Below, piece by piece: positions 1 through 64,000 of a stretch of 64,000 nt of DNA. Origin of the DNA: Peribolospora baueri. Lineage: Eukaryota. The stretch covers positions 1-64,000 of the forward strand of contig JAMDHS010000100.1 in the NCBI GenBank assembly GCA_029717555.1, written 5' to 3'. The notes under the pieces were generated by a model, which did not search any database, was not told where the DNA came from, and worked only from the letters and a program-made list of their open reading frames with translations. How positions within the stretch are numbered: position 1 is the stretch's first letter; each line of letters starts with the position of its first letter. Made by a program: the position numbers and the translations under genes.

Positions 1-91
1 TTTTCCATTTATTTTCCGTTCCGCACATAAACACCGACGCTCTTGGATGGTCCCCTGATTGAATTTCGTACCCCACCCCGCTCGGTTTCAG

Positions 92-376
92 GACGTGATC
101 ACCTCCCTCGCCGTACACCCGTCCAGCCCCTACTTCACCACCGGCTCCAATGACCGCACGATGCGAACCTGGGATGCCAGGACTGGCGCATGCGTGGCCG
201 TACACAAGGGCTTCCAGGATGGAGTGCTAGGCGTCGTCGCCGGGCGGGACGACGGGTTGACCCAGGGCGCCGAGACGGGAGGCCTCGGTGCTCAGCCGGG
301 CGTGGGTGCGGGAGGCAAGGGGTGGAAGGTGATCGGCGCGGGCGATGAGGGTGTCGCGCTTGTCTTCAGAGTGTAG
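92..376 (+). CDS. Last exon of a WD40-repeat protein, probably SQT1/AAMP-like ribosome assembly factor (5' part outside window)
   Basis: Acceptor TTTCAG before 92; DVITSLAVHP..FTTGSNDRTMRTWD WD repeat; C-terminal AGDEGVALVF motif. Confidence 0.65.
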   Translation, partial: DVITSLAVHPSSPYFTTGSNDRTMRTWDARTGACVAVHKGFQDGVLGVVAGRDDGLTQGAETGGLGAQPGVGAGGKGWKVIGAGDEGVALVFRV

Positions 377-728
377 AAAAGAAGGAGGGCGGATGAGTAT
401 CATCGTCTTGGATAGAAGGACTTTTCATCCATTCTGTCGCGGCACGCCGCTTCGATATCCGCTTCGAACATGGTATGGTTGGTTGGAGAGGGCAAGGTTC
501 GAACCACATTTCCAAAGAGGTACCCAATCAGCCCTTCCAGATCCGAACCAAAAGAGGAGGAGCAAACAAGACACGACACGACAGACAGAAGGGAGAGGAC
601 GCGAAGAGCTGATATGCGCACACGTGTAGGGCATCAAAGACAAAAGTCCGAACGAAGAATAAGCTAACTACACCCTTTCAGTATCGCCCGTCCCCGCGTC
701 TGTCCTCTGAGACGGCGCAGGCGGCATA

Positions 729-2546
729 TCACCCCACGAGCGAGTACCCGAGGTTCTGGTCCCTGTACTGATTCTCCATCTCCAGCAGCCTCTTCCATTG
801 CGGTTGGAGACGGGCGGGGAGGGAGGCGCCGAAGGCGGGATCACGCATCCATGCCTTCGAGGTGGCGGGGCGGACGGGGACGAGGAGGGGATGGGGTGAA
901 TTTTGTTGTCCAAAGCGGGAGGACAAGGAGGGCTAGCAGACAGACGAGATGGGCAAGAGCGTCACTCACCACCTCATGCTGCAAAACGTTCCTAGCCCTT
1001 TGCCCACCGCCCTGGCCCATCTCCCCGACGTCCCCATTGCACCCATGCAGCGTGCGCCTCTTCTCGGTGCTGATGTACTGTGCGCGGTGGAGGATGCGCT
1101 GCGAATAGAAGACGGATTGGCCGGTTCGGAGGCAGACACGGGCAGTCGTGGGAGGGTCTTCGGGGGAGGAGGAGGGCTGGACGGGGTGGAGAGGGACAGG
1201 TGCCGAGCTGGACTGCTCAGAAGCGCCAGCGGCGGCAGAGGACGAGGCGTCGGCGAGAGGGGTGGAAGGCACCACGGGAGGGGCCGGGGTGAGGTTGGCT
1301 TTGCGCTCGGCGGGGGTGCGCACTCGGGCGTGCGTGCCAGGGACGACGAAAAGGCACGAGTCGGGATAGAGGGCGCTGAGGGTGAGGGAGGAATGCCGGG
1401 CAGCCAGATTTGAACGGCACGATCTTCTAACAGAGATGGGTGCACGAGCCACTCACGTGTTCCATTGGACCTGGACAGAAGGACAAATGGGAAGGGGTGG
1501 TGATAAGAAACGACGCGAGTGAAAGAGACGAAGCTGCTCCTCTCACCCCGAAAGTGGGCGTCTCGAGTGTCTTCATCTCCTCCTCATCGACCTCGGGCCT
1601 GACGTCATCACGGTGAAACCCTAGGGCGAAGTCGTGTCTCTCAGGGTTAATGAGGAGGTTGAAGAGCTCCATCTGGAGACGCTCCTCAGGGGCGGAGAGG
1701 AGCGCTGTGATGACGAAGAGCATGGTGGGAGAGGAGTAGAACGCAGCAAAGGGAGAGGGCTGACCGGACGTTACGGGCAAGAGGGAGGGATGAAGGACGT
1801 GCTGGACGCCTGACGTGAGGCAGGAAGGACGAGTGACAGGTCAGGCAAGCGTCTCCCCGCCGTGATAGTCTAATTGGGCCTTTGGAGCTAGACCAGAAGC
1901 ACCGACTGCCCGCCGGACCCACCCCAGTAATCGTCCATTCCTTCGTCGAACGGCGGAAATTGCTTGCCTGAAATAAATAACAAAGAACGGGTTATGCGGG
2001 TGAGAAAGTGACGAGAGCTCGCCTCGGCAGGGTGAAGGTAGCAGAGACAACATGCTGGCTATGAGCCCGCTGAGCGGCCCAAGGCCGGGGCGGGCGAGTG
2101 CGTGTTTGCCTGGTAGGCTCACCTACAATGCGTCTGTGAAAGGAACGAGCGATGCCGTCCACACCGTAAGCGAGAGCCGTCAGGAAAACAGAAACGAGCC
2201 GCTGTCGTTTGGGGAGCGTCAGAGAAGAGGAGGCAAGCAGACGGCCGGCTCACCGATATTTCCAGTCGCCTTTCCTTACCCTCTCTGTCGCCGCCTCCGC
2301 CGCGGTTCTGAGTGAGTGTAACTGCAGGTCATCTTCGATGACGTCGTCGACGATGACGAATCCGTCCTGATCGTAGAGGTGCTTGAGGGTGTGGGAAAGC
2401 AGCTCCGGCGGGCAGGGCGGAGAGGCTTTGAGGAGGGAGAGGGGTAGGGAGCCAGTGCGAGCGTAGTGGTCCAGGAGGGAGGCTTGGGTATAGGGAGAAG
2501 GGGGAAGGGGATGAGAAGGGACAGCGTCAGTCACGTCAATGGTCAT
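729..2546 (-). CDS. Phytanoyl-CoA dioxygenase (PhyH) family protein, multi-exon
   Basis: Exon peptides LYDQDGFVIV, LQMELFNLLINP..FALGFHRDDV (HxD), CLFVVPGTH, GQSVFYSQRILHRAQY..RRTLHG, RNVLQH, LGYSL. Confidence 0.85.
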
Positions 2547-2688
2547 GGCTATGGGTGCGTTGCCGAGGGGGATACGAAGCAAAAATGAAAGATAAGAAGA
2601 GTCGGGGATGGGGGCGGGCAAGGGGAAAAGATGGTAGCGCAATCCTAACCCCACACACGGGGTAAGGCGGAAAAATGGTTAGAAAAAA

Positions 2689-2797
2689 TGCCCCAGCTAG
2701 GATTTGAACCTAGGACCCTCAGTTCGCATCGCAGGCACGGAAAAACCTGAAGCCCCAAAATACAAGACTGATGTTCTGACCACTGAACCACAAGGGC
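2689..2797 (-). tRNA. tRNA-Thr(UGU) with 36-nt canonical intron (2725-2760)
   Basis: Reverse complement folds: acceptor GCCCTTG/CTGGGGC, D arm GTTC/GAAC, anticodon arm TCAGT-CT-TGT-A[intron]A-ACTGA, T arm CTAGG-TTCAAAT-CCTAG; 73 nt mature; followed by T6 Pol III terminator. Confidence 0.95.
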
Positions 2798-3174
2798 GTC
2801 AGAAATGACAATGGGAAGTAAATATAAAGAGCGGAATGCGGGTGGACAAAAAAAATGCCGTCCGTCGGCTTTCTTTTTGGCTTGCGCGGACAGAAGGATA
2901 TGACGCAATGCGCCATTAACAAAGATGACGTAGGCGCATAACCCTATCCACGTATCGATCAGGCAGACCAGTTCGCCGAGGCGGGGGTTGTGAGAAGACG
3001 GATCAATCGGAGATAGGGTTACGCGGTGCCCAGCAACGTGCCCCATGGAAGACGGAGGGCCCTAGGGAGGAAGGATCCTCTCATCTCGCCTCGTCACGAC
3101 CACCAACTCCACCCGCACTCGCCACGTACTTCCCCCTCTCTTGCCCTCTCATCTGAGACTCCCATCTGCCCGAA

Positions 3175-4790
3175 ATGGCCTCCTCCCTTGACCAGCTCAA
3201 GCAGTACACCACCGTTGTCTCCGACTCGGGCGACTTCGAGTCCATCGACGCCTACAAGCCCCAGGTGGGTACAAACCCCGCCATCACACCTTGTCCTCGT
3301 CCTCCATCAACGCACGGGCACGCCGCCTGCTCGCTCAATGGTGCAGAGGGAGGAAGTGCAACGACAGCAGCTGATACCGTCTTTCCTCTGCCCCGTTTTT
3401 CGCCTTTCAACAGGATGCTACCACCAACCCGGTACGTCGCTGTTCTCCTTGCTCTCACGCCGGCCCAAGTCTTGGCTTGTGACAAGCTCGTCGCTGACTT
3501 GCAATCTCTTCGCTGCCCCTCCTACAGTCGCTCATCCTCGCGGCCGTTCAAAAGCCCCAGTATGCTCGCTTGATTGACGACGCTGTCAAGTATGCCAAGG
3601 AGAAGAACAAGAACCAGAACGTAACCCAGATTGTGGACGACGCCATCGACCGTCTCGTGAGTTGCTGACCGGCGTTTTCCATGCTTCCTGGCGAATGAGC
3701 TTCTTTGGCCTCGACCTCGGCTCACTCACGCCCGTTGGTTTCCAACCTAACCCTTCCCCCCAGCTCGTCAACTTCGGTACGGAGATCCTGAAGATCATCC
3801 CTGGTCGTGTCTCCACCGAGGTCGACGCGCGCTACTCCTTCGACAAGCAGGCGACCAAGAACAAGGCCAAGCACCTCATCGAGCTCTACGCCGCTCAGGG
3901 CATTCCCAAGGAGAGGGTGCTGATCAAGGTGGGCCCACGCGATACCTCACATGTTCTTCCCCGGACCGCTGCTGACCATCATTTTTATGCCTCCTCTAGA
4001 TCGCCTCCACCTGGGAAGGCATTCAGGCCGCTCGCGAGCTCGAGCACGAGGACGGCATCCACTGCAACCTCACCCTCCTCTTCGGTTTCGGCCAGGCCGT
4101 CGCGTGCGCCGAGGCGGGCGTCACCCTCATCTCGCCCTTCGTTGGCCGCATCCTCGACTGGTACAAGGCCAAGACGGGCAAGGACTACCCCGCGCCCGAG
4201 GACCCCGGTGTCAAGAGCGTCCAGAAGATCTACAATTACTACAAGCAGAACGGCTACAACGTGGGTCTCAGACGCCCCACAAGACCGTGCCGTCGTCCGC
4301 TGCGCGAGCTTACAAACCTCTGTTATTGCCTTCTGCCTCTCTTCGGGGACGTCATCCGCCGGACCGCACACAGACCCAGGTTATGGCCGCGTCGTTCCGC
4401 AACACCGGCGAGATTCTCGAGCTGGCCGGCTGCGACTTTGTCACTGTTGCCCCCAAGCTTCTTGAGGAGCTCAAGAACATGAAGACGCCCGTACCTCGCA
4501 AGCTCTCTCCTGAGCAGGGTGAGCCGAATTTCATCGCATTTTTTCCACAAGGCACACGAGTGTATAGTCGACGTCGGAGCTCAGACTAATACGCCTTGCC
4601 CCTCTCGCCCACCACAGCCAAGTCGGCACAGCCCATCGAGAAGATCAGCGTGGTCGACGACGAGCCCCTGTTTAGGTGGATGCTCCTCGAGGACCAGATG
4701 GCGTTCGACAAGCTCCACGAGGGCATCCGCAAGTTCGCCGAGGACGCGGTCACCCTCAAGAGCATTCTGAAGGAGAAGGTCACCGCGTAA
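3175..4790 (+). CDS. TAL1: Transaldolase
   Basis: [91 protein letters not shown]. Confidence 0.98.
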
Positions 4791-5431
4791 TCCGGCCCTC
4801 CTTACATGCCCGTTCTCTTCCTTCCCTCTCTTTATTCCACATCGCCCTGCGTATGTTGACCTCGTCCGCTCAAGCTGAAACAAGCCACATCCCCGTCTTG
4901 CATCAAGAGCCCCTCCGTGCACATGTAATCCTTCTTGATAACTATGTCATAAATATCAAGGCAACGTTTGATAGCCGACTCTTAGCCGAGCGCTTTGGTA
5001 TCTTTTCCTCGTCCACTTCTCTCGCATCGGCCGCATCTTCGTGTCCGTAGACTTGTCTGTTTGCTTCGAGCGCTGTCATGACGGTCGTTCTGACGGTTGG
5101 TCGATTGGTGCGAGGTCGTGCGCTTCGACGATTTCGACGATAGAACGGACCGACCTCGTGTGACAAAAATAGCCGATTCCTATCCAAGCCCGTCTTCCAT
5201 CTGCTGTCGGCCGAGATGACTTTTGGCCCGATCGGCCCAGGCAAATAACCCTAACCCCGCTTAGGTCCGGCCCTCCCTCCCGGCCGGAAGAACGGCAACG
5301 GCGGCTCGCACAGGTCTGGTCTCGTCTCGTCTGCCCGTCATCAACCCTCGTTCCCTCTTCCTTGCCCATTACCCCGCTCTACTGACTGACCACTGACCCG
5401 CGTCCGCCGACAAGACCACCGCCATCACCCC

Positions 5432-7724
5432 ATGGAGCACCTCCACACGGCAGCCGCCGACACCAACGCGGCCAGCTGGCCGGCGGCGCTTGAGCGCCTC
5501 ACCGCGACCCTCAACAGCTCGCTCACCTGCTTCTCCCAGACCTACCACCGCATCCCCGGCTCGGCCATCCTTCTCCGCTACATTGTTGCCTCGTACCAGA
5601 ACGATCCCATCCGCTCCTTGCTCGAGCTCCTTCTTCTCGCCTTTGCGGTCAGGACCATCTTGCAGAGCCGGACCAGGGGTGGGCAGAGCGGGACCAACTT
5701 TGTCAAGCTGAGCGAGAAGGTGGGAGCCAGTCTGGAGAAAGGAGGGAATGGCAAGAGGAGAGCGCGAGAAATGCGTTCGCTGGTGGTCAGGCGACCACAG
5801 ATGCGTCGCTCACTTTGCTTCACTTCCTCGCCCGTATTTCCCCCTGTTCCGCCCCGACTCAGGAAATCGACGACCTCGTGGACGAATGGACGCCCGAGCC
5901 GCTCTGCGCCCCGCTCTCCCCGACCGAGGTCTCTGAGCTGGCCTCTATGCCCGTTCTCGCCGGCGCCGCGGGCCCGCGGCCGAAGGTAGTTTCGACGGGC
6001 AAGACCGTGCTCAACCTGGCCAGCTACGATTTCTCCGGCCTCGCAAACGACGAGCGTCTCAAGACTAGGGCGATCGAGACGCTTAGGGTTTATGGCGTGG
6101 GCAGTTGTAGTCCGCCTTCGTTCTACGGCACCATCGGTGAGTGTGCCCGTTGGTTGTGAGGTGTTTTTGTCATCGTCTCCTTTCTCCGCACGTCAAATCG
6201 TCACTTATACTGTTCGTTCTCCGGACCCTCTTCCGCTCTCGCTCCGCCTCCCGCTCAGACGTTCACATGCAGCTCGAGGCGGACATTGCTCGCTTCCTGG
6301 GCGTCTCAGCGGCAATCATCTACTCCCAAGCCTTCAGCACCATCTCTTCTGTCATCCCGGCCTTCTCCAAGCGCGGAGACATCCTCGTCGTCGACAGGGG
6401 CGTCAACTTTGCTATTCAGAAGGGCATCCAGATCTCTCGCTCCACCGTGAGGTACTATGAGCACGGCGATATGAAGAGCTTGGAGAAGGTGCTGGAGGCG
6501 ACGAATAGGGAGGTGCAGAGGAAGGGCGGCAAACTCACGAGGCGGTTCATCGTCACTGAAGGCTTGTTCGAGGGCGACGGCTTCATCACCGACCTCCCTA
6601 AGATTGTGCGTTTACCGGTGTTGATTGGCGTATGTGCGTCGCTCCTTGCATCGCCTTCTCATCCGGGGCCCCATTTTTCTTTCCTCTCCATGCGCCACCC
6701 TCGCAATTTTAGATCGAGCTCAAGAAAAAGTACAAGTACCGTCTCATGCTGGACGAGTCCTTTTCATTCGGCATACTCGGCGCGACCGGCCGAGGACTGA
6801 CCGAGCTGTACGATGTGCCGGTGGGTCAAGGCTCGACTTTTGTTGACCCTATTCGGCGTTGTGAAGATGAAGGCTGACGGAATGCTCGAACATGCTCTCT
6901 TTCTTTCCCTTTCCCTCAGGCTACCGAAGTGGATATGCTCATCGGCTCGATGGCTAACACTCTCGGCTCGGGGGGCGGTTTCTGCGCGGGTTCGGAGGAG
7001 GTCGTCTTCCACCAGGTGAGCTCTTCAGTAACGAACGGTGCGATGCCGTGTACGGTGTCCTACTGTAGAGAAGACGGGATATTGACGTTGGTACCTCATT
7101 CTCTTGCATGTCACGCCTCAGCGTATCAACGGCCACGCTTTCATCTTCTCTGCTGCTCTCCCCGCTCTCCTAGCCGTCTCCGCCTCGTCCGCTATCTCCC
7201 ATCTTACCGCAACTCCCGACGCGCTCTCCTCGCTGCGAGAGAATACGCTCGCTGTACGCTCCGTGCTGGACAGGGCGGAGGGCGCGGTCATCCCCTCTCA
7301 TCCGGACTCTCCACTCATTCACGTCCAGATCCGTCCCAAGGCAGAGCAACCAACTGCCGCTGTGCAAGGGCTCGCCCCGCCCGTTATCGAGGCTTCCACC
7401 GGACGCGCCAAGTCGTCTACCAGGTCGGGCCGAAAACCCGGCAGCAGCGCTGCTCTAAAGCTTTCGCTGCCTTCCCCGCACGACTTGACCGTCGAGGAGC
7501 AACACAGCCTGCTCCAGAGCGTGGTGGAGGAGGCACTGGAGAACGGTGTGCTGCTTACGCGCCACAAGCGCCTGCCGGGCATCGCCCTCGGTTTGGACGA
7601 AGGGAGCGAGGCGAGGCCTAGTCTGAGGATCGCTGTGTCGGGAGCGTTGAGTAAGGAGGAGGCGACGAGCGCGGCTGAAACGGTGAGGGCAGCGCTGGAT
7701 AAGGTGCTGGCCGTAAGGAGATAG
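5432..7724 (+). CDS. LCB1: Serine palmitoyltransferase subunit 1
   Basis: [80 protein letters not shown]. Confidence 0.95.
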
Positions 7725-8575
7725 GGGGATTGACGGGCCCTTGGACGAGGCGGCGCTGCGTCGCCGCTTTTCGCTTTTCGCGCCCCTCTATCCCTCCTCA
7801 TGTTTCGTGTTTCCTTTGGATGTGATGACACTGGTCAGGTAGACAGGATGGAGCAACATGCCGGTCCTTCTTCCTACTCATTTTCTCCTCCCCCCTATCC
7901 CATCTCCCCATCTATTCTCTTAATGGCTACGCCCGTCCATGATAATGTCGCCCCTCTCGGAGAACTCGGTCCTCGCATACCTGTACTCCCACCTCTCTCT
8001 CGGCCCGCCGAATATGAGTCCGCCGCCATCGGCCTGAGATGGGGTCCGCCGTGTCACGTCGCTCGATGGCGCCCATGTCGATTGTAACAGACCATCCTCT
8101 CACTCGCGCCATGCCAAATCGAGACAAAGTAGACACTTTGATCCCCACCGGGTTTTTGGATGCGCTGACGAGAAACGAAAATGTTGGAAGGCGCGCTTGC
8201 TCGCCTGTGCCGTCCGCCAGATGTTGCACCGGACTCTGACTGACAAGCCACAACGGATGCCGCTATGCCAACCTCTTTCCAGAATACACTGCCACTCCAA
8301 TGGCCATCTGTTGGACGGTGCCAATGAGCAAGCGCTCAACGACGGTCGATGTGAAGCATCTTCCTGGATCAAGCTCTTTCTCAACTCTCCACTTTGACGG
8401 ATGCGTTGATACCATGGCTATCCAGCTACATCACCGTGCCCATCTGCCTAACGAAAGCAACCTCAACCGACGCCGCGTCGACAACATAGTTCAGCAATTC
8501 ATCATCACGAGGAAAGAGAAAAAGCCGTGCCCGGCCCGGTTTCGAGGACGGAGTATGGGCCGGTCGCACGGTAGA

Positions 8576-10167
8576 CTAGCCCTGTGCGTCGAGATCGCTG
8601 TGCCATCTCTGAACGACGTTCTGATGGCTTCTCGTGAGGCCCTTCCAAGCCGCCCAGCCGAAATAATCCACCTCTTCTTCCTCCTCTCGCTCTCGGCTTT
8701 CCTTCGCCACACTCTCTTCTCCACGCTCTTTGGCTGACTTTGCCCGCAGAGCCTTCGTAGCGTGCAGGTCTCCCTTGGGAACGTCGGAGACGATACCGTC
8801 GGCGCCCCCTCGAGCTTCATAAACGGAGCGAGAAAGGCGAAGGACTGAGGGGGAAAGTGAGGAGGAGGGAAGAGGACGAAGTCGGGAGGTGAGAGAAGGA
8901 GTGGCGAAGTAGGCGATCTGTAGAGAGAAGCGGCCAGGGACGATCAGCAGCCGCCCTTTGCGCACGCAGGATTCGCACCCTGCCGAAAGCTGCCAACTCC
9001 GACCTGTCCCTGGACTCACCGAGAACCTCTCTCTGTCAGCGCCCTCCTTCACGACCACACGATGCGTGGCAGCCTGAAAGATACCCCGGGAGACAAACTC
9101 TACCTGCTGTCCCATGTTGACGACCAAGTGATGCTCCTTGGGAGGCACGTCTATCCACCGTCCCCGGAAATCTTGTACCTGCAAGCCTGGGACGTCGTCC
9201 GTAGCCAGTAGCGTCAGCCATCCTCCGTCCTTGTGCGCGCCGACGCCTTGGGTCGAGGTGCTGTCACGACGGATCGAGTCGACGGTCTGCGGAAGGAGGG
9301 GCAGAAGCAGAAGGCTGAGCGAAGGCGTACTACAGTACGAGGTGACAAGTGCGCAGGAACGAGGCGAGCCGGACGCACCTCGGCACTGGGGTACCGAATC
9401 GTCTTCATCCTCCCATACCTCGTTCTCCTTCCCTCCACCAGCTCGCCTTCTAACATCTTGCTCAACACCCCGCTCTCCGCGCCGAGAGCCTCCTCCAATG
9501 CGGTGGTAAGCTCGGCAGCGAGATCGGTGCAGCGTCGGAACCAGTCTGATACAAGCTCGCGATGCGACGGTAGAACGTCAGGGGAGGGGTGCTGGTTCGG
9601 ACCGAGCAGGTGGAGGAAGGGGTATGTGGCGAGGTGCGAGGAGGTGGAGGGCAGCGGGTCGACGTCTGGCCCAAAGTCGATCTGCAACATTCGTAGCAAG
9701 ACGGGAGCCGGCGTACACAGACAAAAGTCGCAAACATCAGCGAGGGGAAGGAGCGACTGCTGGGGTTTGAAAGTCTCGGGTAATCGCACCTGATCCCGAT
9801 GGTCCACCTTGCCCAGCGTTCTCTCGTCCGCGAACTTGGAATACCCTCTGAAATGCCTGCTCTTCTCTATGTCGATCTTCATCCTCTCGTCCAATGGCAG
9901 GTCGAAGAACCTCTTCGACACGTCGAACAGCTCGTCCCACAGCCTTAGGGGAAGGGGTGGGTTGGAGAGGTAGAAGAAGCCCAACCCGTCGGCCGGTGTG
10001 GAGGGGTCGGATGTGGGCGAGCCGATGAGGGTAGAGCGGAGTTGGGAGACGAACTCGGGCCGAGTGGACGGGGAGAGGAGGAGGGTGTAGTCGAGCACAG
10101 CGGCGCCGTGGGAGGGCGGGGCAGGCGGCGGGGAAGGGGAAAGAGGGACGTCGATGGTGGCCGTCAT
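8576..10167 (-). CDS. 2-oxoglutarate/Fe(II)-dependent oxygenase (DIOX_N / isopenicillin N synthase-like fold)
   Basis: GFFYL, FFDLPLDERM, HFRGY, GVGAHKDGGWLTLL (HxD), VVNMG, ATHRV, RFSIAYF (RxS). Confidence 0.92.
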
Positions 10168-10508
10168 TCTATCTTATCGCGGGGCCAAAGAGCTAGTACG
10201 AAGACGGGGAGCAAGGTGGGTGAGCGAAGGTGAGCGAGCTAGAGACGGCGGCGACAAGGGGCCCAGACAGCTGCAAGATGGTGGCAAGAACGAAGACAAG
10301 TCAAAACCACTGCTCGCGATTACGTTTGCCTTGGCCGACGACGTCTTGGTGGGGCTCGCCGGACGATGTCGCCATCGACGCCGGCGTTGTGCGACGTCGG
10401 CCGGCGTCTTCTTGTGCAAGTGATCGCGCAATTTCCGGATTTCATCAACGCTCGCCTTCTTCCACTGTCCACGTCGTCGAGTCGTCCTCGTCCGACTCGT
10501 CACCCGCC

Positions 10509-11858
10509 ATGGCCTCCGATGACCATAGAAATGCCGACTTGCAGACCAAGGAGTACTGGTGAGACGACCTATGTGGCCCAGCCCAGGATGGACCATTCGT
10601 CCCTCGTTGCCTGCATCTGGAGGCCCACGACACCACTTCACTTCGCAGCGCCATGCTGACGTCCCGCCCTCGGCTCATCTTTGGTCGCATCGAAACCATC
10701 TCCTAATCGCACCCGTCCATCGCATCCTCAGGGACAAGCGCTACGCGGGAGAGGAAGAAGGCGCGACGTTTGACTGGTTCAAGAAGTACGATCAGATCAA
10801 AGACGTCTTCGCCGAGCTCATACCGGACAAGGAGAGCAGCGTCTTGATGCTCGGTTGCGGCAACTCGAGTGAGTGAGCTCTTTGAGCCTTCCTCTTTCTT
10901 GTCGTCGCCCTCGTTCGGCTGTGGGAGCGGGACCGAGACTGACGTCGGCACGGGTCGTTGGGCGCCCCTTTGAATCTTTGCCCCCCTCTCACCTTTCTTA
11001 CCCGTCCATCGCGCGAAAGCCCTGAGCGAGGACATGTACGCTGACGGATACCGGAACATCGTCAGCGAGTGCCCCGGCTCCGCTCCATCTGCCCTCCATC
11101 TCTCCGCTTTTGCCGCTGACTCCGTCTTCCTTTTCATGCTTCGTGCCACAGACGTCGACTACTCGTCGGTGGTCATCTCTCGTATGCGTTCTAGGCACCC
11201 GCAGATGGAATGGATAGAAGCGGACGTGAGGGACATGTCCATGTTCAAAAAGGGCAGCTTCGACGTCGCCATCGACAAAGGTACGTCTCCGGCCGCGGCG
11301 GACCGTCTCCTCTAGCGGAGGGATCTCCCGTTTCATCGTCATGCTGAAAGCGTCTCCGCACCGACCTGGCTGGCCGCCTGCTCTACGCAGGCACCCTGGA
11401 CGCCCTCGTAGCGACAGACGGATCGGTGTGGGATCCGCCGGCGGACGTCGTCGAAAATGCTCGGAGGGAGATCGACGAGGTGATCCGGTGAGCGGCCGAT
11501 GCGATGCGGCTCGAGTTTGATCGCCTCCTCGCCCTCGTCTTTATTGTCGTCGTCGTGACCGCCGGGGAAAAGCCCGCCTGATCCTTCTGTCCTTGCTGAC
11601 GATTCTTCTTTTATCCGTCCGCCCACTTCCAAACCCACACGGCCACCCGTCCGTCGGTACATCGGACCGACCAGCGTCCTCACCCCGACCGGCACGTTCA
11701 TCTATCTAACCTTCGGCCAGCCTCACTTCCGAAAGCCGTTCCTCGTCCGCCAAGGTCCCGAGGCCGACGGCGCCGTCGGTTGGCGCCTCGAGGAGACGCG
11801 CACGCTGGGGGATGCGTGGCATTACTATCTCTATGTCTGCCGGAAGGGGCAAAAGTGA
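10509..11858 (+). CDS. SAM-dependent protein lysine methyltransferase, EEF1AKMT4/ECE2-N-like
   Basis: KEYW|DKRY, FDWF, VLMLGCGNS, NVDYS, FDVAIDKGTLDAL, FIYLTFGQPHFR, HYYLY. Confidence 0.88.
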
Positions 11859-12414
11859 TGTGACGCACGAAACTGCATGCATTCTATGCCTCCGACGACG
11901 ACGGCCAACTGGCGAGTCTAGCGAAGAAACACAAGACAGCAGACGTCAGGAAGACTGCGGGACAAGAACGTTCGGCTTCGAGGACGGCAGATGTTGCCCG
12001 TGCACGAATAGCAAACATTGTAGAATGATTGAACGCAAAGGTTCACACGAACGGGTAGATGGACAAGCTAAAAGTACATGCGAGGGAGCGAGGTAGCGAG
12101 ATAGCGAGGTAGCGGAGGAGCAAGGAGCGAGGAGCGAAGGGGCGCAAGAGGGGAAGAGCATGCATGTGCGAACGAGAGAAAAAAAAAGGAGAGCGAGCTG
12201 TCGCCACACAGGGCTCGTGAGGTAAACAAGGAGCGAGCGAGGGATACGTGTCTGCGTGCGACACAACGTGCGAGGAAAGCGCATCGGTCGCCTTCCCCCC
12301 TTCCGGCCGATCCATCTAAGACCTGTACGTGGAGTTGGACTGGGCGCCGTCATTAGTCTCGACTGAGCCCGTCTTCCATCGACTGCATCCAATCGGTGCG
12401 GACGGAGATCACGA

Positions 12415-14754
12415 TCACCCCGACCCGCTGCGGCCCCTAATGTTCCCGGCGACAAATCTTCCAGCGACGCTCGTAGAAGAAAGCACCGTCACCGCCGAAC
12501 CTACAGACGCCGACGGAGGCGGCTGCTGGCCTGGAAGAGGTCCGAGAGAGGGGGTGGCAAAAGCCTTGGGAGGCGTTGGAGGTGGCGGCGGCTCAGCTTG
12601 GTGCTCCCATGGCGTGGGGTGCTCGTGCTGGCCCATGTTGGGTGCATCGGGTCCGCTGATTTTTCGGGTGTACGCCGTAGCAAGGGCGGGACCGGAGCGC
12701 GTTGACGAGGAAGGCGGCATGGGAGGTGGCGGCGGTGGTGGTGGCGCAGAGAGTCCGGAAAGTGTGCCGCCGCCGCCGCCGCCGATGGAGGGGGGTGAGA
12801 GGCGAGGCGAGGAATTGTGCGGATTGAGGGCGGAGCCTGCATTCACAAGCACGTACGAGCCATCTGGGGAGGTAGCGGCCTGCTGAGCTACGCCACTTCG
12901 CATTGCGGCGACTGCTGCAGAAGGCGAGGCGGCGAGGCTAGCTTGGAACTGCTCCATGGCGGTCTGATCACGCAGCCTCATCTTGCTTGCCACGCCCCTC
13001 ATCATAGGCGAGCTGAGCTCCCCGCCGCCCGGACCGCACGCGACGGCACGCTCCATGTCAAGGTGGTCCGGGCGAGTGGAGCGCAAGCTAGGACTGGAGG
13101 CGGCCGTGGACGCGCCGCCCGGTGTTCTTGGCGTTGTCGGCAGCGGAGGCAGAGGTGGTGAGCGCCCATGCCCGCCATGCAGAGGGCTACCGGCGATGCT
13201 GGTAAAGGAGGAGGACGAATGCGAGGGTGGGACAGACAGTGAGGTCGACGTGGAGGCGATCGTAGAGGTGCTGACGGCAGGCGTGAGGTTGGGAAGGTGT
13301 GGGACTTGGAACGGTGGCGGCATGCCAGGATCGCCTCTGCCGGCGCCGTCAAGACCGGCGTGACCGACTTCCCTTTCTCGCTCTCGCCTCTGAGCTTGCC
13401 GCTCGGCCAACTCGTCCAATCCGCGACTGCCGCCGGATCCGCTCCTTAACCTGTATCCGTCTGCGGTGCCGTTGCTCAGCACACTCCCTCCGCTTTCCGA
13501 TCCTTCATGTGGCAGTGGAGGCAGAGGTGGCAGAGGTGTGGTCGAACGATCTAGGCCCGCAGGCGCCGCCGCGGCGGCTCGCCGAGCGCGCCTGCGTTGG
13601 TCATACTGTGCCCGCCCAAACGCTTCGAGGGCTGCCTTGACGGAGTGAGAAAACGCAAAGTCGGCAGCGGTGAAGCCTTCGTTGTTCTTGAACTGTCGAG
13701 GGGAATGAAGCCATAGTGAGAAGGCGCAGCTCCTTGACTCATACCACGTCTTGTCGCACACTCACCGCATAGGAGCATCCGCGCTCGATGAGCAACTGGA
13801 TGGCAGTGAGATGGCCCCAAGCGCTGGCATAGTGTAGTGGTGTGTTGCCCTCCAGATCTGGCAAGTCCACGTCGGCGCCAAGATCACAGAGTAGCTGTTA
13901 AAACGCGGGTGACCGAGGGAAGGCGTCAGATATTGTCACTTCCGAGCGCCACGGACAAATGTTCAAGGGCTTACCCGGATCACCTCGTCCCCTCCCCTGT
14001 GCGCTGCGATATGCAGGGCCGTCCTGCCTTCGGCATTGGCCCAGTTGAGTAAGTCGGGGAGGTTGGGACATCGCTCGTAGTAGACCGATACGACGTCAGC
14101 TCGAAGGTGGAAGGCAGCGGTGTGGAGAACGGTGTTGAGGTCGGAATCCTGAACGGAGAACGAGGGAGACGGTATGAAAGCGATAGTTAGGACGCTTAGA
14201 AGCAAGCTAAAAAAAGCAGAGTTGATCCGGACAACTGAACTGACTCTGGTAGGCTCGCCGACTTCATGTCCCATATCGAGCAACCATTCGATCAGCTCGA
14301 GCTCGGCACCTGCCTCGACAGCCAATGTCAAGCTTGTCTTTCTCCCGGGACCGGGGTTTCTAATGTCATCAACCTTTGAAGCAAGCCGCTTAATCAAAGA
14401 GAGGTTGTACTCCCCTGCGACTGAGTAGGGCGAAGAGGGGGAAGGAGAAGCGACGGCGTAAGGTGGGACGACGTTGTGGCCGGTGACCGAAAAGCCTGCG
14501 GCTGGAGAGGAATTGGGAGTAAAATGATGCGAAGAGAGATAGTTGGAGGTGGAAGAGCGACCGCAATCGATTATGGCTCGGCGCAAGCGGGCGGACGAAT
14601 CTCGACTGAAGTGCGATAGTTCGGATGGAGTCAACCAAAAGAGACAGCGGTGAGCGCCCGCCTGCCTGTCTTGCTCGCTCCGAACAAAGGCATCGTATGG
14701 GAAGGGGCAGGGGGAGCGACATCTTCGGACTCACGAGCTCATCATCATCATCAT
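12415..14754 (-). CDS. Ankyrin-repeat protein, AVO2 (TORC2 subunit)-like, with long low-complexity C-terminus
   Basis: First exon (ATG)5-AGC-TC|GTGAGT splices to SRDSSARLRRAI; NLSLIKRL, NTVLHTAA, GRTALHIAA ankyrin motifs; KNNEGFTAADFAFS. Confidence 0.75.
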
Positions 14755-15621
14755 TCCAGACGAACGGATGACTGTCCACCAGGGAGCGCGGAGATGGCGA
14801 CGAAGCCGTGCGACCGCGAAGATCAAGGCGGTGCACGTGCCGGCGGGGCGTGTTAGATGGTCGAGGGAAAAGGCGTGGGGCGTCTTCCCGGCTCACGGCT
14901 GAGCAGCCCGGCAAAGCTGACCGCCTCGCCTCTCTAGCAGCGCTGAGCGGCCGATGACGCCTCTAGGCGCTTCTAGCTGCCCGCAGTCAAGCCCTTTGTG
15001 CCCTTCCCCAGTGCACCTCGTGCTAGGAAAGTTGTGCAGTATGAGCGTGAAAGCGGGAGCCGCTCTCCTTGTCCCCTCTCACACTGTGGGATGGTATATC
15101 GAGACGAGAGAAATCAAGAGAGGCGAAAGAGAGAAAGGATGCGGACGTGTTAGGGGGATGGGTTGGACGAGGTGCGGGGAACGAAGGTTGACCGAAGGAA
15201 GGCGGGGCCGGGTGTTGGGAAGGCGGATATGAGAGGACAGGAAGCAGGTCCGCGGCGTCAGAGGAAAAGACTGCTGAGGACGGAGAGAGGGAAGGAGAGA
15301 AGGTGAGGATATGGTGGTGGTATTGGTGGTGATAGTGGCGGTGGTCGTCGTCGTCATCGCCTCTTCTCGACGACCTCCACGAGTCAGTCAGTCCGCCGGC
15401 GAACCGCCTCACGTCGCGTGTCGATCATCTGCTTTGCTGCGGCAAGTCGCCGCAGGCGCCCAGCGACTGCGGCAATAACCCCAGCCGGGTCGAGCCGAGC
15501 CGGCTCTGCTCGAACGGTCCCCCCGCGTCGCAAGACACCTTCGTCCCACCTTCGACCTCGCTCGCCCTTCTTCTTCTTCTTCCGCTTCCCTTCACCCCAT
15601 CTCCCCCTCATCAACCTAGCC

Positions 15622-16573
15622 ATGATCGTCTCTCCAGCCCTCACCCTCCTCGCCTCTCGATCCCCGCTGGCCCTCGCCGGCCGAACCACCGCCGCGCACG
15701 TCGCCCGCTTCCATACTGGTGAGCCGAGCCGCCCGTTCACTCCGTGTCTTCGGCGAGGGACGGATGGACGGATGGGTGGATGGATGGATGGATGGATGGA
15801 TGATGGATGGAGACGAGACGGAGCTCTTCGAATTGTGCTGTGACCGGCTAATTTGCTGTTCTTTTGCATTGCTTCGTATTCTCTTCTCTTTCTTCCCGTT
15901 GTACGCCCACACCTGCTCGATCGCCCATGCTCCCTTTCCCCTCCCGCCTTGGATAGCCGCGCCTGTCCGCTCCGCACAGCCTGGCCCTTCCCAAAGCTAC
16001 ATCAAGGGCACTGTCAACGACCCTACTACCTTCCCCCCGCCCTCCAAATCCCACGGCTCCTACCACTGGACGGCCGAGCGCGCAATCTCCGCGGCGCTCA
16101 TCCCCCTCATCGCGGCCACCGCGGTCTCCTCTCCCAACCCGATCCTTGACGGCGTCCTCGGCGCCTCGCTCATCATGCACTCCCACATTGGCTTTGATGC
16201 TTGTCTCGTCGACTATGTCCACGCCCGCAAGTTCCCCATTGCCGGCCCCGCCGCCAAGATTGGACTCTACGCCGCCACGTTGGGCGCTTTGGTCGGCGTG
16301 TACGAGTTCAACACGAACGATATCGGTGAGTCGGCGCGCCAGGTGGAGGGAGGAGGGAGATAGAGTGGGCCGGAAAGAGAATCGGATGGGAGAGAGATTC
16401 GGCCGAGGTAGAGACGGACGGAGGGAGGATCCGTTGGCTTCTCTTCTCGTCCGTCTTCTACCTCTTTTCTCGCTTTAGTCGTCTTCCGTCTTCCTTCACG
16501 CCCTCATCGTCTTCGTCTTGTTTGGTACCCCTCAGGCCTCACGGAGCTCGTCAAGAAGGCGTGGACCGCCTGA
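15622..16573 (+). CDS. SDH4: Succinate dehydrogenase membrane anchor subunit (CybS)
   Basis: Arg/Ala-rich presequence; GTVNDP, HGSYHWTAER, HSHIGF, DYV, EFNTNDIG|LTELVKKAW. Confidence 0.95.
15758..15810 (+). repeat. (GGAT)n microsatellite in SDH4 intron 1
   Basis: ggacggatggacggatgggtggatggatggatggatggatggatgatggatgg. Confidence 0.85.
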
Positions 16574-17160
16574 TCGCTCCATCCCACTCCCTTCGTCCAT
16601 CGCATTCGTGTCTCCCGATTCCTCTCCGTGTACTTCAACTCAGGCCAGTGGGACGGGAATCGGCAGGGGTAACGATATAACCTAAGTCTCGTTCGAGCTA
16701 TGACCGCATAGATAGACGTTCCGCCTGGACCGCCTCGATAGGATTGACGTATGAAGTCAAAGGCGGTCCCGGCTTTAGCCGTTTCCCGTGTCGCCCGCTC
16801 CCTTTGGCGTGACTCGTAGGCGGGGCCGACGATGGAAAGCGAGGTCTTTGATTGAGCTAGGCGTTCCTGACCGGACATCACTCCGACGACAATCTAACGT
16901 GGTCTGAGAACGAGTCCTCGTCGACCAGGGCTTGATTGAATAAAGAATGCTTAAAGTACCCATTAGAGATGCCGTAGCCGGCTGCACAAGATAGGATGGA
17001 AAGTCTATGAGAAAGAGAAAGAAAATGTCGTGGAACGTCCTGCCTGCTCCATGAGAAAAAGAAATCCCAAACATCCTCATACATCCATCCCTTCGCGCCT
17101 ATACCCAAGAGCAAAATTCGCTCGACTCCCCATGTCCCCTACTCGCCACTGCCAAACTAT

Positions 17161-18954
17161 CTATGGCACGTTCTCGCTCGCCACCAACGCGCCCGCGCTT
17201 CCCGTCGCCTCCTTCTCAACTACGCCTTCCCCACTCATCAGCCTCCTAGCTCTCTTCTCGGCCCGCGTCCGGAAGAACCAGCTGAGGTTCTCGTATACGA
17301 CAAACGTGACGCACGTGCCGGGGAGGATGCGAATCGCGTTGGCGGCGAGGCCCTTGTAAAAAGCCGACAGGCCTTCTTGGGCATAGGTCAGTCGGATGCA
17401 AACCGGGATGGAGGTGTAGATGTGAGAGGTGGCGTGGTTCTGGACGGACGGGGCGCAAGAAGTAGGGCACGTGGGTAAGCCCGCGATACGAAGACGCCAA
17501 CTGAAGGAGAACGCGGACGTACTTGTATTCGAGATCGGATGACCTGGTAAGGGTAAGTAAGAAAGATGGCAGCGATCTTGGCCGCTCCGCTCATGATCAC
17601 GTATTCTGCATTCGGCTGACGACCAAAGAAAGTGGATGCGGTAGAGATGGTTCCGTCAGTCAGACCTTGAACCTTTTCTGACAACTTCTTCAAGGTAACG
17701 CCCCTCGACGGCCAATGACATCTGTTCAAACTCACCAACTTGATCTGCCCGCCCGAAATCGTCGGCTGCCCTGCCCACCCGCCGCCGCCTCGACGCTCTA
17801 ATCGCCTCCTGGCCACGGTGTTCCTCCACTTCTTAAGCTCCTCGTAGCACATGAATTGAATCGCTCCGTTGCTCACTCCTACAAGAGCGAGCACCGTGCC
17901 TTTATAAAGTCCTCGGATGCCCTCTGTCCGCCAGATTTGAGTGAGACCGTCTGTGAAGAGAAAGAGGGGCAAGAGGACAGGGATACGCGTGGATGGGAAA
18001 AGTGAGTTCACCCTTTCAAACCATATACACGGCACGTCACAAAAAAAGTATCGTCGAGGCGTCCACCAAACTCACGCCAAAGACCACGATAAGCGACATC
18101 CTGCCTTCCGGTAGTGAACATGCGCGTCTTCACGACCCAGATCGGGTTCGTCATGATGGCGGTGATGGCCCCGGACTCTGCCGAGGCAAGTAAGTGCTGT
18201 CCCGCGCTGAGCTCCGCCATTGATCCGTCACCGCCGTTGCGCTCGGCCATATGCTTTTTGAGCGTCACGTACCTGTTGAAGGGAGTTGAGTCAAATAAAG
18301 GCGAAAAAGTCCAACATGGATGAGCGACCTGAGAGCCGCTAGTCTCATCTGAGGAATAAGCGGGAGAGCAGCTTGAAGCCGTTCATCACGACTTCCACAT
18401 CGGCATCGTCCTCCCTGTTTCCGGACTGACTCACTGGCGCGTGCACTCACCATAAAAAGTACAAACCCCAGCTAGCGCTATTGCCGACTACATTGGCACT
18501 CAATCCCCTATAGAGGCCCAACCAGCCGTCGCGCCTTACAATGTCCTTCAAGCTCAAATAGATCTGTCCGCCGACGCCACCTATTCGGCTGCCCACTGAA
18601 GGGGGTCCGGTCGTCACCGACGCCGCCGCTGGGTTCGCGGGCGCGAAGGCGGGTGGAAAGACGGGGGAGGTGGCCACTTGGAAGCGAGTCTTGACGAGGT
18701 CCAAGGGATTCATGCACACCGTCGCCACAGCTCCCGCGCCTATTCCCGCTGCTGCGTGGTCCTGAGAGGCACATGACAAAGTCGGGCGAGAAGGAAATCG
18801 AGGCGGCCACGATCCGGTGGCGACGTCAGCCTAAGCTAGCAGTTTTCCATGCCCCGGCCCTCCGTCGAGCCTTAGCACGCGCGCCACTTACAAAGGCAGG
18901 GTTCCCAAAAAAGGAGAGCCTCTCAGCCGTCCGTTCTCGGCCTTGAGAGGACAT
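17161..18954 (-). CDS. Mitochondrial carrier, FAD/folate transporter (FLX1/SLC25A32-like)
   Basis: Three carrier signatures PLDLVKTRFQ, PIWVVKTRM, PYQVIRSRIQ; GNSASWGLYF, VSNGAIQFMCYEELK, RILPGTCVTFVVYE. Confidence 0.9.
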
Positions 18955-19316
18955 CGCATCGGGGCGAGGGCGAGGAGGAGGAGATGACGAGGGGATTCCT
19001 TTGGTGTTAGTGTCGAGCCGATTATCTGATGCCGAGCAATTCCGTCGTTTGTTTTCTTCGCGAGTGATCGGGAGCCTGCTGCGGCATCTCGACCATGGTG
19101 GGCCCGTGCGCTGACGTAGAATCAAATCAAATCAAATCTGGCATAGATGGCGACTACGACGAGCGATGTACGTCATCATAACTTGTAAAGGTCCCCTTGG
19201 GCTAGCGCACTCCCTCTTCGCATCCCCATGGAGCAAACGCACTGGCCATTCGGCTTGCGGCGACGCTCCATGCCATCCTAGGTTGTCCGGCTCACACGTG
19301 AACGCTCCACCTTTGC

Positions 19317-20302
19317 ATGGCTGCCTTCGTCGGACGCTATGAAGTGTTAGTGCAGGTGATGCCAGCGCAAAACACGCTCTACGCTCTCCTAAACCTCTCA
19401 CCAGGGGCCATGTCCGCTGGAGCGTCGGCCGGTTCGTCTCCAGCCAGGAGCACCCCGATCTGTTATCCTGCGTCGACGATCTCGTGCGCGCCAGCGTCCT
19501 TCCCAATCTGACCTCGCTCATGGTGATTTTGGAAGGGTCGGATCAGTCTTGGGTTACGGACGAGGACGTGCCCATTATACCGCCTACACTTCTTCGGGCT
19601 GTGGCTGGAAAATTCCGCAGGCTGAAGAAGCTCATAATCAGAGGGGTAGTTGAGACGGCAAGATTTGGATAGCCAAGTCTGCCTTTTTTTGAACTCAAGG
19701 TCAATGAGTTATGCCTGCGAGCAAGTCTTCCTTTCACATCGCCTACTTCAGCCACGTCGGCGGGCGTACTCATTCTTTAGCAGATTTCTTGGCGTCTCAT
19801 CGTTTTTCGTTTCGTCGCGTCCCATGTTCCTTTGGGCTATAGCATTTCGTGAAGATCCGGCCTTGCCCGATCCTGGCCCTCTTTGCGACAACCTAGCCTC
19901 GTCGTGTCCAAGCCTTTGGGAGCTCAAGACTTGATTTCAGGGTCATGAAAAAAACTCGATTGTTTTGCCAAGTGGCAGCCTCTTTCCCCGGAGATTCCCT
20001 CGCCTGGAGCACTATGGCTTCCACGTCCCTGATCCAGACGTGCGATACGAATTTGGGAGGGACTCGCTCCAGCTGGTCGAGCTGGGTGACCACACCGAAG
20101 AGCCATTCTGGAAATGGCCGATTTTTGATCTCATCTTGCCATTCCAAGTCGTTGTGGAGGTTTTGGAGGATTGGTAGGACGTCATCCTGCGCATACCGGA
20201 GAGCCTGGCCGATGATGACGAATGCGACGACGGCTTGAAGAGGATCGCTAAGATCGAGGGTGTTGCCGCCTCGATGATCATGTCGAAGGAAGTTGAACCG
20301 TA
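19317..20302 (+). pseudogene. Degraded ORF with LRR/F-box-associated-like leucine periodicity
   Basis: Fragments LPNLTSL, FRRLKKLII, SCPSLWELK, FPRLEHY separated by in-frame stops and frame changes; family assignment is an inference. Confidence 0.4.
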
Positions 20303-20453
20303 GGGGAACGGCAGCCGAACGGATCTGATGGATAAACGACTTTTTTGAGAGAAGACAAAAATGCGCATCTTCTTACGAGCAGGTGGTCTGGCCGGACTGT
20401 TCTTACCGGAGAGCCTGGCCGATAATGACGAATGCGACGACGGCTTGAAGAGG
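20194..20453 (+). repeat. 50-bp direct repeat (20194-20243 and 20404-20453)
   Basis: taccggagagcctggccgat(g/a)atgacgaatgcgacgacggcttgaagagg occurs twice with one mismatch. Confidence 0.95.
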
Positions 20454-20866
20454 CGATTCTTTCAGTCTCCTCCGTCACTTCTTTATCTTTGCCTTTCTCC
20501 CCTAGTCTCCGTTATTCCCTGCCCTTTTCCTGTCTTCTCTATCCTTTTCTTCCAGAATTTAGAACTGTCTGCTTCCCGACTTTACTAGACGCTAGTGATT
20601 TAAACGGCTGTCATTAGTATTGGTGCCTCGATTGCGTGCGCAGCCTATAAATAAGCTCGGAGATCCCAAATTGCGCGTGGTCAAGCGCTCCAGACGAGCA
20701 CGTTCGAGCCGCGGCGCCTGACCTATGCGAATCGCCGTGTAAATCTGTGCGTCTGATGTGCCAGCAGCGCAGAAAACACTTTCAAGCATCTATCATATCA
20801 GAAATACGGCTACGGCCTCTGCGGCGTTGCGCCGGTCATTGATTGTGCTGCCAGGGCGATGCACTG

Positions 20867-21627
20867 CTACAGCTCGGCCAACCTGACCCCGTTCTGGTCA
20901 ATGATCCGGACCTTCCACCTGCCGGTGTCAACGAGGAGCCTCTTGCGGACCTCGTCAATGCACCTCCTCATCAGTTCCATTCCTTCCTCCTCGCTCATGT
21001 CCGGTCGATGATACCGGTCCATCGTGCTGAGTGCAAAGTAAGCGCCGTAGCCGTGTGCGGCGTAAGGCACCGTGGCCATAGTACCGAGGTAATCGACCCA
21101 GTAGACGGAGGGTGTGGAGGAAGGACCGTCAAAGCCGGCGAGAAGAAGGTTGACAGCGTAGGGCTTGCGAGAGCGGATGGATTCGGCGAGCTGGTTTCGT
21201 ATCCACGACGCCGCCGCTCGAGGACGGAGCTCGATGTGGTTCCTAAAGAGTAGAGAGTATGTGGGGTCGCAAGGGATACAGAGAAGAACGAGGTGTGATG
21301 AGCATTGCCGTCGCCATCGCAGTTGAGGGGAAGGCGCTCACCGAGTCTCATACAGACGAAGGTTCCGCTCAACATATTCAGCAAACTGCACGGTGTCGCC
21401 TGTGAGTGCCAAAGGTCGTAGGCGTCAGCGAGATGACACCTGACTGCCACATTCGCCCGTCGTCCACCTCACTCACCGGGCTCTCCGCTGTACGCCATGA
21501 CGAGGTGCTTAGAGATTTCCTTCATCTTGTCCTCGTCGTGCTTCATCTTGACGATGCTGCGCGCGGCGATCGAGTCGGAGGCCACGATGGAAAAGCCCTT
21601 TCCGGTGAGAGCGAATGAGCACTCCAT
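20867..21627 (-). CDS. PRE1: 20S proteasome subunit beta type 2 (beta-4)
   Basis: MECSFALTGKGFSIVASD, MAYSGEPGD, SRSPYAVNLLLAGFD, VPYAAHGYGAYFALSTMDRYHRPDM. Confidence 0.95.
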
Positions 21628-21910
21628 GATGGAAGGAGCGGAGAAGAGGACGAGAGGGAGAGAGAAGCAGAGATGGAATCCGGATGTGGGTTGGAGTTGG
21701 GCGAAGGTGTCGATCGTCAGGTGTCAGTGTCAGTGATCGGTCGACGCGCGTCGTCGTCCGCTCGAGTGAGTGGGTGAGTGACTGCGGCAAGCTGCTCCGA
21801 ACCGTTCCAACTGCGCTCACGCTCAGCTCGGCGTACAAACCGGGTTCATCACCGCGTCCGATGGCGGCGACGTTCCTTCTCGTAACCAACATCGTCGTCG
21901 CCGCTCGCTG

Positions 21911-21930
21911 TGACTGACTGACTGACTGAC
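21911..21930 (+). repeat. (TGAC)5 microsatellite in the PRE1/BPL1 divergent promoter
   Basis: tgactgactgactgactgac. Confidence 0.8.
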
Positions 21931-21987
21931 GGACGACGGCCGGAGCTCGACGCCCTCGCGACTCGCAATTCCTTTTTTTCTTGCCAC

Positions 21988-24360
21988 ATGAACGTTCTCG
22001 TATATGACGGTCCCGGCGTCTCGCCGTCTGCCTTGGCCCAGACTCTGCGCGCCCTGCGCTCCTTCCTCGCCTCCTCCCACGACGTACACACCGTCTCCTC
22101 CTCCGTCCTCGCCAACGACCCATGGCCAGCAAACACCTCCCTCCTCGTTATCCCCGGCGGCCGCGACATCCCTTACCAGTCTGCTCTGTCTGGCAAGGCC
22201 AACCGCCGCATTAGGAACTGGGTTGAGTGTGGCGGCAAGTACCTCGGCATATGTGCTGGGGCTTACTACGCCAGCCGCTCTCTCGTCTTCGAGGAAGGCA
22301 CCCCGCTCGAGGTTAAGGGCGAGCGAGAGCTGGCATTTTACCCAGGCGAATGTCGCGGCACCGTCTTTCCCGGCTTCGTATACGAGAGTGATGCGGGCGC
22401 GCGAGCGGTGTCGATCAAGCTCGAGAGGAGGGCGTGGATGGACGTCCATCCTGACGCTCCCGATCAACTGACCGTTTACTACAACGGCGGAGGAGCTTTT
22501 TTCGACGCTGACCGATATGATGGTCAGGGCGTAACCGTCCTGGCTCGGTACGCCGACCTGCAAAGCCACCCAGCGGCCGGCGTGCGGTGTGACGTTGGAA
22601 AGGGCGCAGCCGTTCTTTTCACCGTCCATCCCGAGTTCGGTCCTGGTGGCGTTGACTCTGCTCACCCTGCCACCGGGGGAATGAGCGATGACGACGCCAT
22701 ACTCGCGAAGGAGCGTCTGGCGAAGAGCGAACGGGAGCGGCTGTCCCTGTTGCGAGCGACTTTGAGGATGCTGGGTTTAAATGTTTCAGATCAGACACTC
22801 TTCCGCAACCCAAATCTAACGCCTCAATTCCTGGCCTCACGGCTGCCGAATAGGGCGGTCGACCTCGTCAACGGCATGGAGGACATTGCCGTGGCTCCCG
22901 GTCGTCGAGCGGCACACCATACCACCATACCACCCATATTAACCATCGCCGAAGCCAACGACACGTTCCTATTTTATCCCGCTCCCGCTGCGGAGGACGT
23001 GATCGAGGCGACGGAACGGGAGGACTACGAAGCAGAAGCAGACAAACGTGGGGCCGCAGAAGTAGATCTCCACAAGATCCCCAAGCGCGTGCTCGTGTTT
23101 GACGGCGAATGGCCGGGCAAAGCCTTAACACCATTCTTCGACATGGCCGAGTACTTTTCGAGTTTGGAGGGTGTGCGGAAGATGTTGGGCGGAGGATCGC
23201 GGAAGACGGAGGGATTGGGAGACACGGTGATGTATGCTGAGGTGGTGACTAGCACGCAGACGATGCTGGACAAGTGAGTCTTGACCCCCAACAAATGTCA
23301 CGTTCTCTTCTCTCTGATGTCGCTGGCCTCACGTCCATGTCTCCAGAAATTTCCGATTCCTCACCCACGTTCCCACAGGTCTTATCTCCGTGGCCACACG
23401 CCAGATGTCAGGTCGCGGACGATCCTCCAACCGATGGATCTCTCCGCCCGGCTGCCTACAGTTCTCTCTCGTCCTTCGCTTGCCTCAGTCGCTTGCCGCA
23501 AAAGTCGTCTTCGTGCAGTACCTTTTCGGTCTCGCCGTCGTGCAGGCTGTGGCAAACCTCGGTGAAGGTTACGATCGCTTGGGAGTACGTCTGAAATGGC
23601 CCAACGACATTTATGCCGAGGTTCCCGCCAGTCGACAAGGAGCTATTGAACGCGAGGGAAGGTGGTATTTGAAGATGGGAGGGATCTTGGTCAATAGCCA
23701 ATTTTCCAGTGGACAATTCGTTTTGATCGTTGGTGCGTAATCTGTGCGGTTAACCCGCCGACCCTTTGGCTAGGAGAATCCCGCTGAAATGGACCGCCGC
23801 TGGACTCTTTTGGTCTAGGTTGTGGCGTCAACACCACCAACTCTTTGCCTACTACTTCCTTGTCTGATTTGATCTCCCTCTACAACGAGTCTCTTCCCGC
23901 AAACGCTCCGGCCTCGGCTCGACTGGCACCCATCAGCCAGGAGCGCTTCCTCGGCACGATCATCGCGACATTCGAGAGGATGTGGGAACGCTTTTTGGCG
24001 GATGGGAGATGGGAAAGTTTTCAGGATACTTACGAGAATACATGGTTGCATTCGTGAGTAACCACGTGGTTGTATTGTGATAGTCAACGTTCGTCTGAAA
24101 GCTCACGTGCCGGTCCATCGACGTTCGCTCCCTCCATCAGCGGTCAAGAAGTCCATGTCGCCGAAACGGACAATACACCTGGCACGCGTGTTCGTATCAT
24201 AGGCATCACGCCTGACTATGGACTTCTCCGATCGGTCCCAGCTGAAGACGGGGCGTTGGCCGCCGCCTCGGAAAACCCGTTCGCGCAACGATTCATCGAT
24301 CTTCAGCCGGATGGGAACGGATTTGATATGCTTGCCAATCTAATTAGAAAGAAGACATGA
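21988..24360 (+). CDS. BPL1: Biotin-protein ligase (holocarboxylase synthetase) with N-terminal BPL_N domain
   Basis: MNVLVYDGPG, PGGRDIPY, YLGICAGAYY; EVVTSTQTMLD, QMSGRGRSSNRWISP, LKWPNDIY, KMGGILV, IGITPDYGLL, DLQPDGNGFDM. Confidence 0.96.
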
Positions 24361-24510
24361 GGAATGATGACGGCCGTGTTCTAAAAGTGACGGTCATAAT
24401 CATCGACAACCATTTGGCGACGCACATCTATGTCTTGGCGTTAGAATGCACAGCCTTCTACCAATCTAGCGTATAGCATATCTATGAGAGAGTAACGACC
24501 GATCAGGTCT

Positions 24511-25806
24511 TTAAGGCCCCAGCTCGCCCATCCAGACCTTCTGCTTCAACAGATCCTTGGCCACCACGACGTCCTTTTTCGCCAACATCTCCTCCACATC
24601 CCAGTTGCTGCTCGAGTATCTGCCCCTGAGGAAGTCGGCTTGCGGCGAGAGTAGCCAGACGACGTAGCCGGCAGCCAGCTCGGGCGTGTCGATAAGAAAG
24701 CCATGCATTTCCTTGGGCGTCCTTGTGCCTAGCGCCGTCCTCACGCCACCAGGGTGGTAGGCGAAAGCACGCAAGCCCTGCTGGCCGTGTTCCACGTCGA
24801 GAAACTGTAGGTGACCGACGACGTTTGAACGTTATCGCAAAGTCAGCCTCTGACGTGTTTCGCCGTCCGTCACGCGGGCGGACACGAATATGCTCACCTC
24901 AACGAAGCGGTTGATATACGTTTTAGATGGCTGGTACGCTCCGAGACGGGGACTGACGATGAGCGCGCCGACGGAGGAGGTGCAGATAACGGTTACTTCC
25001 TTCATGGCTTTAGCCTCATCGTTTCCACAAGCAGCGATGTTGTGGCGCAGGAAGAGCATCGTAGGCGTCGTGGTGCCCTGGACGTGCGCCCTTCACGATC
25101 AGCACGCGGTGATGTCATCGTACACCAAGAGACGTCGGTTCGAGCGCTTATATTCACCTTGATATTCACGTCAAGGACCGTTTCGACTTCATCAATATCC
25201 TGCTTTGCCACTGTACGGGCCTCTTCCAAGTATCCCGCATTGTTAATCTGGATGTGAGGATGCAGCCAAAGTGAAGAGGTGAAGGGCACGTCAAGCGAAC
25301 GCCCAATTTGCCGTCATCTCGCTCGCCCTCTAACCGCGGACTCGAATCGCTTACCAGAATATCAATCTTGCCAATGCCCTCTGACGTGAGCTTGTCGAAC
25401 AGGGCCTCGACGCTAGCGCGGTTCGATACATCGGTGGAGTGTTTGATCACATTTATGCCGCCGTCCACCTTCTTCACTTCGACTTCAACCTCGTCAAGCT
25501 GAGACGTCGTTCGGGCCGTCAAGACGAGCGTGGACACACCCGCGTGGGCGAGGGCAGAGGCGATGGCCTGGGCGACGGGGAGGTCGAGGCGAGCGGGATG
25601 AACGAGATGGCCGCTGCCAAGTGATACCGGTCGGGCCTGCATTTTTAAAATGCTGCGCTTACCTTGCCGATTCCCCTACTGGCGCCGGTGACCACCGCTA
25701 TCTTTCCCTTTTGCAGAGAGCCTTTGAGCGTCGTCTTGGGGTCGATGGCGGGGTAGACGTCGTTGCGAAGGGACTTGGTAAACTCGAGAGGTCGTACGCT
25801 TGTCAT
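24511..25806 (-). CDS. Short-chain dehydrogenase/reductase
   Basis: VVTGASRGIG, INNAG, CTSS, catalytic YQPSK (YxxxK), AYHPGGVRT, DTPELAAG, NWDVEE. Confidence 0.93.
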
Positions 25807-26066
25807 CTTGTGTCGATTCGGTCACAGAGCAGGTGTTGAGGGTAGAGCGGTAAACGACAGCGCAAGCAAGATGGGAGCGATCTAAACGAGGCTCGGTGAA
25901 AGTCCGATGGAAGTGGCTTTATTATATAGTAGGCAGCAGGTTCGATTTGTAATTTGGTTCGGAGGCAATTGACCTGCTTTCTTCTTTCTCGAGAAGGTCA
26001 AGCCATGTCGATCTGTTTTGGACACAGTGGAGGTGGAGGTGGAGGCCATTCAGGAACCGTGTTGTC

Positions 26067-26093
26067 TCACGTGATGCTTACGAGCTCACGTGA
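26067..26093. promoter_or_regulatory. Two TCACGTGA palindromes (bHLH E-box candidates) in the divergent SDR / GHKL-protein promoter
   Basis: tcacgtga at 26067-26074 and 26086-26093. Confidence 0.4.
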
Positions 26094-26336
26094 CCTACCG
26101 CAAGGTGGGCACGGGTCATCTGAATACTCGGAGATGCACTTCTGGCGTCTTACGACAACCGAGCACCGCTGCGAGGCACTCTGTTTAAGCACATAGTCGT
26201 CTCCAACCCACGCCACGGTCCTGTTCCACCCCTCGACGACGTTGCCAAAGTCTCCGAGCTTTGCACGTTTGCGTCTTAGGTGGAAAGGAACGACCTGTTC
26301 GTTCGATCCGGCGACAAAACTTGCGCTGTTCTAAGG

Positions 26337-29300
26337 ATGGATCTCGGGGACGAGGCAAGACGAGCGCTGCAGGAGACAGGTCAAGATGAGGCTGTCGAAG
26401 TGAACCAGAGGGCGCTCATTGACAAGGTGAGACAGGCGTTGCCAAAGCAAGGACGGCGCTGTATTCCTCTTTGCCCGCGGCTGCGATCTTCCACAGACAT
26501 GCGCCAGAAATCGCCCTGACGTCACGAATCGCTACTCCTGCCATTTTGTGATTCAGATCCTTGCCCGCTACGCTGCCGAGGTGAGCGCCAATGGGTGGCT
26601 ATCCTGAAGTAATACAACCTTTCTCATCTGCGTTGCCTACTAACCGTCCCTGCAGTTCAGTTCCATTCGCGAACTGCTGCAAAATGCCGATGACGCAGGC
26701 GCCACATGCTGCGAGTTGCGGTTCGAGACAGTCAAAACCTCGTCTCCGCCTTCTCCATCTGCCTCCCAGCCGTCACCGTCCAGTGAAAGCTCCCTCCCGA
26801 CTGTAAATACTCCAGACCTGGCAGCCCTTCTGGGCCGATGGGTTTTCAAGAACGATGGCAAGCCTTTCACACAACAGGACTGGACGCGGCTGCGCCGCAT
26901 TGCCGAAGGGAATCCGGATCCAGACCGCATCGGTAAGTACAAGGAGTGTTTCCGTCTCCAGTTTGGCAGTGAGAAGAAGAGGCGGCTGGCGATACACACA
27001 TACCGACACGTACTCTCTACGCAGGCGCATTCGGTGTCGGCTTCTACTCCCTTTTCTCAGTCTGCGATGAGCCTATTGTCAGCTCTGGCGGCGAACTCAT
27101 GGGTTTCTGTGAGTCTACTTTGTGAATATGGCCAAATGTCTGCGATCGTAGGGGTTCTGATTCGCCCCCCCGCCTGGCCATCATCCCCTTCCCACTTCGT
27201 CTCAGTTTGGAAAGGAGATGCCCTTTACACTCGGCGCGCAAAGACGTCTGCTAGTGACAATGAGTTGTCTCCGGAAGGAAAGACCTGGACCACGTTTTTC
27301 ATGCCGTTGAGGGAGCCAGCTCCTTTTCCCGAGTCACCTCTTGAGCTTGCCCGCTTCCTCGCTACCAGCCTCACATTTACATCGAACTTGCGGCGCGTTC
27401 GACTGTGTTTTGATGATGTGGAACTTGCCAGTCTGTGAGTGCCATTTCCTCCATGTAAGCACCTATACGTTCGTCGTGCTCACCGTTGTCGTTGCGGGAC
27501 GTGGTGTCCTGCCAGCACCAAAGCATTGGCACCGGCGTCGACCATCTCCATTCCCTCTTCAATCAAGACGACCTCCCCTCAAAAGGTCTTGTCGGTGACG
27601 TCGATGGCCTCGACGCCTATGCAGATAGACCTCTCTGTCTTGCCTCTGGTTCTTCCCAAGCCTGTCAAAGACGTCCAAATCAACTTCAAGTCCATCGCCG
27701 CCTTGACCAAGTCAGGTGGTACATTTGCCAGCATGCTGTCCAGCGCGTTTGGGAGAAAAATGGAAAAGCGGGACGAGAAGTTGGATAAGACGGATAAGAC
27801 ACCAGAGCCGCCGGAAGAGCCGGTAGATCTCCTCAAGGCGGTTAAAGCGACTGCTCATTTGCGAATCGTGAGCGCTAGCGTCAAAGTACGCGTGGACAAG
27901 ACGCTTTCCAGGGAGCTGGAACGGGCGACAAAGGTGGGCAGCGTCATCTTTCTCGTGTATTCGCTCGTCGACCTGTTTTCTTATTGCGTTTCACCATCGT
28001 GAACACAGAAACCGCCTCCGTCCAATACTGCTGTGCAACTTATTTTCACCACAAGGGACGAGTACGCAGCTAGTGGCTATGGGGACGAGGGACAAAAGCA
28101 GGGCACGAAGGATAGGGACCCCAAAGCTGTATTCGAGGGCTTGATTCCAAAGCTCGAGTCACAGGGCAGAGTGTTTATCGGGTTCAGGTGGGTATACGCG
28201 GTGCGGCTGTTGATCCCGGTTTTTTAATTGTTGATGGAAGGCGTCGAACATTGATGTCTGTCCTCTTCTTTTGTCTCCACCAGAACACACCAGACTACAA
28301 GTATCTCGGGACACCTGGCCGCGCGCTTTATCCCGACGGTCGAACGGGAGTCCTTGGACTTTATTGATCGTTTCGTTGCAGCCTGGAACAACGAACTTCT
28401 TTATATTGCTGGTGTTGTTGCGCGCACCGTGTATGAAGACGAGATGCAGACGGTGGCGCGGCTGTGGCAAGAGACGGTCACAGGTGACTCCTCTCAAAGC
28501 GAGGGACCCAAGGAATGGCTTCAACAGCGAGCCCTGCACACTCTCAGGTTCTTCACTTGCCGGGCGTCCACTCGTGAGTCACGTTTCTCAAGAAAGCTCT
28601 TCGCAATGACTCTGACTGATTCGCATCCTTTGAGTTCTTAGCTTCCCCTCGAGTCAGCCAGGCGATCGAGTCGACGTTCTTCAGCAGCAGCCGCCATTCT
28701 GTGCTCCCTTTGATGTCATCTGCTGGCATAAAGCCGTCAAGCGAGGTTCGCTTTCCAAATGAGCAGCTTTCAGCTTTCCTCAAAGAGCTGCCCATCATCC
28801 CGCCAGCCCATGTGGAAGCGGCGCATGACATGATGGAACAACTGCGACAGCGCAATCTCGTATCGGATATTACTTTGACCGACGTGTTCTCCGAACTTTC
28901 AAAGAGACCACTCTCCTTAGATGAGACTGTGGCATTATTCCGATGGTGGATTGAACTGTCCGGTCAAGTCGGCTTCGAATCCAGCTGGCGACAGAACTTA
29001 GTGGAGAATGCCATTGTCGCTCTTCCTGACGACCGCCTTCAACCTCTTTCGATGGTCACCCAATACCTCAACCCTAAACATATACCGACCGACGTCCCGT
29101 TACCGTCAACTTGTCTCTACTACGACGTCACAAAACATTTTGCGCCTCAAGATCTCACTAGGGTGTTTGGCTTCGTCGAATTGTCTCTCGTGGAGTGGAT
29201 GCAACACCTCCGCGAACTCTCCGTGCCCTCCTCTTCGACCACTTCGACAAGTTCAAGCTTGACGAACATTCAACTATCGCCCGCTTTTGCGGTGAAGGTT

Positions 29301-32300
29301 CTCCTTATTCTCGCCCGCGCTTGGCCATCGCTTCCCGCGCATCGCCAACAGAGTCTCAAGGAGATAATGCAGGGGCTTACCTGCGTCCCGACGAAGCAAG
29401 GCATGCACAAGCCGCAGGACGCGTACTTCAGCATGGTAGACCTCTTCCCCGACTTGCCAATCGTCTACTTTCCGACGGCACCTGTGAAAGGCAACTTGGA
29501 GAAATTGCTTGCCGCGCTGGGAGTGAGGAAACACGTAGAGCTGCAACTGGTCTTTAGCCGGCTGATTGGAGCGGGTGAATGGTCTCACATAGGTCAGTCT
29601 TCTATTCCTAAATTTGAGTCTAGCAAGACCAGTACTTGACCCCTTTCTCTCTGCATCTCCTGACGTTTAGACCTTTTGCAATACTTGGCCGAGGTCAAAC
29701 ACACCTTGAGCGCAAACGAAATGGATAGACTTCGAAAGACGGCCATATTTCCGTGCGTTTACATGATCTTGGCACCTTGCGTGCCACATCGGCCCATTTC
29801 CTGACCATCCCTGACTACCCGTATTGATCGAGAATCGTTCATTCTTTCTACAGTAAGGAAGGGGAGCCGAAAGGCTCGCCTGGTCCTTCTGGACGACCGA
29901 GGACCATTCGTTATCGTGCGTCCGAACTCTTCGAACCCACGGCTTCCCTGCGCAAGTTGGGCCTACCGCTGATAGATTGGACCGGTACAAAGCCTTGGAA
30001 GCCCACGTCCGAAGAAGGTATGCTACCGCGCATCAGGTCGTGCACTTTTGTGTTGATTATCGATTTAGTTGACTTACTGATGCACGCTTCGTTTCGTCCT
30101 CGACTTTTCCAGCGAACTTCTGTTTCAGCCTTGGACTTCTCCGCATACCCCCTTTGGACCAGATTCTTAATCTGGCTTCCCATCCTAGCAACAGTAGCCT
30201 TCGCACGACAGCTCTGGAATTTTTCTTCGAGCGCTACCATACTCATTATGAGAAGGAGTACTCGCCCAAGGCTGCAGCAAGCTTTGCATTCGTTCCAGCG
30301 CTCGTGGGAGATGATACGAAAGCTCAGCTCAAGCCACCGACCGACGTGTTCACTAATTCGGCCGCCCGGATCATGCGTTGGCCGATCGTCGACACTGGGA
30401 TCTCGAGCGTTGACATGGCCAAATTGAAATTGAGGCTGGATCCTCCAGCATCGCAACTCATCGAGCGCTTGGTCAATTCTCCCCCTAGGGAGCACGACCT
30501 GGCTAGGAAGGTATTCGAGTACTTGGCTGGAGTGCAATGTGAGTGAACCGTCCATGGCGTCTTCCGTCTGGTTCCTGACCGTAAAGTCATTCTGCGTCGC
30601 GCAACTTCGCTTTCAGCCTTCAATCTCAACGATTATCAACTACTACGCGATGCCTCGTTCATCCCCGTTACGAGCAAAGATAAAAAGGCGCAGGACGGCG
30701 TCGTCTTCGTCCCTCCTTCCGCCGCTTACTTTGCTTCGACCTCGTCGGGCACCCCACAATTTGCGGAGATCTTCAGCTACATTGACTTTGGGCCAATCGC
30801 CGGCTCCTTCCTGCAAAATTGCGGTGTGCGGAACGAGCCATCCATCGACGAAGTGGCACAAGCTCTTGTTCGGGAGCCGCGCCGTTTCTTCACGCTTGCT
30901 GGAGGGTCTGAGAAGTGGGTGTCGTACTATATGGTGTACATTCAGGACTGGTGTCTAATCCCTTTGTGGACGTTCTTAAATCACCAGATATTGCGGGATT
31001 CTGCGATCAATCGCGGCTAGTTGGACCGTCCTCAAAGCCCCGCTTCGCTCGGAGATGAAGCGTTCGGCCTTCCTCTTAGGTTCCCGACGCGTAGCATCCT
31101 CGGATGGCACTGCGAATGCAGAGGATGATGAAGATGATGACCAATCCCCGCTGGAATACTCTCTTCGGTGAGCGCATCTGGATCAAATACGCCACGGCGG
31201 CGTGTAGAACATTTGAGGTCGCTCAAGCTGCTTTTCTTCTCGCACTGATCGGCAGCTTGGCCTCCGAGATTGTCGTAGGGGACGACCCTAACTCCTCGCA
31301 GCTGTTTGCGTCGTCGCTCTTCTTTGCTCCCCATGAAGATATTCTGACAGAACTCTACGAGCGTCTTGGATCCCCTCGCTTGAGGTGAGTTTGTTTGCTG
31401 GGATAACTTAATGGGCACCTGCTTATATTCGCTTTCCTACATCAGCTCCTTGGTCAAAGAGCGGTATGATGTGTTGGGAGCACCGCGCGGAGGCGTGCCG
31501 CTCGCGGAAGAAGTCAAGGTCAGTACCGTAGGAAGCATGCTTGACTGACTTATGATACCAAGCTGATTAGCCATTCCTTGAAAATTGTCTAGGCTCGCGT
31601 CCTTGAAAGGACCCCTCTTTTCCTACTGGAGAAAAAGCGCGCTGGGAGGTCCGAAGTTCTGCGGGAGGTGGACTGGCTGAAGAGATCCCTACAAGTATTA
31701 GTCGTGGGCGGTCGTGGCTTACATCTTACACGGGAGCTTCGTTTCGGCAAGGTCCACGCGACAAATGCTCAGGTCGTCAGCGCGACAGCAAGCTTGAAAG
31801 AAGGGATTCTGCTCCTCTACATCTCGGAAATCATTGAGGTTGACTGGTTTGAGGTTAGTGCTTCCCAAATGCTGTCCTTGTGGCCTGCCCGACTTTTCTC
31901 TCGCTGATAAGTGGCTGACCCACCGCATTCCACAGGTAGCAATGTCGTTAAGCAAATTCCTCGTCGCTCGTCAACGATTACCCGAGATCTTGCTCTTTGA
32001 GAAGCTTCTCTCGACATCTGTTCGTACAGCTGGTTGTTGGACTGCGAGGCTGGTAGCAAAGTCCTCTCTGACTATCCTTCCTCTACTTATCTTGGATGAC
32101 AGCTCCGCAATCTTAAGCGAAGAGGCTTCCATGTCGATCGGATTCTCGCCCAAAGGCGAGCAGACCGCGATGCCGCAGAGCAGCGGATACGAGAGGAACG
32201 ACTCGCTGCCGAAATGGAAAAGGTCGAACCCAAAGGCCCTTCACAGAGCGAGCTGCACGACTACAAGCAACGACTGCTGTCCGCCTTCCCAGATGCGGAC

Positions 32301-33607
32301 CCGGCCTTTATCGATGCACAGCTCGCTGGAGAGAAGGAAGACCATGTGCGGCGTATTTCCGACCGTATGATCGGTGATCCCAGTTACCCGAAAAGACCGC
32401 AAATTGCACCAACAATCCCCGCTGATCGTGGAAATCCGTTCCCAATGACGGGCGGGACATCGTTCCTGCAGTCGTTCAAGCGTCGGTTTGGAGGATCACT
32501 CGCTCAGGCCCAGACGCAAAACGGCCGACGCTCCTCTATTTCAGAAAAGGAGCCGAACATTCCCGGTGCCTGGGAAAACGAGGGGCGGCCGACGCCTTCT
32601 CGCCACTCCCATAGTCAAGACGATTCCCAGCTCGAAACCACTTTCCCGCGACCGCCCCGCTTGCCAGATTCATCGGCCCATGTTACACCTCAATCGGACA
32701 TCCGGCGCAACGTCCTACGAGCCATCCATGCCTCCAAGCCGGAAAACACCAGCCTGGTTCAGAGCCAGGGCTTGGTTAAAGAGGTTTCCGAATCCAAGAG
32801 CAGCTATTGCGACGCTGGCGCCGCTACGGACTTACGACTGGCTGGCGAAGGTAAGCCGCGGTTGCGGTCACAGTTCGGCGTCTGTCCTCCACGCCTTTCT
32901 AAGTTCATCTGTCTCTTACCCTTTGTCCAGTTCGAGGCCTCAAGTTTTATGTCTCCAACGACGAGACTGACGATGCTCTCAGTCGTCATAGCGAAGCCCT
33001 CGGGGTGAGACACTACGAGCAGAGTCTGGATGCGAACGGGGCAGCCATGGTGTACTCAGCGTTCTCGTTATCTCCTCTCAGCGTCTAATCGACCATGTAT
33101 ACAAGCCTGTGGCTTCCATATTTGGTCTCGATCCTCGTTGCATCTCTGTCTTCCTCGATCGGGCTGGGCCTTTAATCGCTTTCAACAGGGCCGGTCACAT
33201 CTATTTGAACTTGCGATAGTGAGTGCTTCATGATGAGCCACTGCTCTGTCGCTGGCCGGAGCTCAATCGTTGGCTCTTCCTACCCTTCTCTCTCAGTTAT
33301 CTTGCCTGGCACGATGAAGAAGTGAAGACAGGGCAGCTTACGAACGCCTTGATAAGCGTGTGGAGCAGCGTGGCGCATGAGCTCGCTCACAACATCGTCG
33401 CCGAACACAATTCGGAGCACGAATGTGAGTCAAACACGTGGGGTTTCCACTCGAAGGGATGTGTCCCCGGCCTGCTCGCCTGCTGCTGTGCGCGATGAAG
33501 ACTCACATCCACTTGCTGTTGCCTTCGAATCTGCAGTCTATTACTCGTCTCTGTGCGAGTATACCTTCCTTCCTTTGTCGAAGCACCTTGCCTCCCTTTC
33601 GCAGTGA
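26337..33607 (+). CDS. Large sacsin-like GHKL (HSP90-like) ATPase, probably DUF3684 family, with C-terminal HExxH zincin-like domain
   Basis: EVNQRALIDK|ILARY, RELLQNADDA, NDGKPF, IAEGNPD..IG|AFGVGFYSLFS, FIGFR|THQTTG-like, FIPTVERES; C-terminal IAFN, AHELAHN..HNSEHE; many consensus introns. Confidence 0.85.
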
Positions 33608-34052
33608 CATGGACCCGTGGTTGGTCCGCGTAGACTGTTTCGTTTTGGATGGACCCATGTTTGCATATCCACTCATCCTCGAAATTTACTTGCCACGACG
33701 GTCAGGACTGTATGTCTAGAGCTCAGTTTGAAATCTTGACGTCATCGCTTGAAGCCTGCAGAATGTCCGCGCCACATCCGTATATAGCTGTTGCTGGGCC
33801 GGAAACTGCTGCACAGTCCGTCCAACCTGGATGTATCCTTCACTATCCCAATGGGCTACTATCACTCGAAGCTGAAACGTGAGACGTGTGCCCGCCGTCG
33901 TGCCTACCCACGACGTGTTCGTCGCGAGGCAGCGGACCGAACAAACGTCCTGGATTGCTGCGGCGCATGCTTAGTCATCAGACCTTCGCCTACGTCCACT
34001 CACTCGTCGCTCACCTCTCATATTCAACGCAACTTACGAGCTCGCTCAGACC

Positions 34053-36113
34053 ATGTCTGGACACCGTTTTGCGCCGTCTCCACAAGACGACTCTGCCTCA
34101 GTGGTATACCCAAGAGAGGTACCGGACAAGGTAAGTCTTTACTCTCAGAGTACTAAAGTAGCGGCAACGATAGCAGCGTTATCTGGCGGCTGGAGGTACA
34201 CCGTCTGGCCGATTGCTCCAGCGTGCTCAGTCAGCGCTTCCTCTACGCTTGTCAGTCGGCACTACCCTTTATTCCTTTTTACCTCTTTCTTTTCGTTTTT
34301 ATAGTATTCTCAGAGTCCTACACAGTTGGGTAATGGTCTCAAGCGCCCTCGATCGCCCTCGCCGCCTTCTAGCCCCGATCCTACCCCTCTATCCTCACCC
34401 TCACACTCCCGCTCTCCCTCGCCCTCCATCGCCGCTCAAGAGGGTCCGCGAGATGGCGATGAGTACGACGCTCACTGGGGACTAGGTGCTGGGGAGGATG
34501 AACCGGTTGCGGCTGGCCTCGATACCAGGTTGAGCAAGGACAGTATTGGATACAAGTGGCTGCTTAAAATGGGATGGGTAGAGGGAAAAGGGTTGGGTGT
34601 TGATGGACGAGGTGGGTACACACACAGATCTTTTTCCTGTTCCAATTTATTTTTGACGTTGGGCGGGTATTTGTTCCTCCACCAGGTCGGACCGATCCCG
34701 TGCCCATCTCCCACAAGCGCGACTCGATGGGCGTCGGCAAGGCAAACCAAGACTTCCGAGTGATCGCCGCCACCGTCAGCCAAAGGAAAGAGTTGGACTC
34801 GGAGCGAATGAGCCGAGAGACTGTTGAGGAGAGGAAACTGCGCGAGCAGGAGGTCGATCGTAAGGCGGCCATCAAGGAAGAGCTTTCAGGCATTTTGAAG
34901 ACGTACTACTGCGAGCTGTGCGACAAGCAGGTTAGTCTTTTCCTCTGGGCTGTGTTTCTAAGTGTTAGAGCTGACTAGTTATCGATTCCCTATACATGTC
35001 AGTATCAACTTCCCAGCCAATATGAGACGCATTTGACAAGTTATGACCATCACCATAAGAAGGTGAGCATGCACGTGGACCGCTCGGGTCGCACACGCGG
35101 TCGTCTCAAGCATCCCTTTCCATCTTCGGCCTTTACAGAGGTTGAAGGAGATGCTAGCAACCCAACGATCTTCGTCAGCATCACAAGCGGCCGTCGAGAA
35201 GAGAAAGGAGAAGGAACGGAAGCGCGAGGAGAAGGAGATGAAGAGGTTGGCCGGAGCCGCCGGAGTGGCTTTGGGAGGTGGTCTTCTACCGCTTTCGTCC
35301 GCAAGCTCTTCGGCGAAGACCGTGAACGAAGGCGGCTCGAGAGGGACTAGCACGGCCAATGCAAAATCCTCTGGCAGTGGATGGAAGAGCGTCGGTGGCA
35401 GTGGGTGGAGCTCGGTCGGGTCTTCGCGTCCAACAGACACAGGTGCCTCCCATGACAGCAAAGGCGGACGGGGTTCCCCCGTCCCCTCCCAGGTCACTTC
35501 TCGAGGCGGCGGTTGGGCTGTCGTAGGCTCTCATGCCAGCACCACATCTTCCCGCACTGTTCAAGCTGCTTCCAATGCTCCGTCAACAAGACATGCGCCT
35601 CAAGGTTTCCAGTTCGGTGGCGTTGTCACCCTCAACTCGTCTTCTGATGCTGCTCGTGGGGGTGCACTGATAGCCGGGTCAGGACCGCACGGGGTAGTTG
35701 GTGAGGGTGTCAAGAGTGGAGGATGGGCTTCGATAGAAACGCCCTCGTCTGGAAACAAGCCCCGCTTCACTGGTATGTCTTATTTTTGGATGATGGCCCA
35801 TACCCGCTGGTAACAATATTTCTATGTTTTCCAACTATTTTCATTTCCTGACCATTATCTATCTCAAGCAAACTCCGAGCCATCGTCGCTCTCTCCCTCG
35901 ATTAGACTTCGTCCGCCTGCTCCAAGTGGACCGGTACCGGTTCCTCCGATGGGGGATGCCCCACCGCCTCCCCCCCAGGGACCACCGCCAGCTGCGCCGC
36001 CGACGGATCCTGCTCCATTTCCAGGGGGACCCAGCCTTGGCAGGAGTGACGGAAAACAGGCTTCAAAGTGGGGTCGCGGAGGATGGCAAGCTCCTGGCTC
36101 ATGGGGCCGGTGA
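34053..36113 (+). CDS. G-patch domain + C2H2 zinc finger protein (GPATCH8-like)
   Basis: DSIGYKWLLKMGWVEGKGLG G-patch; YYCELCDKQ|YQ..YETHLTSYDHHHKK zinc finger; Gly/Trp-rich tail. Confidence 0.88.
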
Positions 36114-36875
36114 TAGGCGCCTGTCATTAGGTGGAGTTGTCGTCGAGATGCTACCAAGACCTGTCCCGCGGTCGGACCTAAATGCAGTCCGTGTGACTTC
36201 TCTGCCATCGTCCTCCTTTCTGGCGGCACAACGCCGCTGGAAGACAGGTTAAGATAGGTCAAGTCATGGCAGAGCTTGCGCCGTCCGGCTCTCGAGTCTC
36301 ACGGCAGACGTTAGAGACCGATCGAAGGTTTGCACTTAGCCTCTAGTAGGCTTCCGCATATGAAACCTGCCGCCCTGTTGCTTCTCTTGAGCTATCGAAA
36401 AGGGGTCCGATCATGCAGACGGCCACGCCCAAAGTCAGAGTACGTTTACAAAATGCTTAACTACGACACACCGGTTCTGCTAATTTCGAATGGTCAAGAG
36501 CGTAGACGTAAAAGTCCTAACATATCAAGCAAGTCCGCATGTTCACTTCGAGCAAGCAGCTGCTCAAGCTTCATATCGAGTGATATGCACCATCGTAAGG
36601 TACAGTACATAGAGCGGAAGGATTTTCTCCGATGCCACGTCCATGAACGCCGGGGCCGTGACGGGCACGAACACCGACGCCGTCAACGTTTGCCTGGAAG
36701 TGAGCTTAAACTGAACAAGCGCTTTGTGGACCAGTCCCCTAGAGGGCACGCGGTGCCGCTTGCTTTCGCTGGCTTGAACGGCCGCCCGTCGGAAAAGTCT
36801 GCACACATGAAACGGGAACAGTCTGAGGTTAAACCTTTGAGCCACTGCCACTACTAGTACAAGAGAGAGAGGTCT

Positions 36876-38848
36876 TCAAGCCCTCGACTGCTGTTGCTGC
36901 TGCTGAGCCCTACGCTCCTCAAAAAAGGCCTGAATATCTTTCTCCTCGATGACTTTCCCCTGTCGCGCAAATGGAGCGAGGAACGCCATCAAATCCTCTC
37001 GCATGCTCTGATATTCGTGCACTGCGTCGAGAGCGCGGTCTCGGGGTATGCGGGCGAGCGCGGCCACGCCGAGGTCGAACGTCGATTTGCCTTCGAGAAG
37101 GAAAGGAGAGCAAGGCCACGAAATGCTCAGCGCCTCTAAGGTCTATTGCTTCGTTCCAACAAGTAAATGGGACCCACCCGCATCCGAGTCCTCTTCCGGT
37201 ACGTATTGCTCCTCTTCCTCCATAAGATATGCCTTGTCAGAGACGAGGTGCAAGCACTGGAGCGGCCAGACAAATCCGTCACCACACAGGACCACAGGTC
37301 GACACGCCTGAAGTTATCCACTCACATTCTTGCAGCGGCAGAGCTTGTCACGAAAGGTAGACTCCAGATACAGGTCGAGCCTGCCCGTCGCGGTGTCATC
37401 CCTCGGTTTGACCGCGAGTGCCGCGTGCACCATCGGGAGTACTTGTGGTCTGGAGCAGGACTGTTCCGGGCCACTCCCGTCGCTGCTATTCGCGCTATTC
37501 GAATTAGGACCGCCTCGCGCCCTCTTAGCCAGCACCGCACCATCTCCATCGGCATCCGGAGTGTCTTCAGCTTTACGCTTCACGACAGCCCCGTCGAGTT
37601 GGCTGCTGGATTCAATTGAAGGGTTGTCAAGCTCTCTCAGAACGGAGGCCCCACTGGACAATGCTGCGTCCTGTGCCTGCTCGCCGCCGCCCGCTTTTGC
37701 GCGCTCGCTTTCGGCGACATCGTCATGAGAGCCTTCGATAGCCGCCAGCTTTGAGCTCGTAGAGTCACTGCTATGCGCAGATTCGGATGGTAGGGCTACC
37801 AAGAATCCGGACGATCCAGCGTATGAGAGCAGGCATTCGTTTTCTGGCTTGCGGGCACAAGCGTCGCAGATAAGGGTGTCAAAGTCTTCGGGATCGACGG
37901 CAAGCTTGCGGCCGTTGTGAACCGAGTTACTCTCATCGACTTCGGACCCGTCTTGCCCGGGGTCGACTTCGCCCTCCGCTGGCTCCACCCCAATTGCAGC
38001 ATTACGACCGCATGGGGGGACTCGAACAGTGTCGGACGAGGATGCTGACATGGACAGGCAGGACTCATGAAACCAGTCTTCGCATATCAAGCACTGGAAC
38101 ATGGTCTGGAAAGACAACAGCAGTACCCATTGTCAGCGTAGACGAAATGGCACTGCACGAGCGAGTCACTCACGTCCTCCTCTGTCTCAGGGTCATAAGA
38201 CATTCCCCTGGGACAATAGCAGAATTGACCTGACAAGCGCAAACGAGAAGTAACGAGACAAGTGAGAGGGCATCGCTTGAATCACTGAATAAAGGCTAAC
38301 ACGCCTACTTACCGTTGAAGTTCTTGTCGTAGCGATTTCTCTGGGAGAGCCCACCAGATGACGAGGCTAAGCCGCCTGCTCCCGACCTTGTCACGTCATG
38401 AAGCATGTCAAACGTACTTCGTTTCGACGGGCCTCGTCTGATCTAAGAAGGGTACACAATGTGCCTGCCTTGCCACAGTCACATCGAAAATCGCGGCGGT
38501 AGAATAGCTCGACGAGGTCATGTTCTATCCGAGATGTGACCACCAAGAGGAACAGCGGTTTCAGATGCGGGGCGGTGAGATGCGCAACAAGAACGGGCGC
38601 CGCTCTTAAAGACAGTGCCGACCGAGTTGGGCGCAAGATAACTCACGAGAATGGCAAGAAACAGAACAACCAGCGCAGACGCCTACGTCGGGCCCGCATG
38701 TCTTGCAAGAGTAGACTGGCTGTTTGATGTAACCTTTAGCATAGGTGCACGAAGAGAAGGAGAAGGGGATGGCTTGCCGGGCCTCCTCCTCAAGCTGCAG
38801 CTGACGAGCAATGAGGTCGAGGGCGGTCACCGTTTCAGCGTTACCCAT
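36876..38848 (-). CDS. UBR-box / PHD-like E3 ligase, UBR7/Mlo2-like
   Basis: CTYAKGYIKQPVYSCKTC..CAGCSVSCH, LVELFYRRDFRCDC, MFQCLICEDWFHESC, LICDAC, LCRC, DIQAFFE. Confidence 0.9.
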
Positions 38849-39198
38849 GGCGGCTGTATGGAGTATGGGCTGGGCACGTAAGCCGACGATGGTGGTTAGA
38901 GAAAGGCGAAGGTGTCGGGCCGTCGCGTCGAACGTCGCGCCCCGCGAACTGCTGCGGCAAGCGCCTCGCACGATTACCCCGCAGCGGCTCTTCCTTGATG
39001 CCCCCATCTCTTCCTGGCTTTGCACAGCGAGGGAGATCGAGCGGTCACAACCGAGCCACGTCGATCAACGTTGGAATAGTGTTCTTCCGTACTTTCCAAA
39101 AATAACTAATTGGCTGGTATTCTACTGAACTTTTGGTAGGAAACTTTTACTGCGAGACGGGAGATCCTTTGACATGGGAAGGTAGAACGTGAGGGAAA

Positions 39199-42100
39199 TT
39201 AGACACGGTAGTCTGCCGCTTCCAGAAGGGTAGGGATCTGGCAATGGAACAACAGGTGAAGAAAGGTTGCCGTCAGCTTCTGTATGAGCTTGAGTCTGGC
39301 GCGCAGCTCAGCTGGAGAACAAGTCATCCAAAGTCTAACTCACCACATTCGGCATCGCACGACTGGCTTCGGCCAGGCTGGCATTCAGGAACTTGGTCGG
39401 ATCGTCACCCGCCCAAGCGGCCGGATCAGCTTGAGCGGTGACTGACGCGCCAAGCTTGACGAAGGAGGCTTGGAACTCCGTCTCGTCAAAGTCGAGGAAG
39501 ATCTCTTCCGCCGCCGCTTGGTCGTTCTTCGTCAGCTGTCGAGGCTGCCGGCACAGCTGGACCAATGCTTGCAAAGTCTGGGGCCTGAGCGTTCGACCGG
39601 AGCGACATGTCAGCGTGCAAAGTGCGGTAACACATCGCCTCATTATGATGGCTCAGCTCGCACTTACCAGGCTCTAACTCGCGGCTCCTGCAACATGCTA
39701 TTTCCCTGGGTGAGAAGTCGTGCAAAGCCGACAATGACCACCTTGCGATCCCGCTCCGGCAGCTTCTGCAGCTCGGGCAGCACGATCCCTTGGAGAATCT
39801 GTTGGAACAGGCCTGGCTGTATAGATTCGTAGATGCCGACGAGGAAGTCTGGATCGAAACCATCGCGCCGAATTGCCAAGATATAGGCGTTGAAGTAAAT
39901 GAAGCCTTTGGTGAACTTGTCCGTCTTCGCCGTTTGCAACCGATTTAGGAGGAGCATGAAGATGGTCTTCAAAAAGGGCTGCAGGCCCGATCTGGCATAC
40001 ATACGAGTAGGAACAAGTATGGATCAGTCAAGATATTCTCGAAGAAACCTGGCAGGCGCTTGAGACAGCTTACAGCGGCAAGAACTCGAACAAAGCCTGC
40101 AACAACTCGAAACCGAATGTGTCGTTGATCCTGCTGCTGATTAGCCTTTGGTAGATGCCGAGGAGCGACTGCACCTGATTGTTAGCCACGAAACGGTCTG
40201 CGCCCCGGACGAGGAATGCGCGTAGAAGGCGGACGAGAGCAGGTACATTGCCACGCTGCTCCCACGGCTGGGGGGTGAGCAAAGGAGGGAGAATGGACAT
40301 GTAGAGCGGAGGCAGCTCCCCAGAACCTCGAAGCTCCAGCAGTTGGGATAAGATCTGGAAGACATAAGGCGCAAATTCTGTGGAACGAAGTGAAAACAAT
40401 CGATGAAGGTAAGGCTCAGGAAAGCGAAGACGCACATATGAGGTAGACAGCCACTAACCGACGGTGTCGCTCGTCAGGATGGTCTGGAATGAAGGCATAA
40501 GGGCAGCCTCAAATTCGGGAACCGCGTCGGCGTTCGTCGAGGCAACAAAGCGAATGAGCGCAGAAATCGATTCGAAGGTGAACTGGTTGAATTTAGGGTT
40601 GCTCGGGTTCTTGGAAATCTCCGTAACGATGCTGACGAGGTGGGACAAAACGTCGGAGAAGACTGGCAGAAGTGTCTGGCGTGCGGTCACAATGACGCGC
40701 ATGACACCTGACAAGTAAGAGATGACATTGGTGTACCGGTCAGCCTCCTCGTACGGGTTAGCGAGAGTTTGCGTACGCACATTTCATTAAGTAGTCGTTC
40801 TCAGCGATCTTCTCTGGTGTCCGGCCCTGCTCGATTTTCTTGAATAGGGCCATCAAAATGTTGTTCGCAAAGGGCCTCACGTCGGCCTGAGCGAAGAGCA
40901 GCTGACCGCCCTGCTTGATGAAAAGCACTCGCTCGATTGTGATAGCCGCATACGAGCATACGACATAGTTGGGTGACTCCAAGTGGTGCACCAGAAGAGG
41001 GAGGACTGACAAGAGTTGGTCCTTGGTGAGCTGTTAGAATAGACGCCGTGCACACTGGCAATCAGTTAACCCTGTCGGAATCTCAGGCGGCAACCAAAAC
41101 AAGCGCACCTGATTCCTAAACGTGTGCAAGTACTTGATGGCGTCCACAACGAGAATGGGAGTAGTCGCATCGCCCGTGCCCTGTAAATCGGCAAACACGT
41201 TGTCGGAGAAAAACTTGACTACGTCTACGCCGACATTCGTTGAGGTGACGCCCTGCGTGGCCGTGCTGCCGCGAGCCGCAATAGAGGTAAGGAGGTAGAT
41301 GGCTGTGTCTTTTTGCTTCCAGTTCGCCGCCGGAGAAGCATTATATTGCTACAGAACGCACATCGAAAACGTCAGTCAGAGACAGGGTGGAGCGCCGTTG
41401 GCTGCTCGGACACATTGCCCAGGAAGCCTTACCTGAAGGTAGAGACGGATGTATCGGCCGACAATGTTTGTCACCTGCCCCTCAAATTGCTCCATCAGCG
41501 CTTGGGTAAAGTCGGTAGCGGCCTTGCGGCGTGTGTCACTTTCAGTGCTCGGTTCAAGGTCTCGTCGAATGAACTCTATCGGGTCGTCCTCGAACAATTC
41601 CTCATCGAGAGCTATAAGAGTCAAATAAGAAAACGAGGTCAGTGACCTATCCATTTCCTGTCGACAAAGACAAGTAACTTGGACGTACTCCGGAACTTCA
41701 TATTCGGCAAGACGATCGCTTCGCAGAAGCGTTCGAGCGTGGCGTCATCTTGGAAGAGGTGGCGTTGGGAGGGTAAACGGACCACCGACGAAAGGAACCG
41801 CATGGCCTTGGATACCAGCTACAATTAAGGAAGGCAAAGATACCGGGGCGAGAAATGTATAGGTGAGCCTCTTCAACTGAAAACGCAAAGGGCAGGTCAC
41901 GCACCAAATCGTCCTTCGGGATTGGCTCACTCCCCGCCTCTTCCGCTCCCTTGCCCAGACCGATCAACATTTGCCAAACGTCTTGCACAAAGAGCGGCAA
42001 CTCCTTTTCTCCAAAAACGTCGAGATAACGCTGAGTATACAGTTCCGCAATCTCACAGACGGCGCTGCGGATGTTCTCAAGCGGACCGGGTGCCGCCTCG

Positions 42101-43182
42101 TCCGGGTCGGAAACGAGCTCGGGACGGGCGAAGGCGAGATATTTTCGGAGAATGGCCATCAGAGCGCTGTGGTTGTCTTCAAAGAAAGGAGGAAGGTCTT
42201 GCGAGTTGAGATCATAGAAGATTTGAAGGAGCAGATACATGGCGTTTGAGATGAGGGGAAGTTGATGTGCCGGCGTGGAAGGCTCGGAGAGCAGGGCATC
42301 GGTTCGCTGATAAAACGTAGAATGAGAAAGTTTTCAGCAAAACTTCCTGCTTTCCAGAACAGAGCTGCCTGAACACACCCGCAACAGCTCTCCATATGGC
42401 TCGCAGAACTTGGAGAGGACGAAGAGGATCTCCGAGTAGAGAGCATCACTCCTGAACATGCTACGCCATCGGCGAAAGATAGAGTGTGCCGTGTCCAGCA
42501 CCCCAACGTTAACTCCGTAATCGTCTGGGGATAGGTTGGACAGGAGCATCTACACAAGAGAATAAATAAGGGGAAGACAGACCGAACAGGAGGGGTCAGA
42601 TGAGAGCTCGAGTGGAAACGGAAATGTGGCAAGGACACTCACGTCGATAAGGTTATCCCACCGGTCTGGAAAGTCCTTCTCTGCAATGATGGACACCGCC
42701 TCTCCCACCTGTACCCTGAGTGAAGGAGCCGCCTGCGTTGATCCTTCTGTTGTGCGAGACAAAGCGATCATCAGCGGTACCAACTGTGCTTTGATGGCGG
42801 CTCGATCGGGCTCGCATATAAGGTTCAAATCTTCTTCCTGCAAATACAGAAAAAGAGAACATCAGCCATCACGTAAACGAACTCCGTCGGTGCGTCGACA
42901 GGCGACGGAGAGGAGGCGAATGAACATAAACGCGCGACCGCTCACCTCCCCCCAAGCCCTCCTGCACAAATTCTTGAAGTACAACGCAGCGGCCAAGCGT
43001 ACCGGGCCTCCGCCGGGAACGTTTGCATCTTCGACGAGGCTGAGAAGGAGGAGAGAGAAGCCCGGCTGGGACTCGCCGGCTGCGAGCTCGGTCTCAGCGC
43101 CTCGTCGGGTGGGCAGATCGGGCGAGAGTGAGGCGACGAGGAGACTCGCAACGCCTGAGCGCTGTGTGGGGTCTACGGACAT
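39199..43182 (-). CDS. CSE1: Exportin-2 (importin-alpha re-exporter); 3' end approximate
   Basis: RLAAALYFKN, DFPDRWDNL, FYDLNSQDLPPFFED, EELFEDDPIEFIRRDLE, ENDYLMKC, KNPSNPKFN, GNVPALVRLL. Confidence 0.95.
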
Positions 43183-43884
43183 GTTCGTTGCTGTATCGTG
43201 AGGTATCTGTGGTGAGGATGATGGGAAAGGGAATGTGGAAGAGTGCTGATGGGAGTGGCACGAAGACAAAGAAAGGAGAGCGTATGAACTGATCGACGTA
43301 TTTGACGCGTCCTGCTTTCTCAGCCACGTGACTTGCGACGACGACGGCGGACGGGGGACAACCGCAGCCCACCCCCGGCAGAGTGGCAGCACGTGACGTC
43401 ACGCACATTTCTACGGCGTTACATTTCTAGTTCAATACCTAGACCTTCTTCGTCTTTGACCATGGAAGGCAACAGGTTCTGCCCAAGATGTAGGAAAGAG
43501 GTCCCTCTCTGGTAAATGTTTTCTGACTCGACCAATGCGGCTTTTAGAGATGTCTGGTGCTTGAAATCAGTCTTAATGAGATTATGTTTCATTCTAATAT
43601 ATATAAAATCGTCGTTGCTTTTTTTGAGTTCTGATCGCTACTTTCCCTTTCCTTTTCCCGTAACAAGTGTCACCCCTCCCTCCGCGCCTCAGGCGTGCCT
43701 GGCGCGCCGCCCAAATGTGGCGATTGGTCATGGTAGCGTCTCACGGCGTCACGTGCTCCCTTCCGCTGCATTCGCCATGACCAAGAAAAATCATGGCCGG
43801 TCCAGTTGGACTCTTATATAGATCGAGCGCGCCCGTGTGTGTTCCGTCCGGTGTTGTTGACACTGTCGTATCGAACCTCTCATC

Positions 43885-44532
43885 ATGTAGGCAGTAGCTT
43901 ATTCTCAGTCGCCGTCGTTACCAGACGATACGCGCAACACGGACAAGGAGAAAGGCAAGCGCAAGGCGAAGGACGCAGAGGAGGTGAAATCTACACAACG
44001 CACGCTCGCGTGGATGGAGCCTGGCGCCAATAGACACGCCGTTTTCAATTTGCTCTTCGCTCTCCGCCACAGGATGCGGTCGTCTACGACGATCTTGAGC
44101 CAAAGCGGAAACGACGCAAGAAGGACGACTCGGTGAAGGAGGTGGATACAGGCAAGCAACAGAAGGGGAAGAGAATGAGGAAGCCGAAGGAAGAGGTCAG
44201 TCTGTCTGCGAGCCTTTGCATGCTCCCGTCGAGCCGTCTGAGCTTTTTCGTCGCTGTTTAGTTAAACTTGAACTTTTTTTTTTCTTCAGCAACACGTTAT
44301 ACGGGCCTGTCAGCGCTGCGGTGCGGTCGTCCCGCTGGACCGATCCGATGGCCGTCGAACCCGATGTGATGCGTGCCAGCGCGTTTCACAGCGACCCTGT
44401 CGACAGTGCGGACGGCTCTTCTCGGATCGGGGTACCCAGGTTACCCGCTGTCGGCACTGCCGAGCTCAAGATCTACCAGCGCCACGCACACGCGCCTGTA
44501 ATCTGTGCGGACGAAGATTAGGTGCTTACTGA
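43885..44532 (+). pseudogene. Three-exon Lys-rich / tandem CxxC gene remnant with nonsense codon at position 2
   Basis: TATATA at ~43816; ATG-TAG at 43885-43890; exons 43885-43983, 44073-44195 and 44290-44532 joined by phase-0 GT-AG introns; CQRC, CDAC, CRQC, CRHC, CNLC in exon 3. Confidence 0.6.
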
Positions 44533-44566
44533 CGATTAGGCCGGTGCGCTGACTGCCGCCAAACCA

Positions 44567-45060
44567 GTGACCGACAGACAGCGGTTGCCACTGGGATATA
44601 CCTCATCCATGCACAGCTGGAAGCCGCTGGAACTGGGCCGAATGACGGTCGAATGCCCGTCCTGTGCAGCGATGCACTGGGAGCGTGAGCTTCGACCCGT
44701 GCCTGGCGCTGGATTGGCCTGCTCTCCATGCTGCTGCTCCAACGGATCGGTCAGCCTGGATCCATTACCCACCCCTCCGCCGGCCGTGCAGGACCTCTTC
44801 GCCTCGAATTCGGCGCTGGCGCGGCGGTTTCGCGCGCACATTCGCCCCTTGAACACCGCGCTGTCGTACACTTCCATGTCCTACACGCCCGATCCCCGGC
44901 TGCGCCCGCACGAATTCAACTACATCTTCCAGCTGCAGGGCGCCATCTACCATCTCCAGGACCCGCTCCGAGGCGCCATGCCTGGCCACGGGCAGCTGTA
45001 CTTCCTGGACCCGAATGACGCCAACCAGATCCGCCTGGACCACTATCCCTCCATTGCTGC
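44567..45060 (+). mobile_element. Helitron RepHel N-terminal fragment
   Basis: LGRMTVECPSCAAMHWERE..CCSNGSVSL..PP..L..FRAHIRPLNTALSYTS..FQLQGAIYH..GQLYFLD fits the conserved pre-Rep region of Helitron proteins; truncated before the Rep and helicase domains. Confidence 0.88.
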
Positions 45061-45121
45061 GGATCTGGAGATCCGACATCGTCACCAGTTGCTCGTACGA
45101 GCTCTTCTTTGCTTGCAGAGC

Positions 45122-45350
45122 AAGCAATTGCGTCCTTTCTCAGTCATTTCCGTCATTGTGGTATCAATCCGGTTTACATGCACACCGACAAGGATTGGGG
45201 CAGAAATCATCGCTTGTAGATGTCTGCATTGGCAGATCACCGGTTACCCACCCTACAAGCGATGATTTCTGCCCCGGTCCTTGTCGGTGTGCATGTAAAC
45301 CGGATTGATACCACAATGACGGAAATGACTGAGAAAGGACGCAATTGCTT
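45122..45350. repeat. 98-bp inverted repeat with 33-nt spacer (arms 45122-45219 and 45253-45350)
   Basis: Arms are 96/98 complementary; a further inverted block pairs 45091-45122 with 45425-45458. Confidence 0.97.
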
Positions 45351-46268
45351 TTGTCTTCGCCTTTTTGGGAAGAGCTCTGGATGGAGGGAGCAAGAGGTAC
45401 CCAAGAGGATATCCTGCGCCGTCATGCTCTGCAAGCACAGAGAAGAGCTTGTACGAGCCACGGTTTGTGCGGTCTGAATGAGAATGGAGAAATTAGATGT
45501 CGACTTTTGTCTCTCCTTTCTCTGCAAGAAGGAACTCCGTAGTCCTCACAGGTCGCATCAAGTACGACCTCTTTTGTGTCCTTACAGCGCTTGACAATCT
45601 CCGGACAAGCCCAGGCAAGTGCATCGACCCCTGCAACCTCTACATCAAGCAACTCTGCCTTTCGTGATGCCATCACCTGCTGTCGTGCTGACTCCATTGA
45701 CCCGCTCTTCAGACCCTTAACTTGCCACTGCTTCCGTGACTTCACCATCCACCAAAACGCACTTGGGCCTTTGAAGCTTTCGCCAACAAGTTCTTCCCTG
45801 CCTTCTCCTTCCCTCCGTAAGTAATTATATAGCTGGAGCGGCGTCAGGTCGAGATTGCTGAAAATGTACTCCTTTTCAGAAGTTGGGATAGTCCTGTCGT
45901 GATAGGTATGTTCATGGTGGCGATGTCGGATCTTCAGAATGGCAAGCTGCTTCTCAATGTTGATGTTGATGTTGAGTTTGCCATGGCAGCGGACGAAGAC
46001 TTGTCGTGTGTTCATCATGCGCTTGCACTCATCTTCTGGTACAGGCCACTTACACTTGTCTTGATCCTGTGCACAGTAGTACCTCCAGTTTGGAGAGGTA
46101 TACGTGGCATCTCGGCCGTCATTGCTTTTAAATGAATGAAACACAATCTCATTAAGACTGATTTCAAGCACTAGACATCTCTAAAAGCCGCATTGGTCGA
46201 GTCAGAAAACACTTATATCCAGAAAGGGACTTCTTTCCTACATCTTGGGCAGAACCTTTGCCTTCCAT
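45220..46268 (-). pseudogene. Mutator-like (MULE) DDE transposase, frameshifted and 3'-truncated
   Basis: YYC..C.G.L..H.HH WRKY/GCM-like DNA-binding motif; removing intron 45474-45549 gives VVLDATYRTNRGSYKLFSVLAEHDGAGYPLGY; second Asp region HTDKD followed by a +1 frameshift before EIIAC. Confidence 0.85.
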
Positions 46269-46549
46269 GGTCTCAAAGACGAAGGAGGCGTAGTATTGAA
46301 GTAGTGCAGAAGGGAAAGGAGAAGTGGTCGGAGGAACAGAGAGTGCCGCGCGGGTAAGCGGCGATGTACGACGACGAAAAAGCGTGCAGAGCATCACGTG
46401 ACGGCACGTGCTGCCACTTTCCCGGGAGTGGGCTGCATTTTGTCGCAAGGCGTGGGAATTGCCGCAGCCTTTTGGAAATCCGGCCTTGGAAGCTTCCTTC
46501 TTCTGGATACACCGTCGTCTCATCTCGCCTCGTCTCGCCATCAGTAGTC

Positions 46550-48806
46550 ATGCCCGACGCCTTCTTCCAGCGCAAACGCAAGCGTGCGTCTACCTCGGGA
46601 ACGTCTAGGCCCAAACTTTCCGCGGGCAGATCGGCCCCAAAGCGACGAGCGAAGGACTCGGATCTGTCCTCCGAGGAGTCGGACGGTGCTGGGGATGGCA
46701 TCGCCGACCTCGATTTGCGGCATGACTTTGACGCCGTGGGCAGCGACGAGGAGGCAGAAGGAGAGGACAAGGAGACACCGCAGGAGACGAGGTTAAGATT
46801 GGCTAAGATGTACCTTGAAGGTCTTCAGCGGGATGTGGACGAGACAGAGGTTGATGCCGCTCAGATCGACCGCGATATCATCGCAGCTCGACTTCAAAAG
46901 GACGTGGTGAGTCTTCTTTCACTGCAGGCGAACCTGGACATCCTAATCACGATGGTTTTTAACTTCTTGTCCGATTCTTATCATTTTTTAGCTTGAGCAT
47001 GACGGAAAGATGCACCTTCGTCTCGCCGAGCAACTTGTTCCCCCCTCGCCGTCATCCCTACTCTCCACGCGCGGTCACCGCCTCTCAGTCACTTCCGCCG
47101 TTGCCTCCGACGACGGAAAGTCGCTCTTTACAGCCGGGAAGGAAGGGACCATTATACGTTGGAATCTCGATACGGGAGTGCAGACTACTCTATTCCCCCG
47201 AAGAGGGCAAGCAGTGGACGTAGTGAGGCACAAGGAGAAAAGATTAAGGGCAAAAGGCAAGGCTAACGGCGCCATGATAGACAAGACAGAGGAGGAAGAT
47301 CTGGAGCAGAGTCCCAAGCCTGCGCCCACCACCACTACCAACGGAGAGAGGTTCCGGGCTGTCCGAAGAACAGTAGCGCGCTCGGCGGACCAAGGCCACC
47401 AAGGCGAGGTTCTTACTCTCGCCATCAGCTCCGACGGAAAATGGCTGACCAGTGGGGGTCGAGACAAGAGGGTGGGGGTGTGGGACGTGGGAAAAATCGG
47501 AGAAGAGAGTTGGGTCCGTGGTTTCGGCGGGCACAAGGACGCGATAACCGTGAGTGCTTTGGCCAGCCTCGCGTTTGACGTGGCTTGAGATGACATTCAC
47601 TGCGTTCTACGGCATTTCTCCAGGCTTTGGTCTTTCGGTCAAGCTCCACGGAGCTTTTTACTGCCTGTCTCGACCGCACTGTCAAAGTCTTCGACCTCTC
47701 CCAAATGACTTACGTCGACACACTCTTCGGCCATCAGGACTCGATCCAAGACATCGACGCTCTGCAAGCCGAAACAGCCGTTACTGTGGGTGGAAGAGAT
47801 AAGACGGCGCGTTTCTGGAAGGTACGAGACGAGAGCCAGCTCGTGTTTCGTGGAGGAGGGCGGAGCAAGGTCAGAGAGGTGATCGAGGGAGGAGGCGAGG
47901 ACATGGAAGAAATGCTGGAGGAGGCCGAGGGTGGACCGGCGGAGGATGGAGAGCCAGCACAAGCAGCAAAGAAGGCAAAACCAACTTCGAATACTGTCAA
48001 GTTCGTGGAAGGCAGTATCGACTGCGTGGCCATGATCGACGAGAGCAACTTTGTAACAGGAGGTGACAGCGGGTGCGTCATCGTTTCGTTATCGCCTTCA
48101 AGAGCCTTACAGCGTGGTTGCTAATCCTGACCCGCTTTGTTTTTTAGATCGCTTTGCCTGTGGAACATCGGCAGAAAGAAACCAGTGTTCACTTACGCAC
48201 TTGCTCATGGCCTTCATGAGCACGTCAGCGAGACGGAAGGTGTGGTTGGCACTCCTCGATGGATCACGGCCGTTGCAGCCCTCCGATACGGAGACGTATT
48301 CGCAAGCGGTGCGTGAGGCGGACGGTACCCAAGCTTATCGCTCACCGGAAGTCAGGGTCTCATCCTGTGTCGTCATTTTTATTTTAATTTTTTATTTCTC
48401 CGCAGGTTCTTGGGAGGGCATGGTCCGGTTATGGGCCATCCAGCCATCCCTCCGCTCCTTCTCCCCACTCTTCGAGGTGCCGGCCGTCGGCTTCGTCAAC
48501 TCTCTTCAATTCGTCCTTCCGCCTCCTCCGAATGCCATCTTGCCAGATCGGTGGTCACGCCGGAAGCCACGAGACGGCGAGGCTTCCACACGCCAGAACG
48601 AGACGTCGACGGTGCTTGAGAATCAGGGAGAACCTGAGACCGGCGAACGAGTAGGGCAGGAAGGCAGTCTGATCACCAAAGACGGCACTCCAGCACCGGT
48701 CCTGGTCATCGGCGTTGGGCAAGAACATAAGACGGGACGGTGGATGCGCATCAAGGAAGCGAGGAACGGCGCGATCGTCGTACCGTTCCGCTTCAAGACG
48801 TCGTAG
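46550..48806 (+). CDS. RRP9: U3 snoRNP-associated WD40 protein
   Basis: MPDAFF..KRKR, ETPQETRLRLAKMYL, IAARLQKDV, GHKDAIT, YVDTLFGHQD, TVGGRDKTARFWKV..SQLVFRGG, EGSIDCV, GQEHKTGRW. Confidence 0.95.
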
Positions 48807-49115
48807 ACATACGGTAGAAGGACCTGTCACGCATCAAAGCTTTCCCTCATCGATTCGCTCGTGTCGTTCTATTAGCACACTGCATGCCATATTGTCCTGA
48901 CACAGTACGAGCAACGACTTTGAACCACATCTGCCCCACCATCCGTTTGAAGTCAGCAACGGAAACAGATGTCCTCGGACCCCAATTAGAGAGGAGACGG
49001 AATGGATTTCAGAGTCATACATAAGCTACTGACGGTAGGAGAAGAGGTAAGAACAGAGGACGCAGACATGCCGACAGCCTAGAGGGGCCCGACAAACACA
49101 ACGCCTTCACGATGT

Positions 49116-50978
49116 TCACCAGCCACCGTTCGCCTCCGTGGCGTCCTCTGCGACCTTCTCTCGCTCCACCTTCCTAGGAGGGCTCCTCTCGCGCAGGTCT
49201 TCGCGATCGCGACGATCGTCGCGCTCGTCATACCCGCGGCGATGATCATCTTTGCGAGAGTGGTAGTCATCGTCATTGCGAGACCTGCCATAGTCCCTGT
49301 CCCTGTCAACGCGGTCGCGCCGAGGGGAGCGAGAGCGCGACGAGCGACGAGGCGGAGGTGGAGGCGAACGAGTCCGACCACCGGTGCGCTGCTCCTGCAC
49401 AAATGTCAATCATGTGAGAAACTGTTAATTTGCAGCTCAACAACTGCCAGAGAACGCTGATCAAGGCAACGAGCACAGCTGAACTTACAACAGGAGCTGC
49501 CTCGTCGACCCTGACAATGGCGCCGCGGAGATCACGGCCGTCCAGCTTGCGGATGGCATTGTCCATGTCATCCTTCGAGGAATACTCGAGAATACTGCGA
49601 AATAGGGGGAAGCGACGAGCACAAAGGTCAGAGAGACGCAAAGGTTGTTGTAGTCGATGTAAGAATAGGTCCATCCAACTGCGCTTCGAGTCGCTCACCC
49701 CTCGCCAGGTCTGTCCCTGTCGATGTCGGCAAAGGTGATGTCGCCAGCTTCCCTGCCGAAGTCCTTGAGGTCCTGTGTGGGTGAAGCGCCGATGGAGTAA
49801 AAGGACCGCCAGGCCGGGCAAATGCAGAAAGGAAGTGTGGGTGACCTGGATCGCAGAAGGGCCGTGGTCCGCGCCTGGGAATGCTCCTCGAAACGCCAGC
49901 CAGTGAGAATGTCCAGAAGAAAAGCCCATTCGAGGCCGCGCTCCATCACGCTGCACAAGGAATCCGAAGGAAGGGTTTGGACCTGCCATCGCGGCTCCAA
50001 TGGGCGCGTCCTCGACGAACCGTCGCCTTGAGCGATGGACCTGGATGTAGTCCTCCAGGAGACACGTGCCATCCACCGTCAACGATCCATAGTCAAGGGC
50101 CGAGGAAGGACAGGCACCCGACCCTAGAGCAGGTCTCCATGGCTGAAGAGAGCGAGGGAGCCGACTTGACATCGACTCCAACCGCGACACTTGTCCAAGA
50201 GGTTGACCGAATCCATCCTCGTCCCACGACGACTCAAAACGAAAGGAATGCGCGTCCGCTACCAAGCCGAGCGACCGAGAAACTCCTATCCGACGCGAAT
50301 GGGACGAGGACAGTTGCGCACCTGCCAGCTGGTCTCGCGAGAGATCCCCGAAACGATGACGCGAAATTGGCCGCGACGAAGCGGGCGAGGCCTGACAAAG
50401 GTAGAAGAAGCCGAGAAATGAGACAATTTGTCCCGCTAAGTCGTTTTTTATATATCTGAGCGCAGATGGAATTTTCACTCACCCGGACCTCTCGTACCCG
50501 CCATAGCCGCCTCCGTAGCCACCGCCACCGCCGTAGCCGTGAGGATCACGACGACGAGGCTCTTTAGCAAACTCGACAATAACGCTGCACAAGCAAGTGA
50601 GCACAGCCTGTCAGCTTGGCAAGTGGTGGACAGAAAAATTACTCGCTACTCGTCGAGGGCAATGGTACGCACGGCTCGCCCAAAAGCCGCTTGCCATTAA
50701 AATCGTGCACGGCGTCTTCGGCATCCTGTGTAGCGTTTCCGAGGAGAAAGAGTAAAAGTCAAACGCCATCAAAAAGATACCGACACGCAAGCAATTCGCG
50801 GTCTGGATTCCTTTGAAACCTTTCTCACCCTGGTGTGCTCGAACTCGACGAAACCGAAGCCGCTCATGAGGCGGATGTCGGCGAGGCGTCCATAACCTTT
50901 GAAGAACTCGTCGATGTCGCGACGAGTGACTTCGAGAGGAAGACGACCAAGATAGACGCGACGAGAAGGGTAAGCCAT
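49116..50978 (-). CDS. SR splicing factor with RRM + pseudo-RRM + RS domain (Srp2 / SRSF4-5-6-like)
   Basis: RVYLGRL, GFGFVEF, ETSWQ|DLKDFGR, RSRSPRR/RD-rich tail. Confidence 0.93.
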
Positions 50979-51206
50979 CCTGACTGCTGTCTGTGTTTAC
51001 GACACTTGGTGGATGGATGGAGGGATGGATGGCGAGAGGAAGGCGAGAAGAAAGGCGAGCGCGGGCCGCGATGGGAGACGAGGCGGGCGGCGTTAGGCGG
51101 AGATGACCCCGCGCGCTCCGCTCTAACCCCACACCTCGTGCTGAGAACGCCGAGAAGAGGCCGACCAGAGACGGTCGTCAAACGACCAAGGCGGATAGGT
51201 ACGTCG

Positions 51207-54200
51207 ATGGATGGACAAATGTCGTCGACAATGGGCCCCTACCCCGCACCTTCTCACTCTCATCAACGCCACCACCATCCGCGCGACCCTGGCCCGTCGT
51301 CCATTCCGCCTCCGGCTCACGGCTCGGTGCATGCCTGGCCAACGGGGCCGGGTGTCGCAGCTCGCGATCCAGGAGAGAGCGGCGTTGCCCCGGACATGAA
51401 GGGGGCATGTCTTTCATGTCGAAAAGCCAAGGTGAGTATTGGCCGCCTAGGGAGGGGTAGGGGGCTAGGGGTAGCTATGGTTGCTATCTATGGTCCTCAC
51501 TCAGCTTGCCGTGGCAACTTGTCCAGGTGAAATGCCTCCTCATCGACCAAAGTCCTTGTGAGAGGTGCGAGAGGATGGAGAAGGACTGCGTTTTTCAACG
51601 GCACAAGCGAGGTCGCAAGCCGGGGAAAATGTAAGATTTTCTGTTGTGAGGGCTTTTTTGCTCGCTCCCATTACTTTGTTGACCATAACTCTTACCCTTC
51701 TTCCCCGATCCGATGTCGCACAGAATCGACCGACAGGTCGAGACGCGCATCAAGGCTCTCGTGGGCATCCTTGAAGAACTCAACAATCTTACCGCTAAAA
51801 TGCACAAGTCCGATCCAGCTCTATCGCGCCTAGTCCACGGCATGGCCATGCAGATGGCAGCCTCCGATCGCTTTGCTGACTACTTGCCGTCATCTCTCGG
51901 CTCTCAAGTCGCATATTCTCCTTCTACGTCTTCAACCCTGCCGTTGCTTGGACAGGCTTCCTCCCCATATAGACGCTCTCAGCCTGCTATCCTTGCACAA
52001 AGTCTACTCGAGATCGAGGACTCCCAGGCATCGTCGACAATACCTCACGCTGTTCAGACCTATTCAAATCCGCTGAAGCTTCTCGCACACGCCAGCGAGA
52101 CAATGGATCGTGAGGGTTCCGAGGCCGTGGAGACCGTTGATTGGCTTGGAGGCGGAACAGATTGTGGACGTGGGACGGAGCACGACTTTGTCGGTGGCTC
52201 GTCTTCGTCAGGGCCGCGGGGGCGAGCACGAGGGGGAACGAAGACGAGTTACTTCAATCGTGGCGTGCTTTTTCCCGTGAGTGTCACCTTTCTTGACCGA
52301 AAATGGACATACCTGCCTGACAATTACTGTTGCGGTTGAAAGGTTTATGACAACAACCCAGAACTTGATCCAATATCAAAGGGCCTCGTGACGGCGGAAA
52401 AAGCGGAGGAGCTATTGGAACTGTGAGTAGAGCTGGCATCAAACTCAACGCACATGTTCCGTCGCTAGGTCTTAGTCTCTTCTCAATCACATTTTATCTC
52501 AGCTTCTACAACCGCTTTCAACCACACCTCCACATTTTCGACCGTCATCTATCCACTCTGACTTACATCCGACGGCGCTCGAACCTCCTCCTCACCGTGA
52601 TCTGCGCTGTGACTACTCGCTTCAGCGATTCTCCGGAATCGGCAAAGTTCTCCGACAAGCTTTACGCCTATATGCATGATGTCCTTCTTCCGGATATATT
52701 CGCCGGATCGTACAGAAATGTGGAGGTCGCTCAGGCATTCATCATCCTGTGAGTATTTTTGAGCGTCAGCACTGGCCTTTGCCACCCTTAAGCCTCTCCG
52801 TTTGCTATGATCTTCCTTCCCTGTGATCCAGAACCGCCTATCATCCCATGGTAGACACCGCCATGGCTGACCAGACGTGGAGTTATCTGGGAGTTGCCAG
52901 TGAGCGATCCTTAGGGCGCGTTCTTTGCGGCTCTTTTCGTCCTGAATCTCATTCCCCTCTTCCTGCCCAGTGCGCATGTGCACCGAACTGGGATACAATC
53001 ATAACTTGCACTCGTACACTGTGCCTTCCCATCAGAGGACAGATATCCACATGCGTCAGGTGCGAAATCAAGAGCGACTCTGGATCAGTCTGTTTGTGAT
53101 TGAGAAAGAGTGAGTATGACTGTCCGAGCGCAGCGTTTTGGATGGAACAATTTGATTTAACAAGTGCGCAGACCTGTTCTGACCTTCTCTTTCGTCCGTA
53201 AATTTTTATTTGTCTTGAACAGCCTTTCCTCACAAAGAGGTCAACGTTTCATTATGGGCGAGGACGGGGTCATTGCGACATGCTCTTCTTGGCACAAGCA
53301 GCCGTATGCCCTTCCTGAGGACGAGTTTCTGATCGCGTCCTTGGAGTTGCGTCGTATCATGGTAAGACAAAGGCATTGATTGTCTCTATTTTGTCGCTCC
53401 GAGCTCGAAACATCTTGCTTCTTGTGAAATTTTGATGACACCCCCGGTGTTGCCAGACTCGACATTCCGATTACTTCAATGCGCACATCTTGCATTCTCT
53501 CGCTCTGCGCATCGATCGCGAAGCACCAGCGGAGGGCTCGTCCATGGGAGGAGCGACTGAACGTACGAAGCAGCTCGGGCTCCAGCTCGACTTTTTTCGC
53601 TCCGTCGTACATGCCGATCTGCAGCGGTGGAAGGAGGTTTGGCTTTTTGGGGCTGGGCAGCCCACGTACTCTGGTGAGAGGCCCCACTAATTTTTTGGAC
53701 GGTCTGTCTGGCCAGTTTGGGATGTTTACCAAATGCTTTTTTTAATCAGGCGACACCTTCCCGTATCAAGCGAAGGGCGAACTGTCATTTTGTTACGCCA
53801 CTCTCCTGGCCCTAGCGCTACCTCTCCGGTCCCGCATGGACGATTCGTCGGACCACCTTACCCCAATCTATACTGGCTGCTACGTCGCTGTGGTTGAGTA
53901 TTTGGCCGTCTTTCTTGACCGACTCGACGGAGACGCTCTTCTGTATGCCCCGGGTGCACAAGTAGTCACCGCAGCGTATTGTGCCGTTTTCGCTTTAAAG
54001 GCGAGTTCCACTTTATCTCGCTTAAAGCAACCGCCATCCTTGACTCACTTTACCTTCGTCTTTGTATCCACAGTTCTGTTCGCTTCCCCAGGAGAAACGT
54101 ACCTTCGTCTCGCCGGAGCAAGTGATATCTCTCGTATGCCGACTTGCACAAACCCTGACGGCCTGGAGCAACTACTTATGTCATCCAAGTGCTGCATCGA

Positions 54201-54712
54201 CCTCGGGCAGTTTTGCTGAGCATCTCCTTTCCGCCCTCGACGCGGTAATGACTTCAAAGGATCTCTCACCTTCGGGCAACCGTAGGGGTATATTTGCCCA
54301 CCCGACGCAGATGACCTTTCAAGCCGAAGTCCTCCCATCCTCGGCTAGTAACCGTGCGAACGAGGCCCCTACCGTGGACATCGCGACGGGGACACGCTCG
54401 TCTTCGCCTTTGAAACAAGTCCCTGGGCCTCCGAAATTCGGTGCTACAACGTTTGGGTTGGCAGAATTAGGCCAACCGAATCCCGATGTTTGGGACTTCT
54501 CTCAAATAGGTCAGTCGGTTGTTTCGCGTGCTCTCTGTCTCGTCATGTCTAGGATTTACTCAAACCCATTGCTGCCCCCTTTCCATTCGTACCATATAGA
54601 GGTGGGAGAGGCACTCTTCGACCAGATGGCTGCTCTTTTCCCTTCGCTTGAGAGTAGTGTCAACGAAAGCAGTGCAGATTTTGTGCCCACGTTTAGAAGA
54701 GATGGGTTGTAG
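51207..54712 (+). CDS. Zn(II)2Cys6 fungal transcription factor
   Basis: CLSCRKAK|VKC..CERC..DCVFQRHKRGRKPG; NPLKLLA; LDPISKGLV; LLTVICAV; ERLWISLF middle homology region. Confidence 0.9.
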
Positions 54713-55089
54713 TTATATATCATTCTGGTGTCCCTTCGGTCGGAGGGCCTGGTAGTCGTTCGATCATATAGCCGCATCGGAGGTTGGGCCTTCATGTGTT
54801 TTTTCAATGAACCTGGTTAACGCTTGATGGGCCATTGAAGTCAAAGTGAACGGACAACGCCGGCGTCCGACTCGAGAGAGGACCAGAGGGAAGATGGCAC
54901 ACATCCATTACGAAGTTCGTCGCCCCCCGTCGTGCTCGCCAGGCCTGACAGCCCCTCTCGCGCGTACCTTGCAATGCAGTCCGCAAGTGATCGGCGTTCA
55001 TCTTAACCGCAGCAACGAACAACATCATTCGCAAGCAATGCCGTACGTGATACGAGACATTCACTACTAGGGTATCGTCTACAGTGTCC

Positions 55090-56786
55090 ATGGACGGCAA
55101 CGACAAGACATCGGCGCCCCAGGCCATACCCATCACCGTCTTCACGTAAGGTTCCCTTCTCCTCTCTTGCCCTCGGGGAGCCGCAGTTGGAGGCTCACCT
55201 CCGCGACACCGCCGTACGTCGACAACAGAGGATTCGTCGGCGCTGGCAAGACGACCCTCATCCTCAATCTCCTTCCTCAGTTGCCGTCTGACTATAGAGT
55301 GAACTGGTCTAGCTTTCAGACGTGGTGGCGTACATCAATTAACTTCTGGAATTGTCTGCGTTTCCCCTCACAGGTCTGCATTCTCAAGAATGAGCTTGGC
55401 GACGTTGAAATCGACAGCAAGCTCGCTCAACAGTCGTCAGTGGCCGGTGTCAGCGAGATTCTCAATGGCTGTCAGTACGCGTGTCTCTCGGCTTGGACAG
55501 CACTTTGTCTGTTGCCCTCCCTCACATTTTGCATCATTCAATGAAGGTCTTTGCTGCACCCTAACTGGTCAGATGCGAGCTGGGATAGTAGGTATTACTT
55601 TTCTCCTTGATGGTTCCATGACGAGTTAATGAGCTGATTTCTCCGTGTGAAGATGGAAATCAAGGGGAAATATGCGCCAGATCGTATCCTTGTGGAAGCT
55701 TCCGGCTCGGCCTTTCCAGCGACTTTGGCGCTGCAGATTAAGGAGCTGGAAAGGGACACGGCAGGCGCATTGCGGTTAGATGGAGTCATCACTGTCATTG
55801 ACTGTGAGGTGAGACGTTTCCGCTAATCTCAGGAATAGGTTTTTTCTTCAAGCACATTTGACCGACATCTGTGCCAATCCAGAATTTTCGAGGTTACGAG
55901 GACACTTCGCCTACCGCCAAGATGCAAGCGCGGTATACTGACCTCCTGCTTCTGAACAAGCACGAGAATGTGAGTGGATCGCGCTCGTCTCGGTCGCGGC
56001 CGTCCGGAATACTGATAGCAGACGTCATCGCTTGGAAGCTTTCCGAACGCGCTCTAGATGTGGTGCTAGATCACGTCTTCGAACTCAACGAAGACACACC
56101 GAAACTGAAGACGAAGGCGGGCTCTGTCGAGCCGTCCGTCGTTTTTGGGCTCGACAGTGCGCTTCTTGACAAACTGAAAGGCGCTAGCAGCGAGGAAAGA
56201 GCCAAATTCGGTGTCGATGCTGGCACGCACAGCGATGAGATCGAGACAGTCAGCGTGTGGAAAGGAGGCTCAGCACCCGGACGCTCTAACCACCACCATG
56301 ACCATGGATCGCTGGTTGATTGCTCGCAAGACGGAAAATGTGTAGACGGAGACCAACAAGGCGGCGAGCGTGGGGAATCCCTCTCATTCTCACCCGAACA
56401 GCTCATTGCGGCTTTGGACGCGCTCTCGACAGAGAGCGTATGGAGAGTGAAGGGCTTTGTCCGGTTATCTTCACCTCCGGCCATTGATGGCTATAACGCA
56501 TCGTCTGCAACACCACTACCCTCAAATGTTGCTCTCTACAGTGAGTAAACGTGCCCCGTGGTGTCCCGCCTGTTATCCTTTTCCTGGCTCATCCCACTGA
56601 CGGACTTATCTTTCCTCAGTCTGCAATTGGGCGTTCGGCCGACACAGCTTCACGCCTGTCGGTCAAGGTGTCCAGGCGGACATCCAGGACATCGGCCTGC
56701 GTCTGACGATGATGGGAGCGCGGGGAGAGCTCAAGTCCAAGGCGCGCAAATTCGCTCTGGCGCTGGGCGCCAATGTCAACTTCTAG
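55090..56786 (+). CDS. CobW/COG0523 (ZNG1-like) metal-chaperone GTPase
   Basis: PITVFT|GFVGAGKTT, KNELGD, spliced NGCLCC, LVEASG, LLNK, His-rich linker, WRVKGF, NWAFGR. Confidence 0.92.
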
Positions 56787-58358
56787 ATCCAAATCATTCC
56801 CGCTGTGGACGGGTACCTTAGATAGAGAAATAGAAATAAAGGCGGAACTGTCGGGGCGGCCGTGCTCCTCTCGACCGCCTTCTTTGGACAATTACCATGG
56901 CTTCCCGATTGTGCGGGAGCATGCTCCTATCCTGTATGTGCGCATGGAGCCGGGAGAGATAATGAACTGAGCGCTGCACGTCTCACAAGTCTCCTTCCGG
57001 CTGTTGGTCCTTTCCGCTTCTTCCTCCGTGGTCTTTGCCGTTTCCCTCGCCGCTTCTCCAACTTCGACGTCGTCAACGCCACCTGGGAAAGCTCTGGACG
57101 ATGGCGGTGTGGTTTTGGACTCACCTGCTCAGGACGACAAGCGTGCAGCCAACGCACCTTTAATTTCGTCGTCATCAGAGCGATTTTCAATAGCGAAGGG
57201 AGGTCCTCAGGAGCCGGCATCCCGCTGGTCTCCAACGGGAGAACGTAGGGAGCCTGTCAATCACCGCCTCAGCATCTCCTGATACCCTCTCTCCGCTATC
57301 TCCTTTCCAGCGTCGTCATAAGCATCGACCAACGCTACCAACGAGAGGGCTATGGGATCGGCGCACTTTGCCAACGGAGACGATGTCTATCGTGCTATTA
57401 AACATCGGGTCATGACGGGTATTGCTTTCTCACGTTTCCTAGAAGACAGGAGCCGTGTCTTCTTCTCCCCTCCTTTCTTCTTCCCGCCACACATCTCCCC
57501 TTCCTCCTGCTCTTGTCTCATCTCATGCCCTACCACTCATTCACCTTCATCTTTCCATGTCTTTGTCTTCTTCCACAGAAAAACAAATTGTATGGAATTA
57601 ACAGGAAGACCGGCATGATGCCATTCAGCACCACGTAGCGGTGCTGCGCACGCACGGGCAGCTTGACGCATTTTCAAGGCACCCAGTGAGTCTTGTGCAG
57701 CTTCATTTAGACCGGTACCCAACCATTCATTCTGCTCACCGACGACCTTCTTTTTACCCTTCCAGGACTGTATGAGCTACAGAGATGACACCCGGGGGAG
57801 GAAGTGTATCGTCTTGAGGGAAAGAGGAAGACAGACAGTAAGTGCAGCCCCTTCTCCCCACTACGTGGTTACCCGTTATCTTCCGATATGGACAACACAT
57901 TCATGACGTTGTCCACTTGCAACTTTGTCTTACAGACTGGCATTGGTCCTATTCAAGACGGTACTTGTACCTTCCTTCCAATTACTTAAAGGGTTAACTA
58001 AGCATCGAGTCACGGTAAAATTGGAAGATGGGCGGGAACCGCGTTCAGTCGTGAGCGGCTTGAATTGGACAACAGGCCAGGGGGCCACCTGGTTTCTGGC
58101 TAAACTGGACCATGCTGTGCTTGATCTGTAACCCCAGTCATGTGTGCTGAACCGTTGTTTAGTCCAGACGTCCTGCTCCTACGATTGTGACCTCAAGCGA
58201 AACTTGTACACGTGCGCGGAGGAAGGGTCGTCCCGGCAACGAATGCATCCTGTCACCGATTTTACAGAAAGTCTATTATGACCTTGTCGGGGTTGCAAAG
58301 GCCATCAAACGGGTGGTTATACTCGTATCTAACAGTCAACTCGACCCATTCCCCCATC

Positions 58359-61234
58359 CTATTCGTCCGCGAGTACGGCGAACGCGTTCGAGCCTCCCTG
58401 GGCGTCCAGCGCGACCTTGCCGCTGGTCCCGCCGCTTATCTTCTGGTTCTTCCTTTGTCGCTTCTTTTCCGACTTGCTCTCTCCCACGAAGATGGCCGAT
58501 TCCAGATCCTCCTCCACCGCGCTGAGCACTTGCGCGTACTCCTCCTCGTCCACACCCACGTCGTACTGGCCAAACGGAGGCCGAGAGGCGCTACCCTGGC
58601 GTACGGCCGCTTCAAGAATAGAGTGAAAGATGCTGCCCTCATAGAAGACGTGAGAGGCAGGTAAGGGCGCAGGAGTGAGGAGGAGGCTTTCGGCGAGCTG
58701 GTGGGACGCATCAAGGACAAACTGAAAGGTCGTGGAGAGGTGGATCGCCCTTGACGTCGGCCCGGAGACGTTCGGAGATTCGGACGGAGAGAACATTGCC
58801 TGTCCGCGGGTTGCCTGTTTGCGCCAACGACACGCCACCAGGCCCGCCCTGACGGCAGCTCTCACTTCCTCGCGCCTCCACAAACGTGAACGCTTGACGC
58901 CCGCATTGATCATCTCTCCGCGAATGATGTGTCGTAGAGAGGCGACCAGTGGAAGCAGAAAGGGTGAGACCGTCTCGAGGGCGACACGGGAGGATAAGGC
59001 GTGAAGGTAAATGGCGATCCGCGTAGACTCTGGCAGCGACGGCGCAGGCAAGCGTGTCGGTTGCATGAGAGCGAGGAGTTCTTCAGGAAGTTTTCCATAT
59101 CCAGCCTCGGCAGCGCTGGCTGATAGCATGTGCTCGAGAGGCACGATTAGCACCGGCTCAGACCGGAGTCGTTCGCCTTTTCTCACATACTCCACGACCA
59201 TAGCGTCTGGCTTGTCCTCCTTCTCCTCCGCCTCGTCCTCGTGCACCGAAGATTCCGGCGTCGTGATGTCGGTAAGAGCGTCCAGGTCTTCGTCCACAGA
59301 CGTCTGGCCATTCGGATCCTCTCCGTCGGAATCCTGCTCCCTGCAAGCATCTGGGCCGCGGGCCCAGCTCAGACCCCAGGCCGAAAAGACGACAGCGTAC
59401 CACCACCGCCGAATATCCCTTGCCAGGGTGACGTTGTTGCTCTGTCTGTCGGGATCTTCGGGGAACACTTTGGGTAAGAAGATCCGATGAGCCATGACCT
59501 CGAGAAGGGTGGGATTCAGGCGTCCGCTCTTGTATGCTTCGAGGTAGAGTGCGAGAGCCTGGCGACGAGCGCAGAGCAATTCGGCCGGCGCCAAGACGAT
59601 GACGCCGTTGCTCGACGACGAACTGCTATTGATCTCGGTCTCCCAGGCAGCAAGGTCACCCTCGACCCCAGAGTCATTATGCGCTCCATCCGTCGCCATG
59701 CCCTCCACCCCTCCTTCTCCGATCCAGAACTCGTCAAGTTCCTCGGTGCCCGAGAACGCCATGACGCGACTGTACGTGCAGACGCTATCGATGATATCCT
59801 GCACCACCTTGTCACGCTCTCCTGACACGATAAAGTCATGGTCACTCCCACCTCGCCCGTCCCCTCTTCGTCGTCCAGCAGAACGAGCGTTCGCAAGAAG
59901 AGCGTCCACAGAAAACTCGACCATCTGCCGGACAGGGTCGAGTGCAGGCATGCCGGAGGCGGCGCTCCCCGCAACCGAATCACCGCGTGCAAACTTGCGC
60001 CACTCGTTTTGGATCGCGCGCGCGGCTTCATAGATCCTCTCACTGCTGGACATACCCTGGAAGTAGAGGTGGCCAAAGTCGAAATAGTCGTTGCCGACCA
60101 ACGCCGCCAGCAGCGGAAGCAGGGATGCAGGGATGGAAAGATGGACGGCGAGGGCGTGGGCAGAGTATGCAGCGAGTCGGACACCAGACAGGCGAACCTC
60201 TGAGGAGAGCCTCGGCGGCGGCGTGCGCGAAGGGCGTGAAGAGAGTTGTGGGTCACGGCGTGGGTCCCATCGAGTCTTGCCCTTCTTTACCGTCTGAAAC
60301 CCATCATCGTCGGCAGACGCCTCCGTGCCACCGTCCACGCCTGTCTCTTCGATCTCCCAGGCCAGCTCGTCAAGAGGGACGTACCCTTTTCCGTTCCTCC
60401 CTCTGGCGCAGAGAACGAAATAATCTGAATCTTGGCTCACAGCGTACCCTCCTAAAGCTTCAGCAAGCGCTGCAACGCTCGAGTCGGCTTCGGTGGCGGC
60501 GAAGCGCACTTCCACGTTCGCAGATGAATTTCGGGAGCAGGCGGCGGAACCGCAGTGATCCTCCACGGGCCCGTACAAAGAGTCGATGGGAGCATAGCAA
60601 GGTCGAAAATCGTCAAGCGCGGCCAGCGTCGCTTGATAAATCATGGGAGCGAGGAGGCCGATGTCGCGCTGAAACTTGCGCGAGGAGCGAAGTGAAGGCG
60701 AAGCGCGCATGAATGATGAGTTATTGCCGACGAGGCGAGAGAGACGGGAGATGACGGTGGCATGCTTGAGAGGCGGAGTTGGACCGTCAAAGATAAAGAT
60801 GGGGCGCAGACCGACAGCGCTGCAAGCATCGGTGGGTTAGAAGGAGAGAACTGACGTGAGCGGGTCGATGAAGCGGCCACGTATGTACTCACATCCATGA
60901 GGCCACGATGTCTTTCACGAGCTCCTCATATCGAGCGTAATCGCCTCCTTTGTGCCATTCACTGCAGAAGCCCATATAGACCTTCCGGTTCAAAGAAAGC
61001 CAAGACAGGCGATTATCAGCGAGGCCCGACAGACATTGGTCTCCTGTCAAAGGTCTATATGCCCACCCAAAAAATGAACGCCCATCCGTCGATCACCAGC
61101 GCCGTCCGTTGTCGCCCATCGCCGCCGGTCGCTCCCGTCACGCCGTCTTCGTTTGTCCAGAATGGAAGCAAGATATCAGTGGCGACGGTGCGCCTGATTC
61201 TGGTGGCGAAACCGCCCAGGCCCTTGACGCCCAT
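58359..61234 (-). CDS. Asteroid-like XPG/PIN-fold nuclease-domain protein
   Basis: MGVKGL, LVIDGWAF, GGDY, FIFDG, EAD, SQDSDYFV, LAALVGNDY. Confidence 0.88.
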
Positions 61235-61543
61235 AGTCAGTGACAATGAGGAGCTTGGATTGCGATGCGACCAACGGCGTCAATCGGACGATCGACGAAC
61301 GCCAAGCCCGCGTGAAGCCGTCTCTGGCCGCCGACAGGGCGAGAACGAACTCAGAGCCCGATCAGCGAAAACTCATCGGGAGTTCTTTATAAATGGGGGG
61401 ACCTACGGCACATGACATGCGAGCCCTCTGGCCGGCAGCCAATGTCGAAGTTGGAATCGCAGTTGGACTTGGGTCTTTCAGCCACCAGCCAAGTTGAACA
61501 AAGAGATAGGCGGAAATTCCAGTCGAGATGGTTTCGTACATGT

Positions 61544-62648
61544 TCAAGCTTCGGAGCCACTCGCGCCACCTAAGAAATATCGTGTGCATGTCCATCTGCT
61601 CTTCTCGCCTCCTTCCACCATCTTGGCCGCCGACCGAATTGAGCCCTTGGCCAGTCTCTCGGCCCTCCTCTTCTCGAACAGCGCCCTGTACTTGTCGTAT
61701 CCTTCCCTGAACGACTTGTCGACGCGCCCTGAAAAGATGATCTCGCCCCTGGGGTTCGAGCTCGGCGGAGGGGGGGCGAGCGGTGCTCGTCGCGTGCCTG
61801 TTGGTGAGGAGCCTCGCGAGGAGGAGGGGTCCGACTGGGCTGGCGAGCGAGGCGGTGAAGCTGCGAGAGGCGACTGAGGTTGCGCAGAACGCGGATAGAA
61901 AAAGTGCCACAGTCGGGAGAGTCGAGAGGGTGGAGGGAGGACGCGAGTGTTGAGATGCATGTTGAACGGCCGTAATGCTCGATTGGCCTGGGGGACAAAC
62001 CTGGAGCCCAACGAACAGGACGGAAGGTGAATCGGAGCGTCTTCCTCCGACGATGCATCGGGCTACTCACTTGTTTGCATAGACGACGCGTTCCGAGTAC
62101 ATGCCACTTGCAAAGAAGAGGAGCAAGCTGGTGACGCAGACGAGCAAGAGGCCAAGGTCGAGGTATTGCAAGTAGATGTACTTGGGTTAGATTGGATTGG
62201 GAAGGAGGTGGGTGTCATACATTGTCAGCGGCTATCTTCATATGGCGTTAGAGGGAGAAACTCACTTGGCTCCTGGCCATCAGCACCTTCCACGCAAACC
62301 AGACGATCGCAGCGCAAAGGCCCGCCAGGAAGACTTGGGAGTGGCGAGAAGAACCAACGAAAGAGAGAAGGGAACGAGATAGGAGAGATGACGGAAGGAA
62401 TATCAGAAACGTCAGCTCGAGTCGAACCCCTCCAGAAAGACGCCGAGGAATATGGCGCAGGGAGCCCCAGACTTACGCTCATACTTCCTCTTCCTCTTCT
62501 GCAGCCTCTGGGCATTCTGCTTGAGCCGCTCCTCGAAGATGAGCAAGTCCCGGTATGTCTGCTGGTCCGCTGGGGGAGAGAAGGATTCTCCGGAAGAGGA
62601 GGAGCGATGGGAGAAGGGCGAGTGACCTCGCTTGGAACGAGGCGGCAT
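61544..62648 (-). CDS. SPO7: Nem1-Spo7 phosphatase regulatory subunit
   Basis: YRDLLIFEERLKQN..LQKRKRKYE, two hydrophobic segments, FVPQANRALRPFNMHLN, FREGYDKYR. Confidence 0.88.
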
Positions 62649-62802
62649 TCGTGCGAGATGGAGGAGGGGATGGAGGACGGTCCGCGTGAGTCTATGGATT
62701 GCCGTGGCGATTAGCAGCCTTGTTATTGGCGATTAGCCCAGCTTGTTAATGGCGCCGAGCCGCTGTCCGCACCCGCCGATCACGCCAAATACGCGGCGGC
62801 TA

Positions 62803-62898
62803 TGACGGACGACGGGCGACGGCGACAACAACAACAAGGACGACGACGACGGCGACGACGACGACCACGGCCACGACTACGACCACGACCGGCCGACA
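62803..62898 (+). repeat. Degenerate (GAC/AAC/CAC)n trinucleotide tract between SPO7 and RCY1
   Basis: gacgacgacgacggcgacgacgacgaccacggccacgactacgaccacgac. Confidence 0.75.
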
Positions 62899-62951
62899 GA
62901 TGCCTTCCCTCTTCCCGCCTTCCTAGTCAGGGCCCCTTCTTCGACGCCAGC

Positions 62952-64000
62952 ATGGAGCGCTGGTCCACTCTCGTGCCCACCAAGCTCCATGGCTCGAGTC
63001 TGCACAAACCAACCGCCGTCTCCTCGGTCGACAATTCGTACGAAGCCATCGGCCAACTGCCTCTCGCCGTCGTCCTCCGCATCCTCCAGTACACGTCCAT
63101 ACCCGACCTCCCCAACGTAGCCCGATGTTGCAGGCGCTTGGCCGCCTTTGTTAAAGATGAACGTTTGTGGGCATTCAAGCTTGCCGTACTCGACTGGGCC
63201 GAGGACGAGACAGACCGAGGTGCTGCAGGGCGGGGACAGGCGCAGACGGCAGGCCCTCCAGGGCCGGCTGAACGCTTCTCTCTGTCGTCTCCGAAGAGAG
63301 CGATCAAGCCTCCATTACTGGCGGCAGCGACGGACGATGACTTTGGCGTCTTTACCGCTGGCCGCACATCTGGCGCGAGCGGTGTTGAAAGGGAGGAGGA
63401 GGACGATTTTGGGGATTTCACTGGCAGTGCCGACCGTCCCCCATCGTCGACAGCGGCGAATACGGGAAACTTGCTCTCTTTTGACGACGTCGATGGCCTC
63501 GACTCTCTCGCTCCCATCACTTCAGCGACCGTCGCTGCGCCAGTCTCCCATCCCTCTCGTCCGCCAACCAATGGTTCGGCCGCACCCGGCGGCCTCCCCC
63601 GCTCATCACTCTACGTCTTCCGCTCCCACCATGCTGCCCTCCTTCCCACACTGTTGTCCCTCCGAACATCCCCCCCCTCTGCCCTTCTCTCGCATCCTAG
63701 CGCACCCAAAGAGTCGACTCTGATAGATCAAGCCGCTTTCCTCAGCCGACTCGCGCGGTTCATTCACCCTCTATTGGAGCCGACCCGTGATATCAGAGGC
63801 GTAAATGGTCTCGAGGCTAGGCTGGCCGAGGGCATGGACTACTTCGAGGGAATGTGCCTCGCCACATTCGAAAGCGCCGACGAGCGCTTCTCCGCATCCT
63901 CGCAACAATCCGCCTCTTCGACGACGCACGGGAGCGAGGAGACGATGAGGACGGCCGCATATGCGCTTTGGGAGCTGGGAAGGCCCTCGACGGCGGTGTG
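62952..64000 (+). CDS. RCY1: F-box protein, recyclin-1-like (runs off window end)
   Basis: MERWSTLVP, F-box IGQLPLAVVLRILQYTSIPDLPNVARCCRRL..DERLW, DDDFGDF motifs; frame appears open to window end. Confidence 0.75.
   Translation, partial: MERWSTLVPTKLHGSSLHKPTAVSSVDNSYEAIGQLPLAVVLRILQYTSIPDLPNVARCCRRLAAFVKDERLWAFKLAVLDWAEDETDRGAAGRGQAQTAGPPGPAERFSLSSPKRAIKPPLLAAATDDDFGVFTAGRTSGASGVEREEEDDFGDFTGSADRPPSSTAANTGNLLSFDDVDGLDSLAPITSATVAAPVSHPSRPPTNGSAAPGGLPRSSLYVFRSHHAALLPTLLSLRTSPPSALLSHPSAPKESTLIDQAAFLSRLARFIHPLLEPTRDIRGVNGLEARLAEGMDYFEGMCLATFESADERFSASSQQSASSTTHGSEETMRTAAYALWELGRPSTAV

Follow-up and report, generated by a model that had tools for sequence, protein, structure and literature searches.

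Nested MULE and Helitron fragments of probable palindromic origin between the CSE1 and RRP9 genes

Internally deleted or rearranged Mutator derivatives left by interrupted gap repair, and non-autonomous elements of the foldback type, are among the sequences with which such an island can be compared. In maize, Mu killer (Muk) is described as an inverted repeat which silences MuDR in trans, the trans-silencing of Mutator being heritable (PMC10827316). According to the same source, endogenous inverted repeats (endoIRs) derived from transposons, as in Arabidopsis, yield small RNAs without RdRP, and may affect neighboring genes. A table in PMC5751038 calls MULEs ubiquitous among fungi. A literature search for fungi surfaced no locus comparable to Mu killer, i.e. 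one that arose naturally from a transposon and silences in trans.

An island of 3073 nt in which, as in Mu killer, the 5' part of an autonomous Mutator-type element appears duplicated in inverted orientation, about two-thirds of one arm being gone, lies between the CSE1 and RRP9 genes (Table 1). This location had been claimed in an earlier note on the same DNA; both genes were identified by their domains, and are divergent. They are transcribed outward from the island, with ATGs located ~190 nt (CSE1) and ~115 nt (RRP9) off its edges. Judged by sequence, the host looks like a basidiomycete fungus. The remainder of the window, i.e. the whole 64-kb stretch of DNA analyzed, is dense in genes and otherwise ordinary. 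No match to a transposon or RNAi family came from 92 additional reading frames, a negative result which covers the 64-kb window alone and carries no weight for the rest of the genome.

Table 1. Coordinates of the island components and of the flanking genes
Feature	Position	Strand	Inverted partner	Basis
CSE1 (importin-alpha re-exporter), 5' part	40758..43172	-		PF03810 IBN_N; PF08506 Cse1 in 3/3 reading frames tested
Left arm, outermost piece	43364..43403	+	46397-46436	90% identity (36/40), E 5e-9
Left arm, outer piece: ATG (43462), first exon, ~40-nt intron-like stretch, exon 2 start	43427..43594	+	46134-46304	91% with gaps, E 4e-61; 157 matches, 9 substitutions, 4 gaps
Helitron, truncated 5' part: AT-rich junction, lysine-rich and cysteine-rich exons, Rep/helicase N-terminus	43595..45063	+		
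TATA-like TATATAG	43815-43821	+		Inside Helitron fragment
24-nt piece at Helitron/MULE junction	45064..45087	+	45915-45938	22/24 nt, E 0.005
Left arm piece	45088..45122	+	45425-45461	blastn, 86%, E 3e-5; 33 matches, 2 substitutions, 2 gaps
Left arm, innermost piece	45122..45219	+	45253-45350	98 nt, 98% identity (96/98), spacer 33 nt
Central spacer (loop), 33 nt, unique	45220..45252	.		Center of symmetry, repeat search
Right arm: upstream region, ATG (46268-46266), short first exon, first ~40% of MULE transposase to just past TDKD	45253..46436	-		Remote homologues
Transposase intron, 76 nt, GTGAGG...TTCAG	45474..45549	-		Read from sequence
RRP9 (U3 snoRNP WD40 protein)	46551..48806	+		WD40 matches; relatives called Rrp9-like or Rnu3ip2

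Inverted pieces and decay of the left arm

The self-comparison called for in the earlier note was made by repeat search and by blastn of the 43000-46900 segment against the whole 64-kb window, and every piece listed there was found. The four inverted pieces were recovered, along with a weak fifth pair. All are colinear, in a single orientation, and symmetric about 45236, which upholds the proposal of a single foldback of a MULE 5' part centered near this position. One blastn match (E 8e-83) covers both inner arms and the spacer. Residue 45219 pairs with 45253, i.e. the arms break off at the identical transposon position. Relaxed tblastn and reading in three frames gave no assignment of the spacer to the transposase of either arm. 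The start ATG reported at 43462 is present, and has its partner on the minus strand. No further copies of island sequence were detected by blastn elsewhere in the window. Two additional inverted pairs (I8 and I9; 24 and 21 nt, 75–86%) extend beyond the island and were treated as chance matches. Neither a target-site duplication nor a direct repeat flanking 43364/46436 was seen at the island edges; lacking the duplication, the ends of the original element are undefined.

Only ~385 of 1184 nt are left in the left arm, about two-thirds having been deleted. The outer piece includes the first ~45 nt of exon 2, and ~74 nt are deleted between the 45088-45122 and 45122-45219 pieces. Microhomology at this deletion is not claimed, since both AGCA copies remain at the junction. 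The left inner piece reads TDKDW, the right arm TDKDR. The 24-nt piece at the Helitron/MULE junction may be either MULE-derived or a product of junction homology, as weak tails of the Helitron protein alignments extend across it. Over the 363 nt that can be aligned, the arms differ by 19 substitutions (14 transitions, 5 transversions), or ~5%, indels apart. Differences number 2 (2%) in the 98-nt core versus 17 in 265 nt (6.4%) in the remaining pieces, a marginal result (Poisson P about 0.05), and gene conversion between the arms, or a constraint, might account for the better-kept core. RIP was considered by comparison with known index thresholds, and discarded: values in the right arm (TpA/ApT 0.64, (CpA+TpG)/(ApC+GpT) 1.3) are the same as in the flanks.

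MULE and Helitron identities

Pfam analysis of the raw reading frames of the island, at E up to 0.1, returned no MULE or Helitron family, and identities were therefore taken from remote homologues. A search of a library of 1.84 billion proteins yielded 26 remote MULE homologues (best E 3e-8), 23 of which match the window only in 45277-46165, on the minus strand. The PF10551 MULE domain was found in 3 of the 8 homologues scanned (P0002, P0015, P0016), and begins where the alignment to the window stops. By tblastn, P0002 aligns in two segments, 46165-45551 and 45468-45277 (combined E 1.8e-20), corresponding to residues 84-306 and 309-372; the gap between the two coincides with the transposase intron. 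The right-arm reading frames 45422-46180 and 45253-45492 are stop-free, and splicing out of the intron unites two frames, yielding a DATY/RTN motif. DATY and TDKD, the motifs of MULE catalytic aspartates (DxT...TDKD), can both be read in the right arm. Homology up to and into PF10551, together with the catalytic motifs, identifies a MULE transposase on the minus strand, as had been claimed. The portion present is the first ~40% of the transposase, plus the upstream region; relative to P0015, a protein of 1051 aa, the coding sequence breaks off near residue 420. The MULE is a fragment, not a complete element, a full DDE domain, TIRs and a 9-11-bp target-site duplication being absent. In the same library, the closest protein is 32% identical and none has E < 1e-10; no identity >40% to the MULE emerged from the exhaustive protein search, the 40% level being reached over 93 residues only. 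Being distant from all 1.84 billion library proteins, the MULE represents an undescribed, lineage-specific family.

Rep/helicase homology in the left-arm insert spans 44398-~45090, and the insert points toward the foldback center. All of the 6 Helitron proteins tested match the window solely at 44398-45103, plus strand. P0027 is 51% identical to the insert (E 3e-42), and its longer relatives carry PF14214 Helitron_like_N (19/19) and PF05970 PIF1 (11/19). P0028 and P0029, in which both domains occur, are 46–50% identical to the insert. An ESM Atlas lead is concordant with this identity; Pfam matches of P0027 itself were sub-threshold, cytochrome-like noise from its cysteine-rich part. Homology to Rep/helicase, with PF14214 and PF05970 found in the relatives, thus identifies the insert as part of a Helitron, of which the window keeps only the N-terminal ~175 Rep/helicase residues, upstream of PF14214. 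Helitrons feature a 5' TC, a 3' hairpin plus CTRR, and insert between A and T. The 5' junction of the insert (43594/43595) is AT-rich and has no clear TC terminus, and the 3' end is missing, the element being truncated at ~45063. The earlier note had described here ~1.5 kb of foreign DNA with a TATA box and exons pointing inward. Replacement and orientation stand, but the DNA is not anonymous: it corresponds to the 5' end of a Helitron Rep/helicase gene, and the TATA-like box and the exons are thus most likely the Helitron's own.

Origin of the island and rival explanations

DNA contigs were analyzed from 4 public runs of one study, two of which represent the same organism (A), possibly the source of the assembly itself. 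In organism A (2 runs), contigs match the left flank as far as 43487 and the right flank from 46182 on, and are identical to the island at 43543-44061, 44099-44340, 44451-44813 and 45321-45856, at single-copy depth. A second organism (B) has flank contigs that are ~1% diverged (over 1688 nt, 18 differences and 8 gaps; over 1708 nt, 23 differences). They extend into the outer arms on both sides, as far as 43487 on the left and from 46293 on the right. As outer arms are joined to the flanking genes also in a ~1%-diverged organism, the structure is old. For the interior, the contigs listed include only diverged short pieces from organism B (3–19 differences per ~130–170 nt). In each of the 4 runs, summed contig depth, which is not copy number, is 2–8 times as high over the island as over the flanks, pointing to diverged MULE and Helitron copies elsewhere in the genome of both organisms. 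Three contigs of other MULE copies depart from the island sequence after 43506, and a single paralogous contig over the stem has 4 differing sites within 30 nt. That an insert of ~3 kb has been kept in a promoter shared by two essential genes, and in two organisms, would fit a role, or plain harmlessness.

The island is probably nested transposon debris with a palindromic history. A MULE already defective would have sat in the ~300-bp divergent CSE1-RRP9 promoter, where its 5' part (~1.2 kb, to just past the second catalytic aspartate) may have been copied back upon itself when a break at ~45236 was repaired, most likely by fold-back or template switching. The product would have been a palindrome whose loop measures 33 nt. 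Decay of one arm would have followed, with an indel of ~69 nt, the loss of ~74 and ~453 nt, and ~195 nt exchanged for the truncated Helitron 5' end. Directly seen are the arms with their symmetry, the identity of the MULE and of the Helitron, the defects common to both arms and the outer arms in the second organism; the succession of events, the mode of repair and the lack of a selected function are inferred. An extra G after TDKD, found in both arms, shifts the frame off the AEI..A motif conserved in the homologues; the duplicated copy was therefore already dead. Since this G and the same short first exon are common to both arms, the arms must be copies of each other, and two independent truncations would not stop at the same nucleotide, as their ends do (45219/45253). 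Inertness is a default assumption, rather than a result. About 330 codons are open in the right arm across a canonical intron, above the expectation for very old junk, though not significantly. The alternative mentioned in the earlier note, inert rearrangement debris, fits the observations at least as well as the silencing function proposed there. As debris, the locus provides a well-resolved case of transposon decay, in which a dead MULE was duplicated by fold-back, part of a Helitron came to be nested in it, and sequence was lost step by step, all in a promoter shared by two essential genes.

RNA from the island, if transcribed, would have to form a hairpin, and hence a Dicer substrate wherever RNAi exists, possibly as a by-product. 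The 441-nt center folds at -295 kcal/mol (mean -136 over 100 shuffles, z -28), and in the fold predicted for all 3073 nt every arm piece is paired with its counterpart (97, 160, 37 and 57 pairs). The one Rfam match, mir-5985 on the central hairpin (30.4 bits, the gathering score being 100), was set aside as a chance match to any hairpin. Three inward-facing 5' regions, the two MULE ends and the Helitron, could drive hairpin transcription. It is unlikely, however, that the island is a silencer resembling Mu killer, with a hairpin RNA initiated in its Helitron or MULE 5' regions and cut by Dicer into small RNAs repressing the MULE family, and perhaps the Helitron, in trans. The geometry is right for such a silencer, an inverted MULE transposase 5' part with a promoter-bearing fragment pointing in, and so are the stable predicted fold, the diverged MULE copies of both organisms as possible targets, the outer arms retained in two organisms, and the maize precedent. 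Yet the near-perfect stem measures only 98 bp, and small RNAs made from it would target imperfectly, given the differences seen in the lone paralogous contig. Any transcribed inverted repeat, moreover, yields small RNAs without being a regulator. Nor is RNAi to be assumed in a basidiomycete-like host, as PMC7763443 describes its loss in several basidiomycete lineages, e.g. Ustilago maydis and Cryptococcus deuterogattii. A basidiomycete hairpin locus in which small RNAs from Helitron read-through restrain the MULE family (possibly the Helitron as well), kept between two essential genes across at least two organisms, would be a fungal counterpart of Mu killer, an interpretation to which we assign little probability. 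Should the hairpin be expressed and conserved, it would offer a route to asking how fungal genomes first recognize a DNA transposon family.

Mutator-like elements typically end in long inverted repeats, and the outer pieces are located exactly at both island edges. They might accordingly be viewed as the ends (43364-43594 and 46134-46436) of a single MULE, the 98-nt core and two small pieces resulting from a secondary internal inversion. This is rather improbable, because the outer pieces run through the ATG, the first exon and an intron-like stretch to ~45 nt into exon 2, unusual contents for a terminal repeat, are colinear and co-oriented with the inner pieces, and are flanked by no target-site duplication. 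Their extra depth, once the two arms of the island are subtracted, measures 3.4–4.2 (X1) and 3.8–4.8 (X2) flank equivalents, not above that of the internal right arm (~3.3 in X1, 4.4–5.2 in X2), whereas about double would be expected of a sequence occurring twice in each element; the comparison is weak evidence, as summed depth is not copy number.

Mutator-like elements favor gene 5' regions, and the site is a divergent promoter. Two independent head-to-head insertions, followed by deletion of both 3' parts, are nonetheless very improbable, as deletion between independent copies would be asymmetric, while the arms break at the same element nucleotide and have the frameshift and the short first exon in common. 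Palindromes are a known failure mode of assemblers, and among the contigs listed from the 4 runs none bridges the 45220-45252 center, but a chimeric join of opposite-strand reads from one truncated MULE can hardly be credited, as the left arm is no mirror of the right, having its own substitutions, deletions and Helitron insert, flank contigs from two organisms enter the outer arms from opposite sides, and the left interior is reproduced exactly at single-copy depth in the three segments between 43543 and 44813 listed above.

Comparison with known systems

The island resembles Mu killer, in which the 5' part of an autonomous element of the Mutator superfamily is likewise duplicated in inverted orientation, with a neighboring promoter-bearing sequence oriented for read-through into a hairpin. 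In Mu killer, transcription, small RNAs and heritable trans-silencing have been shown genetically, whereas the island is known from its sequence. The latter also differs in having one arm two-thirds deleted and interrupted by a Helitron, arms ~5% diverged, and a basidiomycete-like host. We know of no plant-type RNA-directed DNA methylation pathway in fungi. Arabidopsis endoIRs are, as the island, transposon-derived inverted repeats near protein-coding genes. They are poorly conserved among accessions and act via DNA methylation, in contrast to the outer arms of the island, which are common to two organisms ~1% apart.

With gap-repair and foldback derivatives of Mutator the island shares the patchwork of short colinear pieces, the deletions, the filler at the transposase breakpoint, and two outward-facing 5' ends. 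Unlike foldback elements, it has no target-site duplication and no second identical copy, the exact pieces being at single-copy depth; there is thus no sign that the foldback itself transposed. Set against fungal MULE and Helitron families, the N-terminal half of the MULE domain and the N-terminus of the Helitron Rep/helicase of the island are both recognizable by homology.

Architecture of the island

The island between CSE1 and RRP9 probably represents inert, old and nested transposon debris of palindromic origin. CSE1 (IBN_N and Cse1 domains) and RRP9 (WD40; relatives named Rrp9-like or Rnu3ip2) are both transcribed away from the island. The distance from island edge to start codon is ~190 nt for CSE1 and ~115 nt for RRP9, so that the island splits a divergent promoter of ~300 bp. 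Inverted pairs were sought by a repeat search on 42500-47500, and 43000-46900 was also compared with the whole window by blastn. The pairs found are real, well above chance level, colinear and in a single orientation, and the repeated sequence breaks off at the same point in the left and right arms. The inverted pieces and the foldback described in the earlier note are thus confirmed, and the structural part of its interpretation is supported and refined. Blastn of 43000-46900 detected no island-like sequence anywhere else in the 64-kb window. Short inverted pairs I8 and I9, which extend beyond the island, were taken as chance matches.

Inverted pairs and other features of the island
Feature	Position	Inverted partner	Details	E value
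Outermost pair	43364-43403	46397-46436	90%	5e-9
Outer pair	43427-43594	46134-46304	91% with gaps	4e-61
Weak pair	45064-45087	45915-45938	22/24 nt	0.005
Inner small pair	45088-45122	45425-45461	86%	3e-5
Innermost pair	45122-45219	45253-45350	98 nt, 98%, 33-nt spacer	8e-83 (hit covering arms and spacer)
Insert	43595-45063		1469 nt	
TATA-like box of insert	43815-43821			
Insert frame	44540-45063		51% identity to P0027	3e-42
Right-arm stop-free frame	45422-46180, minus		252 codons	
Right-arm intron	45474-45549		76 nt, GTGAGG...TTCAG	

MULE and Helitron sequences

The right-arm frame was searched against a library of 1.84 billion representative proteins at a cut-off of E 1e-3. The search yielded 26 proteins (top match 3.4e-8, 32% identity) and no match below E 1e-10 in that library, from all of whose members the MULE family of the right arm is remote. 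PF10551 (MULE) was found in three of the eight homologues scanned with Pfam (P0002, P0015, P0016), starting where the alignment to the window ends; the other five carry no family. By tblastn, 23 of the 26 homologues match the window, all inside 45277-46165 on the minus strand, and P0002 and P0011 show a second segment (45468-45277) reaching into the MULE domain. Splicing out the intron, which has canonical ends, fuses two frames and yields a DATY/RTN motif. Coding stops directly past TDKD, a point corresponding to residue ~420 of the relative P0015 (1051 residues). The right arm is therefore correctly described as the upstream region and 5' half of a MULE transposase. The fragment (45253-46180, minus strand) is open for ~330 codons across the intron, with the first exon out of frame; a truncated DNA-binding protein could conceivably start at an internal methionine.

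The left arm retains ~385 nt of the 1184-nt arm. Alignment of the arms shows that it has lost ~74 nt and ~453 nt by deletion, that an indel of ~69 nt lies near its outer end, and that ~195 nt have given way to the insert, identified by homology as the 5' end of a Helitron. PF14214 (Helitron_like_N) is present in all 19 longer relatives of P0027, the homologue of the insert frame, and PF05970 (PIF1 helicase) in 11 of them; the ESM Atlas gives the same lead, with a Helitron helicase-like cluster at a score of 0.96. Six Helitron_like_N-type proteins match the window at 44398-45103 only, on the plus strand, and no Helitron sequence beyond the insert was detected with them. The DNA noted earlier as foreign, with a TATA box and exons aimed into the hairpin, is indeed oriented toward the centre. 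Given the Helitron homology, box and exons most likely belong to the 5' region of the Helitron itself. Both members of the weak pair encode ..IRHRH.., and the left one lies exactly at the Helitron/MULE junction, where weak tails of the Helitron alignments extend across it; the match may be MULE-derived, or reflect homology where the two elements were joined.

Age and origin of the arms

Contigs from four public DNA runs of one study were aligned to 41800-48000. The fraction of sampled words present was 0.97 and 0.95 in the runs of organism A (X1, X2), which may be the assembly's own source, and 0.38 and 0.37 in those of organism B (X3, X4). In A, the flanks (to 43487, from 46182) and four interior stretches are matched exactly by contigs at single-copy depth. 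In B, flank contigs diverged by ~1% enter both outer arms (to 43487, from 46293), hence both outward-facing MULE ends are older than the A/B split. Summed depth in the island is 2-8x that of the flanks in all four runs, and diverged contigs are numerous; the genomes of A and B therefore contain diverged copies of the MULE and the Helitron elsewhere. Among the matches listed, no contig crosses the island centre in the four runs. The outer arms might be terminal repeats occurring twice per element, but the extra depth over them is not above that of the internal right arm, which speaks weakly against it. Summed MULE depth (45526-46353), not to be read as copy number, is 6-15x the flank in B versus 3-8x in A; the family is suggested to be more abundant in B.

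Across 363 aligned nt, the arm pieces are separated by 19 substitutions, of which 14 are transitions and 5 transversions, and by indels. Of the differences, 2 fall in the 98-nt core and 17 in the remaining 265 nt, a marginal contrast. The core differences are two adjacent T/C changes, giving TDKDW in the left arm (45184-45198) and TDKDR in the right (45277-45288). Homologues read TDKDW, therefore the more decayed arm holds the ancestral state at this site. Both arms carry an extra G following TDKD, which moves the frame off the AEI..A motif of the homologues, and the same short first exon, while three contigs from other genomic copies diverge past 43506. These shared traits indicate that the copy was already defective before duplication, and that each arm is more closely related to the other than to any further copy. 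Given the symmetric breakpoint, fold-back or template-switch copying is favoured over two independent MULE insertions. A RIP signature is absent. One single-copy-depth contig of X1/X2 has four A>G differences, at 45299-45328, and joins 45273 and 45516 on opposite strands; it may come from another rearranged inverted MULE copy elsewhere in the genome, or be a mapping effect of the palindrome.

Host and hairpin potential

Top Rrp9 relatives are found in Agaricomycetes (36-45% identity) and the contigs of the runs sum to ~23 Mb, suggesting that the host is a basidiomycete with a small genome and without close database relatives. Of a further 92 reading frames from the window, none matches a transposon or RNAi family. 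The longest unexplained stop-free frame (58362-60836, minus strand, 825 codons) matches no Pfam family at E <=1e-5, and a big multi-exon gene (26644-31017, plus strand) has sacsin-like and DUF3684 matches in at least six frames. Other genes are housekeeping: transaldolase, 2OG-Fe(II) oxygenase, CybS, mitochondrial carrier, proteasome subunit, biotin-protein ligase, G-patch, CobW, Spo7 and F-box.

A putative role of the island as a silencer resembling Mu killer seems unlikely. It would fit the geometry, the stable predicted fold of the 441-nt centre (-295 kcal/mol; z -28 versus 100 shuffles), the pairing of each arm piece with its own partner in the predicted whole-island fold, and the three 5' regions directed inward; against it, several basidiomycete lineages have lost RNAi, according to excerpts of PMC7763443. 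The Rfam mir-5985 precursor match in the central hairpin (45195-45276, minus strand; 30.4 bits versus a gathering score of 100) was discarded as a generic hairpin match. MULEs are termed ubiquitous in fungi in a table excerpted from PMC5751038, and no fungal counterpart of Mu killer appeared among the papers listed by full-text literature searches. In maize, Mu killer is described as an inverted repeat responsible for the heritable trans-silencing of Mutator (PMC10827316).
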